This document shows positions 1 through 64,000 of a stretch of DNA of 64,000 bases, one piece after another. Source of the stretch: a virus. Its lineage: Duplodnaviria; Heunggongvirae; Uroviricota; Caudoviricetes. Where the stretch lies: positions 1-64,000 of the IMG/VR virus record IMGVR_UViG_3300018878_000133; one strand, written 5' to 3'. Both the position numbers and the translations under genes were made by a program. Position 1 is the first letter of the stretch; every line of letters starts with the position of its first letter. A model generated the notes under the pieces. The model searched no databases. It was not told the origin of the DNA and saw only the letters and a program-made list of their open reading frames with translations.

Positions 1-369
1 AAAGTTCGTGAGGCAGTTTATAATAAATATGACGGGCATTGTGCATATTGTGGTAAGAAAATTGAATATAAAGATATGCAAGTAGATCATCTTATTCCAG
101 TCCAAAGAGAACGGTTTGGTAGCTATACAGAAGAACAAATTGAGTGCTTTGAAAACTATATGCCTGCATGTCGTAGGGATAATCACTACAAACGTTCCCA
201 TTCATTAGAAGTATTTAGAAAAATGATTGAAGAAATACCAAGTAAGCTTTTTCGTGATAATTACATATATAAGGTTGGTTTAGACTATGGCTTAGTCGAG
301 GCTCATGAACATAAAATTAAATTTTATTTTGAGCAAGTAGAAGAATTAACTAAATCAGATAATAAATAA
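1..369 (+). CDS. HNH endonuclease (5'-truncated at window edge)
   Basis: Frame is open from nt 1. 'HCAYCGKK...DHLIPVQ...CRRDNHYKRSH' gives Cys pair, His-His and Asn/His spacing typical of HNH nucleases. Confidence 0.6.
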   Translation, partial: KVREAVYNKYDGHCAYCGKKIEYKDMQVDHLIPVQRERFGSYTEEQIECFENYMPACRRDNHYKRSHSLEVFRKMIEEIPSKLFRDNYIYKVGLDYGLVEAHEHKIKFYFEQVEELTKSDNK

Positions 370-414
370 ACGCTAAATTAATCGATAAGTTTTATTGAAA
401 GGAATAAATTATTT

Positions 415-2268
415 ATGAATATGTTCCGAGCGTTTATGGAACTGGATGCGCTTAATGAATCTTTTGGTGATCGTCAAGACCTCATAAATAAAATTGAAGC
501 TTCTGGCAGAAGCTATAATTTCGATAAATATTCTGATGCACAGTTATATAGAATGTGGCAAAGAATTCAGGATGAGGATAACCAAGAACGAGAGTATTAT
601 GAAATGACACGTGAACCTGAACAGGACGTAGAAGTTAGTTTTTGTGACTACTGCGGTTTAGAACTAAATCCATTAGGCCAGTGTCCAGAGTGTGATCTTG
701 GTGATCGATTAGATGAAGATGTTAAATACTGTTGGTTTGGATACTACTTAGACCGTAAAAATAATAAAAAGTTTATATATGCTTTCAAAGACAATACTTC
801 TCTTGATGCAGACGAAGCCGCAGATATGCTAGAAGATATGATTCCAGAGCCTTATACTAAGTTTGTATTTAGAGGAAGCATTGATAGTTTTCTTGCAGAA
901 AAAGAGGGTTACGCCTTAGTAGAAAACCTTTTAGAGTGGAAGTTAAGCGATGGTTCTTCTATTAGTAAAACTTCCGTAGCTACGAGTGCTCCATCTGCCA
1001 CTACTGCTAAGGCTGTATCTGCTACACAACAAGTACAAAAGCAAGCTGCTTCTGCTGGTAAATATATTGTAACGATAGTAGATGACGGTCATAAGCTAAG
1101 AGCGAGAGCTGACGATGGTGTGCACGGTGAAGCAAATGTAGCTTTTCCTAATAATCTAAGAAACCACGAAGGTCAGCAATATGAGGTAGAAATCCTAACT
1201 TGGAATGGAAAGAATTATCGTGCCTCAGGAGAAATTAATCCAGTAAATAGTGTATCTAATACACAAAATATAAATGAAAAAATTAATAAGGAGAATAACA
1301 AAATGAATTTTTTTGAGACCCTAGACGAGCTTAATAAGCTTTATGAAGCTACAAACGAAGAAGCGCTAGCAGACGAAGTTGCTGCTGAAGAAGAAATTCC
1401 TGTAGAAGATGTCGTTGATGATGAGGTCGTTAAAGAAGAGCCTGAAGTAGACGAGCCTAAGAAAGTTATTTTAGAGTGCTCTAAGTGCGGTGCTCTCGTA
1501 ATCAAGGATGAGTCCGATGTAAAAGCAGACGAAGAATCTGATTTAGTAAATGTTGATGAAGCTTGCGCTTTCTGTGAAGAAACTGCTGGTTATGCTATTG
1601 TAGGTGCTATGGTTCCTTATAAGGCAGCAGAAGAGATTGAAGAAGGCCTTTTTGGCAAGAAAATTGAAAAGACTGTTACTGCTGATAAGGTAAAAAAGGG
1701 AGATAAGATTTTAGCTGTAGGCGGTAGAAAAGAGCAGTATCCAGGTAGGGTTCAAAGCGTTTCAAATCGTGCTAGCGGTGGTGGTGTGGATATTTTCCAC
1801 AGTAATGGCAGCATGTCGCTTGCAAATGATACAGAAGTTCGTGTTTTAACTAAAGAATCTTTAGAAGAGGAAGTATCTCTTACTGAAGGTAAGCTTAAAG
1901 ATAGCCTAAAAAAGGTTGCTACTAGACTTGGCGCCGATGGTGCAACTGTTATAAGAGCCTTTGGTGAGCTAATTTCTAATATTTTACCTGAAAAACAGGG
2001 TGATGCTCTTTATGATGCTGTTGAGAATATGGAAAACAAAGCAACTCTCAAGGCACTTATGAATGGTAATGAAAAAGTTCTTAACACTCTTACTGTTGAG
2101 GATATTGATGAGCTAAAACAGGATATCGAAGAATACGCCAAAACCAAGGCCGCTAAGAAAGCTGGAAAAGCTGATGATAGTGAAAACCTTGATGAGATTT
2201 TAGATGTAAATTTAGATCTTGATGCTAGAGGTTTTGGCGGTAAAGGAAACGATGTTTCTGTTCTATAA
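415..2268 (+). CDS. hypothetical acidic protein with two CxxC...CxxC zinc-ribbon-like pairs
   Basis: 617-aa ORF with RBS-like AGGAATAAAT upstream. 'CDYCG...CPEC' and 'CSKCG...CAFCEE' motifs; very acidic; rho-independent terminator follows. Confidence 0.55.
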   Translation: MNMFRAFMELDALNESFGDRQDLINKIEASGRSYNFDKYSDAQLYRMWQRIQDEDNQEREYYEMTREPEQDVEVSFCDYCGLELNPLGQCPECDLGDRLDEDVKYCWFGYYLDRKNNKKFIYAFKDNTSLDADEAADMLEDMIPEPYTKFVFRGSIDSFLAEKEGYALVENLLEWKLSDGSSISKTSVATSAPSATTAKAVSATQQVQKQAASAGKYIVTIVDDGHKLRARADDGVHGEANVAFPNNLRNHEGQQYEVEILTWNGKNYRASGEINPVNSVSNTQNINEKINKENNKMNFFETLDELNKLYEATNEEALADEVAAEEEIPVEDVVDDEVVKEEPEVDEPKKVILECSKCGALVIKDESDVKADEESDLVNVDEACAFCEETAGYAIVGAMVPYKAAEEIEEGLFGKKIEKTVTADKVKKGDKILAVGGRKEQYPGRVQSVSNRASGGGVDIFHSNGSMSLANDTEVRVLTKESLEEEVSLTEGKLKDSLKKVATRLGADGATVIRAFGELISNILPEKQGDALYDAVENMENKATLKALMNGNEKVLNTLTVEDIDELKQDIEEYAKTKAAKKAGKADDSENLDEILDVNLDLDARGFGGKGNDVSVL

Positions 2269-2292
2269 TTTTTAATAAGATAAATTAATTAA

Positions 2293-2326
2293 TAAAGACT
2301 GGTTTTGTGCCAGTCTTTATTTTTTT
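2293..2326 (+). terminator. rho-independent terminator
   Basis: AAGACTGG-ttttgtg-CCAGTCTT hairpin followed by T7 run. Confidence 0.7.
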
Positions 2327-2408
2327 ACTAAATAATTAATTTTAGTATAAAACCGTTTAGTAAGCTATTGTATATTATAATAGAATGAAAAAATGAAGGA
2401 GTCTTATT

Positions 2409-2831
2409 ATGGCTAATTATATGTTTGTATTACGTCCTACTGAGAAAGTAATAAAGACAGTATGTCCTGAGTGTACTAAACGTGGTGAAGTTTTAAATAG
2501 CTGTCAAACATGTCACGGCTCAGCTATTAAAAAGTATAATTTTACTCAGTATTATGTACAAGATAAGCCTATTCAAATTACTAATATAGATCGTGACCCT
2601 AAAAATGGGGTTTTGCGTTATTGGGAAGGCGCTTGTGATTTTTTCTATGAAACAGTTTATCCTGAACTGAACAGATATGTGCCTGAAGTGCCTCATGGTA
2701 TTCATCTTTGTCATGATACTATGCTATCTGCAAAACAAGAGTGCGAGCGAATTAATAAATACCTTGCAAGCAAAAAGCTAAAGACTAGTAGCATTGTTGA
2801 GGATGATATGTCTCATATTATGAATTTTTGA
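2409..2831 (+). CDS. small Cys-rich (zinc-finger-like) protein
   Basis: 'CPECTKRGEVLNSCQTCHGS' four-Cys cluster near N-terminus; RBS GAAGGAG 8 nt upstream. Confidence 0.5.
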   Translation: MANYMFVLRPTEKVIKTVCPECTKRGEVLNSCQTCHGSAIKKYNFTQYYVQDKPIQITNIDRDPKNGVLRYWEGACDFFYETVYPELNRYVPEVPHGIHLCHDTMLSAKQECERINKYLASKKLKTSSIVEDDMSHIMNF

Positions 2832-3021
2832 GGAGACCTAATATTGGATATTACCTATTGTAATGAAGAATGTCCAATTGGGCAAGAAGCAAGAAACAGT
2901 TTTTTAGAAAGTAATAATTCTGCTTATGATGCCGTTATCGATTTTTGGCATTTTGTAGATAATTGCTCAAAAACTTGCAAGTATAAGCAGGTAGACACAG
3001 AAAATACTAAGGAGTAAATAT

Positions 3022-3552
3022 ATGAAAGTTTGTTGTATTAGTGCAAAAGCACAACATGGTAAAGATACTGCCGCTAGTATTATTAAAGATTACTTAGAAG
3101 CTAAAGGTAATAGAGTGCTGATTACTCATTATGCTGATCTTGTAAAGTTTGTATGTACAAACTTCTTTAACTGGGATGGCCAAAAAGATGAGAAAGGTCG
3201 AACGCTTCTTCAATATGTAGGAACAGATGTGATTTCTTCACAACAGCCATCTTATTGGGTAGATTTTATTGTTGATATCCTTAAGTTTTTTGAGAATGAG
3301 TGGGATTATGTTTTGATTCCTGATTGTCGTTATCCGATTGAATTTACCCAGGTTGAAAAGAATTTTCCTACTAAGCTTCTTAGAGTTGAACGTCCTAATT
3401 TTGAAAGCGGTTTAACAGAAAAGCAGAAACAGCACGTTTCTGAAACTTCTATGGATAATTATAATTTTGATGCGATTATTCATAATGATTCAACTTTAGA
3501 TACTTTTAGAGATAGATTAATCTGGTTTACTGATACTTTTTTGTTAAATTAA
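3022..3552 (+). CDS. P-loop kinase, deoxynucleoside monophosphate kinase-like (T4 gp1-like)
   Basis: 'SAKAQHGKDT' phosphate-binding loop and 'LIPDCRYPIE' resembling the 'GKDT'/'IVPDTRQDHE' motifs of phage dNMP kinases; RBS AAGGAG. Confidence 0.5.
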   Translation: MKVCCISAKAQHGKDTAASIIKDYLEAKGNRVLITHYADLVKFVCTNFFNWDGQKDEKGRTLLQYVGTDVISSQQPSYWVDFIVDILKFFENEWDYVLIPDCRYPIEFTQVEKNFPTKLLRVERPNFESGLTEKQKQHVSETSMDNYNFDAIIHNDSTLDTFRDRLIWFTDTFLLN

Positions 3553-3564
3553 AATAACAAGTCT

Positions 3565-3594
3565 TTGACTTGATTTTAATATATAATATAAATA
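3565..3594 (+). promoter_or_regulatory. sigma70-like promoter candidate (TTGACT ... TATAAT-like)
   Basis: TTGACT at 3565-3570 followed ~17-18 nt later by ATATAA/TATAAA; precedes SPFH gene. Confidence 0.35.
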
Positions 3595-3615
3595 ATTTTT
3601 AAGGAGTTATGAAAA

Positions 3616-4506
3616 ATGGCAATTGGATTTTTTGTAGGTATTTTGTTAGCGGTCTTGGCTATTGGCTGCGGCATTGGTGTTTATTACTGCTCAGAGAATG
3701 ACATTGCGGCTGGTAAGGTAATTTGTATTATTTTAACTGTTATCTTCTGTATTAGCTTTATTGCGGTACCGTTCTCGTTTCGTACTGTGAATTCTGGCGA
3801 GATCGCTGTAGTTAAAACTTTAGGTAAGATTACAGGTACTAGAGACGCAGGCACGAATTTTGACCTTTGGATGACCACTTCTTATTCAAAGTATGATACT
3901 AAGGTGCAGAATGTAGAAATTATTACTGCTGCTTATTCTAGTGATGCACAAACTATGGATGTAGCCATGACACTTCAGTACCGAGTCGTTCCTGATAAGG
4001 TAACTGATATTGCTACTCAGTATGGTACTCTTGAGGTACTACAGGGACGTATTCAGTCTATTGTTATTGAAAAAACTAAGGCTGTACTTTCCTCACATAA
4101 AGCTATGAATATTATTGCAAATAGAGCTGCTATCTCGCCTGAGGTAGAAGCAGCAGTCAAAGCAGCTGTTGACGAGGGCTACTTTATCAGTGTAGAAGCT
4201 GTAGTGCTTACTAATATCGATTTTTCTGATTCTTTTGAAAAAGCAGTAGAGGACAAGATGGTAGCCGAACAGGCAAAGCTTAAGGCTGATTATGATAATG
4301 AGACAAAGATTGCAAAGGCAGAGGCAGATGCAAAAGCTCTTAAAATTGCTGCTGAAGCAGAAGCAGCTGCTAATAAGCTTCTTACTCAATCTCTGACTGA
4401 CCAAGTACTTGAATCTAAATTTTACGAAAAGTGGGATGGCAAGCTTCCTCAGGTTATGGGTGAAGGTTCAGCTATCCTAGATATTAGAGACGAGATTGAA
4501 GAATAA
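3616..4506 (+). CDS. SPFH/band-7 (stomatin/prohibitin-like) membrane protein
   Basis: N-terminal TM helix, then 'RTVNSGEIAVVKTLGKI...DLWMTTSYSKYDTKVQNVEIITAAYSSDAQTMDVAMTLQYRV' typical of the SPFH domain; Ala/Glu/Lys coiled-coil C-terminus. Confidence 0.75.
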   Translation: MAIGFFVGILLAVLAIGCGIGVYYCSENDIAAGKVICIILTVIFCISFIAVPFSFRTVNSGEIAVVKTLGKITGTRDAGTNFDLWMTTSYSKYDTKVQNVEIITAAYSSDAQTMDVAMTLQYRVVPDKVTDIATQYGTLEVLQGRIQSIVIEKTKAVLSSHKAMNIIANRAAISPEVEAAVKAAVDEGYFISVEAVVLTNIDFSDSFEKAVEDKMVAEQAKLKADYDNETKIAKAEADAKALKIAAEAEAAANKLLTQSLTDQVLESKFYEKWDGKLPQVMGEGSAILDIRDEIEE

Positions 4507-4521
4507 CCTTTAAATAACTAA

Positions 4522-4556
4522 AAGCCTAGGGTTAAAATATCCTAGGCTTTTATTGT
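4522..4556 (+). terminator. rho-independent terminator
   Basis: AGCCTAGG-gttaaaatat-CCTAGGCT followed by TTTTATTG. Confidence 0.65.
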
Positions 4557-4592
4557 ATTATATATTGATAAATATTAGTTAGGAGGCGTTAC

Positions 4593-5087
4593 ATGTTAAA
4601 TACTTTGTTTTCAATGACAACTCTATATTTCTTTTTAATTAGTTTAACTAACGTTATTTTATCTAGTACAAAAAGTATCTGTACTGTCAGATATGGCAGA
4701 GGTATTAATGTACTAACCAATGTTATTGCTTATTCTTTTTATACAGTAGTAGTTAAACAGACTGCCAATCTCCCTTTAGAGATTACGGTTATTGCTACAG
4801 CCATTGCTAATGCTTTAGGCGTTTGGATTAGCTATGCTATTTTGGACTTAATTCAGAAAGATAGGTTGTGGAAGATTGAAGTTGTTGTTCCAAAACATTA
4901 CGAAGTAGTTATTCACGAAACGCTTATTCATATTCCGCATGACTATATTGAGGTAGGCCCTAAGACGCTATTTAATTTTTATTGTAGCACAAAAACGGAA
5001 ACTAAAGAAGTTATAGAGCAATGTAAAAAATATCATGGAAGATTTTTTGCTGTAGAGAATAAATATAAAGGATTTGAGAGAGAATGA
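4593..5087 (+). CDS. membrane protein, possible NfeD-like partner of the SPFH protein
   Basis: Several predicted TM helices in the N-terminal half and a beta-rich soluble C-terminus; adjacent to an SPFH gene as NfeD-type genes usually are. Assignment is inference only. Confidence 0.4.
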   Translation: MLNTLFSMTTLYFFLISLTNVILSSTKSICTVRYGRGINVLTNVIAYSFYTVVVKQTANLPLEITVIATAIANALGVWISYAILDLIQKDRLWKIEVVVPKHYEVVIHETLIHIPHDYIEVGPKTLFNFYCSTKTETKEVIEQCKKYHGRFFAVENKYKGFERE

Positions 5088-5449
5088 TTTATACTACCTA
5101 TTTTGCAAAACTTAAAAAATTACCTAAAGATATTATTACTTTTTCTATTTGTGGTAAGGCTCCAGCAGGTTATAAAGGCTTTCAGTATAAGAAGTTAGCG
5201 CCTAAGTATGATTTCTTTATGGAATGGAAACGCACTGGTGATAATGATTATTATATAAAATGTTTTAAAGAGCAGGTCTTAAACAAGTTAAATGCAGATG
5301 AGGTCATATCTGAAATGATAGATCCGCATTCTGGCGTTGATATAGCTCTTGTTTGTTATGAAAAGCCTAATGATTTCTGTCATAGGCATCTAGTAGCTGA
5401 ATGGCTTAGAGAGAATGGTTACAGGTGTGAAGAATTTATATATAATTAA
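5084..5449 (+). CDS. DUF488-family protein
   Basis: C-terminal 'DFCHRHLVAEWLRENGY' matches the conserved 'E..HNHA.VL.E.L' end of DUF488; ATGA overlap with upstream gene. Confidence 0.55.
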   Translation: MIYTTYFAKLKKLPKDIITFSICGKAPAGYKGFQYKKLAPKYDFFMEWKRTGDNDYYIKCFKEQVLNKLNADEVISEMIDPHSGVDIALVCYEKPNDFCHRHLVAEWLRENGYRCEEFIYN

Positions 5450-5460
5450 AGGAGTTTTAT

Positions 5461-6321
5461 ATGAGTAATATTATTGATGGTAAGGTTGTATCAAAAGCGG
5501 TTAAGGAGCGTGTAGCCGAAGAAGTTAAACAACTAAAAGAAAAAAGAGTTTATCCTTGTTTGGCTGTTATCTTAGTTGGTGAAGACCAAGCTTCGCAGGT
5601 ATATGTAAGAAATAAGCAAAAGGCTTGTGAGGAGACGGGTATTATTTCAAGACAGTTTAATTTACCTGCGGATATTGGCCAGGAAAAGCTTATTAGACTT
5701 ATCTACGACTTAAACATTGACGAAGCAATTGATGGTATTCTTGTGCAGCTCCCCCTCCCACCTGGTTATGACGAGAAAGCTGTTTTGAACGCAGTTAGTC
5801 CATACAAAGATGTAGATGCCTTTCACCCAAAAAATGTTGGTAAAATTATGATCGGCGAATATGATTTTCTTCCTTGTACCCCCGCAGGTGTTATGGAAAT
5901 GCTTGACTACTATAATATTGAAGTAGCTGGCAAAGAGTGTGTTGTTGTAGGTAGATCTAATATTGTCGGAAAGCCAATGAGCATGCTATTGCTTCACAAA
6001 GACGGCACTGTCACAACAGCGCATTCTAAAACTAATGACTTGACAGAAGTTTGTCGTCGGGCTGACATTCTTGTGGTTGCCGTCGGCAGTCCTGGGTTTA
6101 TTACAGCAGATATGGTTAAAGACGGCGCTGTCGTTATTGATGTCGGAATTAACCGTGTAGACGGCAAGCTCTGTGGTGATGTCGATTTTGAAAATGTTTC
6201 ACGCAAAACATCATGGATTACTCCGGTACCTGGTGGTGTCGGACCTATGACAATTGCAATGCTTATGCAGAATACCGTCATCGCAGCTAAAAATCAAAAT
6301 AAGTATAAGCTATATCTGTAA
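5461..6321 (+). CDS. folD: bifunctional 5,10-methylene-tetrahydrofolate dehydrogenase/cyclohydrolase
   Basis: Full-length match to the FolD fold: 'ILVGEDQASQVYVRNK', 'DGILVQLPLPPG', 'DVDAFHP.NVG', 'GRSNIVGKPMSMLL', 'PVPGGVGPMTIAML'. Local GC is higher than the surroundings. Confidence 0.9.
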   Translation: MSNIIDGKVVSKAVKERVAEEVKQLKEKRVYPCLAVILVGEDQASQVYVRNKQKACEETGIISRQFNLPADIGQEKLIRLIYDLNIDEAIDGILVQLPLPPGYDEKAVLNAVSPYKDVDAFHPKNVGKIMIGEYDFLPCTPAGVMEMLDYYNIEVAGKECVVVGRSNIVGKPMSMLLLHKDGTVTTAHSKTNDLTEVCRRADILVVAVGSPGFITADMVKDGAVVIDVGINRVDGKLCGDVDFENVSRKTSWITPVPGGVGPMTIAMLMQNTVIAAKNQNKYKLYL

Positions 6322-6366
6322 TTTAAAATTTCTTTTGCTAAATTTAATAGCAAAGGAGATTGTAGT

Positions 6367-6552
6367 ATGTTCAATATTAATAGCAAAACTGATAAAGTTA
6401 ATTTAGATTTTAATGTAAATAAACTTATTATAAAATTAAATAAAGATACATTAGTTGACACTAGCATAGAGCCAAAAGAAATAAAAAGCAACGACCAGGA
6501 GATTCAACCAGTAACTAAACGAGTAACTGAGCCTATGTTTGAAATTTATTAG
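6367..6552 (+). CDS. small hypothetical protein
   Basis: 61-aa ORF with RBS AAGGAG 8 nt upstream; followed by a terminator. Confidence 0.35.
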   Translation: MFNINSKTDKVNLDFNVNKLIIKLNKDTLVDTSIEPKEIKSNDQEIQPVTKRVTEPMFEIY

Positions 6553-6592
6553 GGTAGATTCATTATTGAGTCTACCCTATTTTTATTTTACA
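6551..6592 (+). terminator. rho-independent terminator
   Basis: GGGTAGA-ttcattattga-GTCTACCC followed by TATTTTTATTTT. Confidence 0.65.
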
Positions 6593-6606
6593 AAAGTTAA
6601 GAAAAC

Positions 6607-6618
6607 TGCTAAATTATA
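6607..6618 (+). promoter_or_regulatory. conserved TGCTAAATTATA promoter-like motif (copy 1)
   Basis: Exact 12-mer shared with 19023, 43365 and 44496; lies 33-44 nt upstream of a start codon. Confidence 0.45.
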
Positions 6619-6650
6619 TGATACTAAAATTTTACTAGGAGGGCTTGCGC

Positions 6651-7229
6651 TTGCTAAGTTATTGTACAAATTATCTCGCCACTATGCCGGATATAACTGT
6701 ATATATGAACTGTGATACCAGACTTGCAATAAATTTACGCATGTTTGACTTGGGCGAAAATGACGAGTTTATTTTTGCCATAAAAAATTACAGCTACATA
6801 GACTCGCCATACGTATTTTTATTTCGAGCTAGAAAAACAGACATAGACGAAAACGGCGAAGTCATCTTTAAGATTACTCCTGAAGCATCTAAACACCTAA
6901 AGCCAGGAGCTTTTTATAATTTTGCCGTTTTAATTAATGCTTTTGATCCTAAAGAAGAGACAGAGTATAAAAAGTTAACTGAAAACGGAAATATTCAAAT
7001 TGAATATGGTGCTCAAGATTTACTGATAAAACCTGAACCTGGCGAGTTCCAAGGGTCTATTATTGGAGTACGTTTAGAACTTTTGGACGATATTTCTTCA
7101 ATTGATCCTGATATATATAAATGCGAAGTGCTTGGTGTTAGACTAGAGTTACTGGACGAAATTTCTTCTGTACCTCCGGCTATAAACGAAATTATTAGTA
7201 TGCGTTTAGAGCCTCTAGAAAATAACTAA
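6651..7229 (+). CDS. hypothetical protein with internal tandem repeat (start uncertain, TTG)
   Basis: Track ORF starts at TTG 6645, only 1 nt after the AGGAGGG RBS; in-frame TTG at 6651 is better spaced. C-terminus carries a 3x repeat 'IIGVRLELLDDISSIDP / VLGVRLELLDEISSVPP / IISMRLEPLE'. Confidence 0.5.
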   Translation: MLSYCTNYLATMPDITVYMNCDTRLAINLRMFDLGENDEFIFAIKNYSYIDSPYVFLFRARKTDIDENGEVIFKITPEASKHLKPGAFYNFAVLINAFDPKEETEYKKLTENGNIQIEYGAQDLLIKPEPGEFQGSIIGVRLELLDDISSIDPDIYKCEVLGVRLELLDEISSVPPAINEIISMRLEPLENN

Positions 7230-7244
7230 GGAGGTACACTCTAA

Positions 7245-7541
7245 ATGATTGAATTACGCAAACCTACACAAAAGCCAGTTGTTGTTATACGAGCAGCTAC
7301 TGGCAATGAGCTATCAAACTATGAAAAACGTAAATTAGCTAACATAGAAGATAATGCTCAAGAAAATAAAATTGAGATTATTAAGGTTAATGACCAAAGA
7401 CTTGCAATAGACCCTCTTAATAAAGAGGTTCGTATCGATCTTGGAAATCTTGCTTTTAAAAATAAAGTTGGTCCGCAAGAACTTTCTGCTGATGAACTAT
7501 TTTTTATTAAGTGTGAGCTTGATGACCAAGATTTAGTATAA
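7245..7541 (+). CDS. hypothetical protein
   Basis: 98-aa ORF with strong RBS AAGGAGG. Confidence 0.5.
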   Translation: MIELRKPTQKPVVVIRAATGNELSNYEKRKLANIEDNAQENKIEIIKVNDQRLAIDPLNKEVRIDLGNLAFKNKVGPQELSADELFFIKCELDDQDLV

Positions 7542-7570
7542 ATACACTAATTTTAAGGAGAGAATGTATT

Positions 7571-7855
7571 ATGGCAACTTATAAAGTATGGCTTACTGTA
7601 AAAGATAGCTATGGTAACATTAAGGAAATTCCTGGTGATGAGATCCATGTTGATTTAGCTACTTTGACACCGGACGAAGTTACACAGATTGAAGAAGCCC
7701 TTCCTTTGGAAGACTACTTAAGAAAAGATGAGATGGTGGTAGAATTAGACCCTCATTTTGCAAAGGATGAAGCAGTCGAAGAGGCTGTTAAACAGACTGT
7801 AAAGTATGGAGACTTTAAGTTCAAGGATACCCAATTAAAAGGGGATGGTGAATAA
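7571..7855 (+). CDS. hypothetical protein
   Basis: 94-aa ORF with RBS AAGGAG; stop overlaps next start (TAATTATG). Confidence 0.5.
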   Translation: MATYKVWLTVKDSYGNIKEIPGDEIHVDLATLTPDEVTQIEEALPLEDYLRKDEMVVELDPHFAKDEAVEEAVKQTVKYGDFKFKDTQLKGDGE

Positions 7856-7857
7856 TT

Positions 7858-10800
7858 ATGTCTGAGCTTAATATTAGACGAGGTCTATCTACTGACCTTT
7901 TTATTGATGGGGAGCTTAACCCTAACATAGTTTTAGAAGAAGATTGTTGGTATCTTTGTACAGACACTGCAGAGCTCTTTTTAAGCGTTTTTGATAAAGA
8001 CGATAGTGGCCAAGAATTATTGACGCTAAAGCAGATTAATTATAGTAACAGTGATGGGATAGACTTAGCTGATTACTATAGTAAAGAAGAAATTGATACT
8101 ATAATTAATAATATCGAGCATCCAGCTAATCCTACAAAAGTAAGTGAATTAGAAAATGATGCTAATTACGCTACTGAGCAGCATGTTGAAGCTGCTGTTG
8201 CTGGGCTTACTCCTAAAGTTGAGCAGGTACAAACAAAACTCGAAAAAGAAGTTATTCCTACAGTTGAGCAACAGATTTTACCAACAGTTCAAAAAGTTGA
8301 AACAGAAATTATTCCAACAGTCCAAGAACTTACTGAAAAAGCTGCAACTCAAGAATGGGTAGCAAGTCAAAAATACTTACAAAATAAGTATGAAGTACTT
8401 CCTGTTGACGGAATGTTTGTTAGTTATAACAATAGCGAAGTTAGAGTGAATACTGAGCATGTAGACATCAATGCTCTGCCTCCTCAGAATGCCGGTGATG
8501 GTAGTTCAGATTCTTACTACTATATGACATTCCGAGCATATGCTCCAGAGAATGCTACAAGCGTTATTGAAGGCTCAAATGATAAGATGGATGCGGAGCA
8601 TAGTGCTCTTGCTACTGACAGTTTAGGCAGAAAATATACCACGATATGGTCGGCTATTGCCAACAAGAGTGGTGACAGCTGGTCAAAGTTTGGCGACAGA
8701 TCTACTATTGATAAATACCTTGGATTCTACTACAACTTCCACTGGTATGCTGATGATAAACTTATTAGTAAGGACAAAGTTCGTGTAATTCTTACCAATG
8801 ATACTTGTCACAACGATCTTGTGCCAGATGCTGTTGCTCGTCGTATTGATGAGAGAATAAGTACTGTTGCAGACATTGACCATAAGCACGATGACTTATA
8901 TGATATTAAAGGAACTGCTCAGGCTATTAAAGATGAACTTCTTAATGGCGCAGGTGAAGCTTATGATACTCTTAAAGAGCTTGGAAGCTTAATAGATAAT
9001 AATAAGGACGCTATTGAAGCTTTGACTACTATCGCTACAGGTAAGGCTGACGTAGATCATGAGCATACTGAATATGCAGTTGTTGAGCATAGTCATGCTA
9101 ACTATGCAACAACTGATCATTTACATGAAGATTATGCAAATAAAGTACATGGCCATGAAGAATATGCGACAATAGATCATGCTCATAATGAGTATATTAC
9201 AGAAGACACACTTGACAAAAAAGGCTATCTTACTGAACATCAAAGTTTAGAAGCTTATGCTAAAAAGGATGAGCTGTTTAGTAGAGACTATAACGATTTA
9301 AATAATAAGCCTGAGATTCCTAGTACCGAAGGTTTGGCTACAGAAGAATTCGTTAACACGGCTATCAATAATATAGAGCTTCCTGAGGCTGAACTTTATA
9401 AAGTTGATTTCAACGCTCCTGATTATGCCGAGGCAGTTGAAGCTTACAATAATGGAAAAGTATTAGTTTTAGTTAATGCGGCTCCAGACGTTAATAGCTA
9501 TGCCGTAATGAATTATGTAAGTGAAAAATATATTACATTTACAAAATTCTTAATGAGTAGAAGTGAAACCTACGGCGCATTTAATACTTATTATCTAAGT
9601 CCGGCTAATACCTGGGAAGTTTCAAAAGAAGTTAAACTTAATAAAGTTGAAATTACTGAGGATAACAAGCTCAACGTTGGTAAGCAAGAACTTGACGTCG
9701 CTACTAAGGAGTTTGTTACTCAGAAAATTGCTGAAGCTGAACTAGCTGACCAGGACGTCGACCTTAGCGCTTATTACACTAAGTCTGAAGTTGATGTACT
9801 TATCCCTGCAGTACCTACTAAAGTAAGTGAACTTGAGAATGATGCAAAATATGCTACTGAAGAATATGTAGATAATGCAATTAGTAATATTGAATATCCA
9901 ACAAAAGTAAGTGAATTAGAAAATGATGCAGGCTACATCACTGCTAAAGATATTCCTGAAGTTAATTTATCTAATTACTATAATAAATCTGAAACAGAAG
10001 CCTTAGTTAATGAAGTAATAAATGGAATTGATATTCCTGATACTTCTAGCTTTATTACTATGGAAGATGTTGAAGCTAAAGGTTATTTAACTGAGCATCA
10101 AAATCTTAGTGAATATGCCAAGAAGTCTGAAATTCCTAGTATTGAAGGACTCGCCTCGGAAGATTTTGTTAGAAGTGAAATTGCTAAAGCTGAGCTCAAT
10201 GGTGGCGAAGTAACTGAGGAAGAGCTTGATAATCTTCTTGCGAATTATTATAACAAGACTGAAGTTGATAATAAGTTCAAAGAGCTTGAAATTCCTTCTA
10301 TAGAAGGTCTCGCAACTGAAGAGTTTGTAAATAACGCTATTGCAGGTATTGAAATTCCTGAGACAGAACTATTTGTTGTTGATTTTGCTGCACCGGACTT
10401 TACTGCTGCAATTAATGCATATAACAATGGCAAATTCCTGGTTTTAGCTAATGCTGCTCCTGATGTAAATGGTTACGCAGTGATGAATTATGTCAGAAGT
10501 GACATGATTACATTTACAAAATTCTTAACAAGCAGAAGTGAAGCTTATGGTTCATTTAATACTTATTATTTACACAGTGATAATACCTGGGAAATTTCCA
10601 AAGAAGTTAAATTAAATAAAGTTGAAGCAAACGCTGACGGCGAAGTTAACGGTGAATTAACTAGTATCAGAATTGGTAAAGAGGTTTATAGCCTTCCAAA
10701 TACCGATGGGCTTGCTTCTGAGCAATATGTTAATGAACAGATTTTTGCACTTGAAATTCCAGAGGTTCCTACCAACGTAAGTGCATTTACTAATGATGCT

Positions 10801-11916
10801 GGATATCTTACTGAGCATCAAGATCTTAGCGAGTATGTTAAGAAGACAGAGCTGCCAGTTGTTGATGGTTTTGCAACAAAAGAAGAACTAAATAACGCAA
10901 TCGAGGCCATTGAACATCCAGTAGTGAACTTAGATAATTATGTTACTAAGGATGAGATTGAAGGTTTTATTAGCGAAGTTCCTGCTGAATACATAACTGA
11001 GGGCGAACTCGAATCTAAGGGTTATTTAACACAGCATCAAGATATTAGTCATTTAGCAACTAAGAAAGAAATTCCTGACGTGAGCAATTTCGCTCTAAAG
11101 TCTGATATTCCTGACGTTTCTAAGTTTATCTCAGAAATACCTAGTGAATATATTACAGAAGAAGAGCTTACAGCTAAAGGCTACTTAACTGAACATCAAT
11201 CACTTGAAGATTATTCAACTACTTCAGAAATAGCTAATGCAATTGCAACAGCTGTTGATGTTAAAGCTAATGATACTCCTTTTACAACTGCTAAATTTAT
11301 TAGTAACCCTATTGGAGATTTTAAAGTCGGCGATAATATAAAAGACCTTAAAATAGCAGAAATATTGGCTAAATTATTAGGGCTTACTGATGAACAGCCA
11401 GGACAAGAACCTGAAAATCCTGACGAGCCAGAAGGTATTATAGATAATTTAATAGCTAATGAATTACCTATGTATCAAATAGCTGCTGGTGGCCAACTTG
11501 AGGAAGTTGCTTTTAACTATAAAACGATGACTGTAGAAGAGTCAACAAAAGCTCCTGATACTGCTGGATTCTATCAAGTTATTGATGGTGATACTGTTAA
11601 TGAGTCTGGCTATCAACAATTTACAAGTTATGAAAATGAATTGTTTTATATGATTGCACTTCCAAACAGTCTTGATTTAAACTCAGATAAATTACAAGTT
11701 TCTGTAAAAATTTGGGACAACGGTTCTAAAGAATGGAAAAACACTTCCCCAGATTTTGCAAGTCAATTAACTTGTGATAAAGATCTAATTAGTGAAACAC
11801 TTGAGAGCTGCGGATTAGACGTCCCAACAGTTCCTAATGACTACACACTCTGGGTAAATCTTGATAGTGTAAATAATGGAGAGAAGTATAGATACATCAT
11901 TAAGGAGGTTATTTAA
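7858..11916 (+). CDS. large repeat-containing tail-fibre-like structural protein
   Basis: 1352 aa. Repeated 'KVSELENDA.YAT' and 'IPSIEGLATEEFVNNAI' motifs; an ~85-aa domain duplicated (aa ~510-600 and ~830-920); His-rich HxxxY repeat block. Confidence 0.7.
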   Translation: MSELNIRRGLSTDLFIDGELNPNIVLEEDCWYLCTDTAELFLSVFDKDDSGQELLTLKQINYSNSDGIDLADYYSKEEIDTIINNIEHPANPTKVSELENDANYATEQHVEAAVAGLTPKVEQVQTKLEKEVIPTVEQQILPTVQKVETEIIPTVQELTEKAATQEWVASQKYLQNKYEVLPVDGMFVSYNNSEVRVNTEHVDINALPPQNAGDGSSDSYYYMTFRAYAPENATSVIEGSNDKMDAEHSALATDSLGRKYTTIWSAIANKSGDSWSKFGDRSTIDKYLGFYYNFHWYADDKLISKDKVRVILTNDTCHNDLVPDAVARRIDERISTVADIDHKHDDLYDIKGTAQAIKDELLNGAGEAYDTLKELGSLIDNNKDAIEALTTIATGKADVDHEHTEYAVVEHSHANYATTDHLHEDYANKVHGHEEYATIDHAHNEYITEDTLDKKGYLTEHQSLEAYAKKDELFSRDYNDLNNKPEIPSTEGLATEEFVNTAINNIELPEAELYKVDFNAPDYAEAVEAYNNGKVLVLVNAAPDVNSYAVMNYVSEKYITFTKFLMSRSETYGAFNTYYLSPANTWEVSKEVKLNKVEITEDNKLNVGKQELDVATKEFVTQKIAEAELADQDVDLSAYYTKSEVDVLIPAVPTKVSELENDAKYATEEYVDNAISNIEYPTKVSELENDAGYITAKDIPEVNLSNYYNKSETEALVNEVINGIDIPDTSSFITMEDVEAKGYLTEHQNLSEYAKKSEIPSIEGLASEDFVRSEIAKAELNGGEVTEEELDNLLANYYNKTEVDNKFKELEIPSIEGLATEEFVNNAIAGIEIPETELFVVDFAAPDFTAAINAYNNGKFLVLANAAPDVNGYAVMNYVRSDMITFTKFLTSRSEAYGSFNTYYLHSDNTWEISKEVKLNKVEANADGEVNGELTSIRIGKEVYSLPNTDGLASEQYVNEQIFALEIPEVPTNVSAFTNDAGYLTEHQDLSEYVKKTELPVVDGFATKEELNNAIEAIEHPVVNLDNYVTKDEIEGFISEVPAEYITEGELESKGYLTQHQDISHLATKKEIPDVSNFALKSDIPDVSKFISEIPSEYITEEELTAKGYLTEHQSLEDYSTTSEIANAIATAVDVKANDTPFTTAKFISNPIGDFKVGDNIKDLKIAEILAKLLGLTDEQPGQEPENPDEPEGIIDNLIANELPMYQIAAGGQLEEVAFNYKTMTVEESTKAPDTAGFYQVIDGDTVNESGYQQFTSYENELFYMIALPNSLDLNSDKLQVSVKIWDNGSKEWKNTSPDFASQLTCDKDLISETLESCGLDVPTVPNDYTLWVNLDSVNNGEKYRYIIKEVI

Positions 11917-11918
11917 TA

Positions 11919-12473
11919 GTGGCAGGCTCGCAAATTGAACTACAGTATAAATATTCAGGTAAAGGTCCAGTAGATGCTAAATCATTAGTTAAAACCTATA
12001 ATGATTTGCTACTCTCTGAAACCTGGTATAATGATGCAGGTAAAGTATCTGCATATAATGGTATGATTGTAGCTGTTTGGCTAGATAGTGACTCAGCTAG
12101 AAACGGTATATATTTTTTACATGATAGTACTGTAACGAATATTTTAAAAGTACCTGATGTAACAAATGAAGCTAACTGGCATAAGCTTGGAGGTCTTAAC
12201 GACCTACCAGGCTTAGCCGAGCAAGTAGCAACAATTAAGACAAATCTTGAAACGCTTCAGTCTGAAGTAGATGAGCTACAAGATACCTCTACCGTTGTGG
12301 TAGATACAAAAGAGCAGTTGCCAGATAATGGTATTTCCGGAAGACTTTATGTTGTAACAGAAGAGGCTACTACTTATGTTTGGTACAATAATGAATATCT
12401 TCCTGTCGGCGACGGTGGTACAGATGATGCATCTGATATTGAAATTATTGACGGCGGCGGACCGTCAGCTTAA
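11919..12473 (+). CDS. hypothetical structural protein (GTG start)
   Basis: 184-aa ORF; AAGGAGG 9 nt upstream of GTG. Confidence 0.5.
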   Translation: MAGSQIELQYKYSGKGPVDAKSLVKTYNDLLLSETWYNDAGKVSAYNGMIVAVWLDSDSARNGIYFLHDSTVTNILKVPDVTNEANWHKLGGLNDLPGLAEQVATIKTNLETLQSEVDELQDTSTVVVDTKEQLPDNGISGRLYVVTEEATTYVWYNNEYLPVGDGGTDDASDIEIIDGGGPSA

Positions 12474-12537
12474 ATAAAGTTTTATAATTATCGAAAGATA
12501 ATAATAAATAAAAAATATTTTTTAGAGAGGTAAACAA

Positions 12538-13731
12538 ATGGCACAAAAGACATTGAATACTATTATTGTCTTGAGAAATGGCTCTAAAGAAGCATGGGAA
12601 GCTGATAACAGCTATCGCCTACAAGCTGGTGAAGTTGGTGTTGGCTACATGACTGTTGCTAAGACTATTGATGGTGAAACCAAAAATGTTCAGGTTCCAA
12701 TCATCAAAGTCGGTGACGGTTCAGACACTGCTTGGAAAGACCTTCCTCAAGCAGAAGGTGTTTTTGAGGAAGACCAGATCCTCACTTACAACTTCGGACG
12801 TCATACTACTTCCAACGGTTTCGTAAACGCTGGTGGTAAGGGTATGACAACTTCTGAATGGCTACTTGATGCTCTTTCAGAGACAAAAGATCCTGCTGTT
12901 GGTCAACCTTCATTTAGCATGATGGTGAAGACTCATAACGGTAAGTCTAATGGTACTGTTCTTGGTTATGGTATTGTAACTAACACAGGTACTGCTGAAA
13001 TCGGTAGTAAGATTAAGACAATTTCTTGGGATGGCACATTTAGCGCTGGTTCTTATGAATTTGGTTCTAAGATTGGTGACACAAAATATACTGACACTGC
13101 TACAGGTGTAACAGCTTCTTATGACGTTTCTTGTACTAAAGAAGGTACATTTACCGACGGCGTAGATGGTACTGTTACTCTTAATCCGCAGATTTCTATC
13201 AGTTCTACTTCTTCTGCAGAAGTCGCAAAGATTACAAACGTATGTACTTGGGGCGATTCTCCAAGAACTCCTGTTAATAATGTTGGTGCTATAGTTGATA
13301 GTAAGAGGATTAAAGGTAGTTCTTCTTCTAAAGAGATTACTTTCAGCATTACAGGTTTCCGTGAGGGCTTTTTCTTCGGTACTACTTCTGATGTGACTGC
13401 TACAGCTGATCTAGATAGTGCTACTATTAGAGGTCTTGCTAAGACTGGTGCTAAGTATGCAGCTGGTACAAAGAACATGACTGTTCCTGTTGGTGCTTCT
13501 ACTATTATACTTGCTTGTCCTGCAGGCTCTACTGGTGTAACTAAGGTTTATAATAATACTGTTAATGCAGACATGACTACTTCATTCACTAAGACTGAAG
13601 GTATTTCTGTTGGCGGTGCTGATGCTACTGCTACAAGTATTGGTGACTATGCAGAGAATTATAATGTTTGGACATTTACTCCTGCAGAAGCTTATGGCAC
13701 AGAGACTTCGCTCACTGTTACTTTAGGTTAA
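12538..13731 (+). CDS. tail fibre/receptor-binding protein with conserved N-terminal fibre motif
   Basis: 'IVLRNGSKEAWEADNSYRLQAGEVGV...IIKVGDGSDTAWKDLP' matches the shared N-terminal fibre motif; Gly/Thr/Ser-rich beta C-terminus. Confidence 0.65.
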   Translation: MAQKTLNTIIVLRNGSKEAWEADNSYRLQAGEVGVGYMTVAKTIDGETKNVQVPIIKVGDGSDTAWKDLPQAEGVFEEDQILTYNFGRHTTSNGFVNAGGKGMTTSEWLLDALSETKDPAVGQPSFSMMVKTHNGKSNGTVLGYGIVTNTGTAEIGSKIKTISWDGTFSAGSYEFGSKIGDTKYTDTATGVTASYDVSCTKEGTFTDGVDGTVTLNPQISISSTSSAEVAKITNVCTWGDSPRTPVNNVGAIVDSKRIKGSSSSKEITFSITGFREGFFFGTTSDVTATADLDSATIRGLAKTGAKYAAGTKNMTVPVGASTIILACPAGSTGVTKVYNNTVNADMTTSFTKTEGISVGGADATATSIGDYAENYNVWTFTPAEAYGTETSLTVTLG

Positions 13732-13745
13732 GGAGGAAATAAATA

Positions 13746-16559
13746 ATGGCGGAACTTTTAACTAGAATTCCTACAAATTTAACTGAGTATCCTAATAGCT
13801 TTAAAAGACAGGGTTGTTTCCCTCTAGAAGCTTATAGCGTATTCTATGCTACTGCTGATAAAACTGCTCTTGAGGCTGCTCAGGATTATGCGACCAAAAA
13901 TGCTATTGCATATGTAGGTCAAACACTTGCTGTTGTTACTACTAACGCAGAAGATGCTACTGTAGTAGATAACGTAACATTCTATATTATTGCCGACGCC
14001 GCTGGTACTCTTCAAGAAGTTGGTAAAGCTACTAACGGCGATGGTAAGAGCATCGTTCTTGATGAGAATGGTGTTTTAAGCTTAGCTGGCTTTGAGGCTG
14101 CTGCAGAATCAACTCTTCCACAGAAGCAGGCTGATGGTTCAATCAAGTGGGTTCCAATCGATTCTATTACAGAAGGCGATACTAACACTAAAACTGTAAT
14201 CGCTGCTGGTGATGAAGAGACTCATGTACTAATCGAGAAGGTACGTGATGATGATACAGATACTAATACCTATAAAATCTCTCTCGATCTTTCTGCCTAT
14301 GCTACTACTACTTCTGTAGAGACAGCTATTCAGGGCGTTAAAGATGAGTTTAATGGTAAGATTGGTGCAGCCGCTGAGGGTGACCAAAATGCAACAGGTC
14401 TTTATGCCGCTATTGCAGAAGCTGAGCAGAGAGCTAAAGACTATGCAGATTCTGCTGATGCTGACACTGTTTATGATGACACAGATGTTAAAGCTAGAAT
14501 CAAAGCTATCGAGGATGATTATCTAACTTCTGAAGATGCTTATGACGATACCGAACTTGCTGATCGTGTAACTGCTCTTGAAAAAGATATCGATGATGAA
14601 GCTAAAGCTCGTGAGCAGGCTGATGCTGATACTCTTAATTCTGCAAAGGGCTACACTGACGAACAGATCACTGGGCTTGACATAACCATTGAGAAGAAGA
14701 CTGTTAACGAAGTTGAATCTGACTATATCGTAATTAAGAATAGTGCAGGTACAGAGGTTGCTTCTGTAAATGCTGCTAAGTTCGTTAAAGACGGTATGCT
14801 TGATAGTGCTGCGTATGATAAGGATTCTAAGAAGCTTACTCTTACTTGGAACACTGATGCAGGTAAAAATGCTACTGAGATTGAGCTTAATGACCTTATC
14901 GATACCTACACTGGTGGTAACGGTATTACTGTTAGCACAGACGGTGAAATTGCAATTGATGAAGCTGTAGTTGCTACCGTTTCTGCTTTAAACGATGTTA
15001 AGGCTACTGCTGAAGCAGCACAGACTGCAGACGAAGTTACAAGTGCTATTGAAGAAGCTATTGAGGCTGAAAATCTTGGCCAATATGCAAAAGCTTCTGC
15101 CGTAGAAACAGAACTTGGCAAGAAAGTTGATAATACTACTTATGAACAGCATGTTGCTGACTATACTGCTGACAAGGCTACATTTGCTCTTAAAGCTGAT
15201 GTAAATGCTGACCTTGCTAAGAAAGTAGATGTAGACTCTTATACTACTGACAAGGCAACTTTTGCTGTCAAGTCTGACGTTGAAGGCCAGTTTGAATCTG
15301 TTGGAACACGCATTGGTGATGTTGAAACAGACCTTGCTGATAACTATTATGATAAGACTTCAGCTGATGATAAGTTTGCTACCATTGCAAACGCCGCAAC
15401 TAAAGACGAATTAGCAGGTGTTTCTCAGGTTGCTTCTAATGCTGCTACTAAGGCGGATAACTTAGAAGGTAAAATTAAAGAAATCACTGAGGTTGGCGGT
15501 GAACCTAACTCTATTGAGTACATCGCAGTTAATGGCACTAAGCTAACTCCTTCTGATGATGATAAAACAGTAAATATTGAGGTTCCTGTAATCTCAAACG
15601 TCAAAGTTTCTGACCTTAAAGATGGTCAAAGCTTTATTGACGCTGTTAATGAAAATGCTACCAATATCGGAACTCATGATTCAACTATTGCAGCGATTCA
15701 GCAAAGATTAAATAGTGATGAGACTGGACTAACTGTTCTTAACACTAGATTATCTGCTTTAGAGACTGAGGTCGGTGTTGTTGAATCTTCTAGAATCGAT
15801 TCTCTAGAGGGTATTATTAACGGTGACGGCACTGATAATAACAAGGGTCTTGCTGGTGTTGTTGCTGTTCATGGATCAGATATTGCTGGTCTTAAGACTA
15901 GAGACACTGAGCTCGCCAACCTTATTAAAGCAAACACTGATAAGTTTGATGGCTATTACACCAAAGACGAAGTCGATTCTGCAGTTCAGGGTGCTATTGA
16001 TGCAATTCCAGATGTAGACTTTGATCCTTATCTTGAGAAGGCAACATTTGAAGAGTTTAAGACAGCCAATCAGTCTGCTCTTGATCTTAAAGCAAATGCT
16101 GCTGACGTATATACTAAGGATGAGGCTGATGATACCTTCTTAACAGAAGCACAGGTTGACGCTCGTGTAAATGCTCTTATCGGTGGTGCAAATGCTGAAG
16201 ATACTATTACCAACGTTACAAACCTTATTGAGTTTGTAAACGATAATGCCAGCGATATTGCTCAGCTAGTAACTGATGTAGCTAATAATAAAGCTGCTCA
16301 TGAGGCTAATGCTTTAGCTATTGCTGCTAATACTGCTGCACATGAGAAGAATGCGGAAGATATTGCAGCACTTATTGCTTCTGTTGCGGCTAAAGAAGTT
16401 AAAGAATCTACTGAGATTTCTGTTGCTGCTATTGAAGGCGAAGGTGCTACTGGTGTTCAGCTTGGCATTAAAGAAGTTAATGTTAATAAGCTTGTTCAGA
16501 CTGAGGGCGATGAGCTTATTCTTAACGGTGGTTCTGCTACCGCAAAAGCTACTGAATGA
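13746..16559 (+). CDS. fibrous Ala/Asp/Thr-rich structural protein
   Basis: 937 aa, low complexity with internal repeats ('TYEQHVADYTADKATFALKADV' / 'SYTTDKATFAVKSDV'); AAGGAGG RBS. Confidence 0.65.
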   Translation: MAELLTRIPTNLTEYPNSFKRQGCFPLEAYSVFYATADKTALEAAQDYATKNAIAYVGQTLAVVTTNAEDATVVDNVTFYIIADAAGTLQEVGKATNGDGKSIVLDENGVLSLAGFEAAAESTLPQKQADGSIKWVPIDSITEGDTNTKTVIAAGDEETHVLIEKVRDDDTDTNTYKISLDLSAYATTTSVETAIQGVKDEFNGKIGAAAEGDQNATGLYAAIAEAEQRAKDYADSADADTVYDDTDVKARIKAIEDDYLTSEDAYDDTELADRVTALEKDIDDEAKAREQADADTLNSAKGYTDEQITGLDITIEKKTVNEVESDYIVIKNSAGTEVASVNAAKFVKDGMLDSAAYDKDSKKLTLTWNTDAGKNATEIELNDLIDTYTGGNGITVSTDGEIAIDEAVVATVSALNDVKATAEAAQTADEVTSAIEEAIEAENLGQYAKASAVETELGKKVDNTTYEQHVADYTADKATFALKADVNADLAKKVDVDSYTTDKATFAVKSDVEGQFESVGTRIGDVETDLADNYYDKTSADDKFATIANAATKDELAGVSQVASNAATKADNLEGKIKEITEVGGEPNSIEYIAVNGTKLTPSDDDKTVNIEVPVISNVKVSDLKDGQSFIDAVNENATNIGTHDSTIAAIQQRLNSDETGLTVLNTRLSALETEVGVVESSRIDSLEGIINGDGTDNNKGLAGVVAVHGSDIAGLKTRDTELANLIKANTDKFDGYYTKDEVDSAVQGAIDAIPDVDFDPYLEKATFEEFKTANQSALDLKANAADVYTKDEADDTFLTEAQVDARVNALIGGANAEDTITNVTNLIEFVNDNASDIAQLVTDVANNKAAHEANALAIAANTAAHEKNAEDIAALIASVAAKEVKESTEISVAAIEGEGATGVQLGIKEVNVNKLVQTEGDELILNGGSATAKATE

Positions 16560-16577
16560 AATAATAAGCTAAATTAA

Positions 16578-16612
16578 ATAGGTTACTTGGCATTAATTAT
16601 GCCAAGTAACCT
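16578..16612 (+). terminator. hairpin terminator candidate
   Basis: GGTTACTTGGCAT-taatt-ATGCCAAGTAACC; weak T-tract, so may be attenuating. Confidence 0.45.
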
Positions 16613-16660
16613 GCTAAAATAAATTAAATTTTATTAAATTTTTATAGGAGATAAATAATT

Positions 16661-18952
16661 ATGGCTGATGTAAAGAAATTACAAACTAGAATTGCTCTTA
16701 AGTATGATACTTATGATCACTGGCATGACGAGTCTAAGACTGACCTAGGAGCAAATCTCGTACTTTTAAAAGGTGAGCTCGGTATCTGTGCTATAGAAAA
16801 TAAGAGTGAAGGCGCGCAGACCGCTCCTACAACACTTTTTAAAATTGGTGATGGTACTACCCCTTTTAAGGATCTAAAATGGGCTTCCTCCCTCGCAGCT
16901 GATGTTTATAGTTGGGCTAAGGCTGCAAAGATTGACCGCTCTGGTAAAGTTCTTCGCTTCTTAGATGCTAAAGATAATATTATCGAGTCAGTTACCTTTG
17001 ATTATTATACTGAAGCAGATGTGAAGGCTATTACAAATGGTTTAGATTCCAGAATCGTTGCACTCGAAGGCAAATTCGATGGTGAAGATTCTGTTCAGGG
17101 TCAGATTGATGCTCTTGATGAACGTCTTGAAACCGCTGAAGGCACTATTACAAACCTAGGTAATGATAAACTCGATAAGAGTGTTTATAATGCTTACATC
17201 GCAGGTAAGGCAATGTCTGATGATGAGCTAAAGAGCTATGCAGACGGAAAAGCAAATGCTGCTCAGACTGCGGCCGAAGCAACTGCTGCTGGTGCGTTAG
17301 CTACTGCTAAGTCTGCACTTGAAGCTGCTGACTCTGCTCTTGGTGGTCGTATCGACGCTCTCGTAGGTAACAATGGTACTATTGCTACTGGCGACGCAGC
17401 GACTCTTGAGGCAGCTAAGGCTGATGCTGCTTCTAAGGCTAGTGCTGCAGAGTCTGCTGCAAAGTCTCACGCAGAGACTAAGGCTTCTGAAGCACAGGCT
17501 GCCGCTGAAGCGACTGCTGCTAGTGCACTTTCTAGCGCTGTTAATACTTTAAATACAAAAGATGCAGAGCTCGTTGCTGAGGATACCAGACTTGCTGGTC
17601 TTATCTCTAATAATGCTAATGCTATTGTAACTGAAAAGAGCGACAGAGAGACTGCTATCACTAATGTAACTGATGCTTATACTTCTGCTATTGCAACTGC
17701 TAAGGGTGAAGCTATTGAGGCCGCTAAAGGTGAGACTACCTCTCAGGTAAATGCTCTTGCAGAAACTGTTGCGGCAAATACTAAGGCTATTACTGATAAC
17801 AATTCAGCTGTTACTGCTGAGATTACTAGAGTTGAAGGTCTTGTAACTACTGAAAAGGGTCGTGCTGAAGCGGCTGAAGCAGCTCTTGACGAGCGTCTTG
17901 ATAAAGTTGAAGCATTCTTTGATCCAAAAGATGCTGAAGGTAACTCTGTTACTATTGACAAAGCTCTTGACACTTTAGTAGAGATTCAAAAATATATCAC
18001 TGATGATGACACCGCCGCCGGCAAAATGGTAGAGGATATTGCAGCCAATGCTGATGCTATCGAAGCACTTAGTGACCGTATGGATACAGCAGAGGATGAC
18101 ATTGATGCTCTTGAAGGTCGTGCAACCGCAGTTGAAGGCCGTGCAACTACTCTCGAAGGCAAAGTTGGTAGTCTTGAAACGCTAACTGCAGGTTTTGATG
18201 GTACTATTAAGGCTGCTGTAGAAGCTGCAGCTGCAAAGGGCCAGACTGGTATCGATAATGCTGCTCTTGCGCAGGCTGCAGCGGATGCTGCTCAGGATGA
18301 CGTTGATGCACTTGAAGACGTTGTTGATGGCGTAAAAACAACTGCTGAAGGGGCAGCTGCTGGCGTAACTGCTCTTGAAGGTCGTATGACTACAGCTGAG
18401 GGCAAGATCACTGCTCTTGAGACAGAGTCTGCAAAGCATGCTCTAAAGACAGATGTTGAGACCGAGCTTGGTAAGAAAGTTGACAAAGCTACTTACGAAA
18501 CAGATAAGAATGCCACAGAGCAGGCTCTTGGTAACGTTTATACTAAGACAGAAGCTGATGGTAAGTTTGGGCTAAAGACTGTTGTTGAGAAGAACGCATC
18601 CGATATTGCTGCTAATACTGGTAAAATTGGTGAGAATACTACAGCTATCGCTACCGAGAAATCTAGAGCTGAAGGTCAGGAGGCTGCTATTCGTAGTGAA
18701 TTTGCTGCTGCTGATACTCAGATTAACGCTAGAATCGATACAGCTGTAAATACTACAATTCCTGCTGCAGAGGCTGCTGCTAAAAAACATGCTGATGATC
18801 AGGTAAAAGCTCTTAAGGAAAATGAAGTTGCTGATAACACTGCTGCTATTTCTGCTGTAGATGGTCGTGTTACTGCCCTTGAGGATAGATTTGGTGGTTG
18901 GTTCATAATTGACTGCGGCACTGCTGATACTGTAATAGACGAAACAAAGTAA
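16661..18952 (+). CDS. fibre protein with N-terminal fibre motif and Ala-rich coiled-coil shaft
   Basis: 'IALKYDTYDHWHDESKTDLGANLVLLKGELGI...LFKIGDGTTPFKDLKW', then ~600 aa of Ala-rich heptad-like sequence. Confidence 0.65.
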   Translation: MADVKKLQTRIALKYDTYDHWHDESKTDLGANLVLLKGELGICAIENKSEGAQTAPTTLFKIGDGTTPFKDLKWASSLAADVYSWAKAAKIDRSGKVLRFLDAKDNIIESVTFDYYTEADVKAITNGLDSRIVALEGKFDGEDSVQGQIDALDERLETAEGTITNLGNDKLDKSVYNAYIAGKAMSDDELKSYADGKANAAQTAAEATAAGALATAKSALEAADSALGGRIDALVGNNGTIATGDAATLEAAKADAASKASAAESAAKSHAETKASEAQAAAEATAASALSSAVNTLNTKDAELVAEDTRLAGLISNNANAIVTEKSDRETAITNVTDAYTSAIATAKGEAIEAAKGETTSQVNALAETVAANTKAITDNNSAVTAEITRVEGLVTTEKGRAEAAEAALDERLDKVEAFFDPKDAEGNSVTIDKALDTLVEIQKYITDDDTAAGKMVEDIAANADAIEALSDRMDTAEDDIDALEGRATAVEGRATTLEGKVGSLETLTAGFDGTIKAAVEAAAAKGQTGIDNAALAQAAADAAQDDVDALEDVVDGVKTTAEGAAAGVTALEGRMTTAEGKITALETESAKHALKTDVETELGKKVDKATYETDKNATEQALGNVYTKTEADGKFGLKTVVEKNASDIAANTGKIGENTTAIATEKSRAEGQEAAIRSEFAAADTQINARIDTAVNTTIPAAEAAAKKHADDQVKALKENEVADNTAAISAVDGRVTALEDRFGGWFIIDCGTADTVIDETK

Positions 18953-18976
18953 TAATTAGATACTAATATATGTTTT

Positions 18977-19013
18977 AAGCAGGTGACCTTAAGGTCACCT
19001 GCTTAATTTTTTT
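18977..19013 (+). terminator. rho-independent terminator
   Basis: AAGCAGGTGACCTT-AAGGTCACCTGCTT perfect hairpin followed by T8. Confidence 0.8.
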
Positions 19014-19022
19014 TAATCTATT

Positions 19023-19034
19023 TGCTAAATTATA
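19023..19034 (+). promoter_or_regulatory. conserved TGCTAAATTATA promoter-like motif (copy 2)
   Basis: Immediately after the terminator, 35 nt upstream of the giant ORF's ATG. Confidence 0.45.
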
Positions 19035-19068
19035 CGAACAATAAAACAAGTAGATTGGAGTTAAGCTT

Positions 19069-22000
19069 ATGGCATATAATATCATAAGACATCGTAGAGG
19101 TACTACAGAGGAATGGCAAAAAATTAATTTAGTACCTGAAAACTGTGAACTTGTTATAGAAGAGTGCTTTGATGGGTCTCGTAAATGCAAAATAGGTAAT
19201 GGTAAGACTAAATTTTTAGATTTACCATATGTAGATGACACAACAAAAACTGAGCTACTTAAAAAAATAAATTTAACTGAAAAAACTTTTGACACTAAAG
19301 TATCTAAGATAAAGAGCACACAAGGTGCTTTGCTCGTAACGGTAGAGAATTTAGATGAGAAGCTCACAAAGGCTGAAGAAGCTTTATCCGACTCAATTTC
19401 ATCAAATGTTGAAGTACTTGAAGAAAAACTGGATAAACTCGCAGAATCGACAAGTTCCGATCTAGCTATGAGCATTGCGTCGCTAGATGAAAAGCTTGGT
19501 AAAGAGATAAGTAACAAAGCTACTGGCACAACTAAGCAACTTAAAGCTCTAGAACAAAACGTTAACGGATTAGTGGCTACTTTAGAAGAACACATTCATC
19601 CTGCAATCACAGAACTTGATGTTAAAATTCAGAGCAAAGCAGAAGAACTTGAAAATTTACATTCAGTTGAAGTTCAAAATTTATATAATGAACTGGCTAC
19701 AAAAGCTGCTGAGCTATCTAATAAAATAAATGACTGTATATCAACTGACAAAGCATTACGTAAACTTATTAATGATACAGATACAAAGCAGTCTAAAGAC
19801 CTGCAGGATGCTATTGCTAATTTTGAAATTCAGCTCACCATGGTCGATGATCAGCATAAAAATAAATTGTCTGAGCTTGTACAACAAATAGAGGACCTTA
19901 TAATAGCAGACGGCACATTAGGTCAAGAATTAAATAGCTTTAAACAGCAAAGTTCAGATAGTGTTAATAATATTCTAACTCAGATTAATTCTTTAAATGA
20001 ACAGCTGAGTAATGATGATGTGCTGCTTTTAAATAAAATTTATGAGGTAAGTAATATACTTACTGCAATTACCGCCAGCATACAGGCAGAATTAGATAAT
20101 TTAGAAAAAGATACTAATGATAGATTTACTAGAATTGCTGATGAAATTACAGTAGCTGATCAAGCTCAAAAGGCTTCTTATGAAAATTTATTAACAACAC
20201 TGCTTAATTATGTCACAAAAATCTATGCAGAGATTGCTGATCTCGTAGATGATGATATAATGATTTTAAACAAGGTATATGCAGTAGAAAATGTATTAAA
20301 TGCTAAAATTAACCAGACTAAAAATACTTTAGCTACCGAAATTGCATATGTTTCTGAGGCTCTTAATCAGACTGACAGTCGCTTAACAGATGAAATTGCA
20401 AAAGTAGACGCCAATTTAAATGCTTTATCAGATAAAGTTGATACTAAAATAGTTCAATCAATAACTAATATTGAGAACTCCGTAGCTAAAACAATTGAGG
20501 AAACAAAATCAGAGCTAACTGAAAATGTTGAATCACTTAGATCTACAACTAATCTAACCTTTATAGAAAAACAGGAAACGCTTGATTCTTTAGATAAACA
20601 AATAAAAGATACTCAAAATTCTATAAGCGCTGAAATAAGCGCAGTTACTAGTAGTATTAAAACGAACAAAGAAGAGCTAGAAAAAGAATTATATGAACTT
20701 GGTGAAGTTGTTGAAGCTAACACGACCAGAATAACTGAAACAAATACAGAGCTGGAATTACAGTCAAAACGTATAAATAACCTTATAGCACCTAAGCCGG
20801 GAGAGCTTACTAGAGATGAAGAGGTAATTGACATCAGACTCGGTTATAATGGTATAGATCACGCTTCTGCTGGTGATGCAGTTAGAGCTATTGGTGATGA
20901 CCTCGACGCTCTTAAAGCAAGTCTACCTAGCTATATTCCTTCTAACGCTGTTGATGGTTTGCTCTACGAAGACAATCAGCTATGGTTAACTTCTAAAGAT
21001 ATACCGGTTGGTGACCCAGTAACTATTACTGGAGGCACAGGTGGTGGTGGAAGCATCTCCACGGTTAGAGTAATAAATAATCTTCCTTCTACTTCATTTA
21101 CTATTTCAAAGGGTAATGAAGCATTGATTAATTTCACTTATACATCATTCGAAAATGAAGTACCTACTGGTGATGGTGTTTATTCTGTTGTTATAAATGA
21201 TAAAAAAATTGAGACTCTATCTGGTAGTATTCAACATGGAATAGCTAAGTCTTTGAATGTTGCAGATCATTTAAAAAATGGTTCAAATACTGTTAAGGTA
21301 ACTTGTACTGACCAGTATGGTTCTTTGAGAACTTTAGTATATACCATTTCACAGATTGAACTCCGTCTTGAATCTGCTTTTAATAGTACACAAATTTTTA
21401 ATGATGCTATTACATTCAGATATAAAGTATTTGGGCAGATAGAAAAGACTGCCTATATCTTAGTAGATGGCGCAGAGGTTTCTATTAAAAAACTTGGCGC
21501 AAGTGTTAGTGGTAATGAAATAACCTTGCTAATTCCGAAGCAAGCTCATGGATGCCATAAAATTACTGCTCATGTATCCGCAGTTGTTGGCGACAATACT
21601 GTTACTTCTAATATTCTTGAGTATGAGATTATTTGTATTGAGAATGATAACAATACTGCTATTATCACATCTGTGTATGACTTTGAGGAAGCTACTCAGG
21701 GTGACCTTGTATCAATTCCTTACATGGTTTATGACCCTGCTAAAATTAATAGTGATATCGAACTTATTGTGTACTCTCAGGTAGCTGGCGAATTAATTGA
21801 AATAGACAGAACATCTATTACTGTAGACCGTAGCCAGCAATTCTGGAATACGAGAAAATATCCAAATGGTATTGCAGTATTTGAAATTAGTTATACTTAT
21901 AATTTGTATGGTGTACAAACGACTATTACTAAATCACATACTGTGAGGGTGGCAGAGCTTGAGGTAGATGTATCACCTGAAGAGGACAGTATGCAGCTCT

Positions 22001-25000
22001 ACCTGTCTGCACAAGGTCGCTCAAATAATGAGCAAAATCCAGCCATTTGGGAATATACTCAAGCACCTGATGGTGACAAAACATATAACACGGTTACTAC
22101 TTCTTTTGAGGGTTTTAACTGGACATCTAACGGTTGGATTACTGATAATGCCGGTGATACCTGCTTAAGACTAAATGGTGATGCTAAAGCAATTATTAAC
22201 TTTAAACCTTTTGCTGAAGACTTTAAGGCTAATGGTAAAACCATTGAATTTGAGTTTGTTGTTCGTGATGTTAATGACCGCGATGCTGTTGTAATCGATT
22301 GTTTCGATGGTTCTAAAGGTTTCAGAGCAACCCCAGATACTGCTTTCTTAAAGAGCTCTGGTACAGAGGTTTCTTGCAGATATAAAGATGAGGAGCGTGT
22401 TAGAGTCGCTATAGCAGTAGAACATTCAGATACGACTTCTCGTTTTGTTTCTATATATCTTGACGGTATTCTTTCTGGAGTACAAAGATATGCAGACACT
22501 GATAGCTTTCAGCAGAATAACCCATTAACTATTAAACTGGGTTCAAATTTATGTGGACTTGATATTTATAATATTCGTATTTATAATAAAGCACTTTCAA
22601 CATCTGCCGCTTTAAATAACTATATTGCAGACCAGACTGTGCCTACTACAAGACTACAGCTTATGACGGATAATGATATATTAGACGAAAACGGTAAGGT
22701 TTCATATGATAGAGTAAAAGCTCTCGGGCAGATTCCTATTATTACTTTTACAGGCCCAATGCCTACGTATAAAGGTGATAAAAAGAAGAAGACTACACGT
22801 ATGAAGTTTGAGGACCCAACGCACCCAGAAATGAATTTTGACGTACTTTTGGACCAGATTGACGTACAAGGTACTTCTTCACAGTTCTATATTCGTAAAA
22901 ACTGGAAAGTAAAGCTTCCTGAAGCAAGGGCTCATATGCCTGGGGCCATTCCAGCAAAAGTATTTTGTGTTAAAGTAGATTACGCAGAAGCTACTGGTAC
23001 CCACAATACAGGAGTTGCTAATTACGTTGAAACTTTTTATGATAGAGAAGAAGTAATTCTCCCGCCGCAGAAAGATGATACTAGAGTACGTACAACGATT
23101 CAAGGTTTCCCAATTATTATCTTTGAAAAAGAGACTGAAGACTCTGAACCAGTGTTTTCATCTAAGGGTAACTTTAACTATGATAAAGATGCTGAAAATG
23201 CTTTTGGATTTACTGAAGAGTATAAAGACTACGGCGTAGAATGTTGGGAATTCTGTAATAACACTTCTGACACAGTAAACTTCGCCGGTGAGATCACAGC
23301 TGATTGGCTAGAAGACTTTGAACCGAGATATGTACCAGAATCTGCTAACTTTGAGCGTATTGAAGAACTAAAAGAAGTTGAAGAGCTCGCAGCAAGCGGA
23401 AAAGGTACAATGACATCCGCGCAAAGAAATGAGCTCGCTACTTTAATGTCTAACTGCATTGCTAACTTTAAAGAAATGCATGATTGGGTACTCAGTACAG
23501 CTACATATTCTCTTATAGATGGTAAAAAAGTAGCAATTACCCCTGCACCATTGACTGAACCTATAGTTTATGGTGAAACAACTTATACTGAGGACAATGA
23601 AGAGTATAGATTAGCTAAGTTTAAGTACGAATTTAAAAATTACTTCAACATGCATTATAGTAGCATGTATTATGTATTCACGTTCTTTGCGCTAATGACT
23701 GACCAGAGGGCTAAGAACCTATTCCTTACTCGTTGGAAAGAGGACGATGGTGTTTTTAGATGGTATCCATACTTCTATGATAACGACACAATTTTTGGTA
23801 TCAACAATGAAGGTGCTCTAGTTTTTGACTATTTTCACGAAGATACTGATCAACTCGGTTCTTCTAATGTATTTAATGGTCAGAATAGCGTACTTTGGAA
23901 CAACTTCAGACTCTGTTTTCCAAAAGAGATCGAGGATACTTATTCTGAACTAAGAAGTAGTGGAAAGCTAACCTATAATAAAATTATAGAACAATTCGTT
24001 ACTAATGGTTCTGATAAATGGAGTGCTGCCATCTATAACGCTGACGCAGATTATAAATACGTTTCTATGGCAAGAGAGCATGTTGCTCATAAGGATGAAG
24101 ACGGTAATGAAGTAACTGGTATAGATGCTTCTAACCTTTATCAAGTTCGTGGCCCTGGTGAGCACCATTTAAGATACTTTATTGATAACCGTATAAATTA
24201 CTGTGATAGCAAGTGGTATGCAGGAAACTACCCGAGTGATGATATTTTCTTACGAATTTATACTCCTAAGGCTGCTGACGATGCTACACAGGAAGAAATT
24301 GATCGTATCAACGCTTCTTTGGCTGTTGTACCTGCTAATCCTAATATTACTATAACACCCTTCTCAGATATGTATGCTGGCGTTCGTTATAAGTCTGGTA
24401 CACTTCAGCAACAAAGGTTAAAAGCAGGTGAATCTTACACATTTAAACCGCTAAATGAGAATGAAACATTCGGTGACACTGAGACCGCTATCTATGGTGC
24501 CAGCGAAATCTCTTCTCTTGGTGATTTGTCTGGTTTATATTGTGGTGTTATTAACCTAAGTAATGCTGCAAAATTAACAGAGCTAACTGTTGGTAATCCA
24601 GACTCTGCATATTATAATGATAACTTCCGTGAAATTTCAGTAGGCTCTAATAGGTTGTTGCGCTATATTGATTTAAGAAACTGCTCAGGCCTTGGTATTG
24701 CGGGTGAAAATCCGCAAAAGACTTTGGAGCTATCTGGATGTCCTAATATTGAGCATATTTACACTGAAGGTACTAACCTTACCTCAGTAGACCTGCCTAC
24801 TAGTGGCTATATTAAGACGCTTCATCTTCCTGCATCGATTAATACGCTAGTTATTAAAAATCAACATTATTTGTATCCACAGCGTGGAGAGAACGGTTCT
24901 GATGACTTCATAGACGGATTTTATGTAGAGGGTTACCAAAACATAAGAACTTTGTGTATAGAAAACTGTCCTAATTTGAATACAAATGAAATACTTGCAA

Positions 25001-26823
25001 ATTGCTGCGATAATACTGGCAAGTACACTGTTGAGCGTGTCCGTCTTACCGGTATCGAGTGGGGCACGGCAGAAATGCCTTTAGCTGATGCTAGTTTTAT
25101 CACATCTTTGTTTCCAGTATTTGATGAAGCAGGTAATCTTGTTAGTGGTATAAGAGGTATTGACGAAAAAAACAATCCTTTAGATGACGCTTATTTAGTT
25201 GGTACTTGCTATATTACAAAGCTCACAGGTGAGGAGTATACAGAAATTAAAGCTCATTATCCTTATCTTGATATTATATATGGTGAAATGACTTCAGATG
25301 TTATATTTATGGGTGCTGATGGTGAAACAGTACTACATCGTGAAACCATTATATCATATAATTCTGAGATAGTTGATTGTGAAGATCCGGTCTATTTAGG
25401 TGACGATGGCCAAGTGCCTGAAGGTATGATTGCTAAGCCTACTAAAGATTCTACTGAAGAGTTTAATTACGAGTGGATTGGTTGGACTAGAAAATTAGGT
25501 GAGGGTGTTCATGCGGATGCTTTACTTGGAGTTGCTGGTAATCGAATACTTTATCCTGCTTTTGAGGCAATTAGGCGTAGTTATCTTATAACATTTATAA
25601 ACCAAACTGCCCCAGAGGGAAACCAATTATTAGCTGAAATTTATGTTCCTTATGGTGAAGATGCAGACTACTTTGGCGCTGGCTATCCCACTCCGGTTGT
25701 ACCATCTTCTGATATATATGAGTTTACTGGTTGGCATCCAGCACCAGAAAAAATTGTTGGTCCGATGACTTGCTATGCACAATTTAAGGTATCAGAAAGC
25801 TCCTGGCATGTAGTAGACATTTATGATATTGGTGAATATTATGATTATAATGAAAAGCTACAAGTCGGGCATACGCTCAATCCAGATGGTACAATGGCTA
25901 TTATTAAATATAATAACTATCAAAATGCTGCTGTTACTGTACCAAAAAATATTGAGGTCGCTGGCATGCCTTATACTGTAATACGATTAGGTGGTTTTAA
26001 CGATCATGATGAATTGGAGTTGATTAATTTACCTGATTCTCTAGAAACAATTGATTCAAGGGCTTTCCAAGGCTGTGATACAATAAAAGAAATAACTATT
26101 CCAGTTAATGTTTCTACTATTAATGACGGCGCTTTTGCAGAATGCTTGAAGCTAACGAAAATTAATGTTGCAGAAGGCAATACTAAATTTGTAGTTAAAC
26201 AAAATTGTTTAATTGATAAACAAAGTAAAAAGTTACTTCAAGGTCTAACTAACGAGATTCCACAAGATGGTTCTGTAGTCAGTCTTGGTAGATATTGCTT
26301 TGCTAAAATGCCAATTACAGCTATTGAAATACCTAATGGTGTAAGTTCTATTGCTGACAATGCATTTAGTCATTGTGAGCAACTACAAAATGTTGTGTTG
26401 CCAAGTACACTAAAAGAATTACGTGATATTTGCTTTTCTTGGTGTTATAAGCTATCTGAAGTAGTCTTACCAGAAGGCTTAACTGACATAAGAACTTATG
26501 TATTTAATCAATGTATATTAGAAAGTGTTATAATCCCATCTACTGTAACCAACATCATGGAGAGAGCTTTTGGATATATGTCAACTTTGAAGAGTGTAAC
26601 TTTTAAAAATACTGAAAGTGGTGACAAGCAGCCTTTCTATATTCATCCAGGAGCCTTCATAAATTCTGGTAGCCAGGATAACCCTGTTATATTTAATTTC
26701 CCATGGACAGAAGAGCAACATTACAATTACTATTCTGGAGTAGACGATCAAGGCAGAGAAAAAGACCCAACATTTGGTGCAAGTAATTGTATTCTTAATT
26801 TTGAGTATGAGGAGGAAGCATAA
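19069..26823 (+). CDS. giant multidomain fibre/adhesin with CotH-like and BspA-type LRR regions
   Basis: 2584 aa. N-terminal 'IIRHRRGTTEEWQKINLVPENCELVIEE...CKIGNGKTKFLDLPY' fibre motif, then a ~500-aa coiled-coil. CotH-family-like block 'YVFTFFALMTDQRAKNLFLTRW...YPYFYDNDTIFGINNEGALVFDYFHED'. C-terminal repeats 'NDGAFAEC..L..I.I..G' of BspA/LRR_5 type. Confidence 0.75.
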   Translation: MAYNIIRHRRGTTEEWQKINLVPENCELVIEECFDGSRKCKIGNGKTKFLDLPYVDDTTKTELLKKINLTEKTFDTKVSKIKSTQGALLVTVENLDEKLTKAEEALSDSISSNVEVLEEKLDKLAESTSSDLAMSIASLDEKLGKEISNKATGTTKQLKALEQNVNGLVATLEEHIHPAITELDVKIQSKAEELENLHSVEVQNLYNELATKAAELSNKINDCISTDKALRKLINDTDTKQSKDLQDAIANFEIQLTMVDDQHKNKLSELVQQIEDLIIADGTLGQELNSFKQQSSDSVNNILTQINSLNEQLSNDDVLLLNKIYEVSNILTAITASIQAELDNLEKDTNDRFTRIADEITVADQAQKASYENLLTTLLNYVTKIYAEIADLVDDDIMILNKVYAVENVLNAKINQTKNTLATEIAYVSEALNQTDSRLTDEIAKVDANLNALSDKVDTKIVQSITNIENSVAKTIEETKSELTENVESLRSTTNLTFIEKQETLDSLDKQIKDTQNSISAEISAVTSSIKTNKEELEKELYELGEVVEANTTRITETNTELELQSKRINNLIAPKPGELTRDEEVIDIRLGYNGIDHASAGDAVRAIGDDLDALKASLPSYIPSNAVDGLLYEDNQLWLTSKDIPVGDPVTITGGTGGGGSISTVRVINNLPSTSFTISKGNEALINFTYTSFENEVPTGDGVYSVVINDKKIETLSGSIQHGIAKSLNVADHLKNGSNTVKVTCTDQYGSLRTLVYTISQIELRLESAFNSTQIFNDAITFRYKVFGQIEKTAYILVDGAEVSIKKLGASVSGNEITLLIPKQAHGCHKITAHVSAVVGDNTVTSNILEYEIICIENDNNTAIITSVYDFEEATQGDLVSIPYMVYDPAKINSDIELIVYSQVAGELIEIDRTSITVDRSQQFWNTRKYPNGIAVFEISYTYNLYGVQTTITKSHTVRVAELEVDVSPEEDSMQLYLSAQGRSNNEQNPAIWEYTQAPDGDKTYNTVTTSFEGFNWTSNGWITDNAGDTCLRLNGDAKAIINFKPFAEDFKANGKTIEFEFVVRDVNDRDAVVIDCFDGSKGFRATPDTAFLKSSGTEVSCRYKDEERVRVAIAVEHSDTTSRFVSIYLDGILSGVQRYADTDSFQQNNPLTIKLGSNLCGLDIYNIRIYNKALSTSAALNNYIADQTVPTTRLQLMTDNDILDENGKVSYDRVKALGQIPIITFTGPMPTYKGDKKKKTTRMKFEDPTHPEMNFDVLLDQIDVQGTSSQFYIRKNWKVKLPEARAHMPGAIPAKVFCVKVDYAEATGTHNTGVANYVETFYDREEVILPPQKDDTRVRTTIQGFPIIIFEKETEDSEPVFSSKGNFNYDKDAENAFGFTEEYKDYGVECWEFCNNTSDTVNFAGEITADWLEDFEPRYVPESANFERIEELKEVEELAASGKGTMTSAQRNELATLMSNCIANFKEMHDWVLSTATYSLIDGKKVAITPAPLTEPIVYGETTYTEDNEEYRLAKFKYEFKNYFNMHYSSMYYVFTFFALMTDQRAKNLFLTRWKEDDGVFRWYPYFYDNDTIFGINNEGALVFDYFHEDTDQLGSSNVFNGQNSVLWNNFRLCFPKEIEDTYSELRSSGKLTYNKIIEQFVTNGSDKWSAAIYNADADYKYVSMAREHVAHKDEDGNEVTGIDASNLYQVRGPGEHHLRYFIDNRINYCDSKWYAGNYPSDDIFLRIYTPKAADDATQEEIDRINASLAVVPANPNITITPFSDMYAGVRYKSGTLQQQRLKAGESYTFKPLNENETFGDTETAIYGASEISSLGDLSGLYCGVINLSNAAKLTELTVGNPDSAYYNDNFREISVGSNRLLRYIDLRNCSGLGIAGENPQKTLELSGCPNIEHIYTEGTNLTSVDLPTSGYIKTLHLPASINTLVIKNQHYLYPQRGENGSDDFIDGFYVEGYQNIRTLCIENCPNLNTNEILANCCDNTGKYTVERVRLTGIEWGTAEMPLADASFITSLFPVFDEAGNLVSGIRGIDEKNNPLDDAYLVGTCYITKLTGEEYTEIKAHYPYLDIIYGEMTSDVIFMGADGETVLHRETIISYNSEIVDCEDPVYLGDDGQVPEGMIAKPTKDSTEEFNYEWIGWTRKLGEGVHADALLGVAGNRILYPAFEAIRRSYLITFINQTAPEGNQLLAEIYVPYGEDADYFGAGYPTPVVPSSDIYEFTGWHPAPEKIVGPMTCYAQFKVSESSWHVVDIYDIGEYYDYNEKLQVGHTLNPDGTMAIIKYNNYQNAAVTVPKNIEVAGMPYTVIRLGGFNDHDELELINLPDSLETIDSRAFQGCDTIKEITIPVNVSTINDGAFAECLKLTKINVAEGNTKFVVKQNCLIDKQSKKLLQGLTNEIPQDGSVVSLGRYCFAKMPITAIEIPNGVSSIADNAFSHCEQLQNVVLPSTLKELRDICFSWCYKLSEVVLPEGLTDIRTYVFNQCILESVIIPSTVTNIMERAFGYMSTLKSVTFKNTESGDKQPFYIHPGAFINSGSQDNPVIFNFPWTEEQHYNYYSGVDDQGREKDPTFGASNCILNFEYEEEA

Positions 26824-27515
26824 TGTATAAAATTATACTTAATAATAAGGTTATTGATGTAGTAAAGATACCTCGCTTCTTTAGACTGATGTCTACAGGT
26901 CAAGTAAATCTTACGGATAAGTCTTCCGCTCATGGAATAGTCGGTTCTGATAATACAACTTTATATGCATTTGCTCCTCTGGCGCAGAGAAAGTCAGATA
27001 TAGTTACTATTGAAGAAATTTCTTCTGAAGAGTTTAATAGACTACAGAGTCTATTAAACTCTGGTCAGGAGCCTAGCGCTAATGAATCAGCCCTTGCCAA
27101 GGCCAAGCGTGAAGTTATAAAACGTCTTTCTAATACGTGTAAAAATAAAATTACTGCCGGTTTTTCTGTTACTTTATCTGATGGCGAATTGTGTAGTTTT
27201 AAATTAACTACAGAAGATCAAATTAACTTAATGGTAATTGAAGGTCAGTTAGTTGCGGGAGAAGAAACCTTTATATATCACGCTACTGATAAACCGTGTA
27301 AAATATTTTTACGTGAAGACATGCTTAAGATTGTAAAAACTTTCAGGGCACACGTTCTTTACCATACAACATATTTTAATGCCGCTAAACAGTATATAAA
27401 ATCTCTATCAGACATGGAAAAAGTAAATATGTTTTCTTATGGTACAGATATATCTGAATCGGTAGACAATATGGTAATTAAACAAATTCTTAAAAATGGA
27501 GGTAACTTTAATTAA
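26823..27515 (+). CDS. hypothetical protein
   Basis: 230-aa ORF; its start overlaps the giant gene's stop (TAATG). Confidence 0.5.
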   Translation: MYKIILNNKVIDVVKIPRFFRLMSTGQVNLTDKSSAHGIVGSDNTTLYAFAPLAQRKSDIVTIEEISSEEFNRLQSLLNSGQEPSANESALAKAKREVIKRLSNTCKNKITAGFSVTLSDGELCSFKLTTEDQINLMVIEGQLVAGEETFIYHATDKPCKIFLREDMLKIVKTFRAHVLYHTTYFNAAKQYIKSLSDMEKVNMFSYGTDISESVDNMVIKQILKNGGNFN

Positions 27516-27772
27516 TGAAAGCTAGAATAAGTAATCTACATAAGACCGAGGCAGAATGGCTAAAGTTATCTTCTTTTAAACCAGAAGCAGGGGAATTAAT
27601 TATATATGATCCTGACGACAAAATCAAGTATTCTCGTATTAAAGTCGGTGATGGCGCTAGAACTTTACAAGAATTAGATTTTTTTATAAAATCTACAACG
27701 GAAGATGTTTTATATGAACATCGTTACGATGAAGAGGTTGACGGTGGGCGAATAACCGGTTTACCTGACTAA
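27515..27772 (+). CDS. stand-alone N-terminal fibre domain (possible truncated fibre gene)
   Basis: 85-aa ORF consisting only of the shared motif 'ISNLHKTEAEWLKLSSFKPEAGELIIYD...IKVGDGARTLQELDF'; followed by terminator and a 300-nt gap. Confidence 0.4.
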   Translation: MKARISNLHKTEAEWLKLSSFKPEAGELIIYDPDDKIKYSRIKVGDGARTLQELDFFIKSTTEDVLYEHRYDEEVDGGRITGLPD

Positions 27773-27780
27773 ACAGTAAC

Positions 27781-27832
27781 AAGAGCTTTAAGATAGATTT
27801 ATTAAAAATTTCTCTTAAAGCTCTTTTATTTA
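27781..27832 (+). terminator. rho-independent terminator
   Basis: AAGAGCTTTAAGA-...-TCTTAAAGCTCTT hairpin followed by TTATTTAT. Confidence 0.65.
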
Positions 27833-28074
27833 TATGCTAAATTAAAAGAAGAAAGTAAATTATAAATAAAAAATTTAAGGGTATGTCTGAAAAGATGACT
27901 ATCCTCGTGTCCGAAAATTTGAAAAGATAATTTTAAAGGAGACTTATAATATGAATATAAGATCATTATCAAACTCGTTTGTTATTAAAGTCTAGCTTTA
28001 TTTTATCTAGTAGATAACTAACGGGTTTATTTTATTTATATAAAAAATGATAAAAAGGAGTTAAATATAATAGT

Positions 28075-29772
28075 ATGTCTGCAAAAAAGATTACAACGCG
28101 AATTCAAAATAAGCATGACTTAGAAGTAAATTGGCTTAACGCTACTAATTTTAAACCTCTTGCAGGTGAGATCGTCGTTTATGATACCGAAGTAGACGAA
28201 AATGGAAACGTCCTAGTTGATGCTGAAGGTAATCCAAAATTACCGAAGAATAAAGATGGCACATACAGCAGAACTGAGCCATATACCTATGAACGTATGA
28301 AGATTGGTGACGGTAGAACTCCAGTAAATAAGCTACCTTTTTTTGGTATTGAACAAAAGTCCGAGGAAAGGTATGCTCCAATGGAAGTTGGAGATACAAC
28401 AACTTATGGTATTAGATGGCTTGGCGCAGCATCTATTCCGGAAATAGAAAATCTTCCAATTGCCGAAGGTCTTGATATCTTTAAATGCGTAGATAATACT
28501 GGATATGAAGGAACCTTTAGTATTTGGTACTATGACGATATGGGACAAAGAATTTATCAAACATTTCCCGGAATCAATGGTGCCGTGGATGTCTCTGGAA
28601 TGGACTTTTACAGTTCTTGGCAGCAATTGTTAAAAGAAGATTCTTCTAATGCGTTTGGTTACATGGACCCTCCAGAAACGCTCGGTATTACTTCTATAGA
28701 GATTACTTGGATTGCAGATTGGGCAAAACCTTATTTAGAGATCTACAAAGAAGTACGTATTGAAGACCAATATGTATCCTTTGACTCTCAAAAGTTGACA
28801 GAAGAACAAAAAGCTCAGGCAAGAGAAAATATTGGTCTGCCGCCAGATATATTAGAGCCAGTTATTTTTTCAAAATGGATTGATGGTAATACAGACTATT
28901 CAGATAGTTCAGATGGTATAAAAATTACTGTTGATAGTATTGACACACCTATTTATACATATGCAGATCCAAGTATAGACGGTGCATGGGCTTATTGTTT
29001 TCGAGTAAATAATATAGACTTTGGCTATGTTTCAGGCCTTTATGATTTAATCTACTTCCCAGCTAATAAGAACAATCCTGCAACTTTTACATTAAGAGAT
29101 TTTATTAACTCATTTAGTGCTAGCAGCATTTTATCAGAAACCTCTGCTCCGTATACAATAACGATTACTTCTGACGCAGGAGAGTCTGGTGAAGGTTACA
29201 TCTATGCATATGCTGATAAGAAAAGATTGCGCATAGATACAGATAAGTCTTTAACTCACGATGGTCTTGCAGCGGACGCTAAAGTTGTTGGAGACACTAT
29301 TAATAACCTTGTATCCTGTGAGTATGAATTTGAAGAAACTTCTATTAGCACTATACAAGAAATTACACAAGAACATATTGACAATGGCTTATACTGGAGA
29401 AGGTTTGACGTTGGTGTGGATGATTTTGGTTGTGGTTTATATGGCGAAGACGGTAGCACCCTTAGTTTTGACTATACGGAAGAGCGCGTTGAATCAACTG
29501 ATTCATCTATTACACTAAAAGTAATATTACCCCAAGCAGCACTAGGTCAATTTATTATGATTGACTGGTGGAATGAAAGTGGTGAAGAAGTAAAAGATCC
29601 TTGTTTCCTTAATTCTAAGCCTAAAAATATAAAAATAGGTAATATAAATATTAATATAGCTACTGATGAAGATGTAATGGAAATTTTATCAACTGTGTGT
29701 AGTCTTGAGCCCGTAACAACATCAAACGGTGCTATTCTAACTGATAATAGTGGTGCTGTTTATACAATTTAA
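28075..29772 (+). CDS. tail fibre/receptor-binding protein with N-terminal fibre motif
   Basis: 'IQNKHDLEVNWLNATNFKPLAGEIVVYD...MKIGDGRTPVNKLPF'; 565 aa. Confidence 0.65.
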   Translation: MSAKKITTRIQNKHDLEVNWLNATNFKPLAGEIVVYDTEVDENGNVLVDAEGNPKLPKNKDGTYSRTEPYTYERMKIGDGRTPVNKLPFFGIEQKSEERYAPMEVGDTTTYGIRWLGAASIPEIENLPIAEGLDIFKCVDNTGYEGTFSIWYYDDMGQRIYQTFPGINGAVDVSGMDFYSSWQQLLKEDSSNAFGYMDPPETLGITSIEITWIADWAKPYLEIYKEVRIEDQYVSFDSQKLTEEQKAQARENIGLPPDILEPVIFSKWIDGNTDYSDSSDGIKITVDSIDTPIYTYADPSIDGAWAYCFRVNNIDFGYVSGLYDLIYFPANKNNPATFTLRDFINSFSASSILSETSAPYTITITSDAGESGEGYIYAYADKKRLRIDTDKSLTHDGLAADAKVVGDTINNLVSCEYEFEETSISTIQEITQEHIDNGLYWRRFDVGVDDFGCGLYGEDGSTLSFDYTEERVESTDSSITLKVILPQAALGQFIMIDWWNESGEEVKDPCFLNSKPKNIKIGNININIATDEDVMEILSTVCSLEPVTTSNGAILTDNSGAVYTI

Positions 29773-29799
29773 TATATTTAAAGAAAGGCAAACTTTAAA

Positions 29800-30597
29800 A
29801 TGATAGATGTTATTATTCCTGCTTACAACTGTGCTAGCACACTAGGCAGAACACTTAGTTCACTAGTAGCTCAAACAGATCAGGATTTTACTGTTACAGT
29901 CGTAGATGACTGCTCTACTGAAGATATTAAATCAATAGTAGATGATTACAATGCTAAATTAAATATAAGATATATTCGTAATGAAACAAATATCGGATGC
30001 GGTATGACTAGACAGGTAGGCATAGATAATACTGAACAGAATTTTATAACATTCTTAGATTCAGATGATATGTTTATGCCTTACGCAGTCGAAACTTTTA
30101 ATGAAGTTATCAAAGCTTATCCTGATATAGAATTTCTTCACACGCATTTTTATGAGCAATACACTTTACATGGAGATAATGTTCTAAGTTTACGGACTGA
30201 TAATTATACTGCGTGTCATGGAAAATTATATAATGTTTCATCACTAAAGAAATATAATATCAGAAATTCTCCTGAAGTCAGATGGGCTGATGATTCGTAT
30301 TTTAATTCAATGTGTAATGCATTTATGAAGATAAATACCATCAAGGTAGTGACTATGTTATGGACTTTTAATAAAAATTCTGTGCTTAGAAAAACTGACA
30401 GCGAAAGAGACAAAAAGCAGGATTCTGATTTTATAAATGCTATGTACCTATCTGCAAAATTTATTGCTGAGAATAATGGTGACATGACATATATTAAAAA
30501 AACTGTAGAAGAAATGCAAAACAAATATAAAAATTTAAAAGGTAAAGATTTAGCCTTATTAAATAAAATAATAAATTATACAAGGAGGAAGTCATAA
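29800..30597 (+). CDS. family-2 glycosyltransferase
   Basis: 'IDVIIPAYNCASTLGRTLSSLVAQTDQDFTVTVVDDCSTED' and a 'DSDD' DxD motif typical of GT-A/GT2. Confidence 0.8.
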   Translation: MIDVIIPAYNCASTLGRTLSSLVAQTDQDFTVTVVDDCSTEDIKSIVDDYNAKLNIRYIRNETNIGCGMTRQVGIDNTEQNFITFLDSDDMFMPYAVETFNEVIKAYPDIEFLHTHFYEQYTLHGDNVLSLRTDNYTACHGKLYNVSSLKKYNIRNSPEVRWADDSYFNSMCNAFMKINTIKVVTMLWTFNKNSVLRKTDSERDKKQDSDFINAMYLSAKFIAENNGDMTYIKKTVEEMQNKYKNLKGKDLALLNKIINYTRRKS

Positions 30598-31406
30598 TGG
30601 CTTACCAATACAAAAAATTAAGTGAAGTAGAAATGCACGAAAATCCGTCCTCTCCTAACATTCTTGTTGAAGAAGGCGGAGAAGTTGTAAGAGTTCCAGC
30701 ATCTAACTTAACCACTTCTGGTTCAAAAGTTCAGGCTGACTGGAATGAAACCAATGAAGACAGTCCAGCATTTATTTTAAATAAACCAGATCTAGGTTCA
30801 ATTGGCGGTGGTGACTCAGCGGGAAGCACTGTACTGTATCATGGAAGCTCTGCATCTATTTATGTTGATGAGAATCACTCACAGATTGCCGATTATGGTA
30901 ATATTTATAATGATTTTATAGCTGGTAATAGAGTTCTTGTGAAAAATGACAACAACGGCGCGGTCGTAGAACTTTTAGGTGTTTATTATACAGCTTCAAC
31001 TGGTTCTGAATATGTTAGTTTAGTAATGCTAGATAGAATGAGTCTAGAAGGTGGTTCGCCGGCTATAACTGTACATCAAAGTTCTACAACAACTTCTCTT
31101 AATACAATTGAACCGTCAAAAGTTAGCGCTGACACAGTAGTATATAATAGTAGTTCAGCCGCCAGTGGTACAAATTCTAATCTGTATATAGCATCTACAG
31201 GTGAACGTTGCTCAGCTGCTGTCGCACAAGCAGACCTCAATGCTAATAAACGTATATTAATACACTACTCTAGTGATGAATCTGGTTGGAATATTGCTAC
31301 TTATGCCGTAATTGGTTCATATACTGGCAGTGACGGTTATTTACGTTTAATATTAGTTGAGCCGGCTGGCACTTCACTTAGAACACTTACATTCTATGCC
31401 AACTAA
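30597..31406 (+). CDS. hypothetical structural protein
   Basis: 269-aa ORF, start overlaps GT2 stop; Ser/Gly/Thr-rich. Confidence 0.5.
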   Translation: MAYQYKKLSEVEMHENPSSPNILVEEGGEVVRVPASNLTTSGSKVQADWNETNEDSPAFILNKPDLGSIGGGDSAGSTVLYHGSSASIYVDENHSQIADYGNIYNDFIAGNRVLVKNDNNGAVVELLGVYYTASTGSEYVSLVMLDRMSLEGGSPAITVHQSSTTTSLNTIEPSKVSADTVVYNSSSAASGTNSNLYIASTGERCSAAVAQADLNANKRILIHYSSDESGWNIATYAVIGSYTGSDGYLRLILVEPAGTSLRTLTFYAN

Positions 31407-31419
31407 GGGGTAAATTATT

Positions 31420-32736
31420 ATGGCAAACAACAACTTAATCACAGTTGATGTTTTAGCTTCTGTATTAGGAGCATTTAAAGAGTCATTACAAAAAAATGAC
31501 TCTTTAAATGCTGTTACGGAATCTCAGGATAGTGACGTTCCTGTTCTATTTATTACTGGTTCTATACCGGATTCGAAGAACTATGTTAATGGTGAACTTG
31601 AATATACCTCTAAAACATTAACTTTTAAAGCTTATACAAAAATTAAACTACAAGGAACCTCTACACTAGCGCTTCCAAAAAAGAATTTTACTTTTAAATT
31701 GTTTAGTGATGAGTGGCGTACAATGCCGCTAAGCATTAATTTTAGAAATTGGGGTTCATCTAACATCTTTACTCTTAAGGCAGACTATAACGATATTCTA
31801 CATGCTAGAAACATAGTATGTTCTAATTTATGGAGCAAGGTAGTTGCCAGCAGACATGATTATGATTCATTGCCAGAAGAACTTAGAAATAGCCCAAATA
31901 ATGGTGCTATTGATGGTTTTCCTGTAAAAGTTTATATTAACAATGAATATGTCGGTTTGTATGGCTTAGTTACTAATAAGAATGCCAAACTTTTCGGTAT
32001 GAATGAAAATAATCCTAAGCATACTGTACTTCAGGCTGAATTTAATGATAATGGTAATAGTTCCGTACAAAAAAATCCATGTAACTTTAATACTGTATGG
32101 AATGGTGAAGATACTTATTGGAGTGTTGAAGTCGGTAATGACGTAACAAATATTAAAAATAAATTTCAGACTTTATATGAAAATGTGCATGGTGGTTATG
32201 TTAACAACGTTTCTGATGCTATTACACGTAGTCTTGATAAACAGAGCCTGATAGACTATTACATACTTCAGGACGTCATTCTAGGTACAGATGGCTTAGC
32301 CAAGAACATGCTTCTTGTTACGTATGACTTAGATAAATGGTATTTAAGTGCTTATGATCTCGACGCTACTTTTGACTTATCTTGGGAGGGAGAATTGCTT
32401 AACTCAAGTAGAGTATCATTATTTGGCGACGACGGACGTCCTGCAATTAACAATCCTTACCTAAACCATTATAGTATACTTCCTAGCATTATTGGCAACT
32501 TTTATTCCAATGATTATATTGAGAGATACGCAGAGTTGAGAGAGTCAGTTTTAAGCTATAGTTCAATAATGTACGAGTTTGAAAAATATATTAATAGTTA
32601 TGGTGGCGAAGATGAGGCTATAAAAGATACTATTGCCAATCCGGATATTCCTTTAGTGACCACAAACACTTTAAGCTATTTAAGAACGTTTGTTAAAGAG
32701 CATCTTGAGTACTTAGATTCTAAATATCTTAATTAA
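31420..32736 (+). CDS. CotH-like domain protein
   Basis: 'LIDYYILQDVILGTDGLAKNMLLVTYDLDKWYLSAYDLDATFDLSW' resembles the CotH family core (...DY.......D....N...........W....WDLD.SFG). Confidence 0.5.
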   Translation: MANNNLITVDVLASVLGAFKESLQKNDSLNAVTESQDSDVPVLFITGSIPDSKNYVNGELEYTSKTLTFKAYTKIKLQGTSTLALPKKNFTFKLFSDEWRTMPLSINFRNWGSSNIFTLKADYNDILHARNIVCSNLWSKVVASRHDYDSLPEELRNSPNNGAIDGFPVKVYINNEYVGLYGLVTNKNAKLFGMNENNPKHTVLQAEFNDNGNSSVQKNPCNFNTVWNGEDTYWSVEVGNDVTNIKNKFQTLYENVHGGYVNNVSDAITRSLDKQSLIDYYILQDVILGTDGLAKNMLLVTYDLDKWYLSAYDLDATFDLSWEGELLNSSRVSLFGDDGRPAINNPYLNHYSILPSIIGNFYSNDYIERYAELRESVLSYSSIMYEFEKYINSYGGEDEAIKDTIANPDIPLVTTNTLSYLRTFVKEHLEYLDSKYLN

Positions 32737-32750
32737 GAAAGGTGAATTGA

Positions 32751-34346
32751 ATGGCTAAATATTTAAAAACAGAAGAAGGTTATAAAAACGCTTCTGATAT
32801 ATGTTACTCTAAAGAAGAGACTGATAATAAATTCCTCACCGCCGAAAAGGTTGATAATGCTATTTTAAGTACTACATTATTTACATACACTGTCAGTAAT
32901 ATTGAAGGCGCTACATACGGCTTTGCTTTGAATGACAATGGTTATTATGAGTCTCAGAATAAGGGTAAAGCTGGTTCTTATGCTATTTGTAGAGTAGATA
33001 TTGATGTACCAGAAAAGTGTGACGTTGTATTTGATGTAATTAATTATGCTGAGGCTAATTATGACTATGCCGTATTTGGTACTATAGACAAAGAGTTGGT
33101 GCGGAATGCCGCCAATACGACAACCAATGTAAAAGAGACACTAAAAGGTAAATCAAGTGCATCAGTAATCAATGTTATTTATTCTAATGTATCAGCTGGA
33201 AGTCATTTTATAGAAATTAAATTTATAAAAGATGGTAGTGGTAATAATAATAATGATTCAGCGCAATTTAAACTAATAGATAATAATTCAGAATTACAAA
33301 AAATTCTTCGTAATACACTAAAAGTAGATACAGCTGGTAATAGTTTTGTTAGTGGAAAAATCTATACCGGCACGACAACTACTTCTTCTAATAATCAGCT
33401 ATTAAACAGAAGTGAAGTACAATCATTAGTAAGTACGTCAGTGAGCTCTGCAGTAAGCTCTGCATCAACTAAGCTACAAAGCGCTATTGATAAGAAACTC
33501 GATGGTACGATTGCTGAACTAGTATACACTAGTGAACCTTACGGTAACACAGCAAGGTTCACGGTTAACAGCGCAGACGATGAAATAACTTTGGTGAATA
33601 ATACTAATGGTGATGTATATTACTATGGCGTAGATATAAACGGGAATGAGTTTATTAACTGTAGTTTCGGTTGTCATGCGGGTGAAAGAACAACTACTAC
33701 ACTTAATGAGCTTTACTATTACCATAATGGTAGCTATATGTCAAATCCTTATGGGCCATTTTATCTAGGTTTTAATCTAGATTATTCTATGGGTGATGAA
33801 GGCACTGTTAGCTTCTATGCATCAAGCAAGCACTTAGAAGCCAAAGACTTAATTACTCTCCCCGTATTACAAGAAAAACAGTATACTGTTATATCAAAAT
33901 CAGACATTAACGAACAGAAGACTTATAATATTACTTTGACTGAAACGAATGTTAAAACTGGCATTTTTTGTACTGCTGCTAATTCTGAGGCACATTTATA
34001 TATTACTTTGAAAACGGCTGACGGTAGGTTATTTGCAAATGATCCTAGTTTTGCTGATATATCAGTCTATCTAACATATGAAGGTAATAAACAGAATGTT
34101 TTAGACTGTGGCATTCTAGATAACTTAACAGGAACTGAAGCTGAAAAATTAGCCAGTATTGTAGGGTGTACTCTGGAAATACATGAATATGGTTTTAATG
34201 ATGGAAGTGACTGCGGTGTTAGCAGAATAGAATATATAAATTCACCAGAAATAAAAGCAACAAAGCAGACACTATTAGAGATGGAAATTGAGTGGGAAGA
34301 CGAAAATGAGGGAACTAGCATTTTCAAACTGATTGGGGTTGAATAA
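32751..34346 (+). CDS. hypothetical structural protein
   Basis: 531-aa ORF with RBS AAGGTG. Confidence 0.5.
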   Translation: MAKYLKTEEGYKNASDICYSKEETDNKFLTAEKVDNAILSTTLFTYTVSNIEGATYGFALNDNGYYESQNKGKAGSYAICRVDIDVPEKCDVVFDVINYAEANYDYAVFGTIDKELVRNAANTTTNVKETLKGKSSASVINVIYSNVSAGSHFIEIKFIKDGSGNNNNDSAQFKLIDNNSELQKILRNTLKVDTAGNSFVSGKIYTGTTTTSSNNQLLNRSEVQSLVSTSVSSAVSSASTKLQSAIDKKLDGTIAELVYTSEPYGNTARFTVNSADDEITLVNNTNGDVYYYGVDINGNEFINCSFGCHAGERTTTTLNELYYYHNGSYMSNPYGPFYLGFNLDYSMGDEGTVSFYASSKHLEAKDLITLPVLQEKQYTVISKSDINEQKTYNITLTETNVKTGIFCTAANSEAHLYITLKTADGRLFANDPSFADISVYLTYEGNKQNVLDCGILDNLTGTEAEKLASIVGCTLEIHEYGFNDGSDCGVSRIEYINSPEIKATKQTLLEMEIEWEDENEGTSIFKLIGVE

Positions 34347-34980
34347 TATGTCAAAACCAAGAACAATAAAAATAAATGGTCAGCCAGTAAAGTCTGTTAA
34401 GATAAATGGTAAATTATGGTTTTCTTCTGGACCTACCAAGATCAATACTCCGCATTTACCTCATACTACATTTAGTTACTGTGACAGTTATATAGATGTT
34501 CGTGCCTACCTTGCGGACTACAATGATACTACTGTAAGAATAACTGGCGAATATGAACAGATAGCAAGTGGTACATATGCTATTTATATTGAACCTCTAG
34601 AAGGCTATTGCTGGCGCGATGGAAGCACAGATAGAATAGTGCTTACTTGGGAAATTTTACCTAGACAGGCATCCTACATTACTGTTCGTTACCAAATGCA
34701 AACAAATGACTATGGCGATTGGGATGAGGGATCACTAGTTACTGTGAGTGGTTCGTATTGGATAGACGCCTACGATGAATACGGTCATCTTAGTACATCA
34801 GATTATCTACCTATAAATAATGTATACGGTGATTATTCTTATGAAAATGAATATATCGATATTAGCGGTCATTATGAAGATATTTATTATTCATTTGAAA
34901 TAGAAATACCAGTTATTGATGATAATTATCCAGATACTGTCTATAGTGAAGATAATGGAAATTTAATTTTCTATAGATAA
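34333..34980 (+). CDS. hypothetical protein
   Basis: 215-aa ORF overlapping upstream stop; Tyr/Asp-rich. Confidence 0.45.
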   Translation: MGLNNMSKPRTIKINGQPVKSVKINGKLWFSSGPTKINTPHLPHTTFSYCDSYIDVRAYLADYNDTTVRITGEYEQIASGTYAIYIEPLEGYCWRDGSTDRIVLTWEILPRQASYITVRYQMQTNDYGDWDEGSLVTVSGSYWIDAYDEYGHLSTSDYLPINNVYGDYSYENEYIDISGHYEDIYYSFEIEIPVIDDNYPDTVYSEDNGNLIFYR

Positions 34981-35012
34981 ATAAAAATTTAAATATAAAG
35001 GAGAAGAATACT

Positions 35013-35993
35013 ATGACTAATTTACCTATCAGCGGTGAATTTAAAATCACTGCAATATTTGGTCAGCAAGGAAAATATTGGGCTAATAGTCACAAAGGCC
35101 TTGATATTGTCTGCTCAAATAGAACAATTTACGCCACATGTGATGGTACCGTTCGCAACGTAGCTTTTGACGAGGGTGGCTGGGGACAGTACGTCTCAGT
35201 TGGTGATGAAGCTGGAAACAGACACATTTTTTGTCATCTAGTAAAAGGTAGTGTTAAGGTAAAGAAAGGACAGAAAGTATCTAGAACTACTGTTTTAGGC
35301 ACCATGGGTACTACAGGCAATAGTACCGGTGTGCATCTTCATTATCAAATTAATAATGCAAATAACACAGCTATTGACCCGACACCTTATTTAGGTATTC
35401 CTAATGTTAAAGGCGCATATAATAGCGATAATTACCATATTAGAGATTTATTTAAAGACGACAAAAAGATAGCTTCGTGGGCAAAAGATGCAGTTTACAG
35501 TCTTAAAGAGTCTAAGATTATGAATGGCAATACTGATGGTACTTTTAATCCAACCAATAATATTACCAGACAGGAAATGGCTGTGCTTGTTAACAACGTT
35601 TGTAATGTTAAAAAATATAAATTCACAGCACAGGCTGATAGTGCAAAGTACTTAGACGATAAGAAAATAGCTTCATGGGCAAAAGACGCTGTTTATAGCT
35701 TAAAGAAAAAGAAACTAATGAATGGTGATGGCTCTAACTTTAACCCTACAGCTAATATTACTCGTCAAGAGGCTGCTGTTTTGATAAATAATATTTATGC
35801 AAAGTCAAGCACAGCTTCAACAGCTAAATTCCTAGACGACGCTTTAATTGCTAAGTGGGCAAAAACTGCTGTATATAATCTTAAAAAAGCTGGTATCATG
35901 TCAGGTAAAGGTGCAAACAGATTTGATCCTAAAGGTTATTTAACCAGACAGGAAGCAGCCATGCTTATAAGCAATCTTATCAAAAAGAAATAA
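35013..35993 (+). CDS. M23 peptidase fused to three SLH (S-layer homology) repeats
   Basis: M23 motifs 'HKGLDIV...DGTV...' and 'GTTGNSTGVHLHYQI'; three C-terminal repeats 'DDKKIASWAKDAVYSLK...MNG..DG.FNPT.NITRQE.AVL' of SLH type. Confidence 0.8.
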   Translation: MTNLPISGEFKITAIFGQQGKYWANSHKGLDIVCSNRTIYATCDGTVRNVAFDEGGWGQYVSVGDEAGNRHIFCHLVKGSVKVKKGQKVSRTTVLGTMGTTGNSTGVHLHYQINNANNTAIDPTPYLGIPNVKGAYNSDNYHIRDLFKDDKKIASWAKDAVYSLKESKIMNGNTDGTFNPTNNITRQEMAVLVNNVCNVKKYKFTAQADSAKYLDDKKIASWAKDAVYSLKKKKLMNGDGSNFNPTANITRQEAAVLINNIYAKSSTASTAKFLDDALIAKWAKTAVYNLKKAGIMSGKGANRFDPKGYLTRQEAAMLISNLIKKK

Positions 35994-36031
35994 GTTTTTA
36001 AAATTAAATAACAGAAAGGGGCGAGTAGCCT

Positions 36032-37006
36032 ATGTCTTTTAAGTTGGCTTTATCTGCTGGGCATTATTTGTATACTGCAGGTAAAAGATGCTTAAAGTCT
36101 CTAGACGTGACTGAAACTAGAGAGTGGTGGCTAAATGATCGTATTGCCGATAGGCTTGAGCTCCTTTTGTCTGACTATGAAGGTATAGAGATATTAAGAT
36201 TAGATGATACTTCTGGCAAGAAAGAAATTTCTCTTTCTAAACGCGCCTCAAAATCAGACATGTGGAATGCGGATTTATATCTTGCAATACATCATAATGC
36301 TGGGATTAAAGGAGGTACTGGAGGCGGTATAGTTGCTTATTGCTATAGCGGCACAGTACCTCAAAATACTATTGATTGGCAAAAATCTTTTTATAATGAA
36401 TTAATACGATTAACTGGTCTAAAAGGTAATCGGGCCAACGGATGTGCTAGAGCGAACTTATTTGAATGCCGAGAACCTAAGGCAGACTCAGTTTTACTTG
36501 AGCTTGGCTTTATGGATAGTAAAACAGATGTTCCTATAATTTTAACTCAAGAATATGCTAATAAATGTGCTCAAGCTTGCTGTAATGTAATTGTTAAAAA
36601 AGCTAAATTAAGTAAGAAGGCATATACTGTAAGTAAGATAGATACCTATAAAGTTATTGCTAATTTAAATAAATATTCAAGTGCTGTAGACGCTATTAAG
36701 CAGATTAATAGTAAGGGTACTTATAAAACAGGCACATATTATTTATTTAATAAATATCCAAATGGTATAAGTGGAATGTACAATATTACCACTGATAGAA
36801 CAGGTAATACAGCAGGCGCTTGGATTAACCCAGCAGAAAATAAAATTAATAATAAGCTTTATAGAGTTAGAAAGTCTAAAAATGACGCAAAAACTCAAAA
36901 AGGTGCATACTCAAATTTAGAGAATGCAAAAGCTGCTTGTAAAAAAGCAGGTAAAGGTTATCATGTATTTGATTCTGACTATACAATAGTTTATTCAAAT
37001 ACTTAA
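36032..37006 (+). CDS. N-acetylmuramoyl-L-alanine amidase (Amidase_3-type endolysin) with C-terminal binding domain
   Basis: 'LAIHHNAG', 'ELGFMDSKTD' and the Glu/His spacing characteristic of Amidase_3; sits just upstream of small membrane ORFs. Confidence 0.75.
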   Translation: MSFKLALSAGHYLYTAGKRCLKSLDVTETREWWLNDRIADRLELLLSDYEGIEILRLDDTSGKKEISLSKRASKSDMWNADLYLAIHHNAGIKGGTGGGIVAYCYSGTVPQNTIDWQKSFYNELIRLTGLKGNRANGCARANLFECREPKADSVLLELGFMDSKTDVPIILTQEYANKCAQACCNVIVKKAKLSKKAYTVSKIDTYKVIANLNKYSSAVDAIKQINSKGTYKTGTYYLFNKYPNGISGMYNITTDRTGNTAGAWINPAENKINNKLYRVRKSKNDAKTQKGAYSNLENAKAACKKAGKGYHVFDSDYTIVYSNT

Positions 37007-37034
37007 TATAACTTAAAGTAAAGGAGAATCTTAA

Positions 37035-37439
37035 ATGCAATTAGATTGGTTAGACATTTTGTACAAAGTTTTTGAAGTAGCAATTATTCCGATTCTCGGT
37101 GCAGCTACTGTTTATTTAGTAACCCTTATTAAAGCTAAAAAGCAGGAACTGCTTGAGAAAGCAAAAAACGACACAACTAAGAAGTATATTGAATTACTTG
37201 ATAAAACAGTTACTGAGTGTGTTATTGCTACAAACCAGACATTTGTAGAGGCTTTGAAGAAGGAAGGATCCTTTGATATTGAAGCACAGAAAAAAGCTTT
37301 TCAGCTTACCTATGATGCTGTTTTAGACATCTTAACAGATGATGCACAGATTTATTTAAATGAAGCTGTTAAAGACCTTAAGGCGTATATTACAACTAAG
37401 ATTGAATCTGAGGTTGTTGTTGTAAAGCAGGCTGCTTAA
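37035..37439 (+). CDS. single-TM protein, holin/lysis-accessory candidate
   Basis: 134 aa; hydrophobic helix 'VFEVAIIPILGAATVYLVTLI' then a charged tail; adjacent to the endolysin. Confidence 0.4.
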   Translation: MQLDWLDILYKVFEVAIIPILGAATVYLVTLIKAKKQELLEKAKNDTTKKYIELLDKTVTECVIATNQTFVEALKKEGSFDIEAQKKAFQLTYDAVLDILTDDAQIYLNEAVKDLKAYITTKIESEVVVVKQAA

Positions 37440-37458
37440 GCTTAGGAGGTAATACCTA

Positions 37459-37683
37459 ATGACAAATAAACCAAAGAAAAATGTAAAAGTATCTAATATA
37501 TTATTAGTAGTTATTTGTACTATGATAACATTATATACAATAGCTGCTTTTGTACTACAATTTTTTACGAGTGTTGAAATTTCTTCTACACTAACAACTA
37601 GCTTTTTCTCATTTTGGGCTGGCGAATTGTTAATGCTTTGTGGTATAAAAATTAGTAAAGTTATAAAAGATCGTGATGAATAA
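37459..37683 (+). CDS. two-TM small membrane protein, holin candidate
   Basis: 74 aa; two hydrophobic helices and a charged C-terminus 'KVIKDRDE'. Confidence 0.45.
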   Translation: MTNKPKKNVKVSNILLVVICTMITLYTIAAFVLQFFTSVEISSTLTTSFFSFWAGELLMLCGIKISKVIKDRDE

Positions 37684-37731
37684 AAGTAAAGGCAACTAAA
37701 AATATAAATAAATTTAGAGAGGTAAAATTGT

Positions 37732-38043
37732 ATGCAACGAGTATATGGTGAGTTCGATATTACTGGAACAACCTCTGAAAATGTTGTTCAAGCAATAAGA
37801 GAACATGAAGTAAGTCTTGAACTAAACAAGGTGCCTGAAAATTTTGTACTTAGAAAATTAGGTATTAAAGTAGACGCTGCTTGCGAAGTTGAAGTAAATG
37901 GCAGAGACTTTTCTATTAATGCTAAAGAACCTTTAGAATTTGGCTATGATAGTATTAAAGTGAATAGTCTGGTATTTAAAACGACTGGAATAAATGCAGT
38001 TGTTAGATACATGTATTTTAGAGAGGATAAGGTGTATCAATAA
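37732..38043 (+). CDS. hypothetical protein
   Basis: 103-aa ORF; start-stop overlap with next gene (TAATG). Confidence 0.4.
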   Translation: MQRVYGEFDITGTTSENVVQAIREHEVSLELNKVPENFVLRKLGIKVDAACEVEVNGRDFSINAKEPLEFGYDSIKVNSLVFKTTGINAVVRYMYFREDKVYQ

Positions 38044-38771
38044 TGAGTATGTACGACCTTCCTTTCTTCCCTGTTGCTGGTGGTATAGGAGACACCGGCA
38101 AAGACGGTATTTCTCCTACAATTACAGTTACAGATACTGATGGTGGGCATAGATTAACTATCGTAGATGCTGTTGGTTCAAAAACTGTAGATATTTTAGA
38201 CGGTGCTGATGGCATTGATGGTCAGCAAGGCGCTGCTGGCAAAAACGGAATAAATGCCATAATCACAGGTGCTACCGCATCTGTTGATAATACTTCTGGA
38301 ACACCTAAAGTCTCTGTGGCTTTAGGTGGTACTGAAAGTGCTAGAACTTTTGAATTCTCTTTTACAGGGTTAAAAGGTGCTAAGGGTGACCAAGGTCCTC
38401 AAGGAGCTAGTATCCAAGGAGAAAAGGGTGATACAGGTGATAATGGTTTAACACCGTTTATTAATGATGCAGGCAACTGGCAAATAGGTGATAATGATAC
38501 CGGCATAAAAGCTGCTGGAACTGCTGGTAAAGACGGCATAGGTATTAAATCAATATCTATAACTGATACTGATGAGCTTTTGATTACCTACACTAATAAT
38601 GACGAAGTTAATCTTGGTAAAATTGTTGGCAATGATGGTGTACAAGGCCCTGCTGGACCTCAAGGAGAACCTGGCCAACGTGGTGAAACTGGCCCTGCTT
38701 ATGTATTAACTGAAAGTGATAAAGCTGAAATTATTGCTGCTGTTGTTGCAGAAATTAATTCACAAGCTTAG
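38043..38771 (+). CDS. collagen-like (Gly-X-Y) repeat fibre protein
   Basis: Multiple G-x-x runs: 'GADGIDGQQGAAGKNG', 'GAKGDQGPQGASIQGEKGDTGDNG', 'GNDGVQGPAGPQGEPGQRGETGP'. Confidence 0.7.
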   Translation: MSMYDLPFFPVAGGIGDTGKDGISPTITVTDTDGGHRLTIVDAVGSKTVDILDGADGIDGQQGAAGKNGINAIITGATASVDNTSGTPKVSVALGGTESARTFEFSFTGLKGAKGDQGPQGASIQGEKGDTGDNGLTPFINDAGNWQIGDNDTGIKAAGTAGKDGIGIKSISITDTDELLITYTNNDEVNLGKIVGNDGVQGPAGPQGEPGQRGETGPAYVLTESDKAEIIAAVVAEINSQA

Positions 38772-38797
38772 ATTTAATTGAAAGGCATTTGATATAA

Positions 38798-39517
38798 ATG
38801 ATTAAATTTAGAAGAGGAAAAACTGCTACCTGGTATAAACAAAAGACGCCATTAGAAGATGGTCAGCCAGGCTATGATAAAGATACACATAAAATAAAAA
38901 TTGGTGATGGAAAATCTTCTTGGAGCACGCTGCCAAGTGCCAGTGGTCTTTCTGCAGAAGAAATTTTATCGTCCGAGGTAGAGGCTAAAAACCGTCGCAC
39001 AAAATTATTAAATATACTAGTTAATCCAGTGGCGGCTCTATTAAAGAGAGAAAGCCCGGCAGTTATTACTTACGGAACAGATGCGCCCGACGAGAAAACC
39101 GTCGGGCAAATCTATTTACAGCATTATGATGCTGAACCTGAAGTTGATTATGTAGTAGAATCTGGTGTCGGTAATGGTTGGGTGTACCAAAAATGGTCTT
39201 CAGGCATAGCAAAATGTTCTATGTCTTTAGTTGTTACTACAACTGTTCAAACCGAGTTAGGTGAATCATTATTTAAAAATTCTACTGAAATACCTAGGAT
39301 TAAATATCCATTTAATTTTATAAGCACAGCTGAATTAAAGACTCCAGCTGAAGTTGCTACAGTACAAAGTCCAGACGGTCTTGTATGGTTAGCTACGGCT
39401 AAAAACGGTACAAATACATTAAAAGAATCAGCATCTTATTATATAGTAAGCTCAAATAAGCAAGATAATAGTGCTAATTATAAAATATCAATAAGTGTTA
39501 CTGGTTTTTGGAGATAA
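38798..39517 (+). CDS. tail fibre protein with N-terminal fibre motif
   Basis: 'MIKFRRGKTATWYKQKTPLEDGQPGYD...IKIGDGKSSWSTLP'. Confidence 0.6.
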   Translation: MIKFRRGKTATWYKQKTPLEDGQPGYDKDTHKIKIGDGKSSWSTLPSASGLSAEEILSSEVEAKNRRTKLLNILVNPVAALLKRESPAVITYGTDAPDEKTVGQIYLQHYDAEPEVDYVVESGVGNGWVYQKWSSGIAKCSMSLVVTTTVQTELGESLFKNSTEIPRIKYPFNFISTAELKTPAEVATVQSPDGLVWLATAKNGTNTLKESASYYIVSSNKQDNSANYKISISVTGFWR

Positions 39518-39541
39518 TAAAATTTAAGTGGAGTAAGTTAA

Positions 39542-40588
39542 ATGACAAAATCAATAAGAATAGGTCATGCGTCGCTTAGTGAAAATCGTACAGCTTATGG
39601 TGAAGCTGGCGACCAGGGCTATTATGATGAGTATGGCCGCCACAACGAAGAAGTTAGAATACAAAAGTATTCAGAAAAAACTATAAAAACATCAAACTTT
39701 CACACTGTACTAAGACCAAAAGATTCTGCTGTAGCGGAAAAGTCTGTTATTGCTTGTGAACAGGGTTGTAATAATAATTGTGTAGGGTATTCGCAGAATG
39801 ACCGCCTTTCACTTTATAATGAAGCAGAAAAAGTTGGTTTCGACCTCTCTAAGATAACAGTTAATTGTAACACAGACTGTTCAGCATTTATGGCTGTATG
39901 CGCGATAGCTGCCGGTGTCAATGTGTCTAAAAGTGTAACTACCACATCTATGGTAAAAGCTTTTAAGGATAGTAATAAGTATAATGTTATAACTGACACT
40001 AGTTATTTTAGCGATATTAGTAAACTTGCTCGTGGCGATATATTAGTTAAGCATGGTCACACCATAATGGTTTTAGGAGATGAGGGATCTTCAGCAGATC
40101 CTAGTGTTCCAGGCCCAGAAGTTACTAGTACAATTAGCTTTTCTGGTTTAAAATTAAACGCAAATCTAACTAAAATAACAACATCTTCAATAAGTCTAGC
40201 ATTAGATATTATTAAAATAGAGAATGATGAAGTAGTAGATTCAGTTGATAACACTGAGTATAATTGGTCCTATTTATTAAGTCCAATTACAGCTAAAACT
40301 GAACCATCAGCTGTATCTTTGAGTATGAAAAGTAATAATATAACAATTAATAATGGAATATCTAAAGATTCTACATATAAATTAATAATAAAAGCAACAA
40401 AAAAGTCAGATTCTACAGTATACACTTCGCCAAATATTATTTTTACTACAAAGACAAGTTTTGTGCAGTCTACTAAAACACAAAAGTTTGGTACTGGCAA
40501 TTTTAATAATATAAAAAAATGTAATATGCTTATTAATATAAAAGACTCTTTTAAGCCTACTATTTTATATCATAAGGAGGAGCTATAA
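39542..40588 (+). CDS. hypothetical protein, possible Cys/His peptidase-like N-domain
   Basis: 'NCNTDCSAFMAVCA' ... 'ILVKHGHTIMVLG' gives a Cys-then-His arrangement like NlpC/P60/CHAP enzymes; the family is not confidently recognised. Confidence 0.4.
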   Translation: MTKSIRIGHASLSENRTAYGEAGDQGYYDEYGRHNEEVRIQKYSEKTIKTSNFHTVLRPKDSAVAEKSVIACEQGCNNNCVGYSQNDRLSLYNEAEKVGFDLSKITVNCNTDCSAFMAVCAIAAGVNVSKSVTTTSMVKAFKDSNKYNVITDTSYFSDISKLARGDILVKHGHTIMVLGDEGSSADPSVPGPEVTSTISFSGLKLNANLTKITTSSISLALDIIKIENDEVVDSVDNTEYNWSYLLSPITAKTEPSAVSLSMKSNNITINNGISKDSTYKLIIKATKKSDSTVYTSPNIIFTTKTSFVQSTKTQKFGTGNFNNIKKCNMLINIKDSFKPTILYHKEEL

Positions 40589-40591
40589 GAA

Positions 40592-43363
40592 TTGGCAACA
40601 CTAATAATAGGTGATTTTACAGCTGCACAGATGCACAAACAACACAGAAGAAATGATGAGCTTTATCACGAATTTTCCTACCTTACTGATGATTCTGGTG
40701 AGCTTTCTTGGTTAACAACTAATGCAAAAAATACTATATCATCATTATCCACAAATATTAATAACGTTGTTATAATGATAGGCTTTAATGATTGTGTATA
40801 TAGTTGTATTTGGGATAGTGCTTATAAATTAACTGATATTACTGAAAAGTATATAAATGCAATTAATGACTTAAAAGCTCAGTATCCTAATTTAAAATTT
40901 TATGTTTGCTCTGTTATTCCTGTAGACAGTGATTATCCGCATTCAGAATGCTCAGGCGGAGCTATTTCTAAAAGCAAATTAAATGAGAAAATAGACTCAT
41001 TTAATACGGAAATAAATACAGCAATAACCGACGGCAAATGTAATGTAGCAGGTTTTATAGACTGTAATAAGTATCTAAAAGAGATGAATTTTAGCACTTT
41101 TGACGGTAAACGTTACACAAGAGATGCTATTGTAGCACTAAAAAATTATATTGGATGTTATGTCGATGTATTTACCTCATTTGGTAATTTAACTAGCTTA
41201 GATGGCCCGAGATTTGACTTAAATGAATATCTTGTGTCTGGCAAACTTGTGCCTATTCCACCAAAGGAAGCTGAGCAAGACATCTATAATTATTATGCCA
41301 GCAATAAACAAACTGCTCATGAGGGCACAGGCTCTTGCCCGGCTGGAAAACTAGGTAAAAACCCACATAACCCGCATGATAAAGAGAGTTGGTTTGTACT
41401 TCCAAACTGTAATGCGTATGCTTGGGGTAGATTTGCTGAAATTTATGCAGGACTAACTGGTGATAGTGAACTTGAAAAAAATCCAATAACAGGCGAAGGT
41501 AAATTTTCGTTTATTAATAATAGCCAGGTACTTCCAGGTAAATGGGTTGATATAGCAAAAGGAGAGGGTTATACAGTTTCTTTTGAACCAGAAGTTGGGG
41601 CGGCTGCTTGCTGGCATAAAAACGACCTTGGCGAAGGTCATATAGCCATTGTTGAATATGTATCAGAAGATCGAAATACTATTATAACATCTGAAAGTGC
41701 ATGGTCAAATAACTATAGTTCATGGATTGGTTATGACCCAAATAACAATTCAAAATGGGGACATTTTTTTGTTGCGGAGCGTCACCGAGGTACTAATGGT
41801 CAATGGAATGATCTCGCGCCCAACCATAGATTTGATGGTTTTATTTATCAACCTACAAATAATAGAATAGTCGTTAATAAGTCAGAAGAAACTACAGATG
41901 ATACACCACAACAAGTTGTATTAGATACTGTAGCTAAATCTGATGTCACATGTTCTAATGTAGATTTGCGCAGCTATCCTGAAAAAATGACAAAAAATGC
42001 TTTATATATTTGGCAATATTTATGTGGAAAAGGTTGGTCACCTTCAGCAGTTGCTGGAGTGCTTGGTAATATGGAAGTTGAATCTGGTATGAACCCAGGT
42101 AGAGGCGAAGATGGAGGTAGTGGTTTTGGGCTAGTACAGTGGACACCGGCAAATGATACTTTAATACCTTGGTGTAATAAAAATGGTTTAGATTATACAG
42201 ATATTAATGCACAGTTAGATCGAATTATATATGAAAAAGATACTAATATAGAATATAAAAAAGGTGTCGTTGGAAGAGAATTTGGAATTAAAACGTTTGA
42301 TGAATTTGCAACTAGTGATAAAGACCCTTATACTTTGGGGTGTGCTTGGGCTTTTGATTATGAGCGTTCAGGAGTAGCTATTTGGGGATTTCATCGTAAT
42401 ATAAAAAATGCTAATGTACTGCCTCCACATAGTGGTACTAATTCAGATGGAAGTAAATGGCGACGTACCTATTGTGCTAAAAAAGATTATGATTCAAACT
42501 GTGAAACAACTTGTGAAGCTTATGAGAGCTGTTACAAAAATAGATTCGGAGAAACACGCTGCAATCAGCGAAAAGAAGAAAACAGAGATGTCTTATGTGA
42601 TGAAAGAGGAGGAGCTGCAGAAAGATGGTATGAACGCTTTTCTGGAAAATCTTTTACTGCTAAAAAAGATTTTCTAGCTACAAATCTTATATTGACCAAG
42701 CAAACGCCCACCACAATTAACGCTGCATTTATAACGTTATTTGGAACATCTGGTAGTTGTAGACTTATAAATAATAAGAATGCTTTAGAAATCAATCCGA
42801 CAATAATGATGTCAGACCCTATAGACAATATTAGTATTGGTACTTTTAAATGCGCTAATTTAGTTCCAAATACTGAATATACTATGCTTGTAAGTGTTAA
42901 AAACGACAGCTCTGGAGAAGAAGTATTACTCTCACAAGTATTTACAACTGAGCAGAGCCGCCCAGTACCAGTTAAAACAGCAGAACTTATCACTACGGAT
43001 AACAAAATGCCTTATAACTCTTTTCAATTAAAAACTTCTAAAATTTCAGACTGGGGCTATTGGAAAGTGCATGGTAAGAAAGATACTGAGCTGAAGCAAA
43101 GTTATGGATATACTATCAAGTTAATAGTAAATGGCACTGTAAAAAAAGAAAAAAAATTAAAATCATTAAATAAACCTTTAGATTTCAACATAACTGAATA
43201 TTTTGAATATATACCAAAAATAGGAGATAATATTCAGATAGGTATTCGTACTTGGACGGTAGATAATAATGGCACCATTGTTTATGATAGCCAAGTGGTA
43301 ACAACGTCTAATCCTATTTGTATGTTAACAAAACCTATAGTAACTTATTTAAATACAAATTAA
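40592..43363 (+). CDS. tail-associated multidomain cell-wall hydrolase (SGNH-like N-term, CHAP, phage tail-lysozyme-like domain)
   Basis: TTG start 10 nt after AAGGAGG. 'IIGDF...MIGFNDC' is SGNH-like. CHAP signature 'NCNAYAWGR...GEGHIAIVEYVSEDRNTIITSESAWS'. 'AGVLGNMEVESGMNPGRGEDGGSGFGLVQWT' is tail-lysozyme-like. Confidence 0.7.
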   Translation: MATLIIGDFTAAQMHKQHRRNDELYHEFSYLTDDSGELSWLTTNAKNTISSLSTNINNVVIMIGFNDCVYSCIWDSAYKLTDITEKYINAINDLKAQYPNLKFYVCSVIPVDSDYPHSECSGGAISKSKLNEKIDSFNTEINTAITDGKCNVAGFIDCNKYLKEMNFSTFDGKRYTRDAIVALKNYIGCYVDVFTSFGNLTSLDGPRFDLNEYLVSGKLVPIPPKEAEQDIYNYYASNKQTAHEGTGSCPAGKLGKNPHNPHDKESWFVLPNCNAYAWGRFAEIYAGLTGDSELEKNPITGEGKFSFINNSQVLPGKWVDIAKGEGYTVSFEPEVGAAACWHKNDLGEGHIAIVEYVSEDRNTIITSESAWSNNYSSWIGYDPNNNSKWGHFFVAERHRGTNGQWNDLAPNHRFDGFIYQPTNNRIVVNKSEETTDDTPQQVVLDTVAKSDVTCSNVDLRSYPEKMTKNALYIWQYLCGKGWSPSAVAGVLGNMEVESGMNPGRGEDGGSGFGLVQWTPANDTLIPWCNKNGLDYTDINAQLDRIIYEKDTNIEYKKGVVGREFGIKTFDEFATSDKDPYTLGCAWAFDYERSGVAIWGFHRNIKNANVLPPHSGTNSDGSKWRRTYCAKKDYDSNCETTCEAYESCYKNRFGETRCNQRKEENRDVLCDERGGAAERWYERFSGKSFTAKKDFLATNLILTKQTPTTINAAFITLFGTSGSCRLINNKNALEINPTIMMSDPIDNISIGTFKCANLVPNTEYTMLVSVKNDSSGEEVLLSQVFTTEQSRPVPVKTAELITTDNKMPYNSFQLKTSKISDWGYWKVHGKKDTELKQSYGYTIKLIVNGTVKKEKKLKSLNKPLDFNITEYFEYIPKIGDNIQIGIRTWTVDNNGTIVYDSQVVTTSNPICMLTKPIVTYLNTN

Positions 43364-43364
43364 T

Positions 43365-43376
43365 TGCTAAATTATA
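43365..43376 (+). promoter_or_regulatory. conserved TGCTAAATTATA promoter-like motif (copy 3)
   Basis: Exact 12-mer 37 nt upstream of the 43413 ATG. Confidence 0.45.
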
Positions 43377-43412
43377 TATGAAATAAGATTTCTTTGAAAG
43401 GACTTTATATAA

Positions 43413-44432
43413 ATGGCAAAAGAATTAAAAAATACTATTGTAATTGAAAATTCTACTGGTACTGAAGAAACCTTTAATATAAATGCTGTTGAGGCAGAGC
43501 TAGCTCATACAGCTAATAAGTTAACATCTAAGTTAACTCTTACAAAAGTCAATCTTACCGGTGAGGAAAGTTCAATAGAATTTGATGGCTCTTCTAATCA
43601 AAGTTTAAAAGTTGTTCCAGCAGGTGGAGGTAGTTTTAAGGGTAGAATAACAGTTCCTAATATAGGCGACACTGTTACAGATCAAAAGTCGGTTTTGAAT
43701 TGGTATGATATTAAAAATAAAGTTGTCGATGGCGCGGTAGAAGAATTAGCAAAAACTTCTATTTCTTACAGCTGGGATGGCTCTAATTTAAGCGCAGCTA
43801 CTGATATACCGCAAAGTGCTTTTAATAAAATTCATAGTATAAGTATAATTACCGGTAACGAAAACAACTTAAAAAAGTTTTCAGCTTATAATAAAGTAAA
43901 TAAAAAATTTTCTACTTACTTATATATAAGCAGTGGTACTGGAAATATTTATTTTGGTACTTATGACGAGACAGAACCTTTAAAATTAGCAACTAATGCT
44001 ACACATATAGTTAATGAATTAAATGAGTCAGAGAGTTATGATTATGCGGAAATTGTGAAATTAGCAGAAGAACTCGATAACTTAGATGGAAAAATTGAAG
44101 AAATTAATGACTCAATTAATAACTCTTCTGAAGGTTTACTTGCTCGTCTTGATGCAATACAGCCTATAGTAACTGAATTAAATAGAACAAAAGTGCCAAA
44201 TATTATAACAGACCTTGATAACATTCTAAAAGGTTCTACAAAGGTTCCTAACACTGAATTAGCAGACCTTGCTACAAAAGCAGTATCGGATACGGAAGGT
44301 AAGCCTATTCATTATAATTATTATCGATCTACTTATAAAACTGATCGTACAAATTCTATTTATTTTAGAACGGCTGCCCCAACAGATTCTGATGGTACTG
44401 AAGGGGATATATGGATTGTGTACAATAGTTAA
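43413..44432 (+). CDS. hypothetical structural protein
   Basis: 339-aa ORF; followed by a terminator. Confidence 0.5.
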   Translation: MAKELKNTIVIENSTGTEETFNINAVEAELAHTANKLTSKLTLTKVNLTGEESSIEFDGSSNQSLKVVPAGGGSFKGRITVPNIGDTVTDQKSVLNWYDIKNKVVDGAVEELAKTSISYSWDGSNLSAATDIPQSAFNKIHSISIITGNENNLKKFSAYNKVNKKFSTYLYISSGTGNIYFGTYDETEPLKLATNATHIVNELNESESYDYAEIVKLAEELDNLDGKIEEINDSINNSSEGLLARLDAIQPIVTELNRTKVPNIITDLDNILKGSTKVPNTELADLATKAVSDTEGKPIHYNYYRSTYKTDRTNSIYFRTAAPTDSDGTEGDIWIVYNS

Positions 44433-44439
44433 CACATAA

Positions 44440-44482
44440 ATAAAAATAGCCTTAGTATTTTTTAGCTAAGGCTATTTTTATT
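44440..44482 (+). terminator. rho-independent terminator
   Basis: AATAGCCTTAG-tattttt-TAGCTAAGGCTATT followed by TTTATTT. Confidence 0.7.
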
Positions 44483-44495
44483 TACTAAAAGTATT

Positions 44496-44507
44496 TGCTA
44501 AATTATA
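44496..44507 (+). promoter_or_regulatory. conserved TGCTAAATTATA promoter-like motif (copy 4)
   Basis: Exact 12-mer 28 nt upstream of the 44535 ATG, right after the terminator. Confidence 0.45.
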
Positions 44508-44534
44508 TAGACTTATACTATAAGGAGACTAGAG

Positions 44535-44906
44535 ATGTCAACTAAAATAATTAAACTAAATCGTGGCGATTCTTACATATTTAATATAGATATAACAGAA
44601 AATAATTCAACTGTAAAGCACTTATTAGGTACTAATGAGGCTGTATACTTTGCTTTATTATATCCAAATCAAAGATTTGAAGAGGCTATTGTTTTAAAAG
44701 GTTACAGTTTAGATGATCAAAATCCAGAAACAGGCAAAATTTCTATTAAAATAGAGCCAAATGATACCAGAGCTTTAACACCAGGAGTATATTATTATAC
44801 TGTTAAACTTCAACGAGGCGGCACCTTGGAAGTTGTTGATGACTTTGATGATGCAGAAGAAGTTAGAACTTTAATAGAAAGAACAAAATTTATCATAAAT
44901 GAATAA
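44535..44906 (+). CDS. hypothetical protein
   Basis: 123-aa ORF with RBS AAGGAG. Confidence 0.5.
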   Translation: MSTKIIKLNRGDSYIFNIDITENNSTVKHLLGTNEAVYFALLYPNQRFEEAIVLKGYSLDDQNPETGKISIKIEPNDTRALTPGVYYYTVKLQRGGTLEVVDDFDDAEEVRTLIERTKFIINE

Positions 44907-45090
44907 AATAACTGAAAAATTTATCGTATAATAAATTAAAAAATAATAAAAGTATATTATATATAATAATATAATTAATTATTATAATATATTTATAATA
45001 TATTTTTTATTTGCACAGCAAAATTTTTTAGTTATTGTTGTGCAAAATTTAAAACTTAATACTGTATAATATGATGTAATTAATTTAGAG

Positions 45091-45113
45091 CCAATACTTA
45101 TTTCTTAATGCTG
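45091..45113 (+). repeat. repeat family 'TAGAGCCAAT(A/G)CTTATTTCTTA' copy 1
   Basis: Other copies at 45163-45184, 47378-47399 and 48438-48458; copies 1 and 4 are followed ~30-35 nt later by TTGGCCTTTAT. Confidence 0.55.
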
Positions 45114-45162
45114 GTATAACAGGATACATAAAAGTAGTGTAGTTTGGCCTTTATTATTTATT

Positions 45163-45184
45163 GAGTCTATGCTTATTTCTTACT
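45163..45184 (+). repeat. repeat family copy 2 (TGAGTCTATGCTTATTTCTTA)
   Basis: Near-identical 15-nt core ATGCTTATTTCTTA. Confidence 0.5.
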
Positions 45185-45354
45185 ATCAAGCCATATATTT
45201 TTGATTAACAGAAGCTAGACCAAAATGTACGAGCACAACATTTAAAGAAACTGTACTTATTTCTAAACAATTTTATGGGAAAATTATTTAGTCAGTTCTA
45301 AATATTGTGCTCGTTTTAATTTAAATAATAATAAAAATTAAGGAGAATAGTATT

Positions 45355-47352
45355 ATGCAAATTAACGAAACTTTGAAGTCTATTTTAAGAACTCGTCATT
45401 ATTTAGTTATTGATGATAGTGATTTGGCTACAAATAATTCAGCTTATTTAAACGCATATTTGTTAGCTAATTTCGGTATTATTGTAGATAAGCCTAGTTT
45501 TCTTACTAAGACTATGGTTAATCAGATTGACGAGGAATTTCATTTGAATGTTCCTAAGTCTTTTTATGAGAATCCTCAGGATACTAAATATTTTACTTGT
45601 GAAGAGCTTTTGATTGAGCAGATTGTTTCTTATTTTGCATATGGCTCGGACCTTGGTAGAATTGAAATTTTTAAGAAAGATCTTCCTGAATATGTTGTAG
45701 GTGATGAGCTTAAACTTAGAACCTTCTATATTATAAATAATGAAGAAGCTCGTAAAACTCTATACGATATTACGGATGCTTATTGTGCTTACACTCGTCC
45801 GTTTTCGTGTGATGAATTAGCTGAATTTCTTACTTTGTTTACTAATGGTTTTTATGATGGGTCAGAGGAAATTAAGTGTAAAGACAATGTTTTTGCGCTC
45901 CTTCCTACAGATAAAAGATTTGCTAGATTCTTAGATAAAAAAGATATTGTAAAGCTTTCTGTTCAAAGATTTGGAGATAAAGCACAATTCAAGAATTGCA
46001 AAAAGAATCCTTATGCTTGGAAAGAATTACAGATGCATTTCAGTGAAATTGCTTCTTATATTCCTTATGTAAAACATTGTCCTATGTCTAAGAAACAGGC
46101 AAAGTATTTTAATAAAATCGTTTCTCTTGGCAACCTAAAATTACCCAAAGAAACTAATGTGCAGTCCCCTGATAGAGCGGCTCTTAAAATGCTTTCCGAT
46201 GGTGATATTGTTGCTGCGGCTGATATTTATGCTTCTAATGGTTCTATGTTAGAACGTCGCATTAAGATGCTTCTTTCAAGAGCAAATCCTCAGGAAGCTG
46301 TTGAAATTCTTAATATGATTCCTGCATCTAATCCTGTAGTTCTTTATCAGCTTCTTGCAACTCTTTCAGCAGATGATACTGAAGCAAGAACCTTTACTTA
46401 CTTCCATAATAATAAAGTAAAAACTCACAAGGAAACTGACTATGAAGCTAAATGGCGAAAGTCTAGACTTAACGAAAATACACGTAAGTTCCTTGCTTCT
46501 GTTTGTCTTGATAAGATTAAAGAATATTACAAGTCTTTGCCTTCTCTTGGTAAGATTTATGTAGCTGATAATTTCTATAAGTTAGGTATGCCTACTAATA
46601 CTTCTGCTAGCGGTAAGGGTATTGATGTACTTCCTATTGGAAGCCGTATACCTTGTACTGGAAATAATATTAGAACTTTTGTACATTGGAAGAAAGCTTT
46701 TGATATTGATTCTTCTCTTATCGTTGTAGATAAAGATGATAATTTGTCTACTATGGGCTGGTTCAATTATGGTGCAAAATCTTTTGGAAATGATATCCTG
46801 TTCTCCGGTGATATTACTGGTCCTAATGGTGCAGAGTACTTTGATATTAACCTCGACTCTCTTGCCAAAAAAGGTTATAAGTATGTAGTTCAGACTTTCC
46901 ATGGTTACTGCAGTGAACTTAACAGTGGTGAGATTTATGCTGGTTACCAGAATAAAGAAAATCTTAATACTAAAGCTTGGGATCCTAAGAACATTGAGAT
47001 GCAGTTTAAGGTTTATGGTGATTCTCGTGCTTGCGTAGCTTTTGCTATTGACATTCAGAATCGAGAAGTAGTCATTCTTAATCAGATTCTTGACAGTGAT
47101 GATAGAGTAATTAGACCTGAAGGTTTTAAGACTATCGAAAAATACTTACAGGCTAATTATCTTGACGTTAATATTGGTATGATTGCCGAGTGTCGTGGCG
47201 AGCTTGCGGATAATCCTATGGATGCAAACGTTGTATTTGATGATACTTATGCTCCAGTCATTTCTGAAGACTCTGATGATATCGACCCTGTAAAGCAGAC
47301 CATTATCAGAAGTTATGAATTAGAAAAATTAGTAGCTTTTGTTAATAATTAA
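45355..47352 (+). CDS. hypothetical 665-aa protein
   Basis: Long ORF with RBS AAGGAG; no family recognised by eye. First gene after the AT-rich region and immediately upstream of the tRNA island. Confidence 0.5.
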   Translation: MQINETLKSILRTRHYLVIDDSDLATNNSAYLNAYLLANFGIIVDKPSFLTKTMVNQIDEEFHLNVPKSFYENPQDTKYFTCEELLIEQIVSYFAYGSDLGRIEIFKKDLPEYVVGDELKLRTFYIINNEEARKTLYDITDAYCAYTRPFSCDELAEFLTLFTNGFYDGSEEIKCKDNVFALLPTDKRFARFLDKKDIVKLSVQRFGDKAQFKNCKKNPYAWKELQMHFSEIASYIPYVKHCPMSKKQAKYFNKIVSLGNLKLPKETNVQSPDRAALKMLSDGDIVAAADIYASNGSMLERRIKMLLSRANPQEAVEILNMIPASNPVVLYQLLATLSADDTEARTFTYFHNNKVKTHKETDYEAKWRKSRLNENTRKFLASVCLDKIKEYYKSLPSLGKIYVADNFYKLGMPTNTSASGKGIDVLPIGSRIPCTGNNIRTFVHWKKAFDIDSSLIVVDKDDNLSTMGWFNYGAKSFGNDILFSGDITGPNGAEYFDINLDSLAKKGYKYVVQTFHGYCSELNSGEIYAGYQNKENLNTKAWDPKNIEMQFKVYGDSRACVAFAIDIQNREVVILNQILDSDDRVIRPEGFKTIEKYLQANYLDVNIGMIAECRGELADNPMDANVVFDDTYAPVISEDSDDIDPVKQTIIRSYELEKLVAFVNN

Positions 47353-47377
47353 TATATTTTATTGTAATATATTTATA

Positions 47378-47399
47378 GAGACTATGCTTATTTCTTAAC
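47378..47399 (+). repeat. repeat family copy 3 (TAGAGACTATGCTTATTTCTTA)
   Basis: Same core motif, directly upstream of the permuted tRNA-like element. Confidence 0.5.
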
Positions 47400-47408
47400 G
47401 CCTTTTAA

Positions 47409-47480
47409 GCGGGTGGTCGTTGGTTCGAATCCAACCATTTCATCTGTTAGGTGAAATGTAGCTCAGCGGTAGAGCACCTT
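47409..47480 (+). ncRNA. permuted tRNA-like element (T-arm + 3' acceptor strand joined by a 5-nt loop to 5' acceptor strand + D-arm)
   Basis: 'GTTGG-TTCGAAT-CCAAC CATTTCATC tgtta GGTGAAATG TAGC-TCAGCGGTA-GAGC'. GGTGAAA pairs with TTTCATC (one G-U) across a closing loop; no anticodon arm. Confidence 0.4.
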
Positions 47481-47569
47481 TTAGCTAGTCCAAATATTTT
47501 TAATAATTTATTAAATTATTAATTTAATAAGTGCTAAATTTATAAAGAACACATTGTATAATAAAATAC

Positions 47570-48230
47570 GTTAGGTGCCACGAAGCGTTGGTTTAGGCTG
47601 TGATTTAAGGTCAACGCCTAACTCTAGCGAAGAAGCAGCAGTGGTAAATGGAGTGTGATGAACAGCCTTAAATTGGTTTGTAAGTGTTGAAAACCTTTCA
47701 ATGAGATAAGTAATGCTTATGAGATTGATAAAAAACTTAAAAAAATAAATTCGGTTGAACTCCGATATGTCTATGAGGATGCACTGTGGAATAGATGATT
47801 AGTTGGATGCTCCGTAAGGGTCATTACAAGGTCATTTCCTCATAGATGAACCGCCCGCAGGCCATTAACTAGCATAGGCCGTTCCGTTTTATTATTGGCG
47901 GATGATTAAGGACAGTAGGGACAACTTCGCCTGCCGAGAGAATGAAGCTCGCTCAGGTAAAAGCCATAAGCTATCTGGTAACAGAACGTGGAATTAATGA
48001 TGAGAGATAAGTTGTCAGATAATCAGTGGGAAAGATTATCATTTATTCCGTAGTGAGTATAAAGCCATATTAGAATACGCTACAACGTACAACTTTGGAA
48101 ACGGACGCCTGTACAGCGTGACCCAAAGGTAGCAGAGTTTAGGCATAATAGTTTAATGGTAGAACACGGCCGAGTGTTGGGCTGGGTGGCGGTTCAATTC
48201 CGAATGTTGCCGACCAAAAAGAAAAACTCT
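47570..48230 (+). ncRNA. ORF-free GC-elevated structured segment (candidate large ncRNA/intron-like element)
   Basis: ~660 nt with no ORF >=60 aa in any frame. TGTATAAT promoter at 47565; long-range inverted repeats (GCGTTG...CAACGC; TCTATGAGGA...TCCTCATAGA); contains a tRNA-like 5' half (GGCATAATAGTTTAATGGTAGAAC) near its end. Confidence 0.35.
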
Positions 48231-48437
48231 TAAAAGTATTTAGATATGAAAAAGCAAGGTAAACGAATTAGATGCTGGTCACAAGAGTTAATGATAGAAG
48301 AAAGACCGTTGGAAGTGGTTGCAAACGCGAAGCCAACCCTTGCTCCTAAAGGTGAGAGTCCTTTAGCGGAAAAAATATTTTTAAAATTTTTTTAAAACAC
48401 TATAAATTTTAAGTAATTAGATTGTATAATATAACGC

Positions 48438-48458
48438 ATAGAGCCAATGCTTATTTCT
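48438..48458 (+). repeat. repeat family copy 4 (TAGAGCCAATGCTTATTTCT)
   Basis: Preceded by TTGTATAAT (48422-48430) and followed by TTGGCCTTTAT. Confidence 0.5.
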
Positions 48459-48505
48459 GCTGAATAGCGATCATCTTTTAAATGAATTTAGCTTGGCCTT
48501 TATAT

Positions 48506-48644
48506 GCGGGATTGGCGGAATAGGCAGACGCAAGGGACTTGCTTGATGACATAGTGTCTATCTAGTAGGGGCAGTACCTACATCAAGTACCAAAAATCCC
48601 TCGGTAGTGATACCGTATCGGTTCAAGTCCGATATCCCGCACCA
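48506..48644 (+). tRNA. tRNA-Leu-like gene with ~52-nt insertion in the anticodon loop
   Basis: Acceptor GCGGGAT/ATCCCGC + ACCA; Leu-type D-arm TGGCGGAATAGGCAGACGC; long variable hairpin CGGTAGTGATACCG; T-arm ATCGG-TTCAAGT-CCGAT. Anticodon stem AGGGA/TCCCT encloses 59 nt, including a 7-bp hairpin CTTGATG...CATCAAG. Confidence 0.5.
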
Positions 48645-48727
48645 GACCTTTATGTTTTTCAGTTTCTGTTGAATGGGTTAAATAGAAACGACCGTTTTGC
48701 TAGTTTTAAGTGCATAAACTAGTTTAT

Positions 48728-48804
48728 GGACCATTAGCTCAGTTGGTTAGAGCTCCCGGCTCATAACCGGTCGGTCCTAGGTTCGAGTCCTAGATGGTCC
48801 ACCA
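48728..48804 (+). tRNA. tRNA-Met (anticodon CAT)
   Basis: GGACCAT-TA-GCTC-AGTTGGTTA-GAGC...CTCATAA...CTAGG-TTCGAGT-CCTAG-ATGGTCC-A-CCA; clean cloverleaf. Confidence 0.85.
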
Positions 48805-48809
48805 TATAT

Positions 48810-48897
48810 ACGCCATTAGCTCAGCGGTGAGGGCACTGGTCTTATACACCACGGTAATCTTCGGGATTGCGAGGTTCGACTCCTCGATGGCGTACCA
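48810..48897 (+). tRNA. type-II (long variable arm) tRNA with apparent TAT anticodon
   Basis: Acceptor ACGCCAT/ATGGCGT, D-arm GCTC-AGCGGTGA-GGGC, anticodon arm CTGGT-CTTATAC-ACCAC, 17-nt variable hairpin with TTCG loop, T-arm CGAGG-TTCGACT-CCTCG, ACCA. Confidence 0.55.
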
Positions 48898-48965
48898 AAG
48901 AGTGAGAATTTAGAGGTAACGATGTAGCACACTCTTCTATGAAAAAAGCAACCTTCGTTACATAT

Positions 48966-49117
48966 GGCGCGTTGGTCAAGCGGTTAAGACACCGCCCTTT
49001 CGTTAGATTAGCCAAAAGGTAAGGCAGGCCACTAGAGATAGAGGTTATGTGTCAGTTCGAGTCTGACATCTAGCACCAACGGCGGTATCACGGGTTCGAT
49101 TCCCGTACGCGTCACCA
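48966..49117 (+). tRNA. tRNA-Glu-like gene (anticodon-loop CTTTC..AC) interrupted by a 77-nt tRNA-shaped insertion
   Basis: Outer gene GGCGCGT-TG-GTCAAGCGGTTAAGAC-A-CCGCC-[..]-GGCGG-TATCA-CGGGT-TCGATTC-CCGTA-CGCGTCA-CCA. Insert 49012-49088 has its own acceptor GTTAGAT/ATCTAGC, D-arm GCC-AAAAGGTAA-GGC, T-arm GTCAG-TTCGAGT-CTGAC and terminal ACCA. Confidence 0.5.
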
Positions 49118-49270
49118 CAGGGGTTATAATTAGTGGATAAGGTTCCCCAGCAGAAAAATGCCCATTCCATAGGATAGTAACCTTAATTTATAGAAGTAGT
49201 TTATTCATATGGTCACAGTGCCGCGGGCAAGGTTTAAATGAAAATATAAATTAAAATAACTTTTATTTAT

Positions 49271-49347
49271 TGGGCAGTAGCCAAGTCGGTAAGGCAACGG
49301 ACTTTGACTCCGTCATTTCGCTGGTTCGAGTCCAGCCTGCCCAGCCA
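49271..49347 (+). tRNA. tRNA-Gln (anticodon TTG)
   Basis: TGGGCAG-TA-GCC-AAGTCGGTAA-GGC-A-ACGGA-CTTTGAC-TCCGT...GCTGG-TTCGAGT-CCAGC-CTGCCCA-G-CCA. Confidence 0.8.
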
Positions 49348-49354
49348 AAATTGT

Positions 49355-49444
49355 GGAGGAGTACTCAAGCTGGTCGAAGAGGACGCACTGCTAACGCGTT
49401 AGGCCCGAAAGGGTGCGGGAGTTCGAATCTCCCCTCCTCCGCCA
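49355..49444 (+). tRNA. tRNA-Ser (anticodon GCT)
   Basis: GGAGGAG...CTGCTAA loop, long variable arm TAGGCCCGAAAGGGTG, T-arm GGGAG-TTCGAAT-CTCCC, CTCCTCC-G-CCA. Confidence 0.8.
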
Positions 49445-49467
49445 AATTATTTATTTAGAGGTACTTT

Positions 49468-49638
49468 ATGAAGGTAAAGTTACAGTGCCCAGAATGTAAT
49501 CACGAATGGGAATCTAATTATTGGAAATGGATCTTGAAAGCTCCTTTTCATGAATTTGTGTTTTTCCGAATGAAAGACTATAGAAGAACAAAATGTCCTA
49601 AATGTGGTAAAAAGTCTTGGATAGCACGAACTAGATAA
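49468..49638 (+). CDS. small zinc-ribbon protein (56 aa)
   Basis: MKVKLQCPECNHEWESNYWKWILKAPFHEFVFFRMKDYRRTKCPKCGKKSWIARTR; RBS AGAGGT 6 nt upstream. Below the 60-aa cutoff of the ORF track. Confidence 0.45.
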   Translation: MKVKLQCPECNHEWESNYWKWILKAPFHEFVFFRMKDYRRTKCPKCGKKSWIARTR

Positions 49639-49640
49639 TA

Positions 49641-49715
49641 TCTGCGTAATAGTTTAACTGGTAAAACACCTGACCTAATCTGTTGGGAGACACGGTTCGA
49701 GTCCGTAAGCGTAGT
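49641..49715 (+). ncRNA. tRNA-like element with good D- and T-arms but unpaired acceptor ends
   Basis: TAGTTTAACTGGTAAAAC D-arm, CTGAC-CTAATCT-GTTGG, ACGG-TTCGAGT-CCGT; 5' TGCGTAA and 3' AGCGTAG do not pair. Confidence 0.35.
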
Positions 49716-49926
49716 GCTATATAGTATTTTAATAAGTTCCCACTGGGTGGACTGGGGCGGGAATATCGTTGGACGTGAGAATCAGCTAATCGTCACCAGG
49801 GAGTAGAGTAGCCGTGCCCCTGTATTGATACTGGTAGTGCTTTATTGATAAAAGATAAACGTATTGTTAAAGGATGCTACACTGGTAATCTGGTGAACAA
49901 TGTAAGTAGTCCACGGTGAATTTTAT

Positions 49927-50000
49927 AGGTCGTTGGTGTAACGGTAGCATGACTGGCTCCAACCCAGTTGGTCAGGGTTCAAATCCTTGGCGGCCTGCCA
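49927..50000 (+). tRNA. tRNA-Trp (anticodon CCA)
   Basis: AGGTCGT/GCGGCCT acceptor (2 G-U), ACTGG-CTCCAAC-CCAGT, CAGGG-TTCAAAT-CCTTG, G-CCA. Confidence 0.75.
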
Positions 50001-50346
50001 TTAATATAATCTTTCTGAGGCGGCAGAGTACACTTAAGAGACGAAGCAATGCCAAAGGGCCCCCGAACTGTGGTGGAAGAAGTAAAGGCTGAAAAAATGA
50101 TCGGTACCACGAGAGATTCCCGCTGACTTGTGTTACAGTGGTGAGACTGAACGCCGACCTTCACAAGAGGTACCTAACGGGTTAGTAAGCAAGAATCGGG
50201 TCCAGGATGAGGAGTGGCTACGCAGACCAACTTAGTAATTTATCATACCATGCACGTCCCCGTATGGAGAGTGCTAAATACATGGTCGTAAGTGAAAATA
50301 GTGTCTAGGCGTAGAGTAAGAAAGCTTATATTATTTTTTAACTATA

Positions 50347-50420
50347 TATGCGGAGATAGTTTAATTGGATAGAACGCCGGCCTTTTGGTCGGAAGTATAG
50401 GTTCAAATCCTACAACCGTA
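50347..50420 (+). ncRNA. tRNA-like element with 6-nt 'anticodon' loop and unpaired acceptor
   Basis: GCGGAGA-TA-GTTT-AATTGGATA-GAAC-G-CCGGC-CTTTTG-GTCGG...ATAGG-TTCAAAT-CCTAC-AACCGTA; 5'/3' ends not complementary. Confidence 0.35.
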
Positions 50421-50736
50421 ACATAAGGACATCCTTCCTGATATTTAAAAATCACACAAATGGATCGAAGCTTAACGTAATCGGAGCGTACGGTGTTAGT
50501 CACACAAATCTTAAACGTATGACTGGTTTCTATGAAGGGTAAAGAGATAAAGGTTTCCCTTAATCTGGACCGACCAGAGTAGATGTGATACTACATAAAC
50601 AAAAGCCTAACCTGATTTGATTTATGTCAGTCAAGGGGTCGACTCAACTGCAGAACGAGTTACTCATAAATCTTTTTCTTTATAAAATAAATTCTTAAAT
50701 AAATTCTTGATGCTCTGCTGCGACATAAAGATGTTT

Positions 50737-50760
50737 TGTACTGTATAATATTAGTACAGT
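50737..50760 (+). promoter_or_regulatory. extended -10 promoter (TGTATAAT) embedded in a palindrome
   Basis: GTACTG-TATAATAT-TAGTACAG: inverted repeat flanking the -10 element, ~45 nt upstream of the 50803 ATG. Confidence 0.5.
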
Positions 50761-50802
50761 CAATAAAATTCTAATATCTTTATGTATCGAAGGGAGTAAA
50801 TA

Positions 50803-51567
50803 ATGAGTATTATTTTTAAGATGCTGAAGTATCTGAAAAACTACAGTAATCTTATAAAAACGTGCACAATTATTGCACTTGTGATTATAGTAGCTATACA
50901 AGCTATTAGTTTTACTAGTCACAGATCTTCATATAAAGAAGAAGTATCGGTATTACAAACAGAACTTGATTCTTTAAGAAAACAAAATGAAGAGTTAGAA
51001 ACAAAAGTGTCTGAGCAAGAAGAGACACTTGTTGAGAATGAGAAAGTCCTTCTTGACAAGGACGCACAAATCCAAGAGCTTAAAAAAGAATTACAGGAAA
51101 CTAAGAAGGTCGTTTCACAACAGAAGCAGATAGTTTCAAATTCTTTTAAGGCTGATGGTAATTATAACCAGGCTACTAAGGTATGGAAATCATTAAAAGC
51201 TTTAGGTCTTAATGATTACGTGTGTGCAGGTATCATGGGTAATATTATGGCAGAAGTTGGTGGTCAAACGCTTGATATTTCAAGATGGCCTCAGTATAGT
51301 CAAAAAACTTATTATGGTATTTGTCAGTGGGCTGGCAGTAGGAAACAAAGACTTCTAAATGATTTTGGCACAACACTTGAAGACCAGATAAGGTTTTTAT
51401 CTGTTGAATTGTTTGAAGTAATTCCGAAAGGCAATTCTTTCTATAATATGCAAGATGAAAAAGAAGCAGCATTGTATTTTGCAAAATATTATGAGAGATG
51501 TGGGTCTGGATCTTATGGCGTGAGACAACAAAATGCTACAAAAGCATTACAGTATTTCGTGAAGTAA
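50803..51567 (+). CDS. membrane-anchored coiled-coil protein with phage tail-lysozyme-like domain
   Basis: N-terminal TM helix (CTIIALVIIVAIQAI), Glu/Lys/Leu coiled coil, then 'CAGIMGNIMAEVGGQ...YGICQWAGSRKQ' paralogous to the domain in the 40592 ORF; RBS AAGGGAG. Confidence 0.6.
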   Translation: MSIIFKMLKYLKNYSNLIKTCTIIALVIIVAIQAISFTSHRSSYKEEVSVLQTELDSLRKQNEELETKVSEQEETLVENEKVLLDKDAQIQELKKELQETKKVVSQQKQIVSNSFKADGNYNQATKVWKSLKALGLNDYVCAGIMGNIMAEVGGQTLDISRWPQYSQKTYYGICQWAGSRKQRLLNDFGTTLEDQIRFLSVELFEVIPKGNSFYNMQDEKEAALYFAKYYERCGSGSYGVRQQNATKALQYFVK

Positions 51568-51964
51568 GAAAAAGACAGATATGTTTAACAAGTATTAAAA
51601 ATAGTAAAACATATTTAAGAATGAGTGTCAAGCTAAGAATTTAATTTATAAGAATATTATAGCCAGCTATCTATGAGTTGGCTATATTACATAAATTAAT
51701 TTACAGAAAAAATAAGATTTTTATAAAATATTTAAATTTTTTACTGTATAATATTACATGGTAATTTTTACCATTGTTTTGTGAATAGCTTTATTAATCA
51801 TATGCATTCCCCTTTCAATGATACATATGATACAAAGCAACAAAGTCCAAACGGTGAAAGCCCGACAAGACTTGAGAGAAAGAGCTTGGCAATTTTTAAA
51901 ATTCTAATTTAGATTATACGCTAAATTAGATATAGAATAAAAATAATTTAAGGAGATATTAGCT

Positions 51965-52082
51965 ATGAAAAAGTCAGTTAATTTTAATTATAATTCACTA
52001 ATTAAAACAGCTGGCGGAGCTATGCCTAAATTTGATTATTCAAGACCACCAGAGTGGCGTCATTGGTTATTCAGTGAGTAAA
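51965..52082 (+). CDS. small hypothetical protein (38 aa)
   Basis: RBS AAGGAG; terminated by the hairpin at 52101. Confidence 0.3.
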
Positions 52083-52100
52083 AATACTCGATAATCTAGT

Positions 52101-52141
52101 GACGCTTATAATGATTAAATTCATTTAAGCGTCATTTTTTA
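52101..52141 (+). terminator. rho-independent terminator
   Basis: GACGCTTA-...-TAAGCGTC followed by ATTTTTT. Confidence 0.65.
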
Positions 52142-52212
52142 TGCTTAAAATATTTATAAAATTTGTTAAAATATATAAATTCGTATCGTATAATAAATAT
52201 GTAATTAAATAT

Positions 52213-52290
52213 GAAGTGAAAAGGGACTCATAAGGCTGACAAAAAGTGTAGGCACTGAGGTTAGTTCGACTCTAACTCACTTCCACAAGG
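52213..52290 (+). ncRNA. D-arm-less tRNA-like element
   Basis: Acceptor GAAGTGA/TCACTTC, T-arm GTTAG-TTCGACT-CTAAC, internal 'CTCATAA' (Met-anticodon-loop-like) but no D-arm or anticodon stem. Confidence 0.3.
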
Positions 52291-52468
52291 TTAAGAGATA
52301 AGCCAAGATGTTTTTGCAAGAACGTCAAAATCTCCTGAGAGACGCGAAACTCCGAAAGTACAACACACTACAATGTATGGACGAAAAAGCCTTCAATGGT
52401 ATTCTGCAAGAAGTAAAATACAGAATCAGACTTATTCATTAGTGTGATGTAGATAAGTCATTTAATAT

Positions 52469-52551
52469 GCGGGCGTGGTGGAATGGCAGACACGATAGAT
52501 TTAGGATCTATTGCCAAAAGCGTGCAGGTTCAAGTCCTGTCGCCCGCACCA
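52469..52551 (+). tRNA. tRNA-Leu (anticodon TAG)
   Basis: GCGGGCG...ATAGA-TTTAGGA-TCTAT, variable arm TGCCAAAAGCGT, GCAGG-TTCAAGT-CCTGT-CGCCCGC-A-CCA. Confidence 0.8.
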
Positions 52552-52726
52552 AATGGTACCATTAACCGAAAGTCCAGACCGTTAAAGGAGTCGGCGAACG
52601 GGAAAGATATAATAATAAATCAAACTCCCGCCTGGCACGCGGACGGAATCTTTCTAGAAAGTCAAGGCCTCATGAACCTTGTGTCCGCAACCAAAAACAA
52701 TGCGGTATAGTTACCGCTTTATATAT

Positions 52727-52802
52727 GCGCCATTAGCTCAGTAGGAAGAGCAAAGCACTTTTAATGCTTAGGTCCCGCGTTCGAGCCGCGGATGGCGCAC
52801 CA
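52727..52802 (+). tRNA. tRNA-Lys (anticodon TTT)
   Basis: GCGCCAT-TA-GCTC-AGTAGGAA-GAGC-A-AAGCA-CTTTTAA-TGCTT-AGGTC-CCGCG-TTCGAGC-CGCGG-ATGGCGC-A-CCA. Confidence 0.85.
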
Positions 52803-52812
52803 AACCTAATAT

Positions 52813-52910
52813 CACGATATAGCTTATGTGGTAAAGCATCCGAATCCCAGGAAAAAGACCAAGATTGATTTCTTGAAGATAAGTAGGTTCAAGTCCTGCT
52901 GTCGTGTCCA
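52813..52910 (+). ncRNA. over-long tRNA-like element (~97 nt) without a canonical anticodon arm
   Basis: Acceptor CACGATA/TGTCGTG + T-CCA, D-arm GCTT-ATGTGGT-AAGC, T-arm GTAGG-TTCAAGT-CCTGC. The 44-nt central region forms CAAGA-TTGATT-TCTTG instead of a 5+7+5 anticodon arm. Confidence 0.35.
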
Positions 52911-53240
52911 AGAGGTTGAGCCCCTCTGTACAAGGCTACCACGTGTTCCTACGAAAGTGGAGAGTTTTGAAAGTGATTTATCTATAAAACTTTCCCCCTT
53001 ATAGTTCTTACTGCTTGTTCATCTAAGTTTGGGGTCAATAACTTAATCTAAAGTGTAAGTAGCGGAATTAATTTACTTCCGAAAATAGGATAAGGAAACC
53101 GGTCCTGTAAATTAATTTTTTAGATGAGTATACAAGAAGTCAAAGTAAGGGACCGTAATCTCTACTGATTAACCTTAGTATACATGTGGGTTATACAGTT
53201 TCGTTGGTGCAACTCCAACCTCATCTGTTTTATTTTATAT

Positions 53241-53326
53241 GGAAAGATATACCGTAAGTGGTAGCGGGGCAGACTGTAAATCTGTTGCCTCAGGCTCGGG
53301 TGGTTCGACTCCATCTCTTTCCACCA
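53241..53326 (+). tRNA. tRNA-Tyr (anticodon GTA)
   Basis: GGAAAGA...GCAGA-CTGTAAA-TCTGT, long variable arm, GGTGG-TTCGACT-CCATC-TCTTTCC-A-CCA. Confidence 0.75.
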
Positions 53327-53434
53327 CGTTGCCGTTTGTAGCAAATAGTCGTTGGGTCAGAGGTAGTAATCAGCCGGCTTAGATTATTATCGTAACGAGA
53401 TTCGCGGTTGAGGGACCTTAACTTCGCCAAAAAT

Positions 53435-53510
53435 CTAGGTGTAATTCAGTTGGTAGAATGCTTGATTTGGGATCAAGATGCCGCAGGTTCGAGTCCTGTC
53501 ACTTAGACCA
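53435..53510 (+). tRNA. tRNA-Pro (anticodon TGG)
   Basis: CTAGGTG-TA-ATTC-AGTTGGTA-GAAT-G-CTTGA-TTTGGGA-TCAAG...GCAGG-TTCGAGT-CCTGT-CACTTAG-A-CCA. Confidence 0.8.
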
Positions 53511-53773
53511 GAAGGGCAGAGAGCAAATGTCCGCCAGCCCTAGTGCTTAAATGAAAGTAATTACTAAGTAAATCTTGCTGCGCATATAGATTGAAAACGT
53601 TATTAGTAGTTGAAAGCAGGTCAAGAGAGGCGAGATGTGTGGTTCTAGGGAATCCTTAACCTATTTATATGTACAGTGCCTACGAGTCAGTAAAGAAGCC
53701 GCAATTAGTGGTAGCCCAGTGTGTGGAGTGACTTTTAGCTGTGAGAGCTATCGGGGTCAACACTGTATAACAT

Positions 53774-53850
53774 GCAGCACTGGTGTTTAATGGCTAGCAT
53801 CTCTGCCTTCCAAGCAGATGGTACGAGTTCGAGTCTCGTGTGTTGCTCCA
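53774..53850 (+). tRNA. tRNA-Gly (anticodon TCC)
   Basis: GCAGCAC...TCTGC-CTTCCAA-GCAGA...ACGAG-TTCGAGT-CTCGT-GTGTTGC-T-CCA. Confidence 0.8.
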
Positions 53851-54081
53851 CTTGTAGGTAGCTCCTACTGATTTGAGCGGTTTGCTTGCCCTCAAAAAGA
53901 ATGAAAATGACATAACAGAATAGGTTTTAGTGACGTAATCAGCTGTAATGACGTGCTACTGGCATTATGCGAGACCTTAAAAATTTAACGGTTCGACCGT
54001 TAAGGAAACTACGGTAGTCTGGTATGAAAGGCTATGAACCTGGATGGAATTTATTCTATTATGTAAAAGTATTATTTATAC

Positions 54082-54168
54082 GCACTTGTGGCGAAATTGG
54101 CAAACGCGCTATCTTGAGGGGGTAGTGATCGAAAGGTCTTGTGGGTTCGAGTCCCACCAGGTGCACCA
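54082..54168 (+). tRNA. tRNA-Leu (anticodon GAG)
   Basis: GCACTTG-TG-GCG-AAATTGGCAAA-CGC-G-CTATC-TTGAGGG-GGTAG, variable arm TGATCGAAAGGTCT, GTGGG-TTCGAGT-CCCAC-CAGGTGC-A-CCA. Confidence 0.75.
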
Positions 54169-54202
54169 TAATTTATACTAAAGAAACAATGGAGAATTAA
54201 AA

Positions 54203-54535
54203 ATGGCTATTAAGTATATTACTATTCCAGAAAAGAAAATGACTGTAGGTATTTTGGAAAATACAGAATTTGATGCAGTTCTTGCTATTCAAAAGAAATT
54301 AGAAGGTACTTCACTTGGTTGTACTTGGACTAGCTACTTAATGCCAACAAGTTTTAAGTCTTCTACTGTATGTCATCCTGATGATGAGTTCGATGTTGAG
54401 GTTGGTAAACAGGTAGTTAAAGATAAACTATTGAAAAACTACTATAAGAGTCTCGATAAGAAGTTTAATCAGTTTGAGCAGGATGTTAAAAAGCTCTATG
54501 ATAACTTATTTGTAGACGAAAAGTCGGAGCTTTAA
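54203..54535 (+). CDS. hypothetical protein
   Basis: 110-aa ORF between tRNAs; RBS GGAG 8 nt upstream. Confidence 0.45.
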   Translation: MAIKYITIPEKKMTVGILENTEFDAVLAIQKKLEGTSLGCTWTSYLMPTSFKSSTVCHPDDEFDVEVGKQVVKDKLLKNYYKSLDKKFNQFEQDVKKLYDNLFVDEKSEL

Positions 54536-54647
54536 AATACATAAACCTACTATTGTATGGGTGGTAAATAGCGGTAAGTATATATCGACATAGCCGGTTG
54601 AAAGTATACCGGATATACCAAATAGGTGAGAAGCCTTTTAAATATAT

Positions 54648-54736
54648 GGAGAGGTACCGAAGTGGTTATAACGGAACGGTCTTGAAAACCGTCGACCCGA
54701 AAGGGTCCGTGGGTTCGAATCCCACCCTCTCCGCCA
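54648..54736 (+). tRNA. tRNA-Ser (anticodon TGA)
   Basis: GGAGAGG-TA-CCG-AAGTGGTTATAA-CGG-A-ACGGT-CTTGAAA-ACCGT, variable arm CGACCCGAAAGGGTCCG, TGGG-TTCGAAT-CCCA-CCTCTCC-G-CCA. Confidence 0.85.
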
Positions 54737-54762
54737 CGATTAAATTTAAGGGAGTTGTTTTT

Positions 54763-54888
54763 ATGACTAGAGACGCACAGTATTTTGAAAATCGTATTGC
54801 ACTTTTGTCAGGTCGTGATCGAGATAATAACAGCATTATTAAAAAGCTTCAGAGACAGCTTCGTAAAGAGTTAGCGAAAAATAAATAA
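54763..54888 (+). CDS. small basic protein (41 aa)
   Basis: MTRDAQYFENRIALLSGRDRDNNSIIKKLQRQLRKELAKNK; AAGGGAG RBS 8 nt upstream. The 5' part of track ORF 54598..54888 is actually tRNA-Ser. Confidence 0.35.
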   Translation: MTRDAQYFENRIALLSGRDRDNNSIIKKLQRQLRKELAKNK

Positions 54889-54904
54889 TTTAGTTTATTT
54901 TATT

Positions 54905-54916
54905 AGCTAAATTATA
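54905..54916 (+). promoter_or_regulatory. AGCTAAATTATA (one-mismatch copy of the TGCTAAATTATA motif)
   Basis: 11/12 identity to the late-gene motif; ~70 nt upstream of tRNA-Asn. Confidence 0.3.
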
Positions 54917-54986
54917 TTGCAGCATAAAACAATGTCAATGAAGTTTTAGACAACCGGTGCTTGCACTGCTTGTATTTTTGTAATTG

Positions 54987-55062
54987 ATTTTATATTCCTC
55001 GTTAGTCCAGTAGGTAGAACGGCGGACTGTTAATCCGTATGTCGGTGGTTCGAGTCCACCAC
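54987..55062 (+). tRNA. tRNA-Asn (anticodon GTT)
   Basis: TCCTCGT-TA-GTCC-AGTAGGTA-GAAC-G-GCGGA-CTGTTAA-TCCGT-ATGTC-GGTGG-TTCGAGT-CCACC-ACGAGGA-G-CCA. Confidence 0.85.
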
Positions 55063-55630
55063 GAGGAGCCAGGTGGGTTTCGTAGAGTTACCGTTGAATA
55101 ACTATGTGCTTGTCGTTTTAAGAAACGAGTGGGTATAAAGCCCCACAAATATCAAATAGTAAGGGCACATGCGAGCTATGAAACCAGAAGTTAAGTAGTG
55201 AAGGAAGCATGGGTGTGGCTGGTTACCGCTTTATCAAAAATCATAGTGTTAACTATGTGAGGTAAAGATGTCTATGTGGTGATATCTACTGTGAACTGTT
55301 GTGCGAGTTCACCTATTTGATAGGGCTGGTTGAAAGACCCTGGTCCATCGAGTAAGGGAACATATCCCTTAACAAAATCCTTAATGGTCATTGTGCTGAC
55401 AATGTGGTAATCTGAAACATAGAATTTTGGTGTAAAGACTAAAATGTTTGGGCAAACGATAAATGCTCCCAAATTTGCTTATTAAGGAATAAGATAGTTG
55501 GCAGACAACGATAAAATCAGTTATAGCCTGTACCCTTGAGAAACTCGTATCAGGTAATTTATATTACTGTGGATAAGCAGGCAAGTAGTGAAATAAAAGG
55601 GTAAGAGAATAAACTACATTATAAAATATA
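55063..55630 (+). ncRNA. ORF-free GC-elevated segment (candidate structured RNA)
   Basis: ~570 nt between tRNA-Asn and tRNA-Met-like. No plus-strand ORF >=60 aa; only a 66-aa minus-strand ORF of doubtful reality. Many G/C-rich local hairpins (e.g. GGGTATAAAGCCCCAC). Confidence 0.3.
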
Positions 55631-55631
55631 T

Positions 55632-55706
55632 CGCGGGGTAGAGCAGAGGTAGCTCACTGTCCTCATAAGTCAGGTGTCGAAGGTTCGAATCCTTCCCCCG
55701 CCTCCA
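55632..55706 (+). tRNA. tRNA-Met-like (anticodon CAT) with C1xC72 and one anticodon-stem mismatch
   Basis: CGCGGGG-TA-GAGC-AGAGGTA-GCTC-A-CTGTC-CTCATAA-GTCAG-GTGTC-GAAGG-TTCGAAT-CCTTC-CCCCGCC-T-CCA. Confidence 0.6.
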
Positions 55707-55850
55707 AAGGTTCGCTTGTACCTTGCCAACACAAGTACGCACGGCTCAGCGGTAAATGAGCGTAACGGCAGTTCGCAGGAAGTTATGCGAACTAAGCGTT
55801 GGTACTACAGCAATGTGATACAAAGCATCGGCAATGCACTGTAGCTATAT

Positions 55851-55936
55851 GGCAAATTGGTGTAAGGTAGCATAAGACAGAATGCCCTATCAACGGGATT
55901 GGATTGTCAGGAACTAGTTCGAGTCTAGTATTTGTC
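55851..55936 (+). tRNA. tRNA-like gene with ~16-nt insertion in the anticodon loop
   Basis: Acceptor GGCAAAT/ATTTGTC (no CCA), T-arm ACTAG-TTCGAGT-CTAGT; anticodon stem GACAG/TTGTC encloses a 23-nt loop containing the mini-hairpin GCCC-TATCAAC-GGG. Confidence 0.4.
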
Positions 55937-56168
55937 TTTTAAGCTTCTTTGTTATAGCATTAATGCGCATTATCTATGCAATCCAAGGCTACGGTAATCG
56001 ACCTATAACAGAAGACAAATTGATGCATCAATCGTTTCACCAAGGTGTGAGCGGGTCAACATTCCAAGAGTAAGAACTTTGGTTGAGGAATGAGAGGTTT
56101 AATATAGATAGGATGAACAGTTAGCAACGCTTGAGGTAACCTTAAAAAACTCAGCCATGCTACCATAT

Positions 56169-56313
56169 GGCTCCGTAGTTCAGATGGTTAGAACGCCTGC
56201 CTGTGCTTTATTAGTTTAATAGTAAAACACTCTTATAAAGAGATGCTAGTGCAAGACTAGTATAAGGCTCCACACGCAGGAGGTCGTCGGTTCGATCCCG
56301 ATCGGAGTCGCCA
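56169..56313 (+). tRNA. tRNA (anticodon-loop remnants CTGTG..AC or CT..CACAC: His/Val-like) interrupted by a 68-nt tRNA-shaped insertion
   Basis: Outer gene GGCTCCG-TA-GTTC-AGATGGTTA-GAAC-G-CCTGC-[75-nt loop]-GCAGG-AGGTC-GTCGG-TTCGATC-CCGAT-CGGAGTC-G-CCA. Insert carries acceptor-like CTTTAT/ATAAGG, D-arm-like GTTT-AATAGTA-AAAC and T-arm-like CTAGT-GCAAG-ACTAG. Confidence 0.5.
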
Positions 56314-56522
56314 AAGGTCTACTGTTAGGTATTTTCATACGACCTTATACAAATAAACATTTAGAAAATATGCGGGAGCTTAGAGGTACGGTAGACTTAT
56401 CTACGAAGCGTTTTGACCCGGTTAAAACTCGAAACGAATCGTGTTTATAAGAAGCAATCATGAGCTCTTTTTAATCATGGTGTAGGCGAGGGTTGAGACC
56501 TGCATAACAGTCCCTCTTATAT

Positions 56523-56595
56523 GCTGGTTTAGCTCAGTTGGTAGAGCAGCTCACTTGTAATGAGCAGGTCGGGGGTTCAAGTCCGTCAACCAGCT
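56523..56595 (+). tRNA. tRNA-Thr (anticodon TGT), no encoded CCA
   Basis: GCTGGTT-TA-GCTC-AGTTGGTA-GAGC-A-GCTCA-CTTGTAA-TGAGC-AGGTC-GGGGG-TTCAAGT-CCGTC-AACCAGC-T. Confidence 0.7.
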
Positions 56596-56665
56596 GACTC
56601 ACAATGGACATACCTTCACGTGGTGTGAGTTGTTAATTAAACTGAATTGTCCAATAAATAAGTAA

Positions 56666-56705
56666 CCTAGTTAGTAATGCAGCTGCTACTAAGTTACTAA
56701 CTAGG
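56666..56705 (+). promoter_or_regulatory. large imperfect palindrome overlapping RBS/start region of the GIY-YIG gene
   Basis: CCTAGTTAGTAA-tGCAGCTGCtactaag-TTACTAACTAGG; 12-bp perfect arms around the palindromic GCAGCTGC core. Confidence 0.5.
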
Positions 56706-56713
56706 TGATTCTT

Positions 56714-57385
56714 ATGGCTTATATTTATAAAATTACAAATAATCTTAATGGCAAGGCTTACATAGGTCAAACACTTTATTCATTAGAAAAAAGGTTTGCA
56801 GAGCATTTAAAAGACAGCGCTAGAACTGGTCACAGTAAAAGACCTCTGTACAAAGCTATGTTAAAGTATGGTTATTCAGCTTTTACTATAGAAGTTGTTG
56901 AAGAACTAGCTGATGATCCAGAGCTTTTAAATGACCGAGAAATTTATTGGATTACGAAATTTCATACTTTTTGTAAAGATCCGCTTGGTCCTGGTTATAA
57001 CGCTACTTTGGGTGGCGGAAGCAAGATGCTTTATGATAGACGCGCGATTATTCAGTATTTACGTAATAATAATTGTGTTAAGGATGCTGCAGAAGTTTTT
57101 AAGTGCACAAAAGACACAATTATCGATATTGCTAAAGCTGCTAATATTCAAGTTAAGTCTAGCCCGGATTTAGTAAAAGAGCTTTATAGTAAACCAATAA
57201 ATATTTATGATTTAAAAAATAATTTAATTCATAGTGTTACTAATTCTTATGAAGCTGAGCAGTGGATTCGAGATAGTGGTATTTCTGATGCTAAAGGCGG
57301 CGCAATTAGAGCTCACATTCTAGAGGTTTGCAAAGGTAAACGAAAAACTGCTTATGGCTTTATATGGAGATACTTGAAAGATTAA
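56714..57385 (+). CDS. GIY-YIG homing endonuclease (free-standing, seg-like)
   Basis: 'YIYKITNNLNGKAYIGQT...RFAEH' GIY-YIG catalytic motif at the N-terminus and a basic C-terminal DNA-binding region. Track ORF starts at GTG 56705; the ATG at 56714 is preferred. Confidence 0.8.
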   Translation: MAYIYKITNNLNGKAYIGQTLYSLEKRFAEHLKDSARTGHSKRPLYKAMLKYGYSAFTIEVVEELADDPELLNDREIYWITKFHTFCKDPLGPGYNATLGGGSKMLYDRRAIIQYLRNNNCVKDAAEVFKCTKDTIIDIAKAANIQVKSSPDLVKELYSKPINIYDLKNNLIHSVTNSYEAEQWIRDSGISDAKGGAIRAHILEVCKGKRKTAYGFIWRYLKD

Positions 57386-57444
57386 TTTGTTGAATATGAC
57401 TGGCGTTAATGCTTAGGTAGCGAGGCGAAAAGTGATAGCTAAAG

Positions 57445-57497
57445 AACTTGCGGTGTACAGTTTCCTAACCGGCCGAGTCAGTCATATTTATATATGC
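57445..57497 (+). ncRNA. tRNA minihelix-like element (acceptor stem + T-arm only)
   Basis: TGCCCGT-tatggcgttga-GTGGG-TTCGAAT-CCTAC-CGCGGGCA-CC. Confidence 0.3.
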
Positions 57498-57613
57498 CCG
57501 TTATGGCGTTGAGTGGGTTCGAATCCTACCGCGGGCACCGAGTGCTGTTAACAAGCACAAAGATTTGCAAATGTGTTTTAGTTCTGGACGTAATTAACCC
57601 AGGGCTAAGATAT

Positions 57614-57689
57614 GGGCCCATAGCTCAATTGGGAGAGCACTAGTCCTGCAAACTAGAGGTCGCGAGTTCGACCCTCGCTGGGTCCACCA
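57614..57689 (+). tRNA. tRNA-Ala (anticodon TGC)
   Basis: GGGCCCA-TA-GCTC-AATTGGGA-GAGC-A-CTAGT-CCTGCAA-ACTAG-AGGTC-GCGAG-TTCGACC-CTCGC-TGGGTCC-A-CCA. Confidence 0.85.
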
Positions 57690-57738
57690 AAAGGTTTTTA
57701 AATATTTTTTAAAATTAAATTAAAATTTTAAAAAACAT

Positions 57739-57750
57739 ATTGTATAATAT
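57739..57750 (+). promoter_or_regulatory. extended -10 promoter TTGTATAATATA
   Basis: TGn-TATAAT consensus; starts an ORF-free unit that ends at the 58451 terminator. Confidence 0.5.
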
Positions 57751-58450
57751 AATATCAACAATTTGTACCTTGAAAGATAAATATAATTACTAACTCAGTG
57801 CTAAACACAAGACACGCTTCTTGTGCTGAGAATGCAACTAAGCGAAAGCTGAACAATGTGTGATGGTAACATAAGAGGGATACCTCGGAAACCGCGCTAC
57901 TTATATATGCGAGTATATGAGTTAAGGGTAGGACCCGAAACATATGTTGTATGTGCTGATGTTATAGCAAGTAATGGTAGGAAGAGTCTCGTGAGAGTAA
58001 TAGAAAGCTTGGTTAATAGCTGAGCCGAATCCAAGTTAGGGTTTAGTTGGTGACTGTATTACACCTTGGAAATGCCAATAATCTCATTTGTCGTGAACCA
58101 TAGAAATGTGGGTATAAGAGATTCAAGTAACCTCCTAGTAGCCGAAGACAATTAACAAAGAATTAATGCTAGTATATAATTAGGAATACTGATATTAATT
58201 TTTTCTGAATAGACGGTGAGGGGTGCAGGTAATCAATCCTGTCATAGTTTATGTAGTCCAGGGCTTGGCCGTTAACCAAGTACCCAGATTTCGTGGCAAG
58301 AAGTTAGGGGTCGCTCCCCGAAGCTCAGACTTGTCATCTATGTGACCGAATGTACTTGAATATAACAAGTGGTAAGGCGAAGGCCTAGGAATGTATTATA
58401 TTTATCTTTGAATGTATAAGGTGTACCTCCTTTGTTTATTTTGCAAGGAT
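57751..58450 (+). ncRNA. candidate long non-coding RNA (promoter-to-terminator unit without ORF)
   Basis: ~700 nt, GC noticeably higher than flanking DNA, bounded by the TTGTATAAT promoter and a strong intrinsic terminator. No plus-strand ORF >=60 aa. Confidence 0.35.
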
Positions 58451-58492
58451 TTTTTTTAAGAAAGTTACTTAGATATAAGTAACTTTCTTTTT
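58451..58492 (+). terminator. rho-independent terminator
   Basis: AAGAAAGTTACTTA-gata-TAAGTAACTTTCTT perfect 14-bp hairpin followed by T8. Confidence 0.8.
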
Positions 58493-58579
58493 TTTATTGT
58501 ATGATATTATAGTAAAAGTTTATGATCAAGTAATGATGAATTGGAATATCTTTATCGATTATGTATGGGAGAATTTAAA

Positions 58580-59131
58580 ATGAAAAAACCATTAGTTGTT
58601 AATTTAACAGGAGCTCCAGGTGCTGGAAAAAGCACTGGTGCAGCAACTATTTTTGCAGAGCTTAAAAAAGCTGGTGTTAATGCAGAACTTGTAACAGAAT
58701 TTGCTAAAGATAAGACCTGGGAGCATAATATTATGGCTCTAGGTTGTCAAGAATATGTGTTTGGTAAACAGTCTTATAGATTACGTAGATGCCGAGATGA
58801 TGTCGATGTGATTGTGACTGATAGCCCGCTTCCTCTTAGTATTATTTATAATACTAATCCTGCAATAACTGAGTCTTATCCAAGGTTAGTCATGGATGTT
58901 TATAATACATATGAAAATATTAATTTCTTTATTAACAGAGTTAAACCTTACAACCCTAAAGGCCGAAATCAGACAGAAGAAGAAAGTGATCGTATAAGTG
59001 TCCGCATTAAAGATTTATATAAAGGTCTTGGTATTGATTATTTTGAAATTAACGGCGATAATGAAGGTTATGACTATGCAGTTAAGACTGTATTAAGCAT
59101 ACTAGCAGGAGGTATAAAATATGAGTACTAA
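58580..59131 (+). CDS. P-loop NTPase (NadR/AAA_28-like kinase fold)
   Basis: Walker A 'LTGAPGAGKSTGAA'; Walker-B-like 'VDVIVTDSPL'; RBS GGGAGAA 7 nt upstream of the ATG at 58580. The track ORF begins earlier at 58541. Confidence 0.55.
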   Translation: MKKPLVVNLTGAPGAGKSTGAATIFAELKKAGVNAELVTEFAKDKTWEHNIMALGCQEYVFGKQSYRLRRCRDDVDVIVTDSPLPLSIIYNTNPAITESYPRLVMDVYNTYENINFFINRVKPYNPKGRNQTEEESDRISVRIKDLYKGLGIDYFEINGDNEGYDYAVKTVLSILAGGIKYEY

Positions 59132-59975
59132 AGATGCACTTGGTGATAGAATGAAAGAATTCTATGAAAATAGGAGTAAACATTATCTACCTAGACGAGT
59201 TCCTGTAATCATTAGACTTGACGGCAAAGCTTTCCACACCTTCACTAAAGGTCTTAAGAGGCCTTATGACGAGATTTTCCACAATACTATGAATGCGACT
59301 ATGAAGTATCTCTGTGAGAATATCCAGGGTTGTAAGCTTGGTTATACACAGTCAGACGAAATCACTCTTCTTCTCACAGACTATGACACTCTTGATACCG
59401 ATGCTTGGTTTGGTTATAATGTGCAGAAAATGTGCAGCGTGTCAGCAAGCATGGCAACAATGGTTTTCAATAAGTATCTTAGAGAATTAATTGATAATTA
59501 TTTACAGTCTGATGTATGGGTAAACCATTATTGGGAAGAAGATGTTGAGAAATATGCTAATACATTAAAGAAGGCTATTGACAATGGTGCAATGTTTGAT
59601 TCTCGCTGTTTTAACATTCCTAAAGAAGAAGTTACCAACTGCTTCATCTGGCGTCAGCAGGATGCTACTCGCAACGCAATTCAGATGCTTGGTCAGTGCA
59701 ACTTCTCTCATAAGGAACTACACGGTAAGTCTTGCAATGACATTCAAGATATGTTAATGACTCAGAGAGGTATCAATTTTAATGATATGCCTACTGAGTT
59801 TAAACGTGGTGTCTGCTGTAATCGTGTAGAAAAAGAAGATATTTGTATTGATTTTAAAACAAAAGAAGAGACTCGCTGTATGAGAAGTGAATGGGTAATC
59901 GATAAAGAAATTCCCATTTTTACTCAAGATAGATACTACATTGAACGGTGGGTTTACTCAGAAGGAGATAAATAA
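59121..59975 (+). CDS. Thg1-like protein (tRNA-His guanylyltransferase / 3'-5' nucleotidyltransferase family)
   Basis: 'VPVIIRLDGKAFHTFTKGL..PYDE.F...M' and 'GYTQSDEITLLL' match the Thg1 palm-domain signatures (V.RIDG..FH.F...F.KP.D; GESDEYSF). Confidence 0.7.
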   Translation: MSTKDALGDRMKEFYENRSKHYLPRRVPVIIRLDGKAFHTFTKGLKRPYDEIFHNTMNATMKYLCENIQGCKLGYTQSDEITLLLTDYDTLDTDAWFGYNVQKMCSVSASMATMVFNKYLRELIDNYLQSDVWVNHYWEEDVEKYANTLKKAIDNGAMFDSRCFNIPKEEVTNCFIWRQQDATRNAIQMLGQCNFSHKELHGKSCNDIQDMLMTQRGINFNDMPTEFKRGVCCNRVEKEDICIDFKTKEETRCMRSEWVIDKEIPIFTQDRYYIERWVYSEGDK

Positions 59976-60767
59976 ATGCCTAAGCTTTTTGTTGTTTCTG
60001 ATATTCACAGTTTCTTAGAACCACTTAAAAATGCTTTAGACAGAGCAGGTTTTGACCCTAATAACGAAGAACACTGGCTGATTTCGTGCGGCGATTGCTT
60101 TGATAGGGGTCCTAATAGTATTGAATTGTTGCACTATTTAATGTCGCTTGAGCGAAAGATTCTAGTAAAAGGTAATCATGACCTACTTTTTGACGATCTT
60201 TGCGCAAGATGTTTTCCATATAGCCACGATAAGTCTAATGGCACTGTAAGAACTGTTCAAGACCTCGGTGGAAGTCCTCTTCCGGCGGATTTTGCTAAGT
60301 GCTGTGATACAGCTTTGAATAAAACGGCAGCGTATCGCGACCTACTTGTAAACTATTTTGAAACTGAAAAGTATATTTTTGTTCATAGTTGGATTCCTAC
60401 TATTACTCATTATGATAAAGGTGCTAGTAAGCCTTGGCACCAGGTTGGAAAATACTACGAATACAATGAGAACTGGCGTAATGCTTCCGAGGTAGAGTGG
60501 GAAGAAGCTATGTGGGGTAATCCTTTCTGGAAAGCACAAGACGGTATGAACAAAACCGGTAAGACAATCGTATTCGGACATTGGCATTGTTCTTTAGGTC
60601 ATTTATGCGATAGTCAAGGTGAGCTATCAGAGTTTGGTGATGATGCCAAGTGGGATCCGTACTTTAACGAATCTCAAGGAATCATCGGCATTGATCGCTG
60701 TACTGCACATACTGGTGAAGTTAACGTACTAGTTTTAGATGATAATTTTATTGGAGGCGATAATTAA
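59976..60767 (+). CDS. calcineurin-like metallophosphoesterase
   Basis: 'VVSDIHS', 'CGDCFDRGPNS', 'VKGNHDLLF', 'GHWH' match MPP motifs I-V (DxH, GDxxDRG, GNHD/E, GH). Confidence 0.75.
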   Translation: MPKLFVVSDIHSFLEPLKNALDRAGFDPNNEEHWLISCGDCFDRGPNSIELLHYLMSLERKILVKGNHDLLFDDLCARCFPYSHDKSNGTVRTVQDLGGSPLPADFAKCCDTALNKTAAYRDLLVNYFETEKYIFVHSWIPTITHYDKGASKPWHQVGKYYEYNENWRNASEVEWEEAMWGNPFWKAQDGMNKTGKTIVFGHWHCSLGHLCDSQGELSEFGDDAKWDPYFNESQGIIGIDRCTAHTGEVNVLVLDDNFIGGDN

Positions 60768-61101
60768 CATGGTTGCTTTTAGTAAAGAAGTTTTTATCGA
60801 GACTTTAAATAAGATTAAAGACGGCTATAAACGCCGTTCAAAGTTTGAAAAAGCTGTAACTGAAGTTTGTGATTCGTTTTTTATTTGTAATGTAGGGCAG
60901 GAGTGGCTAGACCAGCTAATAAAAGTTCTTGAGTTCGGCATGAATGATTTGCCTAATAGAAAATATGGTTCAGTAATTAGTTGGTGGCTTTGGGAAAATG
61001 TTGATAAGAAGATCTGGTGTGAAGCTGATGGAGTAAAATATGAAAAAGACCTCACTACTCCTGAAGCTTTATACGATTATTTAGTAGAAAAAGCTGGTTA
61101 A
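60739..61101 (+). CDS. hypothetical protein
   Basis: 120-aa ORF overlapping the upstream gene's end; followed by a terminator. Confidence 0.4.
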   Translation: MIILLEAIINMVAFSKEVFIETLNKIKDGYKRRSKFEKAVTEVCDSFFICNVGQEWLDQLIKVLEFGMNDLPNRKYGSVISWWLWENVDKKIWCEADGVKYEKDLTTPEALYDYLVEKAG

Positions 61102-61127
61102 TTTTTATAACCAGCTTTATTTTTTCA
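61092..61127 (+). terminator. rho-independent terminator
   Basis: AGCTGGTTA-atttt-TATAACCAGCT followed by TTATTTTTT. Confidence 0.7.
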
Positions 61128-61174
61128 TTCTTTATAGTGTATTATATTATAGAATAACTTATTGAGGTGTTAGT

Positions 61175-61615
61175 ATGGCAAACAAATATGCTTGGTCGCG
61201 AAGAAGTGACGATGAAATTTGGCGGGGTGGACCGTGTGACTCGATACGAGAGTGTGTAGAGGAAGCTCAATGGGAAGAATATAAGTTAGAAGATACTTTC
61301 GCTCTTGGTCTTATTGAAAACTATGAGGTCAATTATGACTTTGCTCAAGATATTGTCGAAAGACTTTGTGAAGATGCTTGGGATGAAGTCGGTGAAGCTT
61401 CTGACGGTTGGCTTGACAGCGCTAAAAGAGAACAGTTAGATCTTTTAAATGAACGAATCGCACCTATTGTTAAAGAATGGCTGAAAGAGATAGGAGAACA
61501 GCCTAGCTTTTATAAGGTGTTGCCTTTTGAAGAGTGTACTCTCAAGGAAGCCTTAGATATTCATAATGAAAAAGTAGCAAACATGTCAAGAGGCGGCAAA
61601 ATAGAAAATCAATAA
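61175..61615 (+). CDS. hypothetical acidic protein
   Basis: 146-aa ORF with RBS GAGGTG. Confidence 0.45.
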   Translation: MANKYAWSRRSDDEIWRGGPCDSIRECVEEAQWEEYKLEDTFALGLIENYEVNYDFAQDIVERLCEDAWDEVGEASDGWLDSAKREQLDLLNERIAPIVKEWLKEIGEQPSFYKVLPFEECTLKEALDIHNEKVANMSRGGKIENQ

Positions 61616-61656
61616 TACATAATAAAATAAATTAAATATAAGGAAGGTATTTAAAA

Positions 61657-61932
61657 ATGTTTATTCTTAGTGGTGGTAAAGGTATTGGTAAAACTAAAAC
61701 TTTGATTGAGCGAGTAAAAGCTGAAGATGGTATTCTTATTTGTGAGGATACGACTGCTATGCGAGAGCGTGCATATGGTTATGGTATTACTGGACTTAAT
61801 TTAATGTCTTATGACGAATTGTATGCGTGCCCGATTGAGAGCTATGATAAACCTATTTACATTCATGATATTAATAAGTTTATTAAATGTGGTTTCCATG
61901 AAGTTAAAGGATATAGTGTTTGTAATGAATAA
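61657..61932 (+). CDS. small protein with Walker-A-like 'SGGKGIGKT'
   Basis: 91-aa ORF; RBS AAGGAAGG. Confidence 0.4.
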   Translation: MFILSGGKGIGKTKTLIERVKAEDGILICEDTTAMRERAYGYGITGLNLMSYDELYACPIESYDKPIYIHDINKFIKCGFHEVKGYSVCNE

Positions 61933-62155
61933 TAAAAATTATTTATATGCAGTGCGTGATGCTTCGACAGGTAAGCTCGTAAGAGATATTACCAACCCTG
62001 GACATAAGTTTTGGGAAAAGCGTGGAAATTGCCAGAAAGCAATTGATGAGTATAATGATAAATTATCTGGTAATGGTTCTATGCGTTATTTTAGAACTAA
62101 ATACGAAGGCCCATTGGAGCTTGTTACTTTTGAGCTTGTTGAAGTAAAAGAATAA
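61925..62155 (+). CDS. hypothetical protein (start ATG 61925 preferred over overlapping 61811 start)
   Basis: Track ORF 61811..62155 overlaps the previous gene. The internal ATG ('MNNKNYLYAV...') abuts the upstream stop (TAATGAATAA). Confidence 0.4.
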   Translation: MNNKNYLYAVRDASTGKLVRDITNPGHKFWEKRGNCQKAIDEYNDKLSGNGSMRYFRTKYEGPLELVTFELVEVKE

Positions 62156-62164
62156 TGGTTTTAA

Positions 62165-62202
62165 AGAAAGTTGGTTAATTATGCCAACTTTCTTTTTATT
62201 TT
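62165..62202 (+). terminator. rho-independent terminator
   Basis: AAAGTTGGTTAATTATGCCAACTTT hairpin followed by CTTTTTATTTT. Confidence 0.7.
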
Positions 62203-62245
62203 GTTGTATTATATATTATTGATATAAAAATTGGAGGACTTTATT

Positions 62246-62410
62246 ATGAAAAAGGAAGCATCTATTGATAGAAGAATGTTTAAAAAATCACCTGAAGAAC
62301 TTGAACTCTACATGTATTTCAAAAAACGTGGCTTCAAGCTTGAGAACAAAAAGGGAAAGGGCTCTTATGAGCGCCGTCCTAAGCATATTTGGAGGTTTTT
62401 AAATGACTGA
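62246..62410 (+). CDS. small basic protein (54 aa), translationally coupled to downstream NTase
   Basis: RBS TTGGAGG 7 nt upstream; stop TGA overlaps the next ATG (ATGACTGA). Confidence 0.4.
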   Translation: MKKEASIDRRMFKKSPEELELYMYFKKRGFKLENKKGKGSYERRPKHIWRFLND

Positions 62411-63197
62411 AAGAGAACTTAAGATTTGTGAAAGACTAAAGCACGATTATAATTATGTGAAAAATCAAGGATATGAAGTTTTTGGCATATTTTTGCAAGG
62501 CTCACAGAATTATCAGTTGGATTATGAAGGCAGTGATATCGATACAAAGTGCATTGTTCTGCCTTCCGCTGAAGACCTTATTTTAAATAAGCAGCCTACA
62601 AGTACTACTCTTATATTAGAAGACAATTCACACATTGATTTAAAAGATATTAGACTTATGTGGCAATGTTTTAAGAAGCAGAACGTAAACTACCTTGAGA
62701 TTTTATTTACTGAGTTCTTTTACGTACCGCGCGACTACTTTTATTTTTGGCTCGAGATGCTTAGAATTAATGAGGATATCGCACACATTGATAATTATGC
62801 TGCTGTAAATTGTATCGTCGGTATGATCTTAGAGAAGAACGCTGCTTTGTGTCATCCTTATCCTACGTTAAAAGACAAGATTGATAAGTATGGATATGAT
62901 AATAAACAGCTTCACCATATTATTAGATGTAGAGAATTTCTTGACAGATACATTGATGGTGTATTATACAAAGATTGTCTAATTCCATACGACCGTGAAT
63001 ACTTAATTAGTGTAAAAGCTAATTATAGATATGATTTAGATCAAGCAAAAGCTATTGCAAAAGAAGCTGTTGACTATGCTAAAGCTAGAAAGCAGGCTTA
63101 TATAGATACTAATGAACGTAAGGTAGCTGAAGATACTTGTAACAGAATGGACTGTATTTTAGTAGATATCCTAACTAAATACTGGACGGAGAATTAA
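62403..63197 (+). CDS. Pol-beta-superfamily nucleotidyltransferase with helical C-terminal domain
   Basis: 'FGIFLQGSQNYQLDYEGSDIDTKCIV' matches the GS-x(9-13)-[DE]h[DE]h NTase active-site signature. Confidence 0.6.
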   Translation: MTERELKICERLKHDYNYVKNQGYEVFGIFLQGSQNYQLDYEGSDIDTKCIVLPSAEDLILNKQPTSTTLILEDNSHIDLKDIRLMWQCFKKQNVNYLEILFTEFFYVPRDYFYFWLEMLRINEDIAHIDNYAAVNCIVGMILEKNAALCHPYPTLKDKIDKYGYDNKQLHHIIRCREFLDRYIDGVLYKDCLIPYDREYLISVKANYRYDLDQAKAIAKEAVDYAKARKQAYIDTNERKVAEDTCNRMDCILVDILTKYWTEN

Positions 63198-63198
63198 T

Positions 63199-63465
63199 AT
63201 GAATTGTTGTGTATGTGGTAGAGCTGGTAGTGATGTTGAAGAACATAAAAATACTTTAACAAATCAAATGGCTCCATATTGTTTAGATTGCTTATGGAGT
63301 GGTCGCGAGCCTTATAAAGATTTAGTTGATTTTGGTTGGGACTTTGGCTGGTTTAATAAAACATATCAGCAAAAAGTGATTATCCCAACGTTAACTTTTA
63401 ATAATAAAACTGTACAGCAATTTAATGAAGAAGTAAGAAAGAAACGAGCTGAAAAATATAATTAA
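63199..63465 (+). CDS. small Cys-containing protein
   Basis: 'MNCCVCGRAGS...CLDCLW' putative metal-binding; 88 aa. Confidence 0.4.
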   Translation: MNCCVCGRAGSDVEEHKNTLTNQMAPYCLDCLWSGREPYKDLVDFGWDFGWFNKTYQQKVIIPTLTFNNKTVQQFNEEVRKKRAEKYN

Positions 63466-63475
63466 GGAGGTACAT

Positions 63476-64000
63476 ATGTCTGTTTTTGTAATGATGGTAG
63501 GTTTACCTGGAAGTGGTAAAAGTACTTTTATTGAACGTAATTATCCTAATTATAGCGTACATAGTAGCGATGCTATTAGAGAAGAACTGTCTGGCGATGT
63601 AAATAACCAAAATATTAATAAGCAGGTGTTTGAACTCCTGCACAAGCGCGTAAAAGAAGACCTTTCTGACGGAAAGAACGTAGTATATGATGCAACTAAT
63701 ATCAGTTGGAAGCGTCGTAAGGCATTTTTACAAGAATTAACTAATATAGATTGTTTTAAGCGATGTATTATTATGGCTACTCCTTTTGAATTATGCGTTC
63801 AAAGAAATCAGGAGCGATCTCGTGTGGTGCCTTACCATGTACTTGAACGTATGTATAAGAGCTTTGATATCCCATGGTACAATGAAGGTTGGAATATGAT
63901 TGAAATTGCTTATGCAAATGCAGAAGCTATGAGCAAATATGGCGATTGGAGCCATTTTGTTACTGACCATTTCGATTTTAATCAGGAAAGTAAATGGCAT
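63476..64000 (+). CDS. polynucleotide-kinase-like P-loop kinase (T4 Pnk kinase-domain-like), 3'-truncated by window
   Basis: RBS AAGGAGG. 'MMVGLPGSGKSTFIE' Walker A; '...SRVVPYHVLERMYKSF' parallels T4 Pnk '...KAVPIDVLRSMYKSM'. No stop before nt 64000. Confidence 0.6.
   Translation, partial: MSVFVMMVGLPGSGKSTFIERNYPNYSVHSSDAIREELSGDVNNQNINKQVFELLHKRVKEDLSDGKNVVYDATNISWKRRKAFLQELTNIDCFKRCIIMATPFELCVQRNQERSRVVPYHVLERMYKSFDIPWYNEGWNMIEIAYANAEAMSKYGDWSHFVTDHFDFNQESKWH

What the first reader, a model, noticed from the sequence alone, without database searches (positions are those of the whole stretch)
56169..56313. Second interrupted tRNA (His/Val-like) with a 68-nt tRNA-shaped insertion
Acceptor GGCTCCG/CGGAGTC-G-CCA, D-arm GTTC-AGATGGTTA-GAAC, anticodon stem CCTGC/GCAGG and T-arm GTCGG/CCGAT are all intact. 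The anticodon loop is 75 nt. Its ends read CTGTG...AC and also CT...CACAC, so anticodon GTG (His) or CAC (Val) is possible depending on the exact insertion point. The insert folds as CTTTAT/ATAAGG with D-like GTTT-AATAGTA-AAAC and hairpin CTAGT-GCAAG-ACTAG. This is an independent instance of the phenomenon at 48966.
Basis: seen in the sequence. Interest (0 to 1): 0.75.

Follow-up and report, generated by a model that had tools for sequence, protein, structure and literature searches.

The report
tRNA nested inside a phage tRNA
A jumbo-phage tRNA-Asp gene has its anticodon split by a complete but anticodon-less tRNA-like unit, one of several such "tRNA-in-tRNA" genes, which looks like an undescribed kind of tRNA intron that would need cutting and re-ligation to give a working tRNA.

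Summary
Positions 56169-56313 hold an intact tRNA body (Rfam tRNA, 50.5 bits) with a 68-nt insert at 56205-56272.

The tRNA is Asp(GUC), not His or Val. Empty alleles in related phages read CUGU|CAC, the gene order Asn-Met-Asp-Thr-Ala is conserved, and the discriminator is G73.

The insert runs from G+1 through a 7-bp acceptor stem, D arm and T-like arm to N73-CCA. On its own it passes Rfam's tRNA threshold (40.5 bits), but its anticodon arm is collapsed.

The window holds two more nested genes, Leu(UAA) at 48506-48644 and Glu(UUC) at 48966-49117. A second jumbo phage (L226) carries the same Asp and Leu inserts plus one in Asn.

Between the two phages, the outer tRNAs show 11 two-sided compensatory changes and the Leu insert shows 3. 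These are therefore not pseudogenes.

They are not group I introns, BHB introns or transposons. I found no homologous nested gene in GenBank phages, IMG/VR or GTDB genomes, and no description in the literature.

My best reading is an enzyme-dependent intron. RNase P would cut 5' of the inner tRNA, an endonuclease would cut after NCC(A/G), and an RNA-repair ligase would seal the loop. All three steps are inferred, and no ligase gene was found in the DNA I could reach.

The parts
56169..56204 (+). 5' exon of tRNA-Asp(GUC): acceptor 5' strand, D arm, anticodon-stem 5' strand and loop nt C32 U33 G34 U35
   Evidence: Sequence. Rfam tRNA hit 56169-56310, 50.5 bits. Alignment with empty alleles.
56205..56272 (+). 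68-nt nested tRNA-like insert, proposed to be an intron. It runs from G+1 to T73-CCA.
   Evidence: Gap in five uninterrupted Asp alleles falls exactly here. Alone it scores 40.5 bits on Rfam tRNA, GA 29. An 88%-identical orthologue sits at the same site in L226:6739-6806.
56205..56211 (+). Inner acceptor-stem 5' strand, GCTTTAT. It pairs with 56262-56268 (ATAAGGC).
   Evidence: 7/7 pairs. Two one-sided, pair-preserving changes in L226: G-C to G-U and U-G to U-A.
56214..56228 (+). Inner D arm, GTTT-AATAGTA-AAAC
   Evidence: alignment. The 20-mer TTAGTTTAATAGTAAAACAC is identical in free-standing phage tRNAs and tRNA-like genes L230-L234.
56230..56242 (+). Collapsed anticodon arm. It reads either as hairpin CTCTT-ATA-AAGAG, or, in Infernal's reading, as a 2-bp stem with loop CUUAUAA.
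   Evidence: In L226 it re-registers as CTTG-TTA-CAAG.
56245..56261 (+). Inner T-like arm, GCTAGT-GCAAG-ACTAGT. It is contiguous with the inner acceptor 3' strand.
   Evidence: Identical in L226.
56262..56272 (+). Inner acceptor 3' strand ATAAGGC, then discriminator T, then CCA. This is the end of the insert.
   Evidence: Sequence. L226 has ATAAAGT-T-CCG. All six inserts end in N-C-C-A/G.
56273..56313 (+). 3' exon of tRNA-Asp: C36 A37 C38, anticodon-stem 3' strand, variable loop, T arm, acceptor 3' strand, G73, CCA
   Evidence: Three compensatory double changes in the outer stems relative to L226.
48966..49117 (+). Second nested gene: tRNA-Glu(UUC) with a 77-nt tRNA-like insert at 49002-49078, between nt 36 and 37
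   Evidence: Rfam 49.5 bits. Insert alone 41.2 bits. BLAST and MAFFT against empty alleles break at 49001|49002 and 49078|49079.
48506..48644 (+). Third nested gene: tRNA-Leu(UAA) with a 52-nt minimal tRNA-like insert at 48541-48592, between nt 34 and 35. The insert has an acceptor stem, a small hairpin, a T arm and A-CCA.
   Evidence: ARAGORN -i. Orthologue at L226:185-323 with 3 compensatory changes in the insert and 8 in the outer tRNA.
58541..63197 (+). Neighbouring RNA-end-repair genes, possible trans factors only: P-loop kinase (58541-59131), Thg1-like 3'-5' polymerase (59121-59975), metallophosphoesterase (59976-60767) and Pol-beta-type nucleotidyltransferase (62403-63197). A Pnkp-like kinase + HD protein lies just past the window end (L082:14356-15300).
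   Evidence: Pfam, PHROG and NCBIfam hits. GS...DxD motif. The same cassette occurs in relatives without inserts, so it is not specific to them.

Best explanation
The locus is the phage's tRNA-Asp(GUC) gene. Its anticodon is split between U35 and C36 by a 68-nt unit that is itself a whole tRNA-derived molecule. That unit has G+1, a 7-bp acceptor stem, a D arm, a T-like arm and N73-CCA, but its anticodon arm has collapsed so it cannot decode.

It belongs to a small family of 'tRNA-in-tRNA' genes in at least two related ~215-220 kb gut jumbo phages: Leu-UAA, Glu-UUC and Asp-GUC here, and Leu, Asn-GUU and Asp in L226.

I think the insert acts as an enzyme-dependent tRNA intron that uses the cell's tRNA end-processing machinery.
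- Step 1 (inferred): bacterial RNase P recognises the inner acceptor/T-arm helix with its N73-C74-C75 tail. It cuts between U35 and inner G+1, leaving a 3'-OH on the 5' exon.
- Step 2 (inferred, enzyme unknown): an endonuclease of the RNase Z/BN type cuts just after NCC(A/G), leaving a 5'-phosphate on the 3' exon.
- Step 3 (inferred): the two exons are held together by the outer acceptor and anticodon stems. An ATP-dependent RNA ligase of the anticodon-loop repair kind (T4 Rnl1-like) seals them, restoring the 7-nt loop CUGUCAC.

Shown: the architecture, the boundaries, the tRNA identity, the conservation and covariation, and the absence of ribozyme, BHB and transposon features. Inferred: every enzymatic step, and that splicing happens at all.
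For: 1. Outer gene. Rfam gives a full-length tRNA match. Empty and filled alleles define the insert as 56205-56272, leaving CUGU|CAC. Synteny and best matches say Asp.

2. Inner unit. The Asp, Glu and Asn inserts alone pass the Rfam tRNA gathering score at 40.5, 41.2 and 30.7 bits. All six inserts start with G, have a 7/7-bp terminal stem and end in N-C-C-A/G. The joint chance is about 3e-21.

3. Control. Among 880 tRNAs in 3.8 Mb of fetched loci, 27 distinct ARAGORN 'intron' calls were tested, and only the four from these two phages (one from L082, three from L226) meet the nested-tRNA criterion.

4. Selection. Between the window and L226, the outer Asp and Leu tRNAs show 3 and 8 two-sided compensatory changes and no broken pair. 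The Leu insert shows 3 compensatory and 2 wobble changes and no break. The Asp insert shows 3 pair-preserving changes. The loop remnants are identical in both phages.

5. RNase P determinants (established knowledge of bacterial RNase P): U at -1 in 3 of 4 insert families, G+1 in all, a 12-13-bp acceptor/T coaxial stack, and C74-C75 conserved even where A76 became G.

6. The nested double cloverleaf lies within 0.2-3.2 kcal/mol of the unconstrained MFE.

7. In this window these are the only genes for Asp, Glu and Leu-UAA. They serve the phage's 2nd and 3rd most used codons (GAT, GAA) and a top Leu codon. The most used codon, AAT (Asn), is the one interrupted in L226.

8. RNA-end-repair genes flank the cluster. 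According to PMC7824862, such kits in jumbo phages normally go with RNA ligases.
Against: - There are no RNA data, so splicing is not shown.
- No RNA ligase gene was found in the ~70 kb I could read. The other ~150 kb of the contig was out of reach.
- The 3' cut has no assigned enzyme. In Bacillus-type hosts CCA is known to inhibit RNase Z. The Glu exons are 92-95% identical to Firmicute tRNA-Glu, so the host may be of that type.
- Two inserts end in CCG rather than CCA.
- The folding energies of the isolated inserts are only modestly better than shuffles, with z of -1.1 to -2.05.
- The Leu insert alone matches no Rfam family.
- Only two phage lineages carry the feature, and covariation rests on pairwise comparisons.
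- The repair cassette also occurs in relatives without inserts.
Confidence: 0.5

Rival explanations
1. The insert is a protein-spliced intron, but a dedicated endonuclease from the phage or host removes it, not RNase P. That enzyme would recognise the tRNA-like fold, or a short helix that brings the two splice sites together. It would leave 2',3'-cyclic phosphate and 5'-OH ends. The neighbouring kinase and phosphoesterases would heal these ends, and a ligase would seal them, as in archaeal/eukaryal tRNA splicing or T4 Pnkp/Rnl1 repair.
For: Healing enzymes lie next to the cluster: a P-loop kinase, a metallophosphoesterase and a Pnkp-like kinase + HD protein. An alternative fold pairs U35 with A76, G34 with C36 and U33 with A37, which places both splice sites in one short helix (constrained fold). 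Related phages carry a different, 470-nt anticodon-loop intron that is too short to hold both its 426-nt ORF and a group I core. That hints at a general protein-dependent pathway.
Against: No candidate endonuclease was identified. There is no bulge-helix-bulge motif. The splice-site helix is only 3-5 bp with wobbles and fails for Glu (C36·A76). The healing genes are equally present in relatives without inserts. The conserved acceptor/T-arm/NCC features are exactly what RNase P reads.
Confidence: 0.2
2. The insert is never removed. The 145-nt RNA works as a two-domain tRNA-like molecule, for example as a decoy for tRNA-targeting host toxins or a regulator. Alternatively, RNase P processing simply releases a functional tRNA-like small RNA and tRNA halves.
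For: Covariation shows only that both folds matter, not that they are joined. A free-standing homologue of the Asp insert with the same closed anticodon arm exists in another phage contig, L231:2474-2551. So such anticodon-less tRNA-like RNAs may have a role of their own.
Against: The loop remnants rebuild exactly the canonical 7-nt loop with the anticodon that fits each body, in four different tRNAs. They are unchanged between the two phages although the stems have drifted. The window has no other gene for these heavily used codons, while relatives keep intact genes at the same positions.
Confidence: 0.15
3. These are tRNA pseudogenes, inactivated by junk insertions or by illegitimate recombination within the tRNA cluster.
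For: This phage's cluster is smaller than that of relatives. It lacks Val, Phe, Cys, His and Arg genes and contains tRNA remnants.
Against: There are 11 two-sided compensatory changes and no broken pair in the outer stems since the split from L226. All stems are intact and Rfam scores are about 50 bits. The boundaries are exact mature-tRNA ends in four independent cases.
Confidence: 0.05
4. One reading: a tRNA-His(GUG) or tRNA-Val with an intron at or near the canonical 37/38 position, or a small self-splicing or self-cleaving ribozyme intron.
For: ARAGORN places the intron so as to read GTG. The loop ends do allow GTG, GAC or CAC on paper.
Against: The body, synteny, G73 and empty alleles all say Asp. 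There is no G-1/C73 as expected for His. No ribozyme or group I family reaches E<=10 on the inserts, or E<=1 over 48.6-58.6 kb. At 52-77 nt the inserts are too short for a group I core.
Confidence: 0.03

Closest known systems
Archaeal/eukaryal protein-spliced tRNA introns (bulge-helix-bulge, EndA/Sen endonuclease + RtcB/Trl1 ligase)
   Same: A short ORF-less intron in the anticodon loop that must be cut at both ends by proteins and re-ligated. The exons are held together by the mature tRNA fold.
   Different: There is no BHB motif. The positions are 34/35, 35/36 and 36/37, inside or beside the anticodon, rather than 37/38. The intron is itself a tRNA-like molecule with an NCCA end. The setting is a bacteriophage, and to my knowledge no splicing endonuclease has been reported for bacteria or their phages.
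Bacterial and phage group I introns in tRNA anticodon loops (tRNA-Leu(UAA), tRNA-fMet, including the I-Ssp6803I-bearing intron)
   Same: A bacterial-type tRNA gene is interrupted in the anticodon loop. tRNA-Leu(UAA) is one of the targets. A homing-endonuclease gene of the group I intron type (GIY-YIG) lies 400 nt away.
   Different: The inserts are 52-77 nt (133 nt in L226), against more than 200 nt for a group I core. There is no Rfam group I match. Four of the six inserts lack a terminal G. The fold is a cloverleaf, not P1-P9.
tRNA-like 'punctuation' elements cut by RNase P and RNase Z (mitochondrial tRNA punctuation, MALAT1/mascRNA, plant t-elements)
   Same: A tRNA-shaped unit embedded in a longer transcript, where the tRNA end-processing enzymes define both ends.
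   Different: In those cases the flanks are separate RNAs and are not re-joined. Here the flanks are the two halves of another tRNA and would have to be ligated.
Phage T4 anticodon-loop repair (PrrC cleavage, Pnkp healing, Rnl1 sealing)
   Same: A broken anticodon loop in an otherwise folded tRNA is re-sealed by a phage RNA ligase. Healing-type genes are present next to this cluster.
   Different: In T4 the break is damage inflicted by the host. Here the break would be programmed by the gene's own structure. No ligase has been found yet.
Split, tri-split and circularly permuted tRNA genes (Nanoarchaeum, Caldivirga, Cyanidioschyzon)
   Same: Disrupted tRNA genes whose mature product needs non-standard processing. 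Permuted genes also use RNase P and tRNase Z on an intermediate.
   Different: Those rely on BHB-type junctions and occur in archaea or algal nuclei. None has a tRNA nested inside the anticodon.

Membership tests
tRNA (Rfam RF00005), outer gene | Full-length cloverleaf match above the gathering score | tested here: met
   56169-56310, model 1-71, 50.5 bits against GA 29.
tRNA-Asp(GUC) | Anticodon GUC in a 7-nt loop once the insert is removed, orthology to Asp genes, and the E. coli-type identity set G73, G10, C38 (recalled from the literature) | tested here: met
   CUGU|CAC. The top 7 matches are all Asp at 73-83%. Order Asn-Met-Asp-Thr-Ala. G73, G10 and C38 are read directly from the sequence. 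Aminoacylation is not testable here.
tRNA (Rfam RF00005), the insert itself | Cloverleaf match above the gathering score | tested here: met
   Asp insert 40.5 bits, Glu insert 41.2, L226 Asn insert 30.7. The Leu insert gives no hit.
Decoding tRNA, the insert itself | 5-bp anticodon stem with a 7-nt loop | tested here: not met
   The Asp insert has a 2-bp stem or a closed 5-bp/3-nt hairpin. The Glu insert has an irregular hairpin with a GAGA loop. The Asn insert has 72 extra nt. The Leu insert has no anticodon arm at all.
Group I intron | Conserved P3-P8 core (more than about 200 nt) and a terminal G | tested here: not met
   No Intron_gpI hit at E<=1 over 48.6-58.6 kb, or at E<=10 on the inserts. 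Length 52-77 nt. The last base is A in 4 of 6 inserts.
BHB (archaeal/eukaryal) tRNA intron | Two 3-nt bulges separated by a 4-bp helix that carry the splice sites, usually at position 37/38 | tested here: not met
   The predicted folds show an inner 7-bp stem with a 3-5-nt 5' strand and a 6-8-nt 3' strand, and no 3-4-3 motif. The sites are 34/35, 35/36 and 36/37.
Transposon / MITE / IS-type insertion | Target-site duplication, terminal inverted repeats, and multiple near-identical copies | tested here: not met
   There are no direct repeats at the junctions. The inserts share no significant sequence with each other or with other loci. They trace to different tRNA types.
Bacterial RNase P substrate | Acceptor/T-stem coaxial helix of about 12 bp, 3' N73-C74-C75, G+1, and U preferred at -1 | tested here: met
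   The sequence features are present in all six inserts, with U-1 in Asp, Asn and Leu and C-1 in Glu. Actual cleavage is not testable with these tools.
Ligase-dependent tRNA splicing or repair system | An RNA ligase gene (Rnl1, Rnl2 or RtcB) in the phage or host | tested here: inconclusive
   None was found among the ORFs scanned in the window and L082.

The most novel reading that the evidence does not exclude
These are a new class of tRNA intron, 'tRNA-derived introns', and the first enzyme-spliced tRNA introns in the bacterial/phage world. RNase P plus a 3' tRNA endonuclease would excise them, and a phage RNA-repair ligase would join the exons.

They may also have arisen at the RNA level. 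Every insert runs exactly from a mature tRNA 5' end to its CCA end. The inserts derive from different tRNAs (a UAU-type and a Gln-type). All of them sit within or next to the anticodon. One scenario fits all three facts: mature tRNAs were mis-ligated by the repair ligase into anticodon loops opened by a host anticodon nuclease, and were then copied back into the phage genome.
Probability: 0.2. Interest if true: 0.92.

Novelty: new variant of a known kind. Interest (0 to 1): 0.82.

Why it matters
Bacterial and phage tRNA introns known so far are self-splicing group I introns. Protein-spliced tRNA introns are regarded as an archaeal/eukaryal trait. A tRNA gene whose intron is another tRNA-like molecule, defined by mature tRNA ends, would add a new category of disrupted tRNA gene.

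If it is spliced, it adds a new splicing route built from tRNA end-processing plus RNA repair. That would link phage RNA-repair ligases to routine tRNA maturation rather than only to damage control.

It would also affect annotation. Standard tRNA finders miss these genes or mis-assign them as His, Sec or Gly, yet they serve the phage's most used codons (GAT, GAA, AAT). The idea is directly testable with RNase P, a ligase and one in-vitro transcript.

Tried and rejected
- **IMG/VR pattern scans for interrupted tRNAs.** The Asp pattern gave one chance hit. The Glu pattern gave none. The Leu-insert T-arm pattern gave none.
- **JGI metagenome scan.** The Asp pattern I used was too loose.
- **GTDB genome scan for interrupted Asp.** 23 hits, all chance matches or tandem/partial tRNA-Asp duplications.
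- **BLAST of whole interrupted genes against GenBank phages.** Only the exons match, and they match uninterrupted tRNAs.
- **BLAST of the inserts against all fetched loci and each other.** Nothing significant.
- **ARAGORN on the inserts alone.** Only marginal calls at lowered thresholds.
- **Looking for closer relatives.** The nearest relative of the lysozyme-like ORF on a usefully long contig (84% identity, L221) has empty Leu and Glu sites, and L222 and L224 show no nested gene. The nearest Thg1 relatives are 84% or less. L237 is cut just before the cluster. L228 and L235 have no nested genes.
- **Looking for an RNA ligase, RNase Z-like enzyme or reverse transcriptase** among ORFs near the cluster. 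None was found. The 264-aa protein is a Pol-beta-type NTase by motif and has no informative PDB match. I did not model it.
- **tblastn of ORF 28075-29772 against GenBank phages.** No match, so no cultured relative and no host assignment.
- **A 400,000-shuffle simulation** timed out. I replaced it with an analytic estimate.
- **Rejected explanations:** group I intron or ribozyme, BHB intron, MITE, pseudogene, and His/Val identity.
Full report
**Context.** The window is part of a jumbo phage of about 220 kb. A protein look-up finds the same sequence at 100% identity on a 220,267-bp ENA contig (L082) and on other contigs of 0.2-1 Mb. Positions 48.5-57.7 kb on the + strand hold a tRNA cluster. A ROOL RNA and a set of RNA-end-repair genes follow it. 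GenBank phages share only individual tRNAs with the window, and one structural ORF has no GenBank phage match at all. G+C is 36%.

**Checking the observation.**
- Rfam's tRNA model matches 56169-56310 over its whole length at 50.5 bits against a gathering score of 29. It treats a long stretch in the anticodon loop as an insertion. The same holds for 48966-49114 at 49.5 bits.
- ARAGORN without introns misses both genes. With introns allowed it reports them, plus a third interrupted gene at 48506-48644.

Four lines of evidence fix it as Asp(GUC).
- The joined exons have tRNA-Asp genes as their seven best matches among the tRNAs of related phage loci, at 73-83% identity.
- Related jumbo phages were reached through homologues of a lysozyme-like ORF inside the cluster and of the Thg1-like gene. 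They have syntenic clusters with the order Asn-Met-Asp-Thr-Ala. The interrupted gene sits in the Asp slot.
- MAFFT alignment of the interrupted gene with five uninterrupted Asp alleles places the gap at exactly 56205-56272. All alleles read CUGU-CAC across it.
- The discriminator is G73, as in tRNA-Asp.
- By the same tests the other two genes are Glu(UUC), split 36|37 by 49002-49078, and Leu(UAA), split 34|35 by 48541-48592. For Leu the class II body allows only that boundary.

**What is the insert?** With the boundaries fixed independently by the outer tRNA, every insert has the same anatomy.
- It begins with G. Its first 7 nt pair perfectly with the 7 nt that precede its last four, and those last four are N-C-C-A or N-C-C-G.
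- For the Asp insert this gives GCTTTAT / ATAAGGC + T + CCA. Between them lie UA, a D arm (GTTT-AATAGTA-AAAC), a short closed hairpin where the anticodon arm should be, and a T-like arm that abuts the acceptor 3' strand.
- The insert alone scores 40.5 bits on the Rfam tRNA model over the full model. The anticodon stem is reduced to 2 bp around a CUUAUAA loop.
- The Glu insert alone scores 41.2 bits and has a canonical T loop, TTCGAGT. The Leu insert is a minimal version with acceptor stem, small hairpin, T arm and ACCA, and it matches no Rfam family.
- The chance of G+1, a 7-bp terminal stem and CC at -3/-2 is about 5e-6 to 1e-5 per insert, and about 3e-21 over four independent inserts.
- As a control, ARAGORN 'intron' calls of 35 nt or more were collected from 880 tRNAs in 3.8 Mb of fetched loci. 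Of the 27 distinct ones tested, only the four from these two phages (one from L082, the copy of this window, and three from L226) satisfy the criterion.
- The nested double cloverleaf lies within 0.2 (Glu), 0.6 (Leu) and 3.2 (Asp) kcal/mol of the unconstrained minimum-energy fold. The isolated inserts are only modestly more stable than shuffles.

**Comparative evidence.** Most relatives have uninterrupted Leu-UAA, Glu and Asp genes at the same positions (L214-L225, 70-84% identity in the lysozyme-like protein). One phage differs: L226, a 213.5-kb ENA contig with a Thg1-like protein 79% identical.
- It carries the same 68-nt insert at the same site in tRNA-Asp, and the same 52-nt insert in tRNA-Leu(UAA).
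- It also has a 133-nt insert between nt 35 and 36 of tRNA-Asn(GUU). That insert again runs from G+1 through a perfect 7-bp stem and a TTCAAGT T arm to T-CCG, and scores 30.7 bits as a tRNA.
- Its Glu gene is uninterrupted, whereas the window's Asn gene is uninterrupted. The inserts thus show presence/absence variation.
- Between the two phages the Asp exons differ at 11 of 77 positions and the insert at 8 of 68. For Leu the figures are 18 of 87 and 9 of 52.
- In the outer tRNAs there are 3 (Asp) and 8 (Leu) two-sided compensatory changes and no broken pair.
- In the Leu insert there are 3 two-sided compensatory changes (acceptor pair 2, hairpin, T stem) and 2 wobble changes, with no break.
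- In the Asp insert there are 3 pair-preserving one-sided changes. The middle hairpin re-registers.
- The loop remnants next to the inserts are identical in both phages.
- Both the outer tRNA and the nested tRNA-like fold have therefore been under selection since the insertion. These are not pseudogenes or artefacts.

**Where do the inserts come from?** They are not copies of one element. They share no significant sequence with each other or with any other fetched locus, and no GenBank phage contains them.
- The 20-nt D-arm segment of the Asp insert is identical in free-standing phage tRNAs of the UAU type with long variable arms (L230, L232, L234).
- The same segment occurs in an odd free-standing tRNA (L233).
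- It also occurs in a free-standing tRNA-like gene (L231). That gene has the same closed anticodon arm, the same following AGAGAT, and a T-CCA end.
- The D arm of the Glu insert is identical to that of phage tRNA-Gln(UUG) genes in over a hundred IMG/VR contigs.
- Different tRNAs have thus ended up, each from exactly position +1 to the CCA end, inside the anticodons of other tRNAs. There are no target-site duplications.

**What it is not.**
- No ribozyme or group I family reaches E<=1 across 48.6-58.6 kb, or E<=10 on the inserts. The inserts are too short for a group I core.
- No bulge-helix-bulge motif can be drawn, and the sites are not 37/38.
- Pattern scans of IMG/VR and of one genome per GTDB species found no other interrupted Asp or Glu gene of this kind. 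My metagenome scan was uninformative because the pattern was too loose.
- Five full-text literature searches found reviews of disrupted tRNA genes (introns, split, permuted) but nothing on a tRNA nested in a tRNA or on phage tRNA introns of this type.

**How it most likely works.** The features kept by selection in the inserts are G+1, a 7-bp acceptor stem stacked on a T stem, N73-C74-C75, and U at -1 in three of four families. From established knowledge, these are the features bacterial RNase P reads in a pre-tRNA. C74-C75 stay constant even where A76 has become G.
- I propose that RNase P cuts at the 5' end of the inner unit, giving a 3'-OH on the 5' exon.
- A second endonuclease would cut after NCC(A/G), giving a 5'-phosphate on the 3' exon.
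- An RNA ligase of the anticodon-loop-repair type would join the exons, which the outer tRNA fold holds in place.
- RNase Z/BN-type enzymes are known to cut after CCA in some bacteria. This is recalled from the literature and was not tested here.
- The phage encodes healing-type enzymes next to the cluster: a P-loop kinase, a metallophosphoesterase, a Pnkp-like kinase + HD protein, a Thg1-like enzyme and a Pol-beta NTase. A survey of jumbo phages reports that such sets go with RNA ligases (PMC7824862).
- I found no ligase in the 70 kb I could read. The cassette is also present in relatives without inserts. All enzymatic steps are inference.
- The interrupted tRNAs serve the three most used codons of the window's ORFs: AAT, GAT and GAA, with Asn interrupted in L226 rather than here. 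They also serve a leading Leu codon, TTA. This argues that they must be made functional, and it fits an element that survives by sitting in indispensable genes.

**Rivals.** In order of weight:
- Excision by an unidentified dedicated endonuclease, followed by healing and sealing.
- No splicing at all, with the composite RNA or the released tRNA-like RNA having its own role. The free-standing homologue L231 keeps this open.
- Pseudogenes, which the covariation contradicts.
- The His/Val or ribozyme reading, which alleles, synteny and Rfam contradict.

**Verdict.** The finding is real, and its identity is corrected to tRNA-Asp. The insert is a complete anticodon-less tRNA-like unit. The architecture recurs in four tRNA species across two phages under purifying selection. 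I could find no precedent for it. The mechanism is a testable proposal, not a result.

Noticed in passing
window 48506-48644: A third nested gene that neither finding mentions: tRNA-Leu(UAA), split 34|35 by a 52-nt minimal tRNA-like insert (48541-48592; GCTTGAT...ATCAAGT-A-CCA). Default ARAGORN misses it.
   Followed up: yes
L226 5977-6185: tRNA-Asn(GUU) in the related phage is split 35|36 by a 133-nt tRNA-like insert that ends in T-CCG. The insert itself has about 72 extra nt where its anticodon arm should be. The window's Asn gene (54996-55071) is the empty allele.
   Followed up: partly
L221 8836-9382 and L235 666-1215; empty allele at window 48728-48804: In related phages a tRNA-Met(CAU) is split 36|37 by an insert of about 470 nt that encodes a 141-aa PDDEXK_5 nuclease, which I recall as I-Ssp6803I-like. 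Only about 40 nt are non-coding, too little for a group I core. Its first bases together with the anticodon (CATTTC) can pair with its last six (GAAATG).
   Followed up: partly
window 57770-58406 (also L226 7516-8156): A full-length ROOL RNA (286 bits) lies directly after the last tRNA of the cluster and is conserved in position in L226.
   Followed up: no
window 55322-55368: A match to the DUF3800-XI RNA motif just above its gathering score (40.1 against 37.8), in a spacer of the tRNA cluster.
   Followed up: no
window 52813-52910 (orthologue L222 3958-4055): An odd 98-nt tRNA-like gene (Rfam 35 bits) with about 20 extra nt after the D arm and a hairpin CAAGA-UUGAUU-UCUUG with a 6-nt loop. 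It is conserved at 90% in L222, with compensatory changes in the acceptor and T stems and UUGAUU changed to UUAAUU in the loop.
   Followed up: partly
window 55851-55933, 48144-48212, 47375-47475: Further tRNA-like sequences that ARAGORN does not call. One is 93% identical to an odd tRNA-like gene of L214. One is 88% identical to a gene ARAGORN calls a UUA 'stop' suppressor tRNA in L220. The third consists of fragments resembling Asn, Lys and Met tRNAs.
   Followed up: no
window 56705-57385: A GIY-YIG homing endonuclease of the 'group I intron endonuclease' subfamily (TIGR01453, 77.7 bits). It stands free between tRNA-Thr and tRNA-Ala, 400 nt downstream of the interrupted Asp gene. Relatives lack it at this spot. 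It could drive co-conversion of the neighbouring insert.
   Followed up: partly
window 58541-63197 and L082 14356-15300: An RNA-end-repair gene set: P-loop kinase, Thg1-like protein, metallophosphoesterase, Pol-beta NTase with a GS...DxD motif, and a Pnkp-like kinase fused to an HD domain. No ligase was seen among them.
   Followed up: partly
window ORFs (33 ORFs, 15,323 codons): The three most used codons are AAT, GAT and GAA. These are the codons read by the tRNAs that carry nested inserts in this phage or in L226.
   Followed up: partly
L231 2474-2551: A free-standing tRNA-like gene in an unrelated IMG/VR contig shares the D arm, the closed anticodon arm, AGAGAT and the T-CCA end of the Asp insert. 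It follows a terminator-like hairpin and is not inside any tRNA.
   Followed up: partly
window 48810-48897; L230 4540-4632: tRNA(UAU) genes with an unusually long variable arm (88-93 nt), which is not expected for an Ile-type tRNA.
   Followed up: no
L214 9530-9651, L221 7408-7530, L235 2661-2783: A conserved tRNA-like gene of about 123 nt (acceptor CTCTTTG/CAAAGAG + A + CCA, class II-like D arm) with about 35-45 extra nt in the anticodon region. BLAST found no counterpart in the window.
   Followed up: no
L269, L270, L282, L311: ARAGORN reports tRNA-Leu(CAA) genes with inserts of about 1.68 kb in the anticodon loop in several gut phage contigs. These are possibly ORF-bearing group I or II introns.
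   Followed up: no

What the first reader, a model, noticed from the sequence alone, without database searches (positions are those of the whole stretch)
56666..57385. Free-standing GIY-YIG homing endonuclease inside the tRNA array, preceded by a 40-nt palindrome over its RBS
The N-terminal GIY-(10)-YIG motif is clear. This is the only gene of mobile-element type in the island, as T4 segB sits in the T4 tRNA cluster. The palindrome CCTAGTTAGTAA...TTACTAACTAGG spans the RBS and start region. It could sequester the RBS for translational control, as described for some intron and free-standing endonucleases. It could equally be the enzyme's own recognition site or a transcript-processing hairpin. 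The endonuclease may be involved in the rearrangements that produced the aberrant tRNAs.
Basis: partly seen in the sequence, partly recalled or inferred. Interest (0 to 1): 0.6.

Follow-up and report, generated by a model that had tools for sequence, protein, structure and literature searches.

The report
Ribozyme-led homing endonuclease behind tRNA-Thr
A selfish DNA-cutting enzyme gene sits directly behind a phage tRNA gene, apparently carrying its own small self-cleaving RNA that would free the tRNA and a highly conserved hairpin that probably limits its translation; related phages lack the whole insert, and this ribozyme-plus-endonuclease pairing is common in gut phages but does not seem to have been described.

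Summary
ORF 56714-57385 (+) encodes a 223-aa GIY-YIG endonuclease with an I-TevI-like catalytic domain and a NUMOD/HTH-type DNA-binding half. A perfect 13-bp hairpin (56665-56706) holds four of the six Shine-Dalgarno bases.

(1) The homing-type polymorphism exists. Two syntenic ~220-kb phages (L194, L198) have tRNA-Thr-CCA, then tRNA-Ala and ROOL, with no endonuclease. A third (L192) has the site filled with an allele only 51% identical.

(2) The 58 nt between tRNA-Thr and the hairpin (56596-56653) match the published "theta" minimal HDV-like ribozyme. Its predicted cleavage site lies exactly after the tRNA discriminator base. tRNA-Thr is the only normal tRNA in the window without an encoded CCA, and the empty alleles have CCA and no ribozyme.

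(3) The hairpin is 98-100% identical among nine alleles whose ORFs are only 64-81% identical. It also precedes an unrelated nuclease-like ORF in another phage.

In IMG/VR, 35% of strict theta ribozymes are followed by a GIY-YIG ORF (odds ratio 14.7). The theta paper does not mention this link.

The cassette identity is well supported. Ribozyme activity, the hairpin's role and the cleavage target are inferred.

The parts
56441..56522 (+). Allele-specific 82-nt block upstream of tRNA-Thr. It is the left part of the segment that differs from the empty allele L194.
   Evidence: Homology with L194 stops at window 56440 and resumes at 57394. The block is partly similar to the region upstream of tRNA-Thr in L097/L098.
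56523..56595 (+). tRNA-Thr(UGU). It ends at the discriminator base, with no encoded CCA.
   Evidence: ARAGORN; Rfam tRNA 65.5 bits. Every other normal tRNA of the window ends in CCA. The tRNA-Thr of the empty alleles L194 and L198 ends ...CCAGCT+CCA.
56596..56653 (+). Predicted theta-type minimal HDV-like self-cleaving ribozyme. P1 56596-56602 pairs with 56625-56631 (G1.U wobble). P2 56605-56610 pairs with 56648-56653 and crosses P1. P3 56612-56614 pairs with 56622-56624. L3 is UUCACGU. The candidate catalytic C is 56642. The predicted cut is between 56595 and 56596.
   Evidence: The segment order and core match the published theta ribozymes |P1|J|P2|ACC|T|CC|ACGT|GGT|P1'|GG|L4|CTAA|P2'|. Eighteen unique relatives parse into P1/P2/P3, while three chance core matches do not. 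Cognate helices average 6.75 bp against 3.8-4.3 bp for non-cognate pairs, across 13 distinct P1 and 13 distinct P2 sequences. There is a weak end-to-end Rfam match to HDV-F-prausnitzii at 56596-56654: 13.7 bits, E=1.6, below the gathering score of 44.
56654..56664 (+). A-rich linker AATAAATAAGT(A). The AUAAG at 56658-56662 is the 5' strand of the predicted outer helix.
   Evidence: ATAAGTAA is conserved in all alleles.
56665..56706 (+). Invariant hairpin: 13-bp perfect stem and 16-nt loop UGCAGCUGCUACUAAG.
   Evidence: It is 98-100% identical in nine alleles whose ORFs are 64-81% nt identical. The same hairpin, with compensatory changes in the outer stem, occurs in L107 before an unrelated ORF.
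56703..56708 (+). Shine-Dalgarno AGGTGA. AGGT lies inside the stem base.
   Evidence: Read from the sequence. P(unpaired) is 0, 0, 0, 0.02, 0.99, 0.96 across the six bases. Forcing the SD single-stranded costs about 10 kcal/mol.
56714..57385 (+). GIY-YIG homing-type endonuclease gene, 223 aa. Catalytic domain about residues 1-100, linker about 97-105, NUMOD/HTH-type DNA-binding half about 106-223.
57386..57392 (+). Right junction of the insert. Homology with the empty allele L194 resumes at about 57393-57394.
57393..57490 (+). Conserved flanking element 'X', closed by AATATGACTG/CAGTCATATT. It is present in both filled and empty alleles and marks the resident right flank.
   Evidence: (I12). 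No Rfam family matches it.
57614..57689 (+). tRNA-Ala(UGC), the next resident gene (context).

Best explanation
This is a free-standing GIY-YIG homing-endonuclease cassette, of the same kind as T4 segB, lodged at the 3' end of the phage's tRNA-Thr(UGU) gene. The order is: tRNA-Thr without CCA, a theta-type HDV-like ribozyme, a short linker, an invariant hairpin, the SD, then the 223-aa ORF.

Shown:
- The protein has an intact GIY-YIG catalytic domain and a modular DNA-binding half.
- Syntenic relatives either lack the cassette (L194, L198: tRNA-Thr-CCA, no ribozyme, no hairpin, no ORF) or carry a divergent allele at the same site (L192).
- Across different tRNA arrays, the unit tRNA-Thr + ribozyme + hairpin + ORF stays together while its neighbours change.
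- The ribozyme-like element has the published theta architecture, with covarying P1 and P2.
- Theta ribozymes are strongly enriched in front of GIY-YIG ORFs in IMG/VR.

Inferred:
- The gene is transcribed as part of the long tRNA precursor.
- The ribozyme cuts exactly after the discriminator base. That releases tRNA-Thr, which then needs end-healing and CCA addition, and it creates the 5'-OH end of the endonuclease mRNA. The insertion therefore does not destroy the tRNA.
- The hairpin with its outer helix holds AGGU of the SD and AU of the AUG, so the nuclease is translated only weakly.
- The enzyme cuts endonuclease-free alleles at or near the tRNA-Thr 3' end/CCA, as SegB does at T-psi-C/CCAR. 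Repair then copies the cassette together with neighbouring sequence, including the tRNA-Thr gene.
- The filled allele would be immune because CCA and the trailer are replaced by the ribozyme.
For: Protein:
- Pfam GIY-YIG E=1.1e-9; I-TevI 1mk0 E=4.6e-9.
- Y5, Y16, G18, R27, H31, E76 and N96 are invariant in 25 homologues.
- AF2 model pLDDT 82.8. The N-domain matches the I-TevI catalytic domain (TM 0.85, rmsd 2.3 A). The C-half matches the I-HmuI DNA-binding region at E=3.8e-3.
- NUMOD1 is found in 14 of 25 homologues.

Polymorphism:
- Relatives were picked through the flanking AAA_28 protein, not through the endonuclease.
- L194 has tRNA-Asp, tRNA-Thr-CCA, 154 nt, tRNA-Ala, ROOL. L198 is the same with a 792-nt spacer. 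Neither has GIY-YIG.
- The flanks are 85-90% identical up to window 56440 and from 57394 onward.
- Against L198, homology breaks exactly at the discriminator base.
- L192/L193 share the backbone and have the site filled by a 51%-identical ORF behind a 95-100% identical leader.

Linkage:
- All ten unique tRNA-Thr genes followed by the ribozyme lack CCA and have a GIY-YIG ORF within 400 nt. The 17 others (mostly ending in CCA) have no ORF directly behind them; in L127 a GIY-YIG ORF lies within 400 nt, but behind an intervening tRNA-Gln.

Ribozyme.

Hairpin.

Transcription: no promoter-like site lies between tRNA-Thr and the ATG. The island's recurring TYGTATAATA motif occurs at 52186 and next at 57740.

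Generality:
- 36 of 37 pattern hits in IMG/VR are true ribozyme + GIY-YIG pairs, and 24 have a tRNA end within 1 nt of G1.
- 37 of 106 strict theta ribozymes are followed by GIY-YIG. Of tRNAs with theta, 23 of 63 have GIY-YIG behind them, against 24 of 636 tRNAs without theta (OR 14.7, p=5e-14).

SegB precedent: it recognises the T-psi-C motif, often cuts after CCAR, spreads with neighbouring tRNA genes, and has a predicted RBS hairpin of -20.2 kcal.
Against: - No activity was tested for the endonuclease, the ribozyme or the hairpin.
- The ribozyme is a variant. L3 is UUCACGU and 'GU' follows P1', instead of the published CC...GG, so P1.1 has one Watson-Crick pair plus U.U. CCTTCACGTGG occurs 0 times in the held part of the theta paper's supplement. 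The Rfam score is far below the gathering score.
- The ~22 contigs carrying the exact protein all have the cassette, so no polymorphism is seen within the species-level population.
- The direction of the event (gain or loss) is not established.
- In another lineage an identical ribozyme occurs with and without the ORF. The ribozyme is therefore not always part of the indel.
- SD occlusion is only partial. In L107 the AUG is free and only GG of the SD is paired.
- Family-wide, 'SD fully paired' is not enriched: 16% against 13%.
- The invariance of the loop is not explained by occlusion.
- The promoter scan uses a sigma-70 consensus, which may not fit the unknown host.
Confidence: 0.68

Rival explanations
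1. The hairpin is mainly a sequence-specific recognition element rather than a simple RBS clamp. It could be a binding site on the RNA for a phage or host protein, or a DNA-level operator or landing pad recognised by the NUMOD/HTH modules of array-resident nucleases. Any effect on translation would be secondary.
For: - The 30 inner nucleotides, loop included, are invariant in ten alleles while the ORF falls to 49-51% aa identity. The neighbouring ribozyme, by contrast, covaries freely.
- The same core precedes an unrelated, TAG-recoded Zn-finger/PD-(D/E)XK-like ORF after tRNA-Val in L107. There only the outer stem changed, in a compensatory way.
- The inner words UUAGUAA / UACUAAG / UUACUAA allow alternative pairings, as read from the sequence.
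- L192 combines a window-like leader with a 50%-clade ORF, as if the leader were an exchangeable module or a recombination arm.
Against: - No binding partner is known.
- No other copy or diverged copy exists in 2.3 Mb of related loci, in IMG/VR or in GTDB genomes.
- If it were the enzyme's own cleavage site, the donor would be cut.
- The arms are 29 bp apart centre to centre, which is unusual for a dimeric operator.
- No G.U pairs or strand asymmetry are available to separate an RNA-level from a DNA-level role.
Confidence: 0.3
2. The ribozyme is a resident tRNA-maturation device of the phage, not part of the mobile unit. GIY-YIG genes simply land, or are tolerated, just downstream of it. One possibility is that the conserved ribozyme/tRNA-end DNA is their target site.
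For: - Theta ribozymes also occur without a GIY-YIG ORF. In IMG/VR, 21 are followed by the next tRNA, 15 by another ORF and 33 by nothing obvious. The one after tRNA-Glu in L107 is another example.
- An identical ribozyme is seen with the ORF (L279, L283, L315, L318) and without it (L265, L292, L319).
- The theta paper proposes a general role in tRNA 3' processing.
Against: - In this lineage the empty alleles have CCA and no ribozyme at tRNA-Thr, and the filled alleles have the ribozyme and no CCA. The ribozyme and the ORF therefore come and go together.
- It is the only such ribozyme in the window.
- In the L279 lineage the ribozyme and ORF are bracketed by a duplicated tRNA 3' end followed by CCA. 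This suggests that both were inserted together and that ribozyme-only alleles are secondary losses of the ORF.
Confidence: 0.3
3. The gene is no longer, or not only, a selfish homing element. It is kept because it benefits the phage, for example by excluding co-infecting relatives or by promoting amplification or exchange of the tRNA/ncRNA island.
For: - All ~22 contigs of this phage keep an intact, identical ORF.
- The catalytic residues are invariant over a large family of 1902 homologues at E<=1e-10.
- A 2026 paper reports that SegB promotes segmental amplification of anti-defence loci, including tRNA loci (abstract of PMC13096335).
Against: - Presence/absence and allele replacement at one site are the classic pattern of a mobile HEG.
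- Degenerate copies exist in IMG/VR (L205, L224).
- Nothing here tests a benefit.
Confidence: 0.15
4. The hairpin is a transcription terminator or an RNase processing site that separates the tRNA unit from the ORF.
For: It is a strong stem in a polycistronic RNA. Many other long perfect hairpins in the window are terminator-like.
Against: - No U-run follows it, and the terminator scan does not list it.
- The sequence after the stem varies: GAUUCUU, AGACGUU, AGACCUU.
- A 13-14-bp stem is short for RNase III.
- The ribozyme already provides a processing site 60 nt upstream.
Confidence: 0.07

Closest known systems
Phage T4 SegB, a free-standing GIY-YIG homing endonuclease in the T4 tRNA cluster (Brok-Volchanskaya et al. 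2008, PMC2330249)
   Same: - GIY-YIG enzyme encoded between tRNA genes and co-transcribed with them.
- Absent from otherwise homologous tRNA regions of related phages.
- Neighbouring tRNA genes travel with it.
- A predicted ~-20 kcal/mol hairpin covers the SD and start codon.
- Here the insertion point is the tRNA 3' end/CCA, which is where SegB cuts.
   Different: - Only about 30% identity to SegB-like proteins.
- No ribozyme is known at segB.
- Here the upstream tRNA has lost its CCA to the cassette.
- The hairpin is sequence-invariant across divergent alleles.
- Cleavage specificity is untested.
Theta ribozymes, minimal HDV-like ribozymes at the 3' ends of gut-phage tRNAs (Kienbeck et al. 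2024, PMC10879173)
   Same: - Same segment order and core (ACC-U-YC-ACGU-GGU).
- G1 directly after the tRNA end, with no encoded CCA.
- Found in large phages from gut or rumen samples.
   Different: - Variant L3/P1.1 (UUCACGU ... GU), which is absent from the held part of their list.
- The paper treats the ribozymes as tRNA-maturation or recoding devices and never mentions endonucleases, homing or GIY-YIG.
- Here the ribozyme is the 5' leader of a homing-endonuclease mRNA and is gained or lost with it.
HDV-like ribozymes at the 5' ends of R2 and other non-LTR retrotransposons (established knowledge, recalled from memory; Eickbush & Eickbush 2010; Ruminski et al. 2011)
   Same: A mobile element inserted in a structural RNA gene is co-transcribed with it and uses an HDV-like ribozyme to cut itself off the host RNA. 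This defines the 5' end of its own mRNA.
   Different: Those are eukaryotic RNA-mediated retroelements in rDNA. This is a DNA-level homing cassette in a phage tRNA array, and the upstream product (the tRNA) is what must be rescued.
Twin-ribozyme group I introns (GIR1 lariat-capping ribozyme + I-DirI homing endonuclease gene; established knowledge, recalled from memory)
   Same: A small ribozyme immediately upstream of a homing-endonuclease ORF processes the 5' end of the endonuclease mRNA.
   Different: That ribozyme is a group-I-derived branching ribozyme inside a self-splicing intron in a eukaryote. Here there is no intron.
RBS-sequestering hairpins of T4 I-TevI/II/III and Aeh1 mobE (Gott et al. 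1988; Gibb & Edgell 2007, as cited in PMC2330249)
   Same: A stable local hairpin occludes the translation initiation region of a nuclease gene on read-through transcripts.
   Different: In T4, a late promoter inside or next to the hairpin makes an open transcript. No such promoter is seen here, and the linker is not conserved as one. Here the hairpin core is invariant and is shared with an unrelated ORF.

Membership tests
GIY-YIG homing endonucleases (I-TevI / Seg type) | GIY-YIG catalytic domain with the conserved Tyr, Tyr, Arg, (His), Glu and Asn | tested here: met
   Pfam 38.9 bits against a cut-off of 22.6. Aligned to I-TevI residues 5-84. Y5, Y16, R27, H31, E76 and N96 are invariant in 25 sequences. 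The model superposes on 1ln0 with TM 0.85.
GIY-YIG homing endonucleases (I-TevI / Seg type) | Separate C-terminal modular DNA-binding region (NUMOD/HTH) joined by a flexible linker | tested here: met
   NUMOD1 in 14 of 25 homologues, plus weak HTH hits. The low-pLDDT linker is at residues 97-105. The C-half matches the I-HmuI DNA-binding part at E=3.8e-3.
GIY-YIG homing endonucleases (I-TevI / Seg type) | Gene present or absent at the same locus in related genomes | tested here: met
   L194 and L198 are empty; the window and L192 are filled.
GIY-YIG homing endonucleases (I-TevI / Seg type) | Free-standing, that is, not inside an intron or intein | tested here: met
   The gene lies between tRNA-Thr and tRNA-Ala, with no group I/II intron match.
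GIY-YIG homing endonucleases (I-TevI / Seg type) | Site-specific cleavage of the endonuclease-free allele and gene conversion in mixed infection | not testable with these tools
   This needs purified enzyme and phage crosses.
Theta / minimal HDV-like ribozymes | Nested double pseudoknot: P1, P2 (crossing P1) and P3, with a minimal P4 | tested here: met
   Parse of the window and 17 relatives. Cognate versus non-cognate helix test. Same segment order as the published hits.
Theta / minimal HDV-like ribozymes | Two-base-pair P1.1 (CC in L3 with GG after P1') | tested here: not met
   The window and its clade have UC ... GU, which gives one C-G pair plus U.U. L3 UUCACGU with GU is, from memory, what the CPEB3 HDV-like ribozyme has, so activity is plausible but unproven.
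Theta / minimal HDV-like ribozymes | Catalytic C at the first position of J4/2 | tested here: met
   C56642 lies in AAA-C-UGAAU before P2'. An equivalent C is present in all parsed relatives.
Theta / minimal HDV-like ribozymes | Cleavage site within +/-1 nt of a tRNA 3' end; the tRNA usually has no encoded CCA | tested here: met
   G1 is at 56596 and the tRNA-Thr discriminator at 56595, with no CCA.
Theta / minimal HDV-like ribozymes | Self-scission | not testable with these tools
   This needs in vitro transcription.
Rfam HDV-like families (RF02682 and others) | Score at or above the gathering threshold | tested here: not met
   13.7 bits against 44, E=1.6, although the match is end to end at exactly 56596-56654. 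There was no hit in the wider scan.
RBS-sequestering hairpins of phage endonuclease genes | SD and start codon base-paired in a stable local structure | tested here: met
   This is by prediction only. P(unpaired) is <=0.03 for AGGU and 0.1-0.16 for the A and U of the AUG. Opening the SD costs about 10 kcal/mol. The same holds in 9 of 9 GIY-YIG alleles. The shuffled-flank control is only suggestive.
RBS-sequestering hairpins of phage endonuclease genes | Alternative promoter that yields a transcript lacking the 5' arm | tested here: not met
   No promoter-like site lies at 56596-56713. The linker is variable. The scan may not fit the host.
Intrinsic terminator | G+C-rich stem followed by a U-run | tested here: not met
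   The hairpin is not listed by the scan, the stem is A/U-rich and no U-run follows it.

The most novel reading that the evidence does not exclude
GIY-YIG homing endonuclease genes of gut and rumen phages invade the 3' ends of tRNA genes as cassettes that bring their own HDV-like (theta) ribozyme. The ribozyme plays the role that self-splicing plays for intron-borne endonucleases. It cuts the element's RNA off the tRNA, so the host gene survives the insertion, and it makes the endonuclease mRNA.

Once the encoded CCA and trailer are gone, the ribozyme becomes indispensable and outlives the ORF. On this reading, a large share of the 'tRNA-maturation' theta ribozymes would be parts or footprints of selfish endonuclease cassettes.

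The invariant hairpin would be a second portable leader module, shared between unrelated array-resident nucleases.
Probability: 0.45. Interest if true: 0.85.

Novelty: new variant of a known kind. Interest (0 to 1): 0.72.

Why it matters
Free-standing homing endonucleases in phage tRNA clusters are known (SegB), and theta ribozymes behind phage tRNAs are known. The link between them does not seem to be. About a third of strict theta ribozymes in IMG/VR lead a GIY-YIG gene, and in this lineage the two are gained or lost together.

That suggests a different origin and function for an abundant ribozyme class: selfish-element processing rather than, or as well as, phage-encoded tRNA maturation and code switching.

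It also gives a bacterial-virus counterpart to the R2 and twin-ribozyme solutions for expressing a mobile element from inside a structural RNA transcript.

It makes several things directly testable with short synthetic constructs: self-cleavage at the tRNA discriminator, translation control by a defined hairpin, and tRNA-end targeting by the nuclease.

The invariant hairpin, shared by unrelated nuclease genes, is an unexplained cis-element worth a biochemical look.

Tried and rejected
- Megablast of 55500-58500 against 50,697 phage records found only tRNA-sized matches. The phage has no close sequenced relative there.
- Thg1-based relatives from IMG/VR (<=76% identity) are not syntenic and have no close endonuclease homologue. 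They were useless for the polymorphism test.
- Exact-protein look-ups of the endonuclease and of two flanking proteins returned only the same phage, always with the cassette.
- Hairpin scans gave 0 hits in IMG/VR for a 24-mer and for a degenerate pattern, and 0 in GTDB genomes. JGI metagenomes gave 7 hits, of which L106 is a chance match inside a coding sequence.
- The ribozyme-variant 20-mer gave 0 hits in IMG/VR.
- Other copies of the hairpin arm in the window do not exceed chance. There are no diverged copies in 2.3 Mb of loci.
- Family-wide RBS occlusion: the 5' regions of GIY-YIG genes are more structured than controls (p about 1e-6). 'SD fully paired' is not enriched (16% against 13%, p=0.5), so I do not claim a family-wide rule.
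- The MAFFT alignment of 18 ribozymes (A3) misplaces gaps in P1. I therefore used my own parse and a cognate/non-cognate test instead of the count of structure pairs. The same problem applied to the outer helix in A4.
- A T4-type late promoter in the linker was rejected, because only ...TAAGTAAC is conserved.
- A duplicate of the tRNA-Thr 3' end flanking the cassette, as seen in the L279 lineage, is absent from the window.
- More distant GIY-YIG relatives (29-38% identity) in the Thg1 loci have neither the hairpin nor a tRNA-Thr context.
Full report
OBSERVATION

The ORF is real. The ORF listing gives 56705-57385 from a GTG. The start is the ATG at 56714, because MAYIYKITN is the conserved N-terminus of all homologues and AGGTGA (56703-56708) lies 5 nt upstream of it. 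The 223-aa product matches Pfam GIY-YIG (E=1.1e-9, 38.9 bits against a cut-off of 22.6), the solved I-TevI catalytic domain (E=4.6e-9) and PHROG homing-endonuclease families (4e-28).

The inverted repeat has arms at 56665-56677 and 56694-56706. It is 13 bp, perfectly complementary, with a 16-nt loop, and dG is -19.2 kcal/mol. Chance would give 0.025 such repeats per window. The window nevertheless has about eight other long perfect hairpins, mostly terminator-like.

PROTEIN

In an alignment of 25 homologues (40-96% identity), Y5, Y16, G18, R27, H31, E76 and N96 are invariant. These correspond to the I-TevI catalytic residues, a correspondence I take from established knowledge of that enzyme.

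An AlphaFold model (mean pLDDT 82.8) has three parts: an N-terminal domain that superposes on I-TevI 1ln0 (TM 0.85, rmsd 2.3 A, 31% identity), a low-confidence linker at residues 97-105, and a helical/beta C-terminal half that resembles the DNA-binding part of I-HmuI (E=3.8e-3). NUMOD1 is detected in 14 of 25 homologues. This is the usual two-part design of a GIY-YIG homing endonuclease.

WHERE IT LIVES

The exact protein is on about 22 contigs, most of them about 220 kb long (for example ERZ27248370 k141_4000472, 220,267 bp), always in the same context. No close relative exists in GenBank phages or in IMG/VR.

The island holds 18 ARAGORN tRNAs, a ROOL RNA at 57770-58406 (286 bits) and other ncRNAs. 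Downstream lie an AAA_28 kinase-like gene, a Thg1-like gene and a metallophosphatase.

No promoter-like site lies between tRNA-Thr and the ATG. The island's recurrent TYGTATAATA motif occurs at 52186 and then at 57740. The gene is therefore probably part of a long tRNA precursor transcript; this is an inference.

INSERTION POLYMORPHISM

I chose relatives through the flanking AAA_28 protein, not through the endonuclease.

- L194 (219-kb contig) and L198 (228-kb contig) have the same order: lysozyme, tRNA array, tRNA-Asp, tRNA-Thr(UGU), tRNA-Ala, ROOL, AAA_28, Thg1, metallophosphatase. Neither has a GIY-YIG gene.
- In L194, tRNA-Thr ends ...CCAGCT-CCA and is followed by 57 nt. Next comes a conserved element (ATATGATTGGCGT...) which in the window begins 8 nt after the ORF stop.
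- Homology between the window and L194 runs to 56440 (90% identity) and resumes at 57394 (85%).
- Against L198, whose tRNA-Thr is 88% identical to the window's, homology breaks exactly after the discriminator base. L198 continues with CCA and the window continues with GACTCACA....
- L192/L193 have the same backbone with the site filled. Their ORF is only 50-51% identical (66% nt), while the leader is 95-100% identical to the window's. The tRNA-Thr upstream is a different, 83-nt gene.
- Closer alleles (77-84% aa; L095-L098, L108) and further 50%-clade alleles (L099-L105, L109) all sit behind a tRNA-Thr(UGU). Their other neighbours differ: tRNA-Gly, or a 114-aa ORF plus thymidine kinase, downstream; tRNA-Lys, tRNA-Met or tRNA-Glu upstream.

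One site is thus empty in some relatives and filled by divergent alleles in others, and the same cassette appears in different arrays. That is the pattern of a mobile homing-endonuclease gene. The direction of each event is not established.

THE RIBOZYME

The sequence between the tRNA and the hairpin is conserved and covaries. It has the architecture of the theta subgroup of minimal HDV-like ribozymes (Kienbeck et al. 2024, PMC10879173). Those ribozymes lie with G1 at the 3' end of gut-phage tRNAs that mostly lack an encoded CCA. The paper's supplement prints the hits as |P1|J|P2|ACC|T|CC|ACGT|GGT|P1'|GG|L4|CTAA|P2'|.

The window reads GACTCAC|AA|TGGACA|T|ACC|T|TC|ACGT|GGT|GTGAGTT|GT|TAATTAAA|CTGAAT|TGTCCA. 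The assignments are:

- P1: 56596-56602 with 56625-56631 (G1.U wobble)
- P2: 56605-56610 with 56648-56653
- P3: 56612-56614 with 56622-56624
- candidate catalytic C: 56642

Eighteen unique instances in the fetched loci parse in this way, while three chance matches to the core do not. With 13 distinct P1 and 13 distinct P2 sequences, cognate strands form 6.75 bp on average, against 3.8 and 4.3 bp for non-cognate pairs. Scanned alone, the region gives an end-to-end but weak match to Rfam HDV-F-prausnitzii at 56596-56654 (13.7 bits, E=1.6, gathering score 44).

The window's clade differs from the published motif in L3/P1.1. It has UUCACGU ... GU instead of UCCACGU ... GG, and CCTTCACGTGG does not occur in the held part of the paper's list. 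From memory, the CPEB3 HDV-like ribozyme has the same L3 and GU, so this form may well be active. It is untested.

tRNA-Thr is the only normal tRNA of the window without an encoded CCA. Among 27 unique tRNA-Thr(UGU) 3' flanks in all the loci, the ten followed by the ribozyme all lack CCA and all have a GIY-YIG ORF within 400 nt. The others mostly end in CCA and have none directly behind them.

THE HAIRPIN

Among nine GIY-YIG alleles, identity to the window is as follows:

| Segment | Identity to the window |
|---|---|
| 42-nt hairpin | 98-100% |
| ribozyme | 77-95% |
| tRNA | 52-93% |
| ORF (nt) | 64-81% |
| ORF (aa) | 49-84% |

The JGI metagenome scan found the same hairpin in L107 (Ga0326512_10000220), a phage with a suppressor tRNA(CTA). 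There it lies directly after tRNA-Val-CCA and before a 319-aa ORF with in-frame TAG codons. That ORF has Zn-finger motifs, a weak PD-(D/E)XK/endonuclease signal (phrog_15427, 1.6e-5) and no similarity to GIY-YIG. In L107 the inner 30 nt are identical and the outer stem has changed in a compensatory way (CCUAG/CUAGG to CUUAGA/UCUAAG).

In partition-function folding of the window leader:

- AGGU of the SD is paired (P(unpaired) <=0.03).
- An outer helix, AUAAG (56658-56662) with CUUAU (56711-56715), pairs the A and U of the AUG (P(unpaired) 0.1-0.16).
- Forcing the SD open costs about 10 kcal/mol.

An equivalent outer helix is predicted in all ten alleles, with different sequences. In L107 it is AAACU with GGUUU, which takes in the GG of the SD. 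With shuffled 5' flanks, pairing as good as the observed occurs in 1-7% of trials for five alleles and in 20% and 66% for the other two. I regard this as suggestive only.

The T4 segB paper predicts the same kind of -20.2 kcal hairpin over the SD and start codon, and lists I-TevI-III and mobE as precedents. No terminator features are present.

What occlusion does not explain is the invariance of the loop and inner stem. Possible explanations are a sequence-specific partner, alternative pairings of the words UUAGUAA/UACUAAG/UUACUAA, or a role as a recombination module. The L192 mosaic fits the last of these. All remain open.

GENERALITY

More distant family members in IMG/VR (36-41% identity) are also mostly inside tRNA arrays, starting 17-170 nt after a tRNA.

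A pattern combining the theta core, 40-70 nt, and ATG-x-Y-I-Y found 37 sites. Of these, 36 have a GIY-YIG homologue and 24 have a tRNA end within 1 nt of G1 (Leu, Met, Pro, Gln, Phe, suppressor). There are up to three per contig, many in TAG-recoded phages, and two appear degenerate.

A pattern for the ribozyme alone found 115 instances. Of 106 evaluable, 37 (35%) are followed by a GIY-YIG ORF within 200 nt. In those loci, 23 of 63 tRNAs with theta and 24 of 636 without it are followed by GIY-YIG (OR 14.7, p=5e-14). By unique ribozyme sequence, in the first 80 of the 114 stretches, 18 of 59 are followed by GIY-YIG. The remaining ribozymes are followed by the next tRNA (21), another ORF (15) or nothing obvious (33).

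One identical ribozyme occurs with and without the ORF. In its filled form, a second copy of the tRNA 3' end followed by CCA lies at the end of the ORF. This looks as if ribozyme + ORF had been inserted between the acceptor end and the CCA.

The theta paper contains no mention of endonuclease, homing, GIY or selfish elements. Full-text searches found no paper that links HDV-like ribozymes with phage homing endonucleases. The searchable library is incomplete.

MODEL

Shown:
- the identity and architecture of the protein
- the indel and allele polymorphism
- the linkage of ribozyme, hairpin and ORF
- covariation in the ribozyme
- conservation of the hairpin and its predicted pairing
- the statistical association in IMG/VR

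Inferred:
- co-transcription with the tRNAs
- self-cleavage at 56595/56596, freeing tRNA-Thr and creating the mRNA 5' end
- end-healing and CCA addition by phage or host enzymes (the neighbouring metallophosphatase and kinase-like genes are candidates only)
- weak translation because of the clamp
- cleavage of empty alleles near the tRNA-Thr 3' end/CCA, by analogy with SegB, which recognises GGTTCRANTCC and often cuts after CCAR
- immunity of the filled allele because CCA and the trailer are replaced
- co-conversion that carries tRNA-Thr along

CAVEATS

- All function is predicted.
- The IMG/VR counts are not dereplicated.
- Relatives found through the endonuclease or the hairpin are biased towards filled sites. 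Only L194, L197 and L198 were found independently.
- The host and its promoter type are unknown.
- The ribozyme is not always part of the indel.

Noticed in passing
window 57770-58406 (+), with 57740-57749 and 58458-58489: A ROOL RNA (RF03087, 286 bits) lies directly after tRNA-Ala. It is preceded by the promoter-like motif TTGTATAATA and followed by a 14-bp terminator hairpin with a T-run. It is conserved at the same place in L192, L194 and L198, and sits elsewhere in the array in L095.
   Followed up: partly
window 56169-56312 (+): A tRNA-Asp(GUC) is interrupted by a 68-nt insert inside the anticodon loop (...CCTGCCTGT[68 nt]CACGCAGG...). ARAGORN misses it and Rfam scores it 50.5 bits over 142 nt. 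The orthologous tRNA-Asp in L192 and L194 is uninterrupted. The insert is too short for a group I intron.
   Followed up: partly
window 48966-49114 and 52813-52907 (+): Two further over-long Rfam tRNA matches (149 nt and 95 nt) that ARAGORN does not call. They may be more interrupted or aberrant tRNAs.
   Followed up: no
window 57393-57490 and 57497-57585 (+): A conserved ~100-nt element is closed by AATATGACTG/CAGTCATATT. It is followed by a tRNA-like minihelix (acceptor + T arm, GCCCG...GTGGGTTCGAATCCTAC CGCGGGCACC) and a small hairpin. No Rfam family matches. The first element is conserved in L192 and L194; its 3' part from about 57445 and the minihelix are conserved in L198.
   Followed up: partly
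window 55322-55368 and 47391-47510; L194 4497-4935: Other ncRNA matches in the island: DUF3800-XI RNA (40.1 bits, just above the gathering score) and a weak YrlA/Y-RNA-like hit (39 bits, below it). The relative L194 also has skipping-rope and drum RNAs.
   Followed up: no
L194 6473-7042: The relative without the GIY-YIG gene carries an endonuclease VII/HNH-like ORF (PF02945; phrog_2914 at 1.5e-15) just upstream of its tRNA-Asp. The ORF is absent from the window. This is a second nuclease-gene indel in the same array, next to the site where the window's tRNA-Asp is interrupted.
   Followed up: partly
L192 5800-5882: The tRNA-Thr(UGU) directly upstream of the cassette in L192/L193 is an 83-nt gene with a long variable arm. 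It is unrelated in sequence to the window's 73-nt tRNA-Thr, although the flanks and the leader are nearly identical.
   Followed up: partly
L107 8826-9860 and 11285-11345: A TAG-recoded phage with a suppressor tRNA(CTA) has the same hairpin in front of a 319-aa Zn-finger/PD-(D/E)XK-like ORF. It also has a separate theta ribozyme after tRNA-Glu that is followed by a terminator-like hairpin, not by an endonuclease gene.
   Followed up: partly
L279 / L283 / L315 / L318 versus L265 / L292 / L319 (IMG/VR): Presence/absence of a GIY-YIG ORF just 7 nt after an identical theta ribozyme, with no SD in between. In the filled allele, a 15-nt copy of the tRNA 3' end plus CCA lies at the 3' end of the ORF.
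   Followed up: partly
window 58580-60767 and beyond (L001 16763-17707): A cluster of RNA-end-related genes lies downstream of the island: an AAA_28 kinase-like gene, a Thg1-like tRNA-His guanylyltransferase, a metallophosphatase (whose N-terminus matches a PHROG 'RNA ligase' family) and a KTI12/AAA_33 + HD protein. They are possible tRNA repair or end-healing functions. No CCA-adding enzyme was looked for.
   Followed up: no
window 44924, 47554, 48422, 52186, 57740 (+): The motif TYGTATAATA recurs on the + strand within and before the tRNA island. It occurs 9 times in the window against 4.2 expected. It also recurs after A/T-rich stretches behind several tRNAs in L194 and L198. It probably marks the promoters of the island's transcription units.
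   Followed up: partly
L110, L116, L191 (upstream of their GIY-YIG ORFs): A different shared leader motif (...CGCAACCAAAATTTT..., repeated) lies between the tRNA and the ORF in some 41-45% relatives that lack the theta core.
   Followed up: no
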